In this document: in pieces, positions 1 through 28,984 of the stretch
Numbering within the stretch: the first letter of the stretch is position 1
Layout: every line of letters starts with the position of its first letter
Virus record (IMG/VR): IMGVR_UViG_3300037419_002193
Coordinates: 1 to 28,984 of that record
Reading direction: 5' to 3' (one strand)
Source of the DNA: a virus
Taxonomy: Duplodnaviria > Caudoviricetes
DNA: 28,984 nucleotides
Notes under the pieces: model-generated
The model's database searches: none
The model's input: the letters and a program-made list of their open reading frames with translations, nothing else
What the model was told of the DNA's origin: nothing
Program-made: the position numbers and the translations under genes

Positions 1-27
1 GCGCCCCAACCACGGGAGGATCTTCCG

Positions 28-399
28 ATGCTGATCAAGGCGGGACAGTTCGCCGGCCGCGCCTGGGACAACGCGCGGCGGCGCGTGATCGAGGCGCGGG
101 TGTACGGCTCGGGCAAGGGCACGCATTGCTTCGAGTGCCACACGTCGATGGCCGCGTTCCACCTGGCCGTCGAGCACCTCAACCGCATCCCCCACGCGCT
201 GTGGGCGGAGCTGGCCGAGCGCCCGGACGCGGCCACGTTCGTGCCCGACTTCGTCGCGGCGTTCATCCGCTACCGCGTGCTCCTGGACGAGGCCGACGCG
301 ACCGAGCGGCGGCTGGCCGTGTCCCGCTCCCAGGCGGCCGCCCTGCAGGCGGCCCAGGACACGCTGGACGCCGAGACGGCGCTGGGGGTGGGGCGATGA
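28..399 (+). CDS. hypothetical phage protein
   Basis: ATG preceded by GGGAGG; G/C-ending codons; stop overlaps next start (ATGA). Confidence 0.75.
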   Translation: MLIKAGQFAGRAWDNARRRVIEARVYGSGKGTHCFECHTSMAAFHLAVEHLNRIPHALWAELAERPDAATFVPDFVAAFIRYRVLLDEADATERRLAVSRSQAAALQAAQDTLDAETALGVGR

Positions 400-629
400 G
401 GCTCTCCACCCACCTGGCGTACGTGGTCGCGCTGCTGACGTTCCCGGCGTTCGCGTTCGCGGCCCCGTGGGCGGCCTGGCCGTGCGGCGCCGCGTTCGGG
501 TTCCTGGCCGCCCTGTACGCCAACCGCGAGCGGGACGAGCGGGCCTGGCGCGAGCGGTGGCCGGGCGCGATCCGCGTGCCCCAGCGCGTGGCCGATCAGC
601 CGAAGGGAGGGCGCCGTGCGAACCGCTGA
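396..629 (+). CDS. small membrane protein
   Basis: ATGA overlap at 396-399; MRLSTHLAYVVALLTFPAFAFAAPWAAWPCGAAFGFLAALY hydrophobic segments then charged tail. Start reassigned from ORF-track 126. Confidence 0.7.
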   Translation: MRLSTHLAYVVALLTFPAFAFAAPWAAWPCGAAFGFLAALYANRERDERAWRERWPGAIRVPQRVADQPKGGRRANR

Positions 630-1191
630 GCGCATCGACCAGGTCGACGGGCCGGCGGTCGTCGGCCGGCAGTACCTCGTCCCGTGCGTCCGCCTCAACT
701 GGCGCAAGGGGTGGTGGCCGGTGACCGGGCCGGAGCACGACGACGCCGAGTACATCGGCATCGCGCGGCGCCATTGGCACTACGACGTGCGCTTCCTCAC
801 CGCCCCGCAGTTGCGGCGCGTGTGGCCGGAGGGCGACCCGCGGCCGGCGGCCGCGCTGGCAAGGATCCTCTTCGCCGACGCGGTCGAGGGCGAGCCGGTC
901 TGGCGGCGCCTGCGGTGCCGGCGGCCCATGCCCGACTTCCCGCTGGAGATGCTCGACTACCACGGCGACGTCTTCCACAGCCCGTTCGCCGCCAAGCTGG
1001 AGGACGCTTACGCCGGCGCGCGGCTCAAGCCCGGGTGCCGCACGTGCCCGCACCGGGGCGTGCCGCTGACGGGCCTGGAGGCGCGGGACGGCGTGGTCGT
1101 CTGCCCGGGCCACGGCCTGGCGTGGAACCTGACGACCGGCGAGCTGGCGCGGCGGGTGCCCGCCCGGGAGGTGACCCGTGGGCATGTTTAA
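616..1191 (+). CDS. Rieske [2Fe-2S] domain-containing protein
   Basis: C-terminal CPHRGVPL...VVVCPGHGLAWNLTTG matches Rieske CxH...CxxH boxes; GGGAGG before GTG. Confidence 0.85.
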   Translation: MRTAERIDQVDGPAVVGRQYLVPCVRLNWRKGWWPVTGPEHDDAEYIGIARRHWHYDVRFLTAPQLRRVWPEGDPRPAAALARILFADAVEGEPVWRRLRCRRPMPDFPLEMLDYHGDVFHSPFAAKLEDAYAGARLKPGCRTCPHRGVPLTGLEARDGVVVCPGHGLAWNLTTGELARRVPAREVTRGHV

Positions 1192-1792
1192 GTCCCGCGA
1201 GGTGCCGCGCAAGGGCCAGAAGTCCCTCCCGTTCGCCACGCCGATGCAGCGGGCGCGGCGGACGCCGGCCGTGGTCGGGGCGGCCGGGGCGTGGCTGGCG
1301 ATCCGCGTCCCGACCGTCGGCCTGCACCACAAGGGCCGGATGGTCGGCAAGCAGTTCTGCCCCCACGCCGACAAGCCCGAGCTGGCCGACGCGAAGAAGC
1401 TGTACGCCACCGCCCTGCCCCTGATCCCCGCCCCGATCGCCGGCCCGCTCCGCCTGCACGTGGACTTCGTGCTGGAGCCGAGCGGGAACATGGAGCCGTT
1501 CGAGGGGGTGCTGCCGTACACCGGCAAGCCCGACCGCTCGAACCTGGTCAAGGTGTTCGAGGACGCCCTGCGCCGCCAGGGGTGGATGCGCGACGACGCC
1601 GAGGTCGTCACCACCCCGGGCGGGAAGTGGGTCAGCTTCGACCGCGAGCGGCAGGGAGTGTGGGTCATCCTCTCGACCATCCTGCAGGTCGAGAGCTACC
1701 GCTTCGACAACAACCTCCTCGGCGCGTCCCGGGTGCCGTCGAAGGCGTACGTCGTCCCCAATCCCGGGTTCGTAGTCACCCCCCACCGATAG
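1178..1792 (+). CDS. rusA: RusA-family Holliday junction resolvase-like protein
   Basis: GPLRLHVDF and KPDRSNLVKVFEDAL...WMRDDAEV resemble RusA DxDNxxKxxxDAL...DD; GGAGGT at 1167-1172. Confidence 0.75.
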   Translation: MGMFKSREVPRKGQKSLPFATPMQRARRTPAVVGAAGAWLAIRVPTVGLHHKGRMVGKQFCPHADKPELADAKKLYATALPLIPAPIAGPLRLHVDFVLEPSGNMEPFEGVLPYTGKPDRSNLVKVFEDALRRQGWMRDDAEVVTTPGGKWVSFDRERQGVWVILSTILQVESYRFDNNLLGASRVPSKAYVVPNPGFVVTPHR

Positions 1793-1829
1793 CACACAAC
1801 CCCGGGCACGGCCCGGAGAGAAGGAGACC

Positions 1830-4193
1830 GTGATGGTAGCAACGACGACGAACGACAAGACGCCGGCGAAGCCCCTGAGCCCCGCCGAGCTGGCCGAGGA
1901 GCTGATGCGCATGGCCGACGACGCGGTCAGCTACAAGCTGGAAGACGAGCTGACCAAGGCGAAGGCCGCGATGGCCCGGGTGCAGGCCAAGGTCGACCGG
2001 GCCGGCGAGCGGAAGCTGCGGATCCTCCGCGCCCGGTCGGTCGAGGAGGCCCGGGCGATCCTGGACGAGAACGAGGCCGACGAGAACCTCAGGGCCCTGT
2101 GCCGGCGGTGCACGGGGTGGAAGCCGCTCCAGGAGGGCGGGGGCACCGACGCGCAGATCGTCGCCGTGCTCCAGGGGTGGCCAGACTACTCCTACGACGT
2201 GAAGATCCCGCGCGCGAGCCGCGGGTACTCCAAGGACGCCCGCGACCTCAAGGCCTGGGTCGACCCGGACAAGGACGAGCGGGGCAACGCGCACCTGCAG
2301 GGGGTGAAGCTGGTCGACGCCGTGCGGCGGGTGATGAACGTCCCCAAGCCCGCCGCGCCCAAGCCGACCACGCCGGCGAAGAAGAAGCCGGCGCCGGCCA
2401 AGAAGGGCAGCACCAAGGCCCCGGCCCCCGCGCCCGCGGCCAAGGCGACGCCCGACGACGGCGGCGGTGATGACGACGAGGCCGGCGGGGCGGGCGACTT
2501 CGGCGACGCTGAGGCCCAGGTGACGCAACCGGGCAAGCACCCGTCCGGCGACCCGAACGTCAACGAGAACGGCATTTACGTGCGGGGCGTGAAGCGGAGC
2601 CACCTGCCGATCCCCAAGGGCAAGCGGGCGCGCGTGAGCCTGGACGTGGCCAAGGGGGCCGACGGCCTGTACCGCGCGGCCAGCCATGTGGAGTGGGACT
2701 CGGAGAGCGGCTCGGGCTCGGGCGTCAACATCGAGTCCCCCGGGTACCCGACGGAGGACGCGGCCCTGGTGGCGGAGGCGGAGGAAATCGCCGACGGCTT
2801 CCGGAACCTGTTGAAGATCTCGAACGTGAGCAGCGGGAAGAAGACCAGCCACCGCGCGGGCCTGGCCGCCGTCGAGGCGTTCATCGAGAAGCGCAAGCCG
2901 GCGGCGGAGCCCGAGGCATCCGCCCCGCCCAAGCCTTCCGGCCACCGCCAGACCTGGGGCCAGTGGAGGGCGACGCTGCAGGGCGTCGGCGGGCCCGACC
3001 TGGGGATCACCGTCCCGGACAAGATCGTCCTCGACGAGCGGGAGCAGTTCTTCCTGGAGCGGTTCCGGGCGGGCCGCCGGCCGGCCGAGGCGCGGGACGC
3101 GTGGAAGGCCCGGCAGCCGGCCGGCGGCGCCGCCGCGGCGAAGCCCCTTCCGTCGGTCGAGGCGCTCGACCACCCGCAGACGCCGATCGACCTGCCGCCG
3201 GCGGAGATCCAGCCCGAGCCCGGGCACTACTACGACGCCGACCGCTTCGGCGTCACGCCTGAGCAGCTCGCCGCGAGCCTGGACGCGGTCGCCATCCACC
3301 CCCCGGGCAACCCCAACGACGGCAACCCGGCGCCCGACCCCGCGCGGATCGGCCGGCCGCTCAAGATCGCCGGCCGGTTCTGGGCCGCCGTCGGCGCCAG
3401 CGTCGAGCACCACCGCGTCACCTACCAGCTCGCCCCGGTGGTGCCCGAGGGGGAGACGATCGTGCTCTACGACAACTTCGACGACCTCCGCACCGACCAC
3501 GACGACAACGACGGCCGCGGTTCGAGGGACAAGGCCCCCGAGGAGTACGACCTGGACGGCCTGGGCGTGGTCGACCCGTCGAACATGCGGTGGGTGGTCG
3601 CGCGCAACGAGATCTACCTGCGCGTGCCCCGCGACCCGGAGACGGAGGCCCGGAAACTCGACCCCGCCCGCGCGGCCAAGGCCGGCTTCGACCAGGCCCG
3701 CGACGCCGGCAAGCCGTTCGGCGAGGCGCTCCAGGCCGGCGTCGACGAGATCTTCAAGGCCCCCGCCGCCACCGACGACCCCGCCGTCGACGGCCGCGGG
3801 GTCTACGTCGCGGGCGTGCGGGAGGTCTGGGTGACCGGCACGGCCAAGGGCGACGGGGCCAAGGTCGTGATCCGCGTCGCGCGGGGCGCCGACGGGATGT
3901 ACCGCACCGGGCACCTGCTCGAGTTCCCCGGCGCCCAGGCCTGGCAGGCCGACAGCGACGAGCCGGTCAAGGCCGCCGGGCAGGCCGCCGAGTCCGAGGC
4001 GTACGCGATCCGCGCGCGCGCCAACATCCTGATCAACCGGATCAAGGCGGCGCCGACGCCCGGCGGCAAGGGCGGCGCGTGGACGGCCGAACAGCGGCGG
4101 GTGTACGCGGCCGCGATCAAGGCCCTGGAGAACTTCATCGCCCACAACCCGGCGGCGCGGCTGCCGGGGCAGGCGAAGGCGAAAGCGGGGTGA
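1830..4193 (+). CDS. large hypothetical protein with Pro/Ala/Lys linkers and an internally duplicated ~115-aa domain
   Basis: 787 aa, AAGGAG SD, strong G/C third-position bias; two related segments GIYVRGV...AKGADGLYR and GVYVAGV...ARGADGMYR. Confidence 0.85.
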   Translation: MMVATTTNDKTPAKPLSPAELAEELMRMADDAVSYKLEDELTKAKAAMARVQAKVDRAGERKLRILRARSVEEARAILDENEADENLRALCRRCTGWKPLQEGGGTDAQIVAVLQGWPDYSYDVKIPRASRGYSKDARDLKAWVDPDKDERGNAHLQGVKLVDAVRRVMNVPKPAAPKPTTPAKKKPAPAKKGSTKAPAPAPAAKATPDDGGGDDDEAGGAGDFGDAEAQVTQPGKHPSGDPNVNENGIYVRGVKRSHLPIPKGKRARVSLDVAKGADGLYRAASHVEWDSESGSGSGVNIESPGYPTEDAALVAEAEEIADGFRNLLKISNVSSGKKTSHRAGLAAVEAFIEKRKPAAEPEASAPPKPSGHRQTWGQWRATLQGVGGPDLGITVPDKIVLDEREQFFLERFRAGRRPAEARDAWKARQPAGGAAAAKPLPSVEALDHPQTPIDLPPAEIQPEPGHYYDADRFGVTPEQLAASLDAVAIHPPGNPNDGNPAPDPARIGRPLKIAGRFWAAVGASVEHHRVTYQLAPVVPEGETIVLYDNFDDLRTDHDDNDGRGSRDKAPEEYDLDGLGVVDPSNMRWVVARNEIYLRVPRDPETEARKLDPARAAKAGFDQARDAGKPFGEALQAGVDEIFKAPAATDDPAVDGRGVYVAGVREVWVTGTAKGDGAKVVIRVARGADGMYRTGHLLEFPGAQAWQADSDEPVKAAGQAAESEAYAIRARANILINRIKAAPTPGGKGGAWTAEQRRVYAAAIKALENFIAHNPAARLPGQAKAKAG

Positions 4194-4525
4194 CCACCGT
4201 GGGACGCGACCGCCAACACGTGACGTTCACCGTCGGGCAGGGCGTGAGCTTCTGGCTCGGCGCCGACGGCCTGGGGCAAATCGAGGGCCTGCTGACAAAG
4301 CGGGTCGACGTGCTCTACCCGGCCGAGGGCCGCCTGTGCCGCGCCCGGGTCTCGGCCGACGAGTTGGCCCTGTGGCAGGACGCCCACCCCCTGCTGTTCG
4401 CCGTGTTCAACCCGTTCGCCCGGGGCGTGCTCCGCCGGCCGCGGGTCAAGGAGTACCGGGTCGTGCCCGGGCGGGCGCGGGTGCCGGGCGTGGCCGGCTG
4501 GGCCAGGCGGAGGGCCGCGTCGTGA
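4190..4525 (+). CDS. hypothetical protein
   Basis: GTGA overlap with upstream stop; MTTVGRDRQHVTFTVGQGVSFWL... Confidence 0.7.
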   Translation: MTTVGRDRQHVTFTVGQGVSFWLGADGLGQIEGLLTKRVDVLYPAEGRLCRARVSADELALWQDAHPLLFAVFNPFARGVLRRPRVKEYRVVPGRARVPGVAGWARRRAAS

Positions 4526-4794
4526 GCGCCAAAGCGACCCGCTACGGCTGCAAGGACCCCGAGTGCGGGTACACGACGCTCCCGTCGACGATGGGCACGC
4601 CGTACGCGCGGTGCCCGTTGTGCGGGGGCGAGTGGACGGCCGACCCGCCCGCGCGGGTGCCGCCGCAGATGACCGTGCAGGAGTACGACCCCGCGACCGG
4701 CCGCGACGTCGGCAAGCCCAGGCCCGTCCCCCCGCACCTGGCGAGCCTGTACGCCGCCAAGTGCGCGGCCTCGCCGCCGCGGAGGCCGGGATGA
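4522..4794 (+). CDS. small Zn-ribbon-like protein
   Basis: GTGA overlap; CKDPEC...CPLCG cysteine pairs. Confidence 0.7.
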   Translation: MSAKATRYGCKDPECGYTTLPSTMGTPYARCPLCGGEWTADPPARVPPQMTVQEYDPATGRDVGKPRPVPPHLASLYAAKCAASPPRRPG

Positions 4795-5024
4795 GCGACC
4801 TGGCCCCCGGCGACCGCGTCCGGATCCGCCCCGACCGCCTGGCCGCGTGGTGCACGCTGCCGGCGACGGCCGCGGCCTGGCGCGACCGCCGCGGGACGGT
4901 CGACCGCCTGGGCAAGTGGCGGCCCGACCGGGCGTACGTGGTGTGGGACGGGTGCCGCACGGCGCGGGTCGTGGGCGTGACGTTCATCGAGAAGGTTGAG
5001 GACCAACAGGAAGGAGCTTCGTGA
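4791..5024 (+). CDS. small SH3/KOW-like hypothetical protein
   Basis: ATGA overlap, GGAGG SD; LAPGDRVRI...GTV...YVVWDG pattern. Confidence 0.65.
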   Translation: MSDLAPGDRVRIRPDRLAAWCTLPATAAAWRDRRGTVDRLGKWRPDRAYVVWDGCRTARVVGVTFIEKVEDQQEGAS

Positions 5025-5263
5025 TGCTGAAGGAAGTGACGATCCGGGCCGCCGACGGCACCACCCGGACGGCCAAGGTGCTGTTGGTGGTCGCGGAGAC
5101 CGAGCCCGAGCTGGGCGAGTACGTCAACCACCGGCTGGGCGACGTGCTGTGCGGGTACCGCCCGCTCGACGGCGACCGCGTGGTGCACGTGCGGGACGTG
5201 GAGGGGGCGGCGGCGCCGCCGCCGGCCCAGCGCGACCCCGACCAGGACGACCAACAGCTTTGA
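5021..5263 (+). CDS. hypothetical protein
   Basis: GTGA overlap, AAGGAG SD. Confidence 0.7.
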   Translation: MMLKEVTIRAADGTTRTAKVLLVVAETEPELGEYVNHRLGDVLCGYRPLDGDRVVHVRDVEGAAAPPPAQRDPDQDDQQL

Positions 5264-5277
5264 CCAGGAGACAGCGC

Positions 5278-5991
5278 GTGTCGATCGAATTCAGGTTTCG
5301 CTCAATGAGGGTCTGGGGCCGCAAGGCGACCGAGGAGCGGGTGAGCCGCTCGCCGTTCCTGCAGCCGCGTAAGCAGACGGCGACCGGCTGGCAGGCGCCG
5401 ACGCGCATGCCGCTGACCCGCACGTACGCCGACCTGCGCAAGGAGCTGGGGCACCTGGGCGTCGAGGGCCAGGCCGTGCTCGAGATCGGCCTGCCCCCGT
5501 CGCAGATCCGCGTCGACGGCCAGCTCCGCGGCGACGCCCCGGCCCCCAAGCACCCGGGCATCATCCTCTCGGTCACGGCGAACATCGACGGGCGGGAGGT
5601 CCCGATGAAGTGGCAGTGCGACCACTTCACCGACTGGCGGGACAACCTCCGCGCGATCGCCCTGACGCTGGAGCGGCTCCGCCTGGCCGACCTGTACGGG
5701 GTGGCCCAGCGGTTCGAGCAGTACACGGGGTTCGCGGCCCTGCCGCCCGCCCTGGTCACCCCGCCGGCGATGAGCCTCGAGGACGCGGCCCGGTTCGTGG
5801 CCCGCGAGAGCGGGGGCGACCGCCCGGGCATGGCCGACCTGGTGCTGCGGTACCCCGAGTCGTTCAGTGCCTGCTACAAGGCGGCGGCCAAGCGCCACCA
5901 CCCCGACGCCCAGCCGGGAAACGTCGCCACCCAGGACTGGCAGAAACTCCAGGAGGCCGCGGCCCTGCTGCGGAAACACCATGGGCTCTGA
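5278..5991 (+). CDS. phage protein with C-terminal J-domain (DnaJ-like HPD motif)
   Basis: AGGAG SD at 5266-5270 and GTG 5278; YKAAAKRHHPD...DWQKLQEA is J-domain helix II-HPD-helix III; upstream DNLRAIALTLERLR...YGV...QYTGFAALP. Confidence 0.8.
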   Translation: MSIEFRFRSMRVWGRKATEERVSRSPFLQPRKQTATGWQAPTRMPLTRTYADLRKELGHLGVEGQAVLEIGLPPSQIRVDGQLRGDAPAPKHPGIILSVTANIDGREVPMKWQCDHFTDWRDNLRAIALTLERLRLADLYGVAQRFEQYTGFAALPPALVTPPAMSLEDAARFVARESGGDRPGMADLVLRYPESFSACYKAAAKRHHPDAQPGNVATQDWQKLQEAAALLRKHHGL

Positions 5992-6334
5992 GACGCAAGC
6001 GAGGTTCGAGGACGTGCTGGAGGCCGCCAAGCGGGTGTGCGACGTCGACGACCCCGACGACCCCGGCGTGCGGTACTGCGCCCTGTGCCTGGCGTCGGCG
6101 ATCGTCGGCGCCGACCGGGCGCGGGTGGCCGAGTTCACCGGGTACGACCGCGCCTTCGTCGACCCCGCGGCCGACCGGCTGGAGGCCGCGGGGGTCTGGC
6201 GGGACGGCCGCGTGCACGCGAACTGGTTCGCCGAGGACGAGGGCGGGCTGGCGCTGCTGATGGACAGCCTGGTCGCCCAGGGGCTGGCGACCCGGGCGCC
6301 GGTGCCGCCGAAGGGAGGCGCCGATGCCCGGTGA
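5981..6334 (+). CDS. hypothetical protein
   Basis: ATG 5981 overlapping upstream stop; G/C-ending codons. Confidence 0.7.
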   Translation: MGSETQARFEDVLEAAKRVCDVDDPDDPGVRYCALCLASAIVGADRARVAEFTGYDRAFVDPAADRLEAAGVWRDGRVHANWFAEDEGGLALLMDSLVAQGLATRAPVPPKGGADAR

Positions 6335-6641
6335 ATTCTTCGTGACGGTCGACGGCCCGCGGGGCGAGGAGTGGGAGCGGGTGCTGGGGACGCGCCGCCT
6401 GCCCGTGCTCGCGCCGGTGCCCGTGCTGGTGGACCTGCACGACGCCGGGCGGGGCGTCGAGCCGTGCTACCTGATGGACGTGCGGGCGCTGTCGCCCGCC
6501 CAGCGGGACGGGCTGGTCGACCTGCTCGCCGAGCGGTTCGGGTACCCGCGGGAGGAGGTGTGGGAGGAGGTGCTGACCAAGGGCGTGCCGATCCTGGCCG
6601 AGGGGTGCGCGGTTGAGGTGAGGAGGAGGATGGTGCTGTGA
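6324..6641 (+). CDS. hypothetical protein
   Basis: GGGAGG SD, overlap with flanking genes. Confidence 0.75.
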   Translation: MPGEFFVTVDGPRGEEWERVLGTRRLPVLAPVPVLVDLHDAGRGVEPCYLMDVRALSPAQRDGLVDLLAERFGYPREEVWEEVLTKGVPILAEGCAVEVRRRMVL

Positions 6642-6958
6642 ACCTCGCCGGGAACACGTGGTGGACGGGGCGGTGCGCGTCGGCCGCGCGGGCGACGACG
6701 CTCGACGACCTGCAGCGGATGGCCGCCGAGCTCGACGCCGCCGCGCCCAAGTGGAGCCCCCTGCCCTACGCCTGCACGCGCTGCCGCCGGGTAAGCCCCG
6801 CCGAGCCGACCGACCCGCGGTACATCGTGCTCCGGCCGGTCTACGCCGCCCCGTGCGCGGGGCGGCTGCCACCCGGGCCGCCGATCGCCTACCTCTGCCG
6901 CGTGTGCTACGCCCTCCTGCAGGCGCGACTCAACCCGCCCCGCCCCGCACGACTCTGA
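6638..6958 (+). CDS. putative Zn-binding protein
   Basis: GTGA overlap, GAGGAGG SD; CTRC...CRVC pairs. Confidence 0.65.
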   Translation: MNLAGNTWWTGRCASAARATTLDDLQRMAAELDAAAPKWSPLPYACTRCRRVSPAEPTDPRYIVLRPVYAAPCAGRLPPGPPIAYLCRVCYALLQARLNPPRPARL

Positions 6959-6980
6959 TAAATTGGGTAATTTCCGGCCC

Positions 6981-6989
6981 CGGTAGAAT
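6981..6989 (+). promoter_or_regulatory. putative host sigma-70-type -10 element (CGGTAGAAT; TAGAAT at 6984-6989)
   Basis: Sits in an AT-rich intergenic island (about 6955-6990), 10 nt before GTG 7000; one mismatch from TATAAT; no good -35. Confidence 0.55.
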
Positions 6990-6999
6990 CCCCCACACG

Positions 7000-8013
7000 G
7001 TGGAGCGACGATCGGGCGGCGGGCTGGGGGCGGAGGTACCGGGGTGGCTGGTGGAGGCCATCACGGCCCTCGCACGCGCCCAGGCCCAGCGGATGCGGGG
7101 GTACTTCGGGCACTTCCACGACATCGGCGAGGACGACCAGGTGCAGGTCGCGGTGGTGGGCGTGCTGGCCGCCCTGGGCGGGTACGACCGGCGGCGCGGC
7201 CCGGTCGAGGGCGCGGGGGGCGACCGCCTGTCCAAGCCCTTCTCGACGTACGCGACCACGGTGATCAAGCGCCGGCTGATCGACCTGCACCGGGGGCGGT
7301 CCCGCCGGGCCGCCCAGGACGTGGCGATCGCGGTGTGCGCGGACGCGGTGGCGCGGGGGGAGGCGGGGGAGGTCCCCGAGCTGGGCGACGAGGAGCTGGC
7401 GGTGTGGCTGCGGACGATCCGGGTGACGGCGCAGCGGCGGGCCGGCCGGGCCACCGACGCGCCGCGGCGGCGGGGAAGGCCGCGGCGGTTCACCCCGGCC
7501 CAGGAAGTGGCGTGCGCGGCCCTGATGTGGCGGCGGGGGCTTTCGCCCCGCGGCGCGGCGGCCGAGCTGGGCGAGCGGCCGGAGCTGGCGGCCGCGATCG
7601 GCCTGCCGGGCGTGCCCAGCCTGCGGTGGCTGGCCGGCGTCGCGGATTTCTGCACGCGTTTCCCCCAGAAAGCGGCTACGGCGAATAACCGGCGGGCAAC
7701 GGGCACGACGGGGCACGTCGGCCGCCTGCTGCCGTTCGTGGAGCTGCAACGGAGATCGGGCATGCAAAACTTGGTTCAGGGGGAGCTGCGGGACGTGCCG
7801 GCGCTGCTGCGCCTGGCGGACATCCAGGCGCGGGTCATCAACCTCTCGCGGTCGACCCTCGACCAGCTGATCGCGGCCAAGCGGTTCCCCGCGCCCGTGC
7901 GGCGGGTCGGGCGGCACCGGCTGTGGGCGCGGTCGGACGTGGAGGTGTGGCTGCGCACGCCCGAGCCCCAGGCGGCGCCGGCGGCCAAGCCCGCGGCCCG
8001 GGCGAATAACTGA
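7000..8013 (+). CDS. chimeric regulator: sigma-70 region 2 + IS-transposase-like N-terminal helical domain + in-frame AlpA-type HTH
   Basis: DDQVQVAVVGVLAALGGYDRRRG...FSTYATTVIKRRLIDLHR is sigma region 2.2-2.4-like; RFTPAQEVACAALM...RG...LGERPELAAAIGLPGVP resembles IS5/IS4-type transposase N-termini; no stop before the C-terminal HTH. Start GTG 7000 is inferred. Confidence 0.7.
   Translation: MERRSGGGLGAEVPGWLVEAITALARAQAQRMRGYFGHFHDIGEDDQVQVAVVGVLAALGGYDRRRGPVEGAGGDRLSKPFSTYATTVIKRRLIDLHRGRSRRAAQDVAIAVCADAVARGEAGEVPELGDEELAVWLRTIRVTAQRRAGRATDAPRRRGRPRRFTPAQEVACAALMWRRGLSPRGAAAELGERPELAAAIGLPGVPSLRWLAGVADFCTRFPQKAATANNRRATGTTGHVGRLLPFVELQRRSGMQNLVQGELRDVPALLRLADIQARVINLSRSTLDQLIAAKRFPAPVRRVGRHRLWARSDVEVWLRTPEPQAAPAAKPAARANN
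7682..7689 (+). promoter_or_regulatory. CGAATAAC motif copy 1 (putative late promoter), upstream of internal AlpA start
   Basis: Exact 8-mer; followed by GGAG (7751) and ATG 7762. Confidence 0.7.
7762..8013 (+). CDS. AlpA/excisionase-family HTH protein (internal in-frame start)
   Basis: LLRLADIQARVINLSRSTLDQLIAAKRFPAPVRRVGRHRLWARSDVEVWL is the AlpA pattern; own SD GGAG at 7751-7754. Confidence 0.75.
   Translation: MQNLVQGELRDVPALLRLADIQARVINLSRSTLDQLIAAKRFPAPVRRVGRHRLWARSDVEVWLRTPEPQAAPAAKPAARANN
8003..8010 (+). promoter_or_regulatory. CGAATAAC motif copy 2, 5 nt before terS GTG
   Basis: Exact 8-mer, no room for an SD. Confidence 0.75.
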
Positions 8014-8015
8014 GC

Positions 8016-8627
8016 GTGGCCAAGCGTCCCAAAAATCGCGAATTACGCGCGCCACGGCCGTCCCGGGCGGCGACCCGCACGGGGGCGTGGAAGGCGAAGT
8101 TCCTCGCCGCGCTGGCCGAGACGGGCAACGTGACCGAGAGCGCCCGCCGGGCCAACGTCGAGCGCCGCACCGCCCAGATTCACCACCAGGAGGACAAGGC
8201 CTTCGCCGAGGGGTGGGCCGAGGCCCTGGAGATCTACGCCGACTCCCTCGAGGCCGTGGCCGACCACCGCGCGACCCACGGGGTGGAGGAGCTCAAGATC
8301 TTCGACGGCCAGCCGGTGTTCGTGCTGCTGGACGCCCAGGGCCGCGTGAGCCCCAAGCCGTTCCTGCCCGGCTCGAAGGTGCCCAAGGGGTACTCGGTCG
8401 CCCCCGTGGTCGTGCGGCGGCCGTCGGACGCCCTGCTGATGAAGCGGCTGGCGGCCGTGCGGCCGGAGAAGTACCGCGAGCGAGTGCAGGTGACCCATGA
8501 CAAGCCCGACGGCCCCCGAACCCCCGCTGAGCGAGCAAGTGAGGCGGCTGCGCTGCTTGCTGAGCTCCGCGGCGTCGTCGGCGTTGACCCCGGAGCAGCT
8601 CCGGCGGGCCCAGCGGTTCCTGGCTGA
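8016..8627 (+). CDS. terS: terminase small subunit
   Basis: N-terminal HTH KFLAALAETGNVTESARRANV, DxxFAEGWAEA, SDALLMKRL...RPEKYRER; directly upstream of TerL. Confidence 0.85.
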   Translation: MAKRPKNRELRAPRPSRAATRTGAWKAKFLAALAETGNVTESARRANVERRTAQIHHQEDKAFAEGWAEALEIYADSLEAVADHRATHGVEELKIFDGQPVFVLLDAQGRVSPKPFLPGSKVPKGYSVAPVVVRRPSDALLMKRLAAVRPEKYRERVQVTHDKPDGPRTPAERASEAAALLAELRGVVGVDPGAAPAGPAVPG

Positions 8628-9993
8628 CCACGCGGTCGAGGTCGCCGAGCTCCGCGCCAGCGGCAAGCAGCGGCGGTTCCAGGAGGCGTTCTTCTCGCGG
8701 CGGGACCCGGCCGACGGCCGGCCGCTCAACGTGTTCGTGGCCATGGGGGGCAACCGCTCCGGCAAGTCGATCGTGTGCGGGTGGATGTGCTTCGCCAAGT
8801 ACCTGCGCGACCACGCCCGGAACGGGGACTGGTTCTGGACCGTCGCCCAGACCCTCGAGCGGAGCGTCGGCGGCATCCAGCAGGAGCTGTGGAAGGCCCT
8901 GCCCCGGTGGATGTTCGGCGCCCGCGGCAAGCGGTCGACCCACGCCTGGCGGACCGAGGCCCAGCACTGGGACGAGAAGATCGGCTTCGGCATGCACCGC
9001 AAGATCGTCCTGCCGACGGCCGACGGCGGGCAGTGCCTGGTCGAGTTCCGCTCGGCCGACCAGGCCCCCAGCACGTTCGAGCAGGCCAAGCTCTCGGGGG
9101 TGTGGTGCGACGAGCGGCTGCCGGAGGAGATCTTCAACCGCCTGATCCCCCGCGTGATCGACCGCAACGGCTGGATCCTCTACAGCGACATCCCCGAGCA
9201 GTTCTGGCACGTGACGCGGCTCAAGGAGGCCAAGCCCGACGCCGGGGTTTACTATCAGCACATGACCATGTACGACAACGAGGCGAACCTCCCGCCCGGG
9301 GCGATCCCCCGCGCGTCGGCCCTGATGACCGAGGACGAGAAGCGGCTCCGGGTCGAGGGCGAGCACGTGGTCATGGAGGGGCTGGTGTACAAGGAGTACT
9401 CCGAGGAGGCGAACGGGCACCTGGTCGACCCGTTCCCGATCCCGGCCGCGTGGCCGCGGTGGCGGGCGATCGACTACGGCGCCAGCGCCCCGACGGCCTG
9501 CCTGTGGCTGGCCATGAGCCCCAACGAGACGGCGTACCTGTACCGCGAGTACTACCAGGCGGGGCTCAGCGTGGGGAAGAACGCGGCGGCGATCGTGACG
9601 ATGAGCGGGGGCGAGGAGTACCGCCAGACGCTGATGGACCCGCACGCGGTCGACCCCCCGCCGGTGACGTACGGGGCGGCCAAGACGATCGCCCAGCAGT
9701 ACGCCGAGGCGGGCATCCGGTCGACTGGCTGGCCGTTCGTGCAGGTGATGGGGGAGCACTCGATGGTGCAGCGGGTCAAGTACCGCCTGGAGAACCGGAC
9801 GCTGAAGGTGTTCCGGACGCTGACCAACTGCCGGCGGGAGTTCCGCTCCTGGAAGTACAAGACCGACAAGGACGGGCGGCCGCTGGCGGCCGACGCGTTC
9901 GAGAACGGCAACAACCACCTGCTGGACTGCCTCAAGGGGTGGCTGGGCACCAACCCGAGCTACGTGCGGGCGGGGGTGCGGGTGGCCGAGTGA
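8497..9993 (+). CDS. terL: terminase large subunit
   Basis: Walker A GGNRSGKS, Walker B VWCDE, nuclease RAIDYG and NHLLDCL; overlaps terS by 131 nt. Confidence 0.95.
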   Translation: MTSPTAPEPPLSEQVRRLRCLLSSAASSALTPEQLRRAQRFLADHAVEVAELRASGKQRRFQEAFFSRRDPADGRPLNVFVAMGGNRSGKSIVCGWMCFAKYLRDHARNGDWFWTVAQTLERSVGGIQQELWKALPRWMFGARGKRSTHAWRTEAQHWDEKIGFGMHRKIVLPTADGGQCLVEFRSADQAPSTFEQAKLSGVWCDERLPEEIFNRLIPRVIDRNGWILYSDIPEQFWHVTRLKEAKPDAGVYYQHMTMYDNEANLPPGAIPRASALMTEDEKRLRVEGEHVVMEGLVYKEYSEEANGHLVDPFPIPAAWPRWRAIDYGASAPTACLWLAMSPNETAYLYREYYQAGLSVGKNAAAIVTMSGGEEYRQTLMDPHAVDPPPVTYGAAKTIAQQYAEAGIRSTGWPFVQVMGEHSMVQRVKYRLENRTLKVFRTLTNCRREFRSWKYKTDKDGRPLAADAFENGNNHLLDCLKGWLGTNPSYVRAGVRVAE

Positions 9994-10002
9994 GGCCGGG
10001 GG

Positions 10003-10010
10003 CGAATAAC
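10003..10010 (+). promoter_or_regulatory. CGAATAAC motif copy 3
   Basis: Exact 8-mer in intergenic gap; GAGGAG at 10027 and ATG 10040 follow. Confidence 0.75.
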
Positions 10011-10039
10011 GCGGGCAACCCTTACCGAGGAGCACGCGC

Positions 10040-10345
10040 ATGTACCCCAACGCCAACGCCCGCCACACGGCCCCCGCCCCCGCCAACGTCTGCACCGGCC
10101 CGGCCCGGCCGATGAACGTCGAGGAGAACGTCCGCGAGACCGCCAGCGTGCTGGCCGAGCTCAACCGCCGGCTGGACGCGATCGACGCGCTGGTCAGCGG
10201 CCCCCGGCCGACGGAGGGCGGCGAGAGCGACGGCTGCAAGCCCGCGGCCTACCTGTCGTGCACGGCCAACGAGAACCGCGTGCAGGCACTGCGGGCGCTC
10301 GACCAGGTCGAGCGGATCCGCCGCGCCCTGCTGGCGGGCGAATAA
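10040..10345 (+). CDS. hypothetical protein
   Basis: GAGGAG SD; ends on the TAA inside motif copy 4. Confidence 0.7.
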   Translation: MYPNANARHTAPAPANVCTGPARPMNVEENVRETASVLAELNRRLDAIDALVSGPRPTEGGESDGCKPAAYLSCTANENRVQALRALDQVERIRRALLAGE

Positions 10346-10346
10346 C
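10339..10346 (+). promoter_or_regulatory. CGAATAAC motif copy 4, 6 nt before ATG 10353
   Basis: Exact 8-mer. Confidence 0.75.
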
Positions 10347-10352
10347 GCGGGC

Positions 10353-10622
10353 ATGACCACCACCCCCACCCCGACCGACGACACGAACGCCCTGATCGAG
10401 CTGGCGGCCCAGAAGCTGGCGCAGATCAAGTCGATCGACCAGCAGTCCAAGCAGTACGCGGCGACCCTCGACGCGTGGGCCAAGCAGCGGGCGACGCTGG
10501 CCGCCGAGGTGGCCCAGCTCAAGGACGCCATCAAGGCCGGCACCGCCTGGCCCGCCCCGGCGCCCGCGGCGACGACCGACCCGGCGCCCGCGGCCGCGGC
10601 CCAACCCCAGCCGCAGTTCTGA
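10353..10622 (+). CDS. small coiled-coil protein
   Basis: Heptad-like LAQIKSIDQQSKQYAATLDAWAKQRATLAAEVAQLKDAI; leaderless context. Confidence 0.75.
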   Translation: MTTTPTPTDDTNALIELAAQKLAQIKSIDQQSKQYAATLDAWAKQRATLAAEVAQLKDAIKAGTAWPAPAPAATTDPAPAAAAQPQPQF

Positions 10623-10631
10623 CCGGCCCGG

Positions 10632-10639
10632 CGAATAAC
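10632..10639 (+). promoter_or_regulatory. CGAATAAC motif copy 5, 6 nt before ATG 10646
   Basis: Exact 8-mer. Confidence 0.75.
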
Positions 10640-10645
10640 GGCCGC

Positions 10646-11158
10646 ATGATCAAACCCACCGTCGGCCGCATCGTCCACTTCCACGCCGGGCGCGGCGACC
10701 GCTCCCCCGGCCAGCCCTACGCCGCCATCATCACCCACGTCTGGTCGGACACGCGCGTGAACCTGTGCGTGTTCGGCCCCGACGGCCGCCCCGAGCCGCG
10801 CACGAGCGTGATGCTTTGGCAGGAGGAGGGCACGCCGCCGCCGTCGTACCTGGAAGATCAGTACTGCACGTGGATGCCCTACCAGAAGGGCCAGGCCGCC
10901 AAGGCCGACGCCGCGGCCGCCGAGCAGCCCGCCCGCCCCGCCGGCCGCCTGGCCACCCTCCGTCGCCTGGTCGACGACGCCCGCCAGCTCGCCGCCGGCG
11001 GCCTGCACGCCAACTGCGCCGACCCGACCGCCGACGCCGGCACGCTGGGCGTGCTGGTCGACGCGGTCAAGTACCTCAACCTCGCCGCCAAGGAGCTCGA
11101 GCAGGCCCCCGACTTCGTCGTCGGCCACGGGGCCGCGTTCACGAGCGGCGGCGAATAA
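10646..11158 (+). CDS. conserved phage hypothetical protein (MIKPTVGRIVHF...WMPYQKGQAAK type)
   Basis: Start reassigned from 10475; N-terminal beta-rich domain resembles a recurrent phage family; ends on the TAA of motif copy 6. Confidence 0.8.
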   Translation: MIKPTVGRIVHFHAGRGDRSPGQPYAAIITHVWSDTRVNLCVFGPDGRPEPRTSVMLWQEEGTPPPSYLEDQYCTWMPYQKGQAAKADAAAAEQPARPAGRLATLRRLVDDARQLAAGGLHANCADPTADAGTLGVLVDAVKYLNLAAKELEQAPDFVVGHGAAFTSGGE

Positions 11159-11159
11159 C
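11152..11159 (+). promoter_or_regulatory. CGAATAAC motif copy 6, 9 nt before ATG 11169
   Basis: Exact 8-mer. Confidence 0.75.
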
Positions 11160-11168
11160 CCCCGCGTC

Positions 11169-11402
11169 ATGGGCGCCGGGCTCACCCTCATCGTCATTAC
11201 GGCCCTCCTCGCGACCCCGGTCGGCGTGCTGATTGGAGCCGCCGCCGGGGCCGGGTTGACCTACCGGCTGATGAAGGGCCTCGCGCCCCTGCCGCCGATC
11301 CCCGCCGGCCTGACCCGCCGCCGCAAGGTGAGCGTCGTCGAGCCCGGCCAGGACGCCGCCGGCAAGCCCCACCGCCCGCCGTTGCCCGACGTCGGGGCCT
11401 GA
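11169..11402 (+). CDS. small membrane protein
   Basis: N-terminal hydrophobic LTLIVITALLATPVGVLIGAAAGAGL then basic tail. Confidence 0.7.
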   Translation: MGAGLTLIVITALLATPVGVLIGAAAGAGLTYRLMKGLAPLPPIPAGLTRRRKVSVVEPGQDAAGKPHRPPLPDVGA

Positions 11403-11438
11403 TCACCACCACCGCACCGCGCAGAGGAGCCACCGCCA

Positions 11439-11882
11439 ATGAACCGAGCCGTCGAGAAGATCGAGGGGGACGAGAGCCACGACATGATGACGTTCACCTT
11501 GGAGGGTGAGCGCGAGTACCAGGAGTACGCGCGGGTCTTCCCCGACCCCCTGCCGTCGACCCACCGCCTGGCCTACCGCTGGGACGAGAACGACCGCGGC
11601 CAGCGCGTGCTCAAGGTGCGGGTCGTGCCCGTCCCCGCCGGCGGCCCGGGCAAGCAGCCGCCGGCTCCCCCGGCCACGCCGACCAACGACGGCACGCCCA
11701 ACGACCGCGCCGCGGCGACCGAGGCCCGGCGGAAGGAGCTCGACGCCAGGACCAAGGCCGACCTGCAGACCCTCGGGGCCGAGCTCGGCCTCGACCTGGT
11801 CGACGCCCAGACCAAGGCCCAGATGGTCGCCCTGATCCTCGAGGCCGAGGCGAACAAGGCCGCCGCCGCCGCCAAGAAGTAG
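11439..11882 (+). CDS. hypothetical protein with C-terminal Rho-N/HeH-like helix-extension-helix
   Basis: GAGGAG SD; ELDARTKADLQTLGAELGL...TKAQMVALILEA. Confidence 0.75.
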   Translation: MNRAVEKIEGDESHDMMTFTLEGEREYQEYARVFPDPLPSTHRLAYRWDENDRGQRVLKVRVVPVPAGGPGKQPPAPPATPTNDGTPNDRAAATEARRKELDARTKADLQTLGAELGLDLVDAQTKAQMVALILEAEANKAAAAAKK

Positions 11883-12048
11883 CGCCGGCCACCCGATCCA
11901 GTGCGGCGGGTGAGCCGTGAGAGCCCGACAGCACCGCGGGATCATCGACCCGGCCGGCCCCACGAGCCGCCGGGCCCGCAACTCCAAGCCCCGCCGGCCG
12001 GCCGGGGCGCGATCCACGGCGCCGGCCGCGAACCACACGAGGAGCCCC

Positions 12049-12252
12049 ATGCTTCGATTGCTGACCGGTTTCCTGATCGTCGTTGTCAACTCGTGCGTGC
12101 TGGGCTACGTCGTCGGCCGGATGCACTCCGCCAGCCCCCTCTCGCTCAACTTCGACAACGGGGTGATGTGCGGCGTGGCCTACGCGCTGGGACTGACCGT
12201 TGGAAGCTATTTAATGGGCTCCGGCCTACGAGCAGTCGGGACCGGGGATTGA
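12049..12252 (+). CDS. small two-TM membrane protein (moron-like)
   Basis: GAGGAG SD then ATG 12049; two hydrophobic segments; more A/T-ending codons than neighbours; followed by terminator. Confidence 0.65.
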   Translation: MLRLLTGFLIVVVNSCVLGYVVGRMHSASPLSLNFDNGVMCGVAYALGLTVGSYLMGSGLRAVGTGD

Positions 12253-12271
12253 CCCTCCGCCGGACACCCGC

Positions 12272-12305
12272 GACGCCGCCACCCGCCGGTGGCGGCGTTT
12301 TTCTT
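12272..12305 (+). terminator. Rho-independent terminator
   Basis: Perfect 11-bp stem ACGCCGCCACC (12273-12283)/GGTGGCGGCGT (12288-12298), 4-nt loop, then TTTTCTT. Confidence 0.85.
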
Positions 12306-12312
12306 GCGCCCG

Positions 12313-12320
12313 CGAATAAC
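12313..12320 (+). promoter_or_regulatory. CGAATAAC motif copy 7, 9 nt before portal ATG
   Basis: Exact 8-mer right after the terminator. Confidence 0.8.
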
Positions 12321-12329
12321 GCCCGCGGC

Positions 12330-14723
12330 ATGACCACCCTCCCCCAACTCCCCCCCATCGGGCAGATCGGCCCCGCCGACCACGCCACCGTGATCACCTT
12401 CCTGCAGGGCCTGGCCCAGGAGGCCCAACTCGAGCTGTCGAAGTGGTCCCGCCTGGTCGACGACAACCGCCGGTACTTCCACTGGGGCGGCCCCGACGAG
12501 CCCGACGACGACGAGGTCCGCGTCAACGACATCCAGAACGACGTGATCGCGATCACGGACCTGCAGACCAAGGAGCCCGCCCACCCGACCCTGGAGCCCG
12601 TCGAGACCGGCGAGCCGGGCGAGTGCTACTGGGCCGGGCCGCCCGCCGTCGGCGAGGCCCTGGGCCTGGCGGCGCAGCAGGTGGGCGAGTGGCTCGACGA
12701 GGGCGGCCAGGTGCGCCCGCCCCTGCCGATCGACCCGGACCGGGCCGACGACCTCCGCGACGCCGTCGCCGCCGGCGGGATCCCCACCGGGGCCGTCGAC
12801 CCCGTGACCGGCCAGCCGCAAGTGCAGCGGCTCAAGGAGCGGTGGCTGGTGCAGGTCGACGACCAGCTCGTCGCCGACACGTACCAGAGCCTGTTCGACG
12901 TCTACTGGCGGCGGAGCGGGACGGACCTGTGGAACCGCCAGAACCTGCTGAAGAACAACGTCCAGGGGTGGGCGTGGGGCTTGCTCGAGTTCGACGAGAC
13001 CCGCCAGCGGTTCGCCCTGCGGCACCTGTCGGTCAAGCAGGTGCTGGTCGACCCGACCGTCGCCGACATCGCCGACGCGGCCTACGCGGGGGTCAACCTG
13101 GCCATGGACGCCGGCGAGGCCAAGGCCCTCTACCCCCACCTGGCCGACGTGATCGACGAGAACGCCCAGCAGGGCGCCCCGGCCCGGTTCGACGCCTCGA
13201 CCAGCTACGGCGGGGCGTTCGACGACGTGAACTTCCAGCGGGGGATGGTCGCCCTGTCGGTCTGGTGGCTGCGCAACCACGCCTGCCCGTACACGCCCGA
13301 GCAGGCCGTGGCGCTGGGGCTGGTCGAGCAGCGCGAGGTTTCCGCCGGCGCGGTAGGGTCGGACGCTGAGGAGATCGATCATGGCTTGGGAACCGATCCC
13401 GGGAACGAAAATGGAGCGCTGGGCCAGCCGGTCGCCGGAGGAGCGGCTGGAAATCCGGGAGTGGGCGGACGAGCAGAGCTGGGAGACGCCGACGATGCCG
13501 CTGCTGGCGCCGACGATCGCGGGGGTCCGGGTGAGCCCGGGGGACGAGCTGTGGATGAGGAGGGAGCTGCGCCTGTGGTTCCAGCAGGCCAGGGGCTGGC
13601 GGCCGACGCTGGAGGAGACGCGGGAGGCGCGGGAGAGGAACACGAGCCGCCGGCGGGCGCGGATGGCGCGGCGGCCGCCCCTGCTGCCGCTGCGACCCGC
13701 GTCGGCCTCTTCCTGGCCGGCACGGACGAGGAGGTCACCCCGCTGACGCGCGCGGACGGGGACGGCGTCGACGCCCCCCACCCCAAGTGGCCGACGTACC
13801 CGTGCATCCGCCAGATCACCGTGATCGCCGGCTCGGTGGTTGTCGACGACGCGCCCTGCCAGCGCCTCGACATCCCCCTGCTGCACAACGTCTGCATCCC
13901 CGTCCTCGACCGCCCGTACGGGATCGGCGAGCCGTTCCGGCTCAAGACCCTGCAGCGGGCCCGGAGCAAGGCCCTGGGGACGATCGTCGAGCACGGCCAG
14001 TACTTCGGCCGGCCGATGATGGCCGTCCCGGCGTCGATCGCCGCGGCGCTCGAGGAGGAGTACGGGGACGCCCGGGCGGCCGCGGGCAAGACGCTGATCG
14101 TCGACGACGCCCTGTGGCAACAGCTCGGCGGGAAGATCGAGGCCGTCTTCGACCCCCCGCAGACCCCGCCCGCGCTGATCGCCCTGGTCGGGATGCTCAA
14201 GCAGGAGACGACCGACCAGTCCGGCAACACCGACGTCCTGGAGGGCAAGACCAGCCCGGGCGTCACGGCCGCCAGCGCGATCAACCTGCTGCAGCAGGCC
14301 GGCGTCTCCCAGATCGGGTTCAAGGCCAACCGCACGGCCGACATGGTCCGCCGGCAGGGGGAGCTGATGCTGCACGACCTGGTGCGGTTCCTCTCCGTCG
14401 ACGACGTCGCCCGCGTGGTCAGCCGCTACCCGCGGCACGTGCTGGAGGCGATCGTCGAGCGGGCCCGGCGGATCGAGTGGGACGTGTCGGTCGAGGTGTC
14501 GGCCGGCAACGGGGCGATGCAGGCCCAGAAGCGGCAGGAGGCGATCGAGAAGCGCAAGGCGGGGGCGATCAGCCTGGAGTCGCTCCAGGAGGCCCTGGGC
14601 GTCGACCCGCGGCTGGAGAAGCGGCGGATGGGGCAGGAGGCGGCGGAGCAGCTCCAGGCCCAGGCGCAGGCGGCGGCCCAGGTGCAGGGGGCGGGGGCGT
14701 CGGCGCCGCCGCCGCCGGCTTGA
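12330..14723 (+). CDS. portal protein (P22-like) with large insertions
   Basis: Position between TerL and scaffold/capsid; VLVDP, PYGIGEPFRLKTLQ and SGNTDVLEG...TAASAINLLQQAG motifs; Gln-rich C-terminus. Start reassigned from 11901. Confidence 0.85.
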   Translation: MTTLPQLPPIGQIGPADHATVITFLQGLAQEAQLELSKWSRLVDDNRRYFHWGGPDEPDDDEVRVNDIQNDVIAITDLQTKEPAHPTLEPVETGEPGECYWAGPPAVGEALGLAAQQVGEWLDEGGQVRPPLPIDPDRADDLRDAVAAGGIPTGAVDPVTGQPQVQRLKERWLVQVDDQLVADTYQSLFDVYWRRSGTDLWNRQNLLKNNVQGWAWGLLEFDETRQRFALRHLSVKQVLVDPTVADIADAAYAGVNLAMDAGEAKALYPHLADVIDENAQQGAPARFDASTSYGGAFDDVNFQRGMVALSVWWLRNHACPYTPEQAVALGLVEQREVSAGAVGSDAEEIDHGLGTDPGNENGALGQPVAGGAAGNPGVGGRAELGDADDAAAGADDRGGPGEPGGRAVDEEGAAPVVPAGQGLAADAGGDAGGAGEEHEPPAGADGAAAAPAAAATRVGLFLAGTDEEVTPLTRADGDGVDAPHPKWPTYPCIRQITVIAGSVVVDDAPCQRLDIPLLHNVCIPVLDRPYGIGEPFRLKTLQRARSKALGTIVEHGQYFGRPMMAVPASIAAALEEEYGDARAAAGKTLIVDDALWQQLGGKIEAVFDPPQTPPALIALVGMLKQETTDQSGNTDVLEGKTSPGVTAASAINLLQQAGVSQIGFKANRTADMVRRQGELMLHDLVRFLSVDDVARVVSRYPRHVLEAIVERARRIEWDVSVEVSAGNGAMQAQKRQEAIEKRKAGAISLESLQEALGVDPRLEKRRMGQEAAEQLQAQAQAAAQVQGAGASAPPPPA
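13351..13359 (+). promoter_or_regulatory. putative -10 element CGGTAGGGT for the nested gene
   Basis: Same CGGTAGRRT pattern as at 6981 and 14917(-); GAGGAG SD begins 9 nt downstream. Confidence 0.4.
13381..13746 (+). CDS. nested gene in the +1 frame inside the portal gene
   Basis: GAGGAG at 13368-13373, 7 nt before ATG; G/C-ending codon bias moves from portal frame to this frame across about 13381-13690; portal frame there is a Gly/Ala/Asp low-complexity loop. Confidence 0.7.
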   Translation: MAWEPIPGTKMERWASRSPEERLEIREWADEQSWETPTMPLLAPTIAGVRVSPGDELWMRRELRLWFQQARGWRPTLEETREARERNTSRRRARMARRPPLLPLRPASASSWPARTRRSPR

Positions 14724-14901
14724 GCGTGCCGCGCGCGATCCATTCGGGGTCGACAACGATCGGCGCGATCAGGGGGTTGTTGTCCTCGCACACCCACCAC
14801 CGGCCGCGCGGGGCCGGCGGTTCGTCCAGCACGGGGCTCAGAAACGTGTAGGACTTCCCGTCCACGTCGATCGTGCACCCGACCCTCGGCCTCTGGCTCA
14901 T
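14569..14901 (-). CDS. small counter-oriented hypothetical protein
   Basis: Fills the portal-scaffold gap; MSQRPRVGCTIDVDGKSYTFLSPVL...WWVCEDNNPLIAPIVVDPEWI with G/C-ending codons; Pro-rich tail runs antisense over the portal 3' end. Confidence 0.65.
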   Translation of the reverse strand: MSQRPRVGCTIDVDGKSYTFLSPVLDEPPAPRGRWWVCEDNNPLIAPIVVDPEWIARGTLKPAAAAPTPPPPAPGPPPAPGPGAAPPPPAPSAASPAAGRRPGPPGATPG

Positions 14902-14908
14902 CCCCGCC

Positions 14909-14917
14909 ACTCTACCG
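14909..14917 (-). promoter_or_regulatory. putative -10 element CGGTAGAGT, 7 nt before ATG 14901 (leaderless)
   Basis: TAGAGT fits TAnnnT; spacing puts the TSS on the ATG. Confidence 0.55.
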
Positions 14918-14924
14918 CCTGCGC

Positions 14925-14932
14925 CGAATAAC
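14925..14932 (+). promoter_or_regulatory. CGAATAAC motif copy 8, upstream of scaffold gene
   Basis: Exact 8-mer; GAGGAG at 14954 and ATG 14970 follow. Confidence 0.75.
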
Positions 14933-14969
14933 CGTCGCGTCCTTCAACCCCACGAGGAGCGACGCACGC

Positions 14970-16136
14970 ATGCGCAACCGACACCGCAACGCGATCCGGA
15001 TGATCGGCCTGGCCGCCATGGCCGGCCTGGGCCTGCAGTACAACAACCCCACGACCGGGGCCGGCGACGGCCCCGCCGGCGGCGGGGGGGGCGGCGGCGG
15101 GGGCTCAGGGGGGTCGACCCCGCCGCCGCCGGCCAAGGCCCCGGCCCCGATCCCCGACACGACCGTCGAGCAGGACCTCGACCTGGCCGACCTCGACCGC
15201 CTGGCCGACCTCGACCGCCTGGCCGACGACGGCGGCGCGGCCGGGGGTGACGACGGCGACGGCGCGGGGGAGGGTGAGGAGGGAGCCGCGGGCGACGGCG
15301 GCGACGCCGGGGAAGGTGCGGCCGACGGCGAGGGCGAGGGCGGCGCCGCGGCCGAGGGCGAGGGCGAGGGGGACGCGGACCAAGGCGAAGAGGGGGCGGC
15401 CGCGGCGGAGGGCAAGGACGCCACCGCCGGGGCCGGCCAGGGGAAGGAAGCCGACGGCGACGCCGGCAAGGACCCCGCCGGCGACGGCGCCGGCGGCGCG
15501 GATCCGGCCGCCACGGAGGCGGCCCGGCAGTTCGCCCAGCGCGTGCGGGCCTTCCAGACCGGGTTCTCGACCCTCAAGGCCAAGCTGGCGGAGAAGGACC
15601 CGGCCAAGGCCTTCGACCCGGTCACCGACGGCGAGGCGTTCGCCCGCACGCTCCTGGAGGGCTTCGAGCTGCTCGACGCCCGCCTGTCGGAGGTCAGCGG
15701 CACCGTCACCCAGCAGCGGCAGGCCGCGGCCGCCGAGGACTTCTGGTCGACCTGGGGCAAGACCAACGCCGACGTCGGCGCCGCCAAGGCCCGCTCGGTC
15801 TGGCACGAGGAGGTCGCGGCGGCCCGCAAGAAGTACCCCACGGCCTCGGCCGAGACCCTGCAGGCCGTCGCCCAGGAGCGGTGGGAGAGCCGCGTGAACC
15901 TGATCCGCGCCCAGGCCAAGGCCGCCGCCAAGGGCAAGGGCGGGGCCAAGCCGGGGGCGCCCGCGGCCGCGAAGCCGGGCACCCCGCCGCGGCCGCCGGC
16001 GACCAAGGGCGGCGGCGCCGTGATCCCGCGGGCGGCCGCCGGCACCGGCACCCGCCCGCCGGCCCCGGCCAAGCCCCGCAGCGTCGACGACCGCCTCGAG
16101 GCCGGCGAGTACGGCAACCTCGCGGCGCTCGTCTGA
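14970..16136 (+). CDS. capsid scaffolding protein (putative)
   Basis: Directly before MCP; acidic Gly/Asp/Glu disordered N-half, helical middle, Pro/Lys C-tail ending in a short helix. Confidence 0.75.
   Translation: MRNRHRNAIRMIGLAAMAGLGLQYNNPTTGAGDGPAGGGGGGGGGSGGSTPPPPAKAPAPIPDTTVEQDLDLADLDRLADLDRLADDGGAAGGDDGDGAGEGEEGAAGDGGDAGEGAADGEGEGGAAAEGEGEGDADQGEEGAAAAEGKDATAGAGQGKEADGDAGKDPAGDGAGGADPAATEAARQFAQRVRAFQTGFSTLKAKLAEKDPAKAFDPVTDGEAFARTLLEGFELLDARLSEVSGTVTQQRQAAAAEDFWSTWGKTNADVGAAKARSVWHEEVAAARKKYPTASAETLQAVAQERWESRVNLIRAQAKAAAKGKGGAKPGAPAAAKPGTPPRPPATKGGGAVIPRAAAGTGTRPPAPAKPRSVDDRLEAGEYGNLAALV
15183..15227 (+). repeat. 2.5 x 18-bp in-frame tandem repeat CTGGCCGACCTCGACCGC (LADLDR)
   Basis: Exact copies at 15183-15200 and 15201-15218, partial 15219-15227. 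Confidence 0.85.
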
Positions 16137-16156
16137 GCGGGCCGCGGGGGCGGCGG

Positions 16157-16164
16157 CGAATAAC
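16157..16164 (+). promoter_or_regulatory. CGAATAAC motif copy 9, upstream of major capsid gene
   Basis: Exact 8-mer in intergenic gap. Confidence 0.75.
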
Positions 16165-16226
16165 GGCGGCGACACCACCAGCACACGACCCCGGACGCGA
16201 GGAGGAACGCGAAAGGGCGTGCACCG

Positions 16227-17402
16227 ATGGCTGACAGCGCAAAGATCCGTTCGGGCCTCGCGGGCCTGATGCAGGACCACCTCTCGGACAAGGCGGTGAG
16301 CCTGCTCGTGAACACGATGCCGTTGATCTACTTCCTGATCAACCGCGACGGCAACAAGGCCACCAACTTGAAGGGCACCGGCAACGGGGCCCCGGGCTTC
16401 TACGGCCTGGGCCGCTTCGCCACGGGCTCGCTGTTTTCGGGCGTGCCGGTCTCCAAGACCCGGCGCGAGCAGATCCTGAACAGCGACAAGTACATGCCGA
16501 TCGTCAACACGATCCTGCCGCCCGCGTCGGACGGCAAGGTCGCGACGATGACCGACACCATGCCCACCCGGGCCAACGCCACCACCAACACCACCTCCAG
16601 CCGCTTCGTCCGCCCCTTCTTCAAGTGGGTCGAGCGCATCGACCCCATCCTGGTCTGGAAGAAGGAGATCCGCCGCACCAAGAAGGCGGCCGCCAACGAG
16701 AAGGCCGCCAGCGTCGCCGTCGGCGACCTGTTCAAGAGCGAGGCCGAGCAGGTGATGACCACGCACCTGCAGTGGTGGAACGAGCAGTTCTGGGGCACGA
16801 ACGGCGCGGCGGGCGCCCCGTCCAACGTCGACGCCGACGTGTGGGACGCCAACTACAGCCTGCGCAACGCGAACAAGGCCGACAACGTCTACGGCGGCGT
16901 CGACCGCTCGATCGCCGGCAACGCCTGGTGGCGCGGGAATTACGACAACGTCGCCCGCCCGCCCGTGTTCGAGGACCTGATCAACGACGCGTGCTTCGTG
17001 AAGGGGATCGCGAAGAAGGGCCAGGGGGCCGAGCTGGCGCTGTGCAGCGTGCTGGACTTCCCGGTCTTCTGGGCCGAGGTCAAGGCCAAGGGCGGGCAGA
17101 TCTACTACGACGGCCTGCCGGACATGGGCGAGGTCGGCTTCAAGCGGCCGGTGTTCCGCTTCAACAACACGTTCTGCACGTTCGACCCCGAGTGCCCCCA
17201 GGGCGACCTGGCCGTGCTCAACCTCTCGACGTGGACCGTGGCCGTCAGCCCCGACGCCAACTTCACGGTCGACGACGCCTTCGACCTGTCGAAGACCGAC
17301 GGCGGCAAGGACGCGATCAAGAGCCAGATCCGCACCGAGATGATCGTGGCCAACGAGGCGCCCGGCCTCAACGTGTACTACGACAACATCCAGCAGGGGT
17401 GA
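16227..17402 (+). CDS. major capsid protein (putative HK97 fold)
   Basis: 391 aa after scaffold; very strong codon bias; YGGVDRS...WW and GF...F...DPECPQG...LN patterns typical of phage coats. Confidence 0.85.
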   Translation: MADSAKIRSGLAGLMQDHLSDKAVSLLVNTMPLIYFLINRDGNKATNLKGTGNGAPGFYGLGRFATGSLFSGVPVSKTRREQILNSDKYMPIVNTILPPASDGKVATMTDTMPTRANATTNTTSSRFVRPFFKWVERIDPILVWKKEIRRTKKAAANEKAASVAVGDLFKSEAEQVMTTHLQWWNEQFWGTNGAAGAPSNVDADVWDANYSLRNANKADNVYGGVDRSIAGNAWWRGNYDNVARPPVFEDLINDACFVKGIAKKGQGAELALCSVLDFPVFWAEVKAKGGQIYYDGLPDMGEVGFKRPVFRFNNTFCTFDPECPQGDLAVLNLSTWTVAVSPDANFTVDDAFDLSKTDGGKDAIKSQIRTEMIVANEAPGLNVYYDNIQQG

Positions 17403-17512
17403 GCCCCGCCGCCCCCGCCCGCGCGTAGCGAGATACCCCAGAAACGGGCGGCGGGCCCGGCCAGCCCGGCCCCCCGCCCACAACGAACGACGACCGCAAG
17501 GACGGCCCCACC

Positions 17513-18283
17513 ATGGCACTCGCAAAACAGAAGTCCCGGCTCCGCCAGATCCGCGCCGCCCAGAACGGCTACACGGAGGTCAACGGGATCGCGCAGTTCA
17601 ACGCCCAGGACGCCAGCGGCGAGCTCAACTGCCTGCTGCAGAACGTCGAGGACTTCGTGGCGTTCCCGATCGGCCCGGTCGCGGCCGACGAGTCGATCTA
17701 CCTCGACGAGGCGGCGCAGGTGAACGCCGACAGCCTGATGATCTCCCGCCCGGCGTCCAAGACGGTGACGGTCACCCGCACCGGGGCCGCGAAGACCGCC
17801 GGCCTGTACTTCGCCTTCCGCTACCGCGGGTACCTGCTCCTGATCGGGATCCTCCTCGCGGGGCTCTTCGGGGGCGGGTGCAGCGAGTACGCCACCGTGC
17901 GGGACGCCAAGACCGGCGACACGGTCTACGGCCCGGCCCCGGTCGTCCGCGACGCCGCCGGCGTGGCCCACGACGCCAAGACCGGCACCACGCTCCCGGC
18001 CGCCAACCCGGCCACGGGCAACGGCGTGACGACCACGACGGACAAGCAGCTCGACCCGGACAAGGTCGAGCAGGTCGGCGGGGCCGTCGTCGGCGTCGCG
18101 GCCGACGCCGCGACCGTGGCCGGCGGCCCGACGCTCGGCGACGCGGTCAAGGTGCTGGGCGGGGCGGGCGTGGTGCTGCTGGGCAACTACCTCCGCAGCC
18201 GGCGTAAGCGGCCGCCCCCGGCCGGCGGCCGGCAGACGCCGACGGCGGCCATCGTCACCGACCCCCTCGCCCCGCCCCAGTGA
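17513..18283 (+). CDS. two-part protein: virion-protein-like N-domain + internal lipoprotein-type signal and C-terminal TM
   Basis: RYRGY-LLLIGILLAGLFGGG-C123; second hydrophobic segment AVKVLGGAGVVLLGNYL followed by RSRRKR. Confidence 0.7.
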   Translation: MALAKQKSRLRQIRAAQNGYTEVNGIAQFNAQDASGELNCLLQNVEDFVAFPIGPVAADESIYLDEAAQVNADSLMISRPASKTVTVTRTGAAKTAGLYFAFRYRGYLLLIGILLAGLFGGGCSEYATVRDAKTGDTVYGPAPVVRDAAGVAHDAKTGTTLPAANPATGNGVTTTTDKQLDPDKVEQVGGAVVGVAADAATVAGGPTLGDAVKVLGGAGVVLLGNYLRSRRKRPPPAGGRQTPTAAIVTDPLAPPQ

Positions 18284-18630
18284 TGTCCGACGCACCGGAC
18301 CAACCCGCAACGACCAAGGAGGGCGGGCGCATGAAGTTAGCCCCGCTCCTGGGCCCGGCCGTGCTCGGCGCCGTCGCCAGCCGCACCGCCGACTTCCCCC
18401 TGCCCGAGGCCCTCAAGCTCGCCCGGGACTGGGGCATCGTGGTCGTGCTGATCTGGCTGATCTGGTACGGGGTCACCGTGTTCGTCCCCCGGATGGGCCG
18501 CCAGCAGGCCGACACGATCAAGGCCCTGGCCGACCGGTTCGGGGAGGAGCTCAAGGCCGAGCGCGACCAGCGGCAGGCGATGCAGTCCCGCGTGGTCGAC
18601 CTGCTGGAGAAGCACCTGCCCAAGGAGTGA
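18280..18630 (+). CDS. holin-like membrane protein with C-terminal coiled coil
   Basis: WGIVVVLIWLIWYGVTVFV TM; charged helical tail; alternative start ATG 18331 after AAGGAGG. Confidence 0.55.
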   Translation: MMSDAPDQPATTKEGGRMKLAPLLGPAVLGAVASRTADFPLPEALKLARDWGIVVVLIWLIWYGVTVFVPRMGRQQADTIKALADRFGEELKAERDQRQAMQSRVVDLLEKHLPKE

Positions 18631-18637
18631 CCCGCCC

Positions 18638-18883
18638 ATGCCCCAGCTCCACACGATGCCCGACAACCACGCCGAGGCCGTCGCCCCCAGCGACGCGGCG
18701 GACCTGCCCAAGGGCAAGACCAAGGCCCTGTGGGTCGGCGGCGCCGGCAACCTCAGCGTCGACATGGCCAGCGGCGCGACGGTCCTGATCAGCGGCGTCC
18801 CCGCCGGCACCCGCCTGCCCTTCTCGGTCAAGCGCGTGCGGTCGACCAACACTACCGCGACGCTGATCCTCGCCGTCTACTGA
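18638..18883 (+). CDS. head spike-base protein (RcGTA Rcc01079-like)
   Basis: AVAPSDAADL...ALWVGGAGNLSVDM...VPAGTRLPFSVKRVRSTNTTATLILAVY matches my recollection of that family; AAGGAG SD. Confidence 0.75.
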   Translation: MPQLHTMPDNHAEAVAPSDAADLPKGKTKALWVGGAGNLSVDMASGATVLISGVPAGTRLPFSVKRVRSTNTTATLILAVY

Positions 18884-18895
18884 GCCGCCCGGCGG

Positions 18896-18903
18896 CGAAT
18901 AAC
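18896..18903 (+). promoter_or_regulatory. CGAATAAC motif copy 10, 6 nt before ATG 18910
   Basis: Exact 8-mer. Confidence 0.75.
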
Positions 18904-18909
18904 GCCGGC

Positions 18910-20226
18910 ATGAACCCCAAGCCCCCGCTCAACGTCAACGGCGTGCGGTTCGAGCGCCCGCGGCCCGTGCCGGTCCCCCACGCCCTCCAGGTGCGGCCCG
19001 AGGACCACGCGCGGTACCACAAGGTCACCGGCGCGTGGGGCCGGCACGTGACGACGTTCACGCCCGGCCAGATCGAGGACGGCGCGGACTTCGGCGACGC
19101 CGACGGCTACGACCTGCGCCCGTTCGCCGAGCGGCACCCGCTGCTCAACGCCCTGGGCTGGCTGCTGGTGCTGGCGATCGGGGTGATGGTCGGCACGTTC
19201 CTCCTGACCCTGTTCCTGGGCCCGCGGGCCTACGGGCAGGCCCTGCCGGCCACGCGGCCCGTGCGCTTCGGGGTCTACAGCCAGCGGCTGGACCTCCTGC
19301 CCCAGTGGCGGGCCCTGGGCTTCACGTTCTACTGCTACTCCGAGCTCCAGGGCGGCAAGGTCGACCAGCGCACCTACCGCAAGACCGCCGCGGCCGCGGG
19401 GTGGGACTACTTCGACACCTACCTCGACGACGACGACGCGGCCGACCCGCACCTGCTCGGCTGGCTCCCGCGCAACCACGACGAGTGGAACCGCCGCCGG
19501 CCCCCGCTCGCCCCGATCAAGGACGAGATCGCGAAGCTGGCCGCCCTCAACGCCCGCACCGGGGCCAACAAGCTGATCCTGGTCAACGCCGACGGCATGG
19601 GGGTGACGGCCGCCCTGTGGGAGAAGCCGCCGTACAACGGCGTGGCCAACGGCGAGCGGGAGGTCCTGACCGCCGGCCCCACGGCCTGGAGCCTGGACTG
19701 GTACCCGGTCGTCAACACCGCCGCCGACACGCCCGACCAGGTCGCCCGCCGCCCGATGTACCTGCCCGCCCAGGGGCTGTGGCGGCTGGCCACCTGGGGC
19801 CAGGCCTGGCGCGTCGCCCCGCGGGCCCGGCTGGTGATCCTCGAGGCCAATAAGGGGTACAAGTCCCCGCTCCGCGTCACGCCGGCGCAGATGGCCGAGC
19901 AGCTCGAGTACGTGATGGGCGACCGGCCCTTCCCGATCCCGGACGCCAACGCCAAGCCCCTGAACGTGCAGAGCCGGCTGGCCGACATGGTCGTCTACTG
20001 GACGGCCAACGGGCAGGACGGACCGGGCTTCGACTGGGACACGACCACGCCCGAGCAGCGGGACATGATGCGCCGGCTCATCGCCCGCTACGGCGGCAAC
20101 CCGGCCCTGGCCGCGGCCCTGGCCGAGAACGCCGCCCTCCGCGCCGACCGCGACGCGCGGGCCGCGGCGATCGAGGCCGTGCGGCGGATCCTGGCCACCC
20201 AACCCACGACGACCGGGGGGAACTGA
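18910..20226 (+). CDS. membrane-anchored glycoside-hydrolase-like (TIM-barrel) protein
   Basis: TM LGWLLVLAIGVMVGTFLLTLFL; FGVYSQ, LLGWL...HDEWN, SLDWYPV and VILE resemble clan GH-A strand motifs; C-terminal coiled coil. Start reassigned from 18730. Confidence 0.6.
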   Translation: MNPKPPLNVNGVRFERPRPVPVPHALQVRPEDHARYHKVTGAWGRHVTTFTPGQIEDGADFGDADGYDLRPFAERHPLLNALGWLLVLAIGVMVGTFLLTLFLGPRAYGQALPATRPVRFGVYSQRLDLLPQWRALGFTFYCYSELQGGKVDQRTYRKTAAAAGWDYFDTYLDDDDAADPHLLGWLPRNHDEWNRRRPPLAPIKDEIAKLAALNARTGANKLILVNADGMGVTAALWEKPPYNGVANGEREVLTAGPTAWSLDWYPVVNTAADTPDQVARRPMYLPAQGLWRLATWGQAWRVAPRARLVILEANKGYKSPLRVTPAQMAEQLEYVMGDRPFPIPDANAKPLNVQSRLADMVVYWTANGQDGPGFDWDTTTPEQRDMMRRLIARYGGNPALAAALAENAALRADRDARAAAIEAVRRILATQPTTTGGN

Positions 20227-20231
20227 CCACC

Positions 20232-20867
20232 ATGAACACCTTCCTCGCCCGCGCAAGCCTGTACCTGTCCGACCACACCGACGCCGAGCTGGTGGCGATG
20301 TGGGCCGCGCCGCAGACCGACCGGCTGCGGCCCAACACGTTCGTCCGCTTCCGCACCCTCTACGCGATCGTCCCGGCGATCGACGTCAAGGGGATCAAGG
20401 ACCGGATGCTCGCCACCTACCAGGCCCTGCTCCAGTCCACCGACCCGGCCCTGCTGGCGCTGGGCGACCAGCTCCAGGCGACCTACGGGTACATGATGGG
20501 CCAGCGGGAGGACGACGGGATCGACGTCGGCCGCCCGACCGTCCGGGTCGTCGCCCGCGCCCTGACCCAGCCGATCGTCCCCAGCGTCGCCGCGGTCATC
20601 CCCGACGCGGCCACGCTCGACGCGATCCTGGCCCCGGGGGGGAGCGAGTACACCTGGCTCCAGGAGGACGGCCTGGGCGACCAGGAAGCCCACTTCGCGG
20701 CGGCGCGGGTGGCCAAGGCCCGGCTCGACGCCGTCGCGGCGAGCGGGCCGGCCCTGGTGGCGTGGCAGGACGCAGAGGTGGCGAAGGTGCAGCAGTGGGC
20801 GGCCGGCGGGTTCGCGGGGGATCTGGCGGCGCTGACCCCGTTCGCGTACCCGGCCGGAGGTCAGTAG
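20232..20867 (+). CDS. hypothetical protein (probable virion)
   Basis: 211 aa, G/C-ending codons, within structural module. Confidence 0.8.
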   Translation: MNTFLARASLYLSDHTDAELVAMWAAPQTDRLRPNTFVRFRTLYAIVPAIDVKGIKDRMLATYQALLQSTDPALLALGDQLQATYGYMMGQREDDGIDVGRPTVRVVARALTQPIVPSVAAVIPDAATLDAILAPGGSEYTWLQEDGLGDQEAHFAAARVAKARLDAVAASGPALVAWQDAEVAKVQQWAAGGFAGDLAALTPFAYPAGGQ

Positions 20868-21611
20868 GTGATCCTGACCGGCGGCAACCTCGGCCGAAGC
20901 GGCGTCCTCACGGGCGGGCGGCTCTCCCGCGCGGCCGTGGCGGCGGCCGGCGGGTCGTCCTCCCTCCTGACCGGGCTCGTGTCCTACTGGAAGATGGACG
21001 AGGCCAGCGGCACCCGCAACGACAGCGCCGGCACCAACCACCTGACCAGCAACAACGGCGTCGCCCAGGTGTCCGGCAAGCTCGGCAACGCGGCCGGGTT
21101 CACCGCCGCGTCCAGCCAGTCCCTGAGCATCGCCAGCAACGCCACGATCCAGTTCAACGACGCCGACTTCACGTACGCCGGGTGGGTGTGGTTCGACGAC
21201 CTGACCGTCAGCTTCCAATTCCCCTTCGTGCTCGGCAAGGGGCCGAACGGCTCGGACGAGGTGGAGCTCTTCATCGACGGCGGTACGCCGACACTCGCGT
21301 GGCGGGTGAACGGCTCCGCCCTCGTCGAGAAGGCCTTTTCGGGCACGGGGGCGTGGCTGTTCTTCGAGGCGTGGCACGACCACACCAACGACCTCATCGG
21401 CATCAACATCAACAACGGGACGGCCGTGACCGGTGCCTTCGCGGGCGGCATCACGTACAGCGGCGGGGCGCTCTACGTCGGCGCCCGCCCCAACCCCGAC
21501 CTCTACCTCAGCGGACGGGTCGACGGGTTGGGGCTGTGGAGCCGCCTGCTGACCAGCGCCGAACGCGCCGCCCTCTACAACTCGGGCGCCGGGATCGATT
21601 ATCCGTTCTAG
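20868..21611 (+). CDS. LamG/concanavalin-A-like jellyroll protein (fibre/receptor-binding candidate)
   Basis: GLVSYWKMDEASG...GKLGNA...FTYAGWV...LYVGA...LSGRVDGLGLWSRLLTSAERAALYN; GGAGG SD. Confidence 0.85.
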   Translation: MILTGGNLGRSGVLTGGRLSRAAVAAAGGSSSLLTGLVSYWKMDEASGTRNDSAGTNHLTSNNGVAQVSGKLGNAAGFTAASSQSLSIASNATIQFNDADFTYAGWVWFDDLTVSFQFPFVLGKGPNGSDEVELFIDGGTPTLAWRVNGSALVEKAFSGTGAWLFFEAWHDHTNDLIGININNGTAVTGAFAGGITYSGGALYVGARPNPDLYLSGRVDGLGLWSRLLTSAERAALYNSGAGIDYPF

Positions 21612-21627
21612 TGGGAGCTTCGGGTAG

Positions 21628-23223
21628 ATGAGCTTTCGTGGCATCGACATCCGCAGCAGCGGCGACCGGGTCATCGTCCGGGCCTTCCTGCTCGACTCCG
21701 CCAACGCGATCGTCACCGCGGCCGGGGCCACCCTGCGCCTGTACGAGGTGCAGTCCGACGGCTCGCTCAAGAGCTACGACTTCTCGAGCAACACGTTCAA
21801 GACCACCGGCCTGACGACGGAAACCGCCAGCCTCACCCACCGGCAGGGGAACAACAACACGACCAACACGGGCGTGCACACGTACGCCCTGACCACGGTC
21901 AGCGGGTTCACCCGCGGCAACGTCTACCTGGCCGTCGTCGACCACGCGAGCGCCGTCCCGACGCGGCAGGTGCGGGAGTTCCAGTACGGCGAGGGCGAGG
22001 GGGACTTCACGGTCGACGCCAGCGGGCAGGTGACCGTCGGGGTCAACAACGACAAGGGCGACACCGTGCTGGCCGGCACGCAGTCGTTCGACAACGCCGG
22101 GCAGACCGCGAACCTGCCGGTGAACGTCAAGGCGTGGAAGGACACCGCGGTCGACACGTACGCCAACGACGTGCAGGCGGCGGCGGCCAGCGCGGCCTCG
22201 GCCAACAACAAGGCCGGGGCCAACCAGACGACGCTGACCGGCGTCGTGGCCAAGCTCGGCAACCCGGCCAACGTCAGCCTGGCGAACGACATCGCGGCCA
22301 ACCTCGCCGCGATCCAGAACATCCAGAAGAACACGTTCATCGGCACCAACGTCCCGCCCGTGCTCGAACTGCCCGACGCCGGGAGCGAGGCCGTGGCCCT
22401 CACGGTGACCTTCGCCGACGAGACCGGCGCCCCGGCCGACATCGACGCCGGCGCGTCGCCGACCGTCGTGCTGGTCAACAACGCCGGCACCAGCCGCGCC
22501 GGGCGGCTCAGCGCGTGGGCGCACCCGGCCACGGGCAAGTACACGGCCACGTACACCAGCACGGCCGGGGACGCCCTGGAGACCCTGCACTGGGAGTTCA
22601 CCGGGACGGTCAACGCCAAGCTCCGCCGGCACGTGCTATCCACCCAGCTCGTCGACACGACGGCCGTCGACTACACGTCGGCCGACCGGACCCGGGACGC
22701 GCAGACCGCCAGCGACGTGGCCGCGATCAAGCTCAAGACCGACAACCTGCCGGCCGACCCGGCCGACGCCAGCGACATCGCCGCGGCGTTCAACACGGTC
22801 AACGCGTCGCTGACGACGATCTCCGGCTACGTCGACACCGAGGTCGCCGCCATCAAGCTCGTCACCGACCACCTGGCCACGGCCCTGGAGACCGTCGGCG
22901 GCGGGGTCTACCGCTTCACCGCGCCGGCCCTGGCCCAGGCCCCGGCCGGCGGCTCGGGCTCGGGCGGGGTGGCCGGCCCCGGCTCGGACGTGTGCACGCT
23001 GACCGTCACCCGCCCCGACGGCGTCACCCCGATCGCCGACGCCGACGTGTGGCTCACGGCCACGGCCGGCAGCCCCACCCCGGCCGTCGCCGGCACGCGC
23101 CAGACCGACAGCAACGGCCGCGTGACCTTCCTGCTCGACGCGGGGGCGACCTACTACCTCTGGGCCCAGAAGGACGGCGAGCAGGACGTCCGCGGGCTGG
23201 CGTTCGTGGCGGAGGCCGACTGA
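21628..23223 (+). CDS. fibre-like virion protein with Ig-like/prealbumin-like domains
   Basis: Thr/Ala/Asn-rich; repeated DVAAIKLKTDNL/EVAAIKLVTDHL coils; C-terminal PIADADVWL...TDSNGRVTFLLDAGATYYLWAQKDG. Confidence 0.75.
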   Translation: MSFRGIDIRSSGDRVIVRAFLLDSANAIVTAAGATLRLYEVQSDGSLKSYDFSSNTFKTTGLTTETASLTHRQGNNNTTNTGVHTYALTTVSGFTRGNVYLAVVDHASAVPTRQVREFQYGEGEGDFTVDASGQVTVGVNNDKGDTVLAGTQSFDNAGQTANLPVNVKAWKDTAVDTYANDVQAAAASAASANNKAGANQTTLTGVVAKLGNPANVSLANDIAANLAAIQNIQKNTFIGTNVPPVLELPDAGSEAVALTVTFADETGAPADIDAGASPTVVLVNNAGTSRAGRLSAWAHPATGKYTATYTSTAGDALETLHWEFTGTVNAKLRRHVLSTQLVDTTAVDYTSADRTRDAQTASDVAAIKLKTDNLPADPADASDIAAAFNTVNASLTTISGYVDTEVAAIKLVTDHLATALETVGGGVYRFTAPALAQAPAGGSGSGGVAGPGSDVCTLTVTRPDGVTPIADADVWLTATAGSPTPAVAGTRQTDSNGRVTFLLDAGATYYLWAQKDGEQDVRGLAFVAEAD

Positions 23224-23225
23224 CC

Positions 23226-23930
23226 ATGGGCAACCAGTTCACGATGACCCCGGCCGCCGCGCCGGCCCAGGGGATGACCCTCCAGGAGGCCCGCAAGTGG
23301 GTCCGCTTCTACGCCCGCGACGCCGCCGGGTCGAAGAGTGCCTACCAGGACGAGGACGTCGACCGCGCCCTGGCGGCCGTCGGCGAGCAGTTCTGCCGGG
23401 TGACCACGTGCAACCGCCGCGCGGACTCGGTCGCGATCGCCGCCGGCGACGCGGCGGTCGACCTGGCGAGCCTGGGGGCGGGCTTCCACCCCGAGCGGGT
23501 CGTGTCGGCGATGGTCGTCGGCTCGGCCTGCGCCCTGCGGCGGCCGACCTGGGCGGACCTGCAGCGCAAGGCGGCCGAGTGCCCCGCCCCGGGCCGGCCG
23601 GCGGAGATCGCCTGGGAGGCGCCCGGCGGCGCCCAGGTCTGGCCCACCCCGGACGCCGACTACACGCTCAAGGTGCAGTGGTGGGAGCCGTTCACGACCT
23701 GGACGCCCGGGGTGGACGACGCGACGGCCGCGACGATCACGCTCAACTGCCGGCCGGACTACCTGGTGCAGTGGCTGCCGTTCGGGCCCACGGCGATGCT
23801 GCAGCACAACGAGCCGGACATGGCCTACGCCAGCGAGAGCTGGCAGAAGTACCTGGCCGTGGAGGCGAAGCTCCGGGGGGCGGGGGCGCTGGGGGCGCGG
23901 ACGCTCACCCGGCGCAAGGCGTGCTGGTAG
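23226..23930 (+). CDS. head-tail adaptor / tail tubular protein-like
   Basis: MTLQEARKWVR...DVDRAL...FCRVT and GRP...QVWPTPDADYTLKV patterns of phage adaptor proteins; start reassigned from 22134. Confidence 0.7.
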   Translation: MGNQFTMTPAAAPAQGMTLQEARKWVRFYARDAAGSKSAYQDEDVDRALAAVGEQFCRVTTCNRRADSVAIAAGDAAVDLASLGAGFHPERVVSAMVVGSACALRRPTWADLQRKAAECPAPGRPAEIAWEAPGGAQVWPTPDADYTLKVQWWEPFTTWTPGVDDATAATITLNCRPDYLVQWLPFGPTAMLQHNEPDMAYASESWQKYLAVEAKLRGAGALGARTLTRRKACW

Positions 23931-23941
23931 GATCGCCCGCC

Positions 23942-24199
23942 ATGAACGAGCCCGCCCGCCCGGCCCCGATCCGCATCGAGATCCCACCCGCGCCGCCGCC
24001 GCCACCCTCGCCCGCCCAGCGGGCCGCCGCCGTCACGATCGCCGCCATCCGCGAGGCGGGCATCGACCCGCGCAAGGCCGCGGACGTGCCGATGATCCGC
24101 CAGCTCGTCGCCGAGTGGCTGCACGGCCGCCAGAGCCGGGCCACGTTCATCGACTGCTGCCGCAAGGTCGCGATCCTCAACCCGTCCCTGCTCGCCTGA
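23942..24199 (+). CDS. hypothetical protein
   Basis: ATG 23942 fills gap; G/C-ending codons. Confidence 0.65.
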   Translation: MNEPARPAPIRIEIPPAPPPPPSPAQRAAAVTIAAIREAGIDPRKAADVPMIRQLVAEWLHGRQSRATFIDCCRKVAILNPSLLA

Positions 24200-24230
24200 C
24201 CGCCGACGGCCCCCGCGCGTGCCCGGCCGG

Positions 24231-24238
24231 CGAATAAC
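24231..24238 (+). promoter_or_regulatory. CGAATAAC motif copy 11, 8 nt before ATG 24247
   Basis: Exact 8-mer. Confidence 0.75.
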
Positions 24239-24246
24239 CGGGCACG

Positions 24247-27207
24247 ATGAGCCACCAGAAGGGCCGCAACGCCGGCGTCACCGGCCTGGTCGACATCTCG
24301 GGCACGCCGGCGTTCACGGTGCGGGTCGCGAAGTTCAGCCGCGCGACCGCCACCGGGGCCGTCGTGCGCACCAAGCGGGGCGACACGTTCAAGCGGATCC
24401 GCCAGTCCACCCCCGGCAGCCAGCTCCTCCTCTGGGGCACGGTCAGCCAGGACGGCTTTCCCGAGCCCGAGAGCCTCAAGGGCGCCGCCGGCACGATCGA
24501 GCTGCAGTGCGGCCGCGCGACCAAGCAGACGCTCGCCGTCGTCGTCACCCAGGCCACGGTCTCCTACGCCCTCAAGGGGGAGGACGTGTGGGAGATCGCC
24601 CTGGTCTGCGAGGTGACGGCCAACCCGGCGTACGACGGCTTCGGGGGCACGCAGACGCCGGCCGCCGCCGACCCGGCCCTGGACGCGGCCGAGACCCACG
24701 AGGGCGCGACCAAGCACGTCGACCCCGACGCCATCCAGGACAACGACACCCGCCGGTACGACGTCGAGGGCCTGGCCGACCTGGACGCGGCCGAGGCCAC
24801 GTGGGTCACCAACACGATCGCCGACGCGGTCGCCACCCGCGCCGGGATGAAGGTGCGGGGGGCCGACTTCGCCCGCACCGACCACTGGGGCGGGGTGCTC
24901 ACGATCCAGTTCGCGCGCACGACCACCGGCGAGGACCTGGTCAACGAGGCGAGTTCCAAGACGCTCGACCCGCAGAACCTGGCCAGCCAGGCGACGACGG
25001 CCGCCCTCAACGCCACGCCCCCCACGCCGACCGGGGCCGCGTTCAAGGCCCGGGGCACGTCGACCCGGGAGGTCAACGACGGCGTCACGCTGCAGACCAC
25101 CGCCTGGGGCCTGACGGACACCCGGGACGACGCGCAGAACCCCCGGATCACCACCACCGCCGATCCCGAGTCGATCGACGACGTCGCCGTCCGCGCGCAG
25201 GTCTGGGCCACGTCGGGCGCCGCGCCCGCCCTGCCGGCCGACGCCCCGGCCAACAACGTCAAGCTGCTGGGGGTGACCGACCTGCCGCTCAACGACGGCG
25301 AGCGGCTCCGGGTCTGGGCGTACGGCGCCAAGAGCAGCCGCGACGAGCTCGTGCTCCCGCAGACCGAGACCGTCGACGACGCCAACGGCCTGGCCGGCAG
25401 CGCGATCCGCGCCTACCTCGACGGCGAGGCCGCGCCGGCCGGCCCGGCCGGCCTGGTCTACCGCACGACCCGCACCACCCCCGTCACGGTCGGGCTGGGG
25501 GTCAACCGCACGCTGTACGTGGACGTCTACGGGGTGCGCACGACGGCCCAGGACGTGCTCTTCCCCCGCACCCGCGCCCAGGCCGACGCCGCGGCGATCG
25601 ATCAGGAGACGCTGATCCCGGTGCTGTACGCCGCCGGCGGGAGCCCGGTGGCGCCGGCCACGCCCGCGGGCATGGTGCTGTACGACAGCGTCGACACCCC
25701 CGAGACCGACGGCCGGCAGTGCCGCGTCTACCGCTACCGCTTCGTCGACCGGCAGACCGAGGCCGAGCGGGCGCACACCGAGTCGAGCGTCGACGCCAGG
25801 GCCCTGCGCTCGACGGCCCGGATCGCCGCCCTGTACGACTCGGCCGGCGGCGCCCCGGGCGTCCCGGCGGCGCCGGCCGACACCAAGTACGTCGACTACC
25901 GCGACGTGCCCGTGCCGACCCACCCGACCAAGGTCGTGCGGGTGTGGCGGTTCGGCCCGACCGACAGCGTCGACGACGTCACCCTGCCCGAGTCGTTCAC
26001 GTTCACCGACCCGAAGGGGCTGGCCAGCCGCGGGGCCGCCGCCCTGGTCAACGGCAGCCCCGCCGTCCCGGCCGGGTTCAAGCTCCGCGGGACGCGGGCC
26101 CGGCTGCTCAACACCGTCAACGAGGACGTGCAGAACGTCGCCGAGTTCGGCCTGACCGACACCCAGGACGACATCGAGTTCGGCGGCACGCGGCACACGG
26201 TCGACACCGCCGGCCTGGCCGACGCCGACACGGTCGCGACCGTCACCAACTCCGCGAGCTGGCAGCCCCCGACCAACGCCGGCTCGCTGGTGCTCCGCGA
26301 CTACGAGCGCCGCCAGCACGTGCCCGGCGTGTTCGTGTTCAGCTCGAGCTACGGCCCCTGGACGCGGGACGCCGAGCTGGTCGCGCGGAGCAGCCGCACG
26401 GCCGCCCCGGCCGCCCGCGGGCGGGTCGACGCCGACGCGGTCCTGGCCAGCGGCACCAACCCGGTCAGCGTCGCCCTGGGCGGGTCGAACGTCGCCAGCG
26501 TCGACCCCACCGGGAGCATCGAGAACGCCGCCGAGGCCGTCCGCGCCGCCCTGCTGGGGGACCCGACCTTCGAGGGCGTCGACGTCGAGCGGGTGCACCC
26601 CTCCAAGCTGCTGCTGACCCTCCACCGCCGGGGCACGCGGTGGTGGATGGACCTGGAGAGCCGCACGTTCTCCGGGCTGCAGACGCCGTGGCGGCTGGTC
26701 TCCGGCGGGGCGGTGCAGGTGTACGTGGTCGACGTCGTCCGGGTGACGTCGAGCCTGTGGGCGTTCGTCTGCGGCACCCAGCCGGTCGCCTGCACGTTCA
26801 TCGACTTCGTGATCTGGAAGACGTACGCCGGGGACACGCTCTACACCAACGCCAACGCGGCGGGGCTGACCAACGCCGACACGTTCCTCGGGTTCGGCCA
26901 GCTCACCGTGACGTACGCCGGGGTGACCGGCCCGGTGGCGATCAAGGACACGTTCCGCTACCCGTCGGCCACCAACCCCGCGGCCGTCGCGTTCGAGGGC
27001 GCCCGCACCCAGGGGTGGCGGTTCCGCTTCGACAGCCGCGGCATCGTCGCCGGGGACGGGGCCGTGCCGGGGTACTGGACGTACACGACGACCGACCTGT
27101 CCTCCGTCACGCCCGGCACGTGGGTCAACGCCAGCCTGCTCGGGATCGGCGCCGCCGCGGCGGCGTCCCTCAACTTCACCGACGCGTTCCTCAACACCAC
27201 CCCATGA
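24247..27207 (+). CDS. large virion protein: tail-tube-like N-domain + 8-9 degenerate ~65-80-aa repeats
   Basis: 986 aa, Thr/Asp/Val-rich; recurring T-x-D-P/A-x-G/A-L/I...P...K/V-L/Y-R...(W/Y/F)G-x-T-D-x-x-D-D units. Confidence 0.8.
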   Translation: MSHQKGRNAGVTGLVDISGTPAFTVRVAKFSRATATGAVVRTKRGDTFKRIRQSTPGSQLLLWGTVSQDGFPEPESLKGAAGTIELQCGRATKQTLAVVVTQATVSYALKGEDVWEIALVCEVTANPAYDGFGGTQTPAAADPALDAAETHEGATKHVDPDAIQDNDTRRYDVEGLADLDAAEATWVTNTIADAVATRAGMKVRGADFARTDHWGGVLTIQFARTTTGEDLVNEASSKTLDPQNLASQATTAALNATPPTPTGAAFKARGTSTREVNDGVTLQTTAWGLTDTRDDAQNPRITTTADPESIDDVAVRAQVWATSGAAPALPADAPANNVKLLGVTDLPLNDGERLRVWAYGAKSSRDELVLPQTETVDDANGLAGSAIRAYLDGEAAPAGPAGLVYRTTRTTPVTVGLGVNRTLYVDVYGVRTTAQDVLFPRTRAQADAAAIDQETLIPVLYAAGGSPVAPATPAGMVLYDSVDTPETDGRQCRVYRYRFVDRQTEAERAHTESSVDARALRSTARIAALYDSAGGAPGVPAAPADTKYVDYRDVPVPTHPTKVVRVWRFGPTDSVDDVTLPESFTFTDPKGLASRGAAALVNGSPAVPAGFKLRGTRARLLNTVNEDVQNVAEFGLTDTQDDIEFGGTRHTVDTAGLADADTVATVTNSASWQPPTNAGSLVLRDYERRQHVPGVFVFSSSYGPWTRDAELVARSSRTAAPAARGRVDADAVLASGTNPVSVALGGSNVASVDPTGSIENAAEAVRAALLGDPTFEGVDVERVHPSKLLLTLHRRGTRWWMDLESRTFSGLQTPWRLVSGGAVQVYVVDVVRVTSSLWAFVCGTQPVACTFIDFVIWKTYAGDTLYTNANAAGLTNADTFLGFGQLTVTYAGVTGPVAIKDTFRYPSATNPAAVAFEGARTQGWRFRFDSRGIVAGDGAVPGYWTYTTTDLSSVTPGTWVNASLLGIGAAAAASLNFTDAFLNTTP

Positions 27208-27938
27208 CGCCCACCCGCCACGCCGCCGACGCCGCCGCCGACGACCTGCACGAGCTGCGGGTACAGGTGCAGAGCCTGGCCCAGGAGGTGGCCGAGCTCC
27301 GCGCCCGCCTGGCCTCGGCCGACGCCCCCCGGGGCGGGTTCGCCCGGGTGCTGCTGGTCAAGCAGGACGGCACCAACCTGGCGAGCTGGCGGCAGCAGTG
27401 GGCCGGGAGCAACAACGCCGACCTGACGCCGTTCGTCTCCGGGCTGGCCGGCACGGTCGCCCCGGTCGACCCCCGCACCGCCGTCGGGGGCGGGGCGGGC
27501 GTGTTCCCCGTGCTCCAGCTCCGCAACGGCAGCAACACGGCGTTCGTCCACCTCGGGGGCGACCACTTCATCCGCGTGCGGATCACGGCCGCGACCCAGG
27601 ACGGCGGCAACAAGCGGTGGAAGTACTCCGGCGAGCAGGTCGTGAAGTCGGCCCAGGGGTACGGCGGGTTCGCCACCGTCAGCGGGGGCCTGACGTTCCC
27701 GACCCCGGGGCAGGTCGACTACCTCTACAACCACGCCGAGGACATGAACGGCGCCAGCGGCACGTACGGCAACGGCGTGCACTCGACCAACCTCGCCAGC
27801 ACGGGCCTGGACGTCGTGCCGTTCCCGACCAACCGCGTGGTCTGGGCCCGGGTCGACCGCCCCGGGGGCGAGGGCACGCTCCCCGAGGGGTGGTTCGACG
27901 GCGACAACGGCATCGACGGCCCCTGCACCCCGCCATGA
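27204..27938 (+). CDS. probable tail/virion protein with N-terminal coiled coil
   Basis: ATGA overlap; LHELRVQVQSLAQEVAELRARL then beta-rich domain; start reassigned from 24219. Confidence 0.75.
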   Translation: MTPTRHAADAAADDLHELRVQVQSLAQEVAELRARLASADAPRGGFARVLLVKQDGTNLASWRQQWAGSNNADLTPFVSGLAGTVAPVDPRTAVGGGAGVFPVLQLRNGSNTAFVHLGGDHFIRVRITAATQDGGNKRWKYSGEQVVKSAQGYGGFATVSGGLTFPTPGQVDYLYNHAEDMNGASGTYGNGVHSTNLASTGLDVVPFPTNRVVWARVDRPGGEGTLPEGWFDGDNGIDGPCTPP

Positions 27939-28420
27939 GTGGAATCAACCGCCGAAAATGCTGCTGCGGATCCTGCCTGTGGGCCGCCGGGATCAACCTC
28001 GTCTGGTCGGGCACGGGCAGCGCCGAGCCGTACGGGCAGGTCGACTCGGGCGCCGTCTGCTACTACGGCTCGCCGACGAACAGCCTGGGCCAGCACGTCG
28101 GTGACAACCTGGTCGAGAACATCCGCTTCGCCCCGGTCGGCGGCGGGACGAACACGCAAATCAACGGGTCCGGGTTCACCACCGGGCACACCGTCCGCTT
28201 CTGGGTCAACACACCCTCCGGGCCGGTACCCACGATCGTCCAAGCAAGGATGACGGTCGCCAACACCGGGGGCACGCCCATCTGCGTCAACGGCACGACG
28301 GTCCCGCCCGGGTCGTCGTGGGAGGTCGACCCGGTCGAGTTCGTGGCCGCCGGCGGCGACCAGAGCGGGTACGGCGGGGGGACGGTCGCGGTCGTCGCCT
28401 GCGGGGAGTGTGGCGCGTGA
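27935..28420 (+). CDS. Cys-flanked beta-rich hypothetical protein
   Basis: ATGA overlap; begins MSGINRRKCCCGSC, ends CGECGA. Confidence 0.7.
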   Translation: MSGINRRKCCCGSCLWAAGINLVWSGTGSAEPYGQVDSGAVCYYGSPTNSLGQHVGDNLVENIRFAPVGGGTNTQINGSGFTTGHTVRFWVNTPSGPVPTIVQARMTVANTGGTPICVNGTTVPPGSSWEVDPVEFVAAGGDQSGYGGGTVAVVACGECGA

Positions 28421-28737
28421 GCGACGGGAAGCGCCACTACCCCAAGGGCACCGTCGTCAGTCGCATCGCCGGGCCGGGGACGGAGCTCAAGAAGCTGCTG
28501 GCGACGCTGGGCCTGACCGCCACGGGCGGGTGCCGGTGCGACCAGCACGCGGCCCAGATGGACGCCTGGGGGCCGGACGGGTGCCGGGCGCGGCTGGGCG
28601 AGATCGTCGGCTGGCTCCGCGCCGAGGCCGCGCGGCTGGGCGTGTGCGGCCCGGGGTTCGACGACGTCGCGGCCGTGGCCGTGCAAATGGCGATCGACCG
28701 GGCCCGGGCGGCCGCGGCGGCCGCGGGCGACGAATAA
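28417..28737 (+). CDS. conserved phage hypothetical protein (GPGTELKKLL...CxC...MDxWG...C)
   Basis: GTGA overlap, GGGGAG SD; ends on the TAA of motif copy 12. Confidence 0.75.
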   Translation: MSDGKRHYPKGTVVSRIAGPGTELKKLLATLGLTATGGCRCDQHAAQMDAWGPDGCRARLGEIVGWLRAEAARLGVCGPGFDDVAAVAVQMAIDRARAAAAAAGDE

Positions 28738-28738
28738 C
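28731..28738 (+). promoter_or_regulatory. CGAATAAC motif copy 12, 5 nt before ATG 28744
   Basis: Exact 8-mer. Confidence 0.7.
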
Positions 28739-28743
28739 CGGGC

Positions 28744-28984
28744 ATGCGAATGCTCCTCCCCCTGATCTCCGCCCCCGGCGCGACCCCCCGCGGCGGGGGA
28801 ATGACCCGCCGCCGCCCGAACTATGCCTCGCCGCTGCCGGCCGCTGGCCCCGCCGACGACGGGCCGGACCCGCGGGAGGCCGGCGACGCCGAGGCCGGCG
28901 AGCTGCTCGCCCCCCGCGCCGGGTCGGCCGGCAACGGCGTCCCGCCCGCCCCGCCCGCCCCGGGCCTCTCGGCCCCGCGGATGG
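28744..28984 (+). CDS. 5' part of a gene running off the window
   Basis: MRMLLPLISAPGATPRGGG... open to the window end. Confidence 0.55.
   Translation, partial: MRMLLPLISAPGATPRGGGMTRRRPNYASPLPAAGPADDGPDPREAGDAEAGELLAPRAGSAGNGVPPAPPAPGLSAPRM

Follow-up and report, generated by a model that had tools for sequence, protein, structure and literature searches.

A phage protein joining sigma-70 region 2 to an IS5 transposase-type domain, encoded at the head of genes preceded by a repeated motif

Sigma factors without region 4

Sigma-70 factors have two conserved domains, of which region 4 is one; the exceptions that can be cited are SigI and T4 gp55. The account of SigI of Bacilli and Clostridia (PMC10575876) describes sigma domain 2 followed by a C-terminal HTH domain without region 4 homology and a -10 element CGWA, in which C-14 and G-13 are touched by SigI6 residues R97, R98, D101 and R104. 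The account of T4 gp55 (PMC2988020) confines its likeness to sigma-70 to domain 2 and states that recognition of upstream sequence is not needed; there, the role of region 4 is filled by a separate flap-binding protein (gp33) and the sliding clamp (gp45). A third system, dCas12f-sigmaE, is presented (PMC12259091) as one in which a separate RNA-guided protein recruits the sigma factor and largely replaces -35 recognition.

Here, we describe a frame in a 28,984-nucleotide stretch of tailed-phage DNA (IMGVR_UViG_3300037419_002193, positions 1 to 28,984; the window), which codes for sigma-70 region 2 followed by a domain of IS5 transposase type. This combination is confirmed, and no description of it was found in the open-access literature searched. 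As far as the SigI account goes, the phage protein is like SigI in its sigma domain 2, in CGAA at the putative -10 position, in its R-R-x-x-D-x-x-R spacing and in having its best NCBIfam region 2 scores with SigI models. Unlike SigI, it is phage-borne, its C-terminal domain is IS5-N-like and not SigIC (the SigI models gave 24.6 bits where 319 is the cut-off, and the SigI chain 8i24_F aligned to residues 1-88 only), and its sites have neither an A-tract nor another -35 box. With T4 gp55, as described, it shares a phage origin, a likeness limited to domain 2, a putative role as late sigma factor and what would be -10-only late promoters; chain F of the gp45-activated complex 7d7d aligned to model residues 1-106 (Z 7.2). 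It differs from gp55 in that the transposase-type domain is fused to region 2 and in belonging to a temperate group with prophages, and no clamp, gp33 or gp55 PHROG was matched among the 36 frames scanned in the window, which is part of a genome. Like dCas12f-sigmaE, it would have a transposon-related module stand in for -35 recognition, but here the module is a fused protein domain, with no guide RNA in evidence.

Sigma region 2 and the IS5-type domain

The frame at 7000-8013 on the + strand (337 aa, GTG 7000 to TGA 8013) comprises sigma region 2, the IS5-N-like domain, a linker and an AlpA/Xis-type HTH, and its start agrees with the N-terminus of the homologue P0003. Viewed for an adjacent anti-sigma gene such as the RsgI gene beside SigI, its neighbors in this part of a genome are the frame 6638-6958, without a Pfam match, and, directly downstream, the genes for the small (8016..8627, +; PHROG 4044, E 6.1e-30) and large (8497..9993, +; PHROG 2, E 9.7e-19) terminase subunits. 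The original prediction had read a sigma segment and a transposase-like segment as one protein, and both peptides do lie in this frame (D28-R81 of P0001, the window protein, at 7132-7293 and G142-L194 at 7474-7632). It had also ended the gene near 7632, just before the first CGAATAAC. The frame instead continues to 8013, through that motif and into the HTH_17/AlpA domain; copy 1 of the motif (7682) falls inside it, and copy 2 (8003) abuts its stop. Near-identical contig copies of this phage were found as well, with no usable variants in the linker.

The first domain is sigma-70 region 2 (7051..7305, +; recognition helix K-R-R-L-I-D-L-H-R). Positions 7051-7320 matched Pfam Sigma70_r2 (PF04542; E 1.3e-6, 28.5 bits, cut-off 24). 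For fold comparison, we used a 210-aa predicted model of the protein (pLDDT 87), whose residues 1-85 superposed on sigma domain 2 (3ugo_A) with Z 8.2 and an rmsd of 1.6 Å over 69 residues; the best 21 matches listed were sigma or sigma-like chains throughout. Region 2 was thus recovered by both routes, as predicted. The further assignment to the FliA/WhiG/SigF type held in part: WhiG and FliA topped a weak Foldseek list (E 0.04-0.1), but the best NCBIfam match was SigI (E 3.7e-6), and the SigBFG model gave E 0.11 and 12 bits against a cut-off of 234. The family HMM did meet FliA among solved sigma factors (E 2e-5), and whole-model superpositions on FliA/WhiG were poor (Foldseek, TM 0.25-0.3, rmsd 13-19 Å). 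The protein therefore resembles FliA/WhiG (sigma-28) in region 2, to which the similarity is confined; unlike FliA/WhiG/SigF, it lacks region 3 and 4 matches. A SigI-like recognition helix, absent from the original prediction, was also seen: R74, R75, D78 and R81 are kept in 48, 44, 55 and 76 of 79 aligned family rows, and they have the spacing of SigI6 R97, R98, D101 and R104, matched by spacing and without direct alignment.

The second domain is, by profile comparison, a homologue of the IS5 (DUF772-type) transposase N-terminus. HMMs, hhalign and the model place it at 7387..7659 (+), where region 4 would stand, as a five-helix, DUF772-like domain (model helices 113-136, 149-162, 166-175, 177-183 and 191-203). 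The transposase likeness claimed in the original prediction was therefore upheld, with an earlier start: not about 7474 but a helix from about 7387. The window segment is 39% identical to a Paludisphaera IS5 transposase over 72 residues, and hhalign joined the phage C-domain to the planctomycete IS5 N-terminus at 98.9% (E 1.8e-17, about 77 columns). An HMM built from IS sequences gave 30.6 bits on P0004, 25.1 on P0003 and 17.1 on P0001, the best of 6000 shuffles reaching 6.6. Pfam run on the segment alone did not reach the expected DUF772 (only HTH_32, E 0.006), whereas the family profile matches IS5 N-termini; among 86 scanned family members, 9 matched DUF772, 2 of them above the cut-off. The NCBIfam scan of 7321-7680 returned no model match, and the fold lists of the model were filled by region 2, so that no solved fold was pinned for the C-domain. 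An earlier model (3 sequences, pLDDT 45) was set aside together with its weak matches to the HTHs of Tc3, TnpE and TnsB (Z 3.6-4.0). What is shared with IS5 transposases is a DUF772/NCBIfam NF033579 planctomycete-type N-domain; unlike them, the phage protein is fused to region 2 and has no DDE domain, and IS ends were not found in the window. As had been predicted, neither region 4 nor a DDE family was listed by the Pfam and NCBIfam scans of the window protein or by the family scan of its 86 relatives, with one family in one row left undisplayed. Taken together, the earlier interpretation is partly supported, region 2 having been recovered and no ordinary region 4 found.

These comparisons bear on the origin of the protein. 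A possible origin, somewhat less likely than not, is an exaptation, in which an IS5 transposase end-binding domain was fused to region 2 and took over the task of region 4 across the family, gripping upstream DNA and perhaps the beta flap at -10-only leaderless late promoters without clamp or co-activator. It is somewhat unlikely, on our assessment, that the domain is instead a shared old HTH module, was transferred from sigma to IS5, or is a very altered region 4. A tree of 40 of 79 phage rows and 17 of 33 IS rows would allow such origins: it is unrooted and splits the two groups by one long branch without nesting, and diversity is far greater among the phage domains than in the IS sample, which was drawn from one seed picked for its likeness to P0004. 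Several sigma chains also align loosely over the whole model (rmsd 14-20 Å). However, the matched stretch is the entire N-terminal domain of the transposase (residues about 8-90; the P0005 alignment was limited to P0005 residues 8-95), and DUF772-type IS5 elements range over bacteria and archaea, whereas full-length family members were found in one class only. Furthermore, the family HMM meets PDB sigma chains solely at profile positions up to 112 and never in region 4, and the phage-built C-domain HMM gave 28-57 bits on 65 of 65 IS5 frames versus ≤4.7 bits on three host sigma-like frames, the region 4 of which was not separately confirmed. If the exaptation is true, the domain would join SigIC and gp33 as a third independent replacement of region 4 and would be the first of transposase origin to form part of the sigma polypeptide itself. 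The protein also provides a putative first functional context for a DUF772-type domain outside a transposase. Dozens of diverse members with region 2 and the transposase-type domain show that the second sigma module can be swapped for one that mobile elements also carry.

The repeated motif and its putative reader

The motif CGAATAAC occurs 12 times in the window, always on the + strand, against 0.10 expected (0 of 100 shuffles above 2). All copies lie in or after the sigma gene and none in the preceding 7.6 kb; CGAA opens 12 of 12 sites, and 8 of 12 copies stand 5-9 bases before a start codon. Copy 1 (7682..7689), inside the sigma frame, reads as codons A-N-N, which are kept in P0003 and P0004, and copy 2 (8003..8010) is followed after 5 bases by the GTG that starts the small terminase gene. 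Copy 3 (10003..10010) precedes an ATG by 29 bases, copies 4 (10339..10346) and 5 (10632..10639) by 6 bases each, and copy 6 (11152..11159) by 9. Copy 7 (12313..12320) lies just past a hairpin and T run, and 9 bases separate it from the ATG of the gene for the portal (12330-14723, +; PHROG 156, E 1.3e-19); copy 8 (14925..14932) is 37 bases before ATG 14970, and 62 bases lie between copy 9 (16157..16164) and the ATG of a gene (16227-17402, +; PHROG 9953, E 0.0013) that probably encodes the major capsid protein. The remaining + strand copies are copy 10 (18896..18903), 6 bases before an ATG, copy 11 (24231..24238), 8 bases before that of a 986-aa gene, and copy 12 (28731..28738), 5 bases before an ATG. 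The 12 sites share no -35 box (columns -60 to -4 at ≤0.54 bits versus a null maximum averaging 0.70) and no upstream 5- or 6-mer beyond chance, an A-tract included, in agreement with the missing -35 noted originally.

We then looked into the distribution of the protein and of the motif. The family consists of 87 clusters at 50% identity and emerged in an exhaustive search alone, word-indexed protein searches having returned only P0001 and two close relatives; region 2 (PF04542, E ≤0.01) was present in 78 of the 86 members scanned. Members sit in prophages and phage-like elements of Phycisphaerae genomes, which ties an uncultured soil phage group to probable Phycisphaerae hosts. In a phylum-wide sample with 7 candidates scored per genome, a full-length member was found in 0 of 401 genomes at E 1e-16; a related portal was present in 4 of 401 genomes of the class, 3 of which have a full-length family member. 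The gene order sigma, TerS, TerL is repeated in the G604 and G564 prophages, where CGAATAA on the coding strand exceeded expectation (3 versus 0.075, 2 versus 0.07 and 4 versus 0.475), and in both G544 and G564 GAATAA precedes the ATG of the portal gene by 8 bases. The motif therefore recurs with the architecture at matching places in related prophages, a co-occurrence proposed at the outset as a check, although enrichment falls short of significance in the prophages of G544 (P 0.17) and G657 (P 0.07). In G564, no motif follows the sigma gene, and in G798 it is followed by GGCGATAAC. The G798, G414 and G830 members have no detected portal nearby, and that of G830 has an internal stop. The C-terminal residues of the 86 members, read from the proteins alone, were E in 20, GE in 10 and NN in 4, compared with 20, 3 and 0 in 298 control frames (Fisher test, P values of 4e-5, 3e-5 and 0.002); the endings E/GE and NN are readings of GAA-TAA and AAT-AAC and so an indirect sign of the motif. 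Viral, metagenome and genome scans for the Logan, ENA and JGI members yielded a copy of this phage, unrelated loci or no match.

We consider it probable that the protein is a phage late sigma factor that reads CGAATAA(C) as a -10-only promoter and uses the transposase-type domain as its grip on upstream DNA. The virion genes would likely be switched on by it through the copies of CGAATAAC that precede them. Host sigma-70 would transcribe the sigma gene from a TAGAAT site (6984..6989, +), after which region 2 would dock on the beta-prime clamp of host core RNA polymerase. The R-R-x-x-D-x-x-R helix would read CG and open the DNA at the next AA, like SigI at CGWA, and transcription would begin 5-9 bases past the motif, so that most late messages would be leaderless or nearly so. 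The IS5-type helical domain would replace region 4 as a grip that discriminates little between sequences, given that the sites have no -35 box in common. Such a system would be small, a single protein of about 200 residues acting on an 8-base promoter, and the same genomes supply the native host, prophage and promoters; if this sigma factor is all that the promoter needs, the pair is a candidate orthogonal switch for use in planctomycetes.

It is distinctly improbable that a host alternative sigma factor (FliA/WhiG-like or ECF) reads CGAATAA and that the phage protein acts as a co-activator or core polymerase decoy. The -10 element of FliA/WhiG is similar in look to CGAATAA, the FliA consensus being GCCGATAA. 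Flagellin genes are present in 130 of 141 genomes of the order of G544, and sigma-28 is therefore probably present. In addition, the distant G657 prophage retains CCGAATAATCCC-type sites, including CCGAATAAT sites; in four cases, a start codon follows after 3-6 bases. The 196-aa candidate of this prophage has a weak region 2 (22 bits on the family region 2 HMM, Pfam E 0.12) and no IS5-type domain, and E replaces the near-invariant R81 (by eye); the domain is thus not needed for retention of the motif, and the motif may have a reader outside this family. Some motif-ATG sites also lie outside prophages in host genomes, where CGAATAAC-ATG sites numbered 48 versus 18 for a reversed control not matched for composition. 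However, CGAATAAC-N4-11-ATG sites number only 5-17 per host genome, which indicates that the motif does not mark a large host regulon, and GGCGAATAAC was barely above control (2-10 versus 1-9). Moreover, the recognition helix of the family carries the CG-reading residues of SigI, and in the window, G604 and G564 the gene immediately precedes the first operon led by the motif. CGAATAA was found in 0 of 30 stretches upstream of flagellin genes, but this test is uninformative, as even the FliA consensus turned up in only 2 of 30. A viral-contig scan for the motif with ATG gave 20 loci, 2 of them this phage and 18 with 1-3 copies and no family member.

The AlpA/Xis-type domain and possible DNA contacts upstream

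A third domain, of AlpA/Xis type and absent from the original prediction, lies at 7762..8013 (+): Pfam HTH_17 matched above its cut-off (E 4.8e-7), and AlpA (PDB 8c3t) matched at E 0.008. It is in frame with sigma and has its own ATG at 7762 with GGAG just upstream; an isolate phage collection gave no match to the protein beyond this small HTH. Copy 1 of CGAATAAC is likely the promoter of the nested HTH gene. We propose that the HTH would be made mainly from its own ATG under copy 1 and, because no stop separates it from sigma, also as a C-terminal extension. That the working product is the three-domain fusion, with the HTH supplying the upstream DNA contact, is an idea to which we give little credence. 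In the window, in P0003 and in P0004 the frame stays open through the HTH, the sole indel in the linker being 3 codons long and in frame, and 4 of 86 distant family members also have HTH_17 in frame. On the other hand, 70 of 86 members are 180-265 aa long and end soon after the IS5-type domain; the linker (7651-7761) has a lower GC3 than the domains (0.81 versus 0.96) in addition to the motif copy, GGAG and ATG, and open frames are common in 73% GC DNA.

Least probable of all is a late sigma factor whose IS5-type domain binds specifically, at a single loading site or operator or at a site whose distance varies, much as a transposase recognizes its end, in place of a plain grip. N-terminal domains of IS4/IS5-type transposases bind element ends, and the family conserves this domain strongly (W119 in 70, Q151 in 66, R167 in 68 and P189 in 78 of 79). 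However, the 12 sites share no upstream words beyond chance, and neither near the gene nor near the promoters does any sequence match a 12-mer of the IS end motif (22 IS loci) with one mismatch or fewer. One stretch, GTAGAATCC (6983-6991), looks like a portion of the IS end TGCTCTGTAGAAAA, probably by chance; the DNA upstream of the G604 and G544 homologues does not show this likeness, and the stretch overlaps the TAGAAT hexamer. This hexamer, of sigma-70 -10 type and 10 bases upstream of GTG 7000, is likely, from its sequence, a candidate host-read promoter of the sigma gene. Upstream of the G604 and G544 homologues, TATACT and TTGACA..TATAAA were read by eye.

Domain composition of the sigma-frame protein

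The 29-kb virus record has a GC content of 73%, and near-identical DNA was found in soil and rhizosphere runs, with at least half of its words in 5 runs, 2 of them possible sources of the record. The sigma-gene frame runs on the + strand from GTG 7000 to TGA 8013 (337 residues), its start agreeing with that of the close homologue P0003, and is followed directly by TerS and TerL and later by the portal and probable capsid genes. Both peptides quoted in the original prediction were found at their positions, in a single shared frame. Upstream lie a Rieske-like match (616-1191, E = 6e-6), a RusA resolvase (1178-1792), and a frame matching PHROG 9210 (4996-5991, E = 4e-26) with a weak DnaJ-domain match at its end.

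The proposed sigma-70 region 2 was recovered both by Pfam, where 7051-7320 scored above the Sigma70_r2 cut-off (E = 1.3e-6), and by fold: in a predicted structure built from 79 sequences (pLDDT 87), residues 1 to 85 superposed on sigma domain 2 (Z = 8.2, 1.6 A, 69 residues). The top 21 rows of the structure comparison were all sigma or sigma-like chains. Foldseek gave weak whole-chain rows, with WhiG and FliA on top (E = 0.04-0.1), and the best NCBIfam models for region 2 were SigI (E = 3.7e-6), at scores far under their full-length cut-offs.

Searched alone, the second-domain segment of the window protein matched only a generic HTH in Pfam (E = 0.006). The close homologue P0004 matched DUF772 (E = 0.004) and an IS5 model (E = 0.006); among its nearest Atlas clusters, IS5 fragments predominated (0.85), which gives no more than a lead, and its sole plasmid match in this region was a Paludisphaera IS5 transposase (E = 0.1), with which the window protein shares 39% identity over 72 residues. 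An HMM of IS5 N-termini (76 IS-family loci, 60 intact N-termini, 36 after dereplication) scored P0004, P0003, and the window protein at 30.6, 25.1, and 17.1 bits, the best of 6000 shuffles reaching 6.6 bits. Because the IS5 seed was picked for likeness to P0004, the reverse test weighs more: a second-domain HMM built from the 79 family rows alone gave 28-57 bits on all 65 IS5 frames but at most 4.7 bits on three host sigma-like frames. Together with hhalign (98.9%, E = 1.8e-17, 77 columns), the HMMs in both directions turn the likeness to a transposase N terminus that had been claimed into IS5 homology. Searched against five planctomycete genomes, the whole-family HMM placed IS5 N-termini (best, 52.6 bits) ahead of host sigma factors (best, 38.7 bits). 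The homology begins at the helix near 7387, spans the transposase N-terminal domain, and excludes the DDE part. Whole-chain superpositions of the model on sigma factors were loose (14-20 A), and the second domain may still have a remote HTH kinship with region 4.

The family and its genomes

An exhaustive search with 7051-7680 against 1.84 billion cluster representatives yielded 87 proteins with E-values up to 0.001. P0004 apart, 70 of the 86 members have 180-265 residues; Pfam placed region 2 in 78, DUF772 in 9 (2 above cut-off), and HTH_17 in 4. No region 4 or DDE family stood among the Pfam matches listed for the 86, in line with the predicted absence of both. One match, P0086 (113 bits), is actually a fragment of an IS5 N terminus. 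In a PDB search, the family HMM aligned to sigma factors no further than profile position 112.

Full-length members occurred in 4 of 401 genomes of the class Phycisphaerae, to which G004 belongs (a fifth match was the IS-type part only), in 4 of 141 genomes of the order of G544 (six genomes for both samples together), and in 0 of 401 genomes of a phylum-wide sample. These relatives suggest a Phycisphaerae host for the window phage. The order sigma, TerS, TerL was repeated in G604 and G564, with a TerL 56% identical in the latter. In G544 (G544:C4:191789-192523; L129:789-1523), the sigma gene lies within the structural block, not before the terminase, and has a TTGACA and TATAAA pair upstream. 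The G798 copy belongs to an element (G798:C3:30700-50000; L140, L141) where integrase, replication initiator, and DnaC-like genes occur but no portal was detected; the element may be a satellite, and GAATAAC stands upstream of three of its genes. A TAA separates region 2 from the IS5-type domain in G830 (G830:C532:1993-2526; L137), a broken or split form, and no structural genes were detected beside the G414 copy.

The repeated motif and the extended frame

The 8-base motif CGAATAAC (core CGAATAA) occurs 12 times in the window, where 0.10 was expected, always on the coding strand and in or downstream of the sigma gene. Eight copies lie 5-9 bases upstream of a start codon, and the remaining four are placed 29 to 72 bases upstream of a likely start. 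Upstream of the 12 sites, no conserved column or shared word was found except G at -2 and -1, which agrees with the missing -35 element of the original prediction. Because a GC-rich hairpin with a T run (12272-12304) directly precedes motif copy 7, which in turn lies upstream of the portal ATG, the portal start is suggested to be ATG 12330 rather than GTG 11901 of the ORF list. The sole + strand near-copy, CGAATTAC (8039-8046, one mismatch), lies within the start of the TerS gene.

What had been overlooked is that the sigma frame reads on past motif copy 1 into an AlpA/Xis-type HTH (ATG 7762; Pfam E = 4.8e-7). The frame is unbroken in both close relatives, the indel between them preserving the reading frame, and sigma and HTH also share one frame in 4 of 86 distant members; most family members stop after the second domain. 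The linker, of lower GC3 than the domains (0.81 versus 0.96), contains a motif copy, GGAG, and its own ATG. We read the HTH as a nested gene, additionally translated as an extension of sigma.

The expected co-occurrence of architecture and motif held in part: coding-strand CGAATAA was enriched in two G604 contigs (3 and 2 versus 0.075 and 0.07 expected) and in G564 (4 versus 0.475), but G544 had only 2 (0.8 expected, P = 0.17). The sigma-gene stop is formed by CGAATAA in G604 and by TGAATAAC in G544, in each case 5-6 bases upstream of the next start; GGCGATAAC occupies the stop position in G798, and the motif is absent there in G564. The 86 member C-termini (E 20, GE 10, NN 4; 298 control frames 20, 3, 0) hint that members without DNA may also carry the motif at the gene end. 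P0007 and P0035 both end in E-R-I-T-V, a third-frame reading of CGAATAAC, and a final N in 13 of the 86 members could point to variant motifs. In a 40-kb viral contig (L017, G406; GC 66%), the 20 kb examined held no family member at E = 0.01 and three CGAATAAC on one strand.

Predicted role and origin

We consider the protein a probable phage late sigma because R74, R75, D78, and R81 (conserved in 48, 44, 55, and 76 of 79 family rows) are spaced as R97, R98, D101, and R104 of SigI6, and because the motif begins CGAA; the SigI6 residues contact C-14 and G-13 of a CGWA element (PMC10575876). Expressed from a putative host-type promoter (TAGAAT at 6984), the protein would dock on core polymerase through region 2 and read CGAATAA(C) as a -10 element, with mostly leaderless messages starting from it. 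In the absence of a -35 box, the IS5-type domain would most simply serve as an upstream DNA grip with little sequence choice. T4 gp55, aided by gp33 and the clamp, is a precedent for a domain-2-only late sigma (PMC2988020), and dCas12f-sigmaE is one for a transposon-related module that takes the place of -35 recognition (PMC12259091). The window protein would work like SigI or gp55 but belongs to neither; it is not a transposase either.

A related portal occurs in 4 of 401 class genomes, 3 of which have a family member. The fourth, G657, holds a distant prophage (G657:C3:552378-552968, L156:2378-2968, and 555853-579804; 25-26% identity) with CCGAATAATCCC-type sites upstream of several start codons, their enrichment near the portal not being significant (P = 0.07). 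The 196-aa candidate there, encoded after TerL, shows region 2 only weakly (22 bits; Pfam E = 0.12); its C-terminal half differs and contains no IS5-type domain, and comparison by eye puts E where the window protein has R81. There are two readings: region 2 by itself may determine the motif, with an exchangeable second domain, consistent with a graft, or the motif may be read by another factor, for instance a host sigma. The latter reading would fit the retention of such sites beside so divergent a candidate; however, motif plus ATG occurs 5-17 times in each of five host genomes, which therefore have no large host regulon, a count that leaves room for a small one. Upstream of flagellin genes, CGAATAA was found in 0 of 30 stretches and the FliA consensus in only 2, so this comparison does not bear on a host sigma-28.

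Returning to the late-sigma reading, full exaptation, with an IS5 transposase domain fused to sigma region 2 and now doing region 4's job, falls somewhat short of an even chance in our judgment. In an unrooted tree (40 of 79 phage and 17 of 33 IS rows, every second row being kept after three aberrant IS rows were dropped), phage and IS groups were parted by one long branch. The domain is likelier to be a domesticated transposase piece, given the wider spread of IS5. The architecture is apparently undescribed in the open-access literature, where we found no description, and source annotations of members were generic sigma factors or hypothetical proteins only. The planctomycete IS5 family (L024-L081) has a terminal inverted repeat, TGCTCTGTAGAAAA, about 55-80 bases upstream of the transposase start.

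What the first reader, a model, noticed from the sequence alone, without database searches (positions are those of the whole stretch)
13351..13746. A complete gene nested in the +1 frame inside the portal gene
Seen: from about 13340 to 13690 the portal frame turns into a Gly/Ala/Asp/Glu low-complexity loop with many A/T-ending codons (GGA, GCT, GAT, AAT), unlike the rest of the gene. The +1 frame takes over the G/C-ending bias and reads as a normal protein (MAWEPIPGTKMERWASRSPEERLEIREWADEQSWETPTMPLLAPTIAGVRVSPGDELWMRRELRLWFQQARGW...). It has GAGGAG 7 nt before ATG 13381 and a candidate -10 (TAGGGT, 13354-13359) just upstream. The portal frame stays open throughout. Inference: a small gene with its own expression signals inserted into a tolerant portal loop, so the portal loop is the by-product frame. 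Embedding in an essential gene would protect it from loss.
Basis: partly seen in the sequence, partly recalled or inferred. Interest (0 to 1): 0.85.

Follow-up and report, generated by a model that had tools for sequence, protein, structure and literature searches.

The report
Hidden genes inside a portal loop
A 121-codon reading frame with its own ribosome-binding site lies out of frame inside a predicted floppy loop of a phage portal gene, and four related portals carry different such frames at the same spot, so this loop is likely a recurring birthplace of small, still untested phage proteins that annotation misses.

Summary
Observation confirmed. Portal-frame GC3 falls from 0.99 to 0.62 only in a 118-codon Gly/Ala/Asp/Glu loop. 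The +1 frame there carries GAGGAG, ATG 13381 and a 121-aa ORF. Contigs from other runs exclude frameshift errors.

An open +1 frame alone proves nothing: the scaffold linker has one too, with normal codons and no ATG. The strongest evidence is a ~90% identical allele. In the loop its C<->G changes move from portal third positions to nested third positions (6:0 versus 2:17, p=2e-4), portal-silent sites are constrained (2/41 versus 13/45), and a 126-nt shorter loop start still carries a +1 ATG.

The loop is not a private insertion: 74 of 145 family members have a long one. Five of six acidic loops with DNA carry SD-led +1 ORFs, unrelated to each other and without homologues; one does not. Nested codons are strongly G-ending, so the portal frame also constrains the DNA.

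Best reading: a real dual-coded gene, likely born by overprinting in a tolerant loop that repeatedly does this. Protection from loss is not supported. Expression and function are untested, and several statistical tests were null. No description of this in a portal gene was found in seven literature searches.

The parts
12330..14723 (+). Portal protein gene (797 aa, P22-like), host frame
   Evidence: phrog_156 and PF16510; portal folds in Foldseek; lies between terL 8497-9993 and scaffold-like gene/MCP
12313..12320 (+). CGAATAAC element 9 nt before the portal ATG; inferred late-promoter element (leaderless geometry)
   Evidence: 12 exact copies, all plus strand, none in the loop; also directly before the portal in L003, L004, L005, L011; portal start has no SD
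13341..13694 (+). Acidic G/A/D/E loop of the portal (aa 338-455), the dual-coded segment
   Evidence: GC3 0.62 vs 0.99; AF2 pLDDT<50 for aa 341-453 between strands 332-338 and 456-462; W-to-WPT span of about 45-235 aa in homologues
13354..13359 (+). TAGGGT, candidate -10 hexamer (untested)
   Evidence: Only TANNNT in the portal gene; a similar TAGGAT lies 8 nt before the ATG at about 23942; sigma-70 scan finds no full promoter
13368..13373 (+). Shine-Dalgarno GAGGAG of the nested ORF
   Evidence: 7 nt before the ATG; -11.2 kcal/mol, stronger than 13 real starts
13381..13746 (+). Nested +1 ORF, 121 aa (25 K+R, 16 D+E, 8 W), orphan
   Evidence: substitution pattern against the X7 allele; no homologue
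13363..13500 (+). Segment replaced by 12 nt (net -126, frame-preserving) in a ~90% identical allele; the 12 nt hold a new +1-frame ATG
   Evidence: tables 5, 5c, 8 (run X7, record 9)
13495..13497 (+). Internal in-frame ATG (nested Met39), about where the shorter allele starts; possible second start
   Evidence: SD -7.3 kcal/mol
13693..13746 (+). Nested C-terminal tail running into conserved portal strand; by-product sequence
   Evidence: portal GC3 1.00 and CAI 0.92, nested CAI 0.20

Best explanation
The portal's acidic loop is likely dual-coded: ribosomes would start at the internal GAGGAG-ATG (13381) on the late portal mRNA and make a small basic accessory protein from the +1 frame, while the portal frame is read through the same DNA as a predicted disordered insert. 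Origin (inferred): overprinting. A G/A/D/E loop uses G-first codons, so its +1 frame is already open and G-ending; Glu/Gly/Val codons supply SD-like purine runs and Asp codons supply ATG. The portal's silent third positions become the nested gene's second positions, so selection on the new protein lowers portal GC3. The loop grows and shrinks in multiples of three, so different lineages gain, extend, double or lose unrelated nested genes at this one site. Function (inferred, about 35%): a late, lineage-specific basic protein whose Arg-rich predicted helix (aa 77-97) binds nucleic acid or an acidic head surface. Shown: sequence anatomy, frame-shifted substitution pattern, recurrence in relatives. 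Inferred: translation, origin, function.
For: (1) Allele test, run X7 record 9, stretch 13541-13904 plus 13250-13308 where the listing appears complete: C<->G changes at portal position 1 vs 3 are 6:0 in the loop and 2:17 outside (p=1.6e-4; 3:0 vs 2:17, p=0.006, if a 13-nt cluster counts once). Portal four-fold sites changed: 2/41 in the loop, 13/45 in the 3' flank (p=0.004). (2) The same allele has a frame-preserving 126-nt shorter loop start that still holds a +1 ATG. (3) Loop-confined GC3 dips in L003, L005, L010, L015 (p=9e-17, 1e-10, 1e-4, 8e-3). In each, the first +1 ATG of the loop has an SD (-9.6, -7.6, -11.5, -10.1; a second L010 ORF at -14.9). Stops fall at or near the loop end in L003, L005, L015. 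No dip in short-loop L011 and L016. (4) Synonymous resampling with the portal protein fixed: P(SD-led ORF cover >= real) 0.05, 0.11, 0.008, 0.26, 0.35 and 0.49 for the six loops, combined p=0.01. (5) GGA 14 vs GGT 2, the reverse of transition drift from GGC>GGG (p=2e-5); GGA-G gives Glu in +1. (6) Scaffold-linker control keeps GC3 0.94 with no +1 Met. (7) For overprinting: G:C 49:8 at nested four-fold sites; nested proteins unrelated to each other and orphan. (8) Loop predicted disordered at a beta-hairpin tip.
Against: No expression data. A likelihood model using +1 codon frequencies was not better than a relaxed 3-parameter model in any of 8 loci (window -157 vs -138). Open +1 frames are expected by chance (P(stops<=real) 0.35-1.0). 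L013 has an acidic loop with 3 +1 stops and only a 14-aa SD-led ORF. In the allele comparison the nested frame has 6 changed and 3 silent codons, so constraint on the protein is moderate; 11 of 43 differences in that contig piece were not displayed and the test rests on one contig at depth 6. SD+ATG+ORF>=35 aa also arises outside loops (4 ATGs at 3 sites in about 5,100 codons). Protein-only tests were weak: first-base excess in two close pairs (11:2, 26:9) but not in three deeper pairs, and not above the rest of the gene (p=0.36); the V-x-[DNH]-[GAVED] start motif is no commoner in long loops (24/71 vs 19/64). Basic composition is partly forced by the code.
Confidence: 0.58

Rival explanations
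1. Captured gene: complete small genes with their own SD were inserted in register into the tolerant loop. In a GC3~0.99 genome the frame whose first base is the captured gene's third base can almost never hold a stop, so the portal stays open. The gene is real, but the portal loop is the shadow.
For: The 138-nt segment missing from the X7 allele carries its own GAGGAG-ATG, the same SD used by ordinary genes in the window. L010 has two tandem ORFs with the second SD overlapping the first stop, like an operon. Nested-frame CAI 0.65 vs portal-frame 0.21.
Against: Nested third positions are G 49: C 8, unlike the window's genes; AGG x4 is a rare codon here. No free-standing homologue of P0002 or the L005 peptide among proteins of similar length, nor in the window or fetched loci. 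No target duplication or terminal repeat at the loop ends. An acidic loop exists without an ORF in L013. The G bias could be later adaptation, so this is not excluded.
Confidence: 0.24
2. Relaxed loop, chance ORF: the disordered acidic loop escapes codon selection and drifts to A/T-ending codons; ATG and SD are by-products of Asp and Glu-Glu codons, and nothing is made from the +1 frame.
For: Relaxed model fits third bases better than the +1 model. +1 frames are open by default. L013 counter-example. E-E-I-D codons give the same SD-ATG in a conserved part of L011. No homologues.
Against: A relaxed loop should vary at portal-silent sites at least as much as the flanks; it varies less (2/41 vs 13/45) and C<->G changes shift one frame. 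The equally low-complexity scaffold linker does not drift (GC3 0.94). GGA>>GGT. An ATG is kept across a 126-nt indel.
Confidence: 0.13
3. The loop DNA is constrained by a non-coding element (structured RNA, intron or regulatory site), or is skipped by bypassing or splicing.
For: Silent-site constraint; a rare TAGGGT hexamer at the loop start.
Against: No unusual folding (z between -1.04 and +1.44 in 16 windows). Rfam gives one match at 17 bits against a 45-bit cut-off. The constraint is three-periodic. The portal frame is open, so no skipping is needed.
Confidence: 0.03
4. Two compensating assembly or programmed frameshifts: the +1 frame is the true portal sequence.
For: The +1 frame has the genome-like GC3.
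Against: X3 contig 12647-14900 has 0 differences and 0 gaps (may be the source sample). X4 contig 13072-13934 has 0 gaps, and all 9 of its differences lie at 13820-13904. L001 differs at one base outside the portal. Homologues carry acidic loops like the portal frame. The +1 frame has a stop just before the SD.
Confidence: 0.02

Closest known systems
Single-gene lysis genes (sgl) of ssRNA leviviruses embedded in rep (PMC7693330; passages read)
   Same: Small, mutually unrelated genes arising repeatedly, fully embedded in the +1 frame of an essential gene, mostly in its divergent regions; sometimes two per genome; found by SD plus ORF criteria.
   Different: Here a dsDNA tailed phage, a virion structural gene, and one single disordered loop as the site. 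The sgl screen required a predicted transmembrane domain; these products have no long hydrophobic run (by inspection of the sequences) and no shared function is known.
Embedded spanin Rz1 within Rz (PMC6139136; search listing and start of abstract only; frame details recalled)
   Same: A complete out-of-frame gene nested in another gene of a dsDNA phage, with its own start.
   Different: Rz/Rz1 are fixed functional partners with a lipoprotein signal; here the nested product is replaced from lineage to lineage, has no Cys for a lipobox, and host and guest have no known joint function.
Embedded out-of-frame ORFs of mycobacteriophage Patience, in genes 91 and 20 (PMC4324244; passages read)
   Same: Same-strand ORFs wholly inside annotated dsDNA phage genes, one with a strong RBS, expressed by MS, generally not conserved.
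   Different: Not in the portal, and no recurrent site or loss of host-frame codon bias is described in the passages read.
Viral overprinting in general (PMC8227390; passages read)
   Same: Overlaps favour disordered regions; young de novo frames evolve fast under weak purifying selection.
   Different: The usual codon-usage rule (novel frame is less genome-like) is reversed here: the presumed ancestral portal frame has lost the bias (CAI 0.21 vs 0.65).
P22-like portal proteins (PF16510, phrog_156)
   Same: Host protein sequence and predicted fold.
   Different: A beta-hairpin extension with a variable acidic insert (W-to-WPT span about 45-235 aa) that often hosts a second ORF.

Membership tests
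Embedded (nested) out-of-frame gene | ORF wholly inside an intact host ORF in another frame | tested here: met
   13381-13746 inside 12330-14723, both open; no indel errors
Embedded (nested) out-of-frame gene | Own translation start signals | tested here: met
   GAGGAG 7 nt before ATG, -11.2 kcal/mol; SD-led starts in 4 related loops
Embedded (nested) out-of-frame gene | Selection acting on the alternative frame | tested here: met
   Frame-shifted C<->G pattern p=1.6e-4 and silent-site depletion p=0.004 in one allele; other tests null or weak
Embedded (nested) out-of-frame gene | Product is made in vivo | not testable with these tools
   Needs Ribo-seq or proteomics
De novo overprinted gene | Restricted distribution, no free-standing homologue, host frame older | tested here: inconclusive
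   Orphan and portal family widespread (358 representatives at E<=1e-30), but gene callers miss nested ORFs and capture is not excluded
Leviviral Sgl-type lysis gene | Hydrophobic transmembrane segment and lytic activity in an ssRNA phage | tested here: not met
   dsDNA phage; the product has 25 K+R, 16 D+E and no long hydrophobic run; lysis not tested
Rz1-type o-spanin | Lipoprotein signal with lipobox Cys, nested in an i-spanin gene | tested here: not met
   No Cys in the 121 aa; host is a portal
Intron, intein or bypassed coding gap | Splicing RNA/intein family match, or a disrupted host frame | tested here: not met
   No Rfam match at threshold; no intein family among Pfam hits; host frame open
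P22-like portal (host) | Profile match, portal fold and position between terL and capsid genes | tested here: met

The most novel reading that the evidence does not exclude
One loop of an essential virion protein acts as a family-wide gene nursery: about half of this large portal family (74 of 145 sampled 50%-identity representatives) carries a long acidic loop, and most such loops hide their own unrelated +1-frame gene or gene pair, born, extended and lost repeatedly. That would be a pool of many unannotated phage proteins, and a general rule that acidic linkers in high-GC phages seed basic proteins in the +1 frame.
Probability: 0.45. Interest if true: 0.86.

Novelty: new variant of a known kind. 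Interest (0 to 1): 0.72.

Why it matters
Nested out-of-frame genes are known in phages, but usually as fixed pairs or in tiny genomes. Here a single tolerant loop of a dsDNA phage portal appears to host different small genes in different lineages, with natural controls in the same family: short loops, an ORF-less acidic loop, a two-ORF loop and alleles differing by one module. That makes de novo gene birth versus gene capture directly testable by allele series. It also gives a simple screen (a GC3 dip in an acidic linker plus SD-ATG in +1) for phage genes that gene callers miss: the nested protein is absent from a 15-billion-protein collection in which its host portal is present.

Tried and rejected
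Homologue searches for nested products gave nothing: P0002 in the 5.8-billion set (55 candidates, none at E<=0.001, lengths 66-212 only), PHROGs and Pfam, Atlas (best 0.79; none for the L003 product), and the L005 peptide. The AF2 single-sequence model of P0002 has four helices but pTM 0.25, so no fold search was run with it. Likelihood test of a +1 codon model: not better than the relaxed model in 8 of 8 loci. Start-motif association with long loops: null (135 of 150 proteins kept, 15 dropped). Protein-only first-base test: mixed. L003 vs L004 loops are identical but lie in a 300-codon identical block, so they are uninformative. More DNA was sought with little yield: viral contigs gave only a near-copy of this phage, nothing, or 2 short-loop relatives among 7 pattern hits; INPHARED had no match; genome samples gave 5 of 401, 2 of 141, 2 of 45 and 1 of 401, largely the same genomes. 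No RNA holder listed. RNA structure and Rfam: nothing. No sigma-70 promoter by scan. The Streptomyces bypassing paper (PMC10732093, passages) concerns frame-disrupting 10-nt inserts and does not apply. No complex prediction was run, since no binding is claimed.
Full report
CONTEXT. The window is a whole 28,984-base virus record with terS, terL (8497-9993), portal (12330-14723), a scaffold-like gene (14970-16136, named by position) and a major head protein (16227-17402). The AlphaFold model of the portal matches solved portals in Foldseek. Relatives lie in assemblies titled Planctomycetaceae and Tepidisphaerales and in 5 of 401 genomes of that class, so a planctomycete host is a likely inference. 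Runs holding the sequence are soil and rhizosphere metagenomes.

1. THE OBSERVATION. Portal-frame GC3 is 633/638 outside and 73/118 inside 13341-13694 (p=1.5e-34). The +1 frame has GC3 0.95 over 13381-13692. The ORF is 121 aa. GAGGAG lies 7 nt before its ATG and pairs with the anti-SD better (-11.2 kcal/mol) than 13 real starts in the window (-0.1 to -10.0; anti-SD motif recalled). There are no alternative-frame ATGs in the 679 portal codons outside the loop and five inside. A phase map of the window shows this as the clear frame switch inside a long gene. Assembly error is excluded: an X3 contig spans 12647-14900 with no difference or gap (possibly the source sample), and an X4 contig spans 13072-13934 with no gap and all 9 differences beyond the loop. 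One caution matters. A G/A/D/E stretch leaves the +1 frame open and G-ending by construction. The scaffold linker has nearly the same first-base composition, an open +1 frame for about 245 codons, no Met, and normal own-frame GC3 of 0.94. So ORF length is no evidence, but this control also shows that low complexity alone does not lower GC3 in this genome.

2. THE LOOP IS A FAMILY FEATURE. Twelve of the 13 close homologues (32-48% identity by BLASTP) have a long G/A/D/E loop of variable length at this site and the 13th has a short one. The family is large (358 representatives at E<=1e-30; best 150 retrieved). The span between the flanking W and WPT anchors runs from about 45 to 235 aa. It is long (>=95) in 74 of 145 sequences and changes state 28 times on a tree built without the loop (shuffled mean 49, minimum 36). 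The sister of this portal is short. AlphaFold places aa 341-453 as low-confidence between two strands. From general portal architecture (recalled) this is the wing, inside the capsid.

3. RELATIVES WITH DNA. Six acidic loops of 40 aa or more could be read: window, L003/L004 (identical loop, counted once), L005, L010, L013, L015. Five show a GC3 dip confined to the loop, and in those five the first +1 ATG of the loop has an SD. They give an 81-aa ORF in L003, a 43-aa Lys-rich ORF in L005, tandem 37- and 73-aa ORFs in L010, and a 48-aa basic ORF in L015, whose portal is only 26% identical. Stops fall at or near the loop end in L003, L005 and L015. L013 is a counter-example: three +1 stops in the loop, no significant dip, and a 14-aa SD-led ORF. 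Short-loop relatives show no significant dip (L011, L016) and no SD-led ORF in the hairpin on inspection (L006-L009, L021, L022). The nested products do not match each other or any library searched. P0016, a record whose portal reading slips at the loop start, reads an open alternative frame across a P0011-type loop. L005, P0015 and P0028 keep the motif AAQDVGAG[DN] within otherwise divergent loops, which would be a conserved motif of the Lys-rich product.

4. SELECTION. The key test is a ~90% identical allele (run X7, record 9, one contig at depth 6). It replaces 13363-13500 with 12 nt, net -126 nt and frame-preserving. The window's SD and ATG are lost, and the 12 nt contain an ATG in the +1 frame about where the window's Met39 lies. 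Of its 43 differences in 13501-13948, 32 were displayed, and 6 of 12 in 13200-13362; the missing ones appear to lie within 40 nt of the piece ends. In the displayed stretch, C<->G changes fall at portal codon position 1 versus 3 as 6:0 in the loop and 2:17 outside (p=1.6e-4; p=0.006 if a 13-nt cluster counts once). Portal position 1 is nested position 3. Portal four-fold sites changed at 2 of 41 in the loop and 13 of 45 in the flank (p=0.004). A relaxed loop predicts the opposite. In the nested frame 3 codons changed silently and 6 changed residue, so constraint on the product is moderate. Resampling synonymous codons with the portal protein fixed gives combined p=0.01 for SD-led ORF cover over all six loops. 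GGA outnumbers GGT 14:2 (p=2e-5 against the parent-codon ratio). Against: a +1 codon-frequency model did not beat a relaxed model in any of 8 loci; the number of +1 stops is as expected by chance; protein-only tests were null or mixed; and SD-ATG-ORF arises by chance at 3 sites in about 5,100 non-loop codons.

5. HOW IT MOST LIKELY WORKS. Transcription: the portal start has no SD and follows CGAATAAC, an element with 12 exact plus-strand copies in the window, often 5-9 nt before an ATG. I infer a late promoter; it is absent from the loop. The nested gene would then be translated from the portal mRNA by internal initiation. TAGGGT may add a second promoter: it is the only TANNNT in the gene, a similar hexamer precedes the gene at about 23942, and in the X7 allele it would sit 6 nt before the ATG if intact (not verifiable). 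It is missing before 4 of 5 nested starts in relatives. Origin: nested four-fold codons end in G 49 times and C 8 times, against 1012:1281 in ordinary genes. This fits a +1 frame grown on an acidic loop and held by the portal's need for G/A/D/E, better than a freshly captured gene. Capture followed by adaptation stays possible, given the modular 126-nt segment and the tandem pair in L010. Function: the product has an Arg-rich predicted helix at aa 77-97 (pTM 0.25), and three of five related products are strongly basic, so I commit, at about 35%, to a late basic accessory protein binding nucleic acid or an acidic head surface. The code partly forces basic residues opposite acidic ones. I put the chance that the ORF is a real, selected gene at about 0.8.

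6. COMPARISON AND NOVELTY. It works like the leviviral sgl genes, which arise repeatedly in the +1 frame of divergent parts of rep (PMC7693330, passages), but it is not an sgl. It shares nesting with Rz1 (PMC6139136, listing only) but lacks a lipoprotein Cys. Expressed embedded ORFs exist in mycobacteriophage Patience (PMC4324244, passages), and overlaps favour disorder (PMC8227390, passages). Seven searches of the open library (listings read) showed no report of genes nested in a portal loop; subscription journals are not covered. Two unchecked notes of this scan describe analogous cases in other genomes and are leads only.

VERDICT. Real feature, likely a real nested gene; the larger finding is recurrence of unrelated nested ORFs at one portal loop. 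New variant of a known kind; interest 0.72.

Noticed in passing
window 7682, 8003, 10003, 10339, 10632, 11152, 12313, 14925, 16157, 18896, 24231, 28731 (+): Twelve exact copies of CGAATAAC, all on the plus strand, seven of them 5-9 nt before an ATG; conserved before head genes in L003, L004, L005, L010, L011, L013. Likely a phage late-promoter element giving leaderless mRNAs.
   Followed up: partly
window about 6658-8013 (+): ORF with weak sigma-70 region 2 and HTH/excisionase hits, a candidate phage sigma factor for the CGAATAAC element; true start probably near 7000, after an AT-rich patch with three TANNNT hexamers at 6959-6989.
   Followed up: no
window 15060-15800 (+): Scaffold-like gene has a G/A/D/E linker with an open +1 frame but normal codons and no Met: an un-overprinted counterpart of the portal loop.
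   Followed up: yes
L003 and L004: Two near-identical portal genes on different contigs of one assembly differ at 65 positions but are identical over codons 281-584, suggesting recent recombination.
   Followed up: partly
L011, portal codon 222-223: A +1 ATG with strong SD (-11.5) opens a 139-aa ORF in a conserved part of the portal, from E-E-I-D-D codons; GC3 dips mildly at codons 241-270. Probably chance.
   Followed up: no
L021, portal codons about 241-330: GC3 dip (0.56-0.72) upstream of and into a short hairpin, with a 64-aa +1 ORF (SD -8.1) at codon 260; unexplained.
   Followed up: no
window 12272-12299 (+): Strong intrinsic-terminator-like hairpin directly before the portal's CGAATAAC element.
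   Followed up: no
window 12049-12252 (+): 67-aa hydrophobic ORF with good SD and lower GC3 (0.79) between terL and portal; no family match.
   Followed up: no
window 23928-23942 (+): TAGGAT 8 nt before an ATG of an unlisted gene, similar to the TAGGGT in the portal loop.
   Followed up: partly
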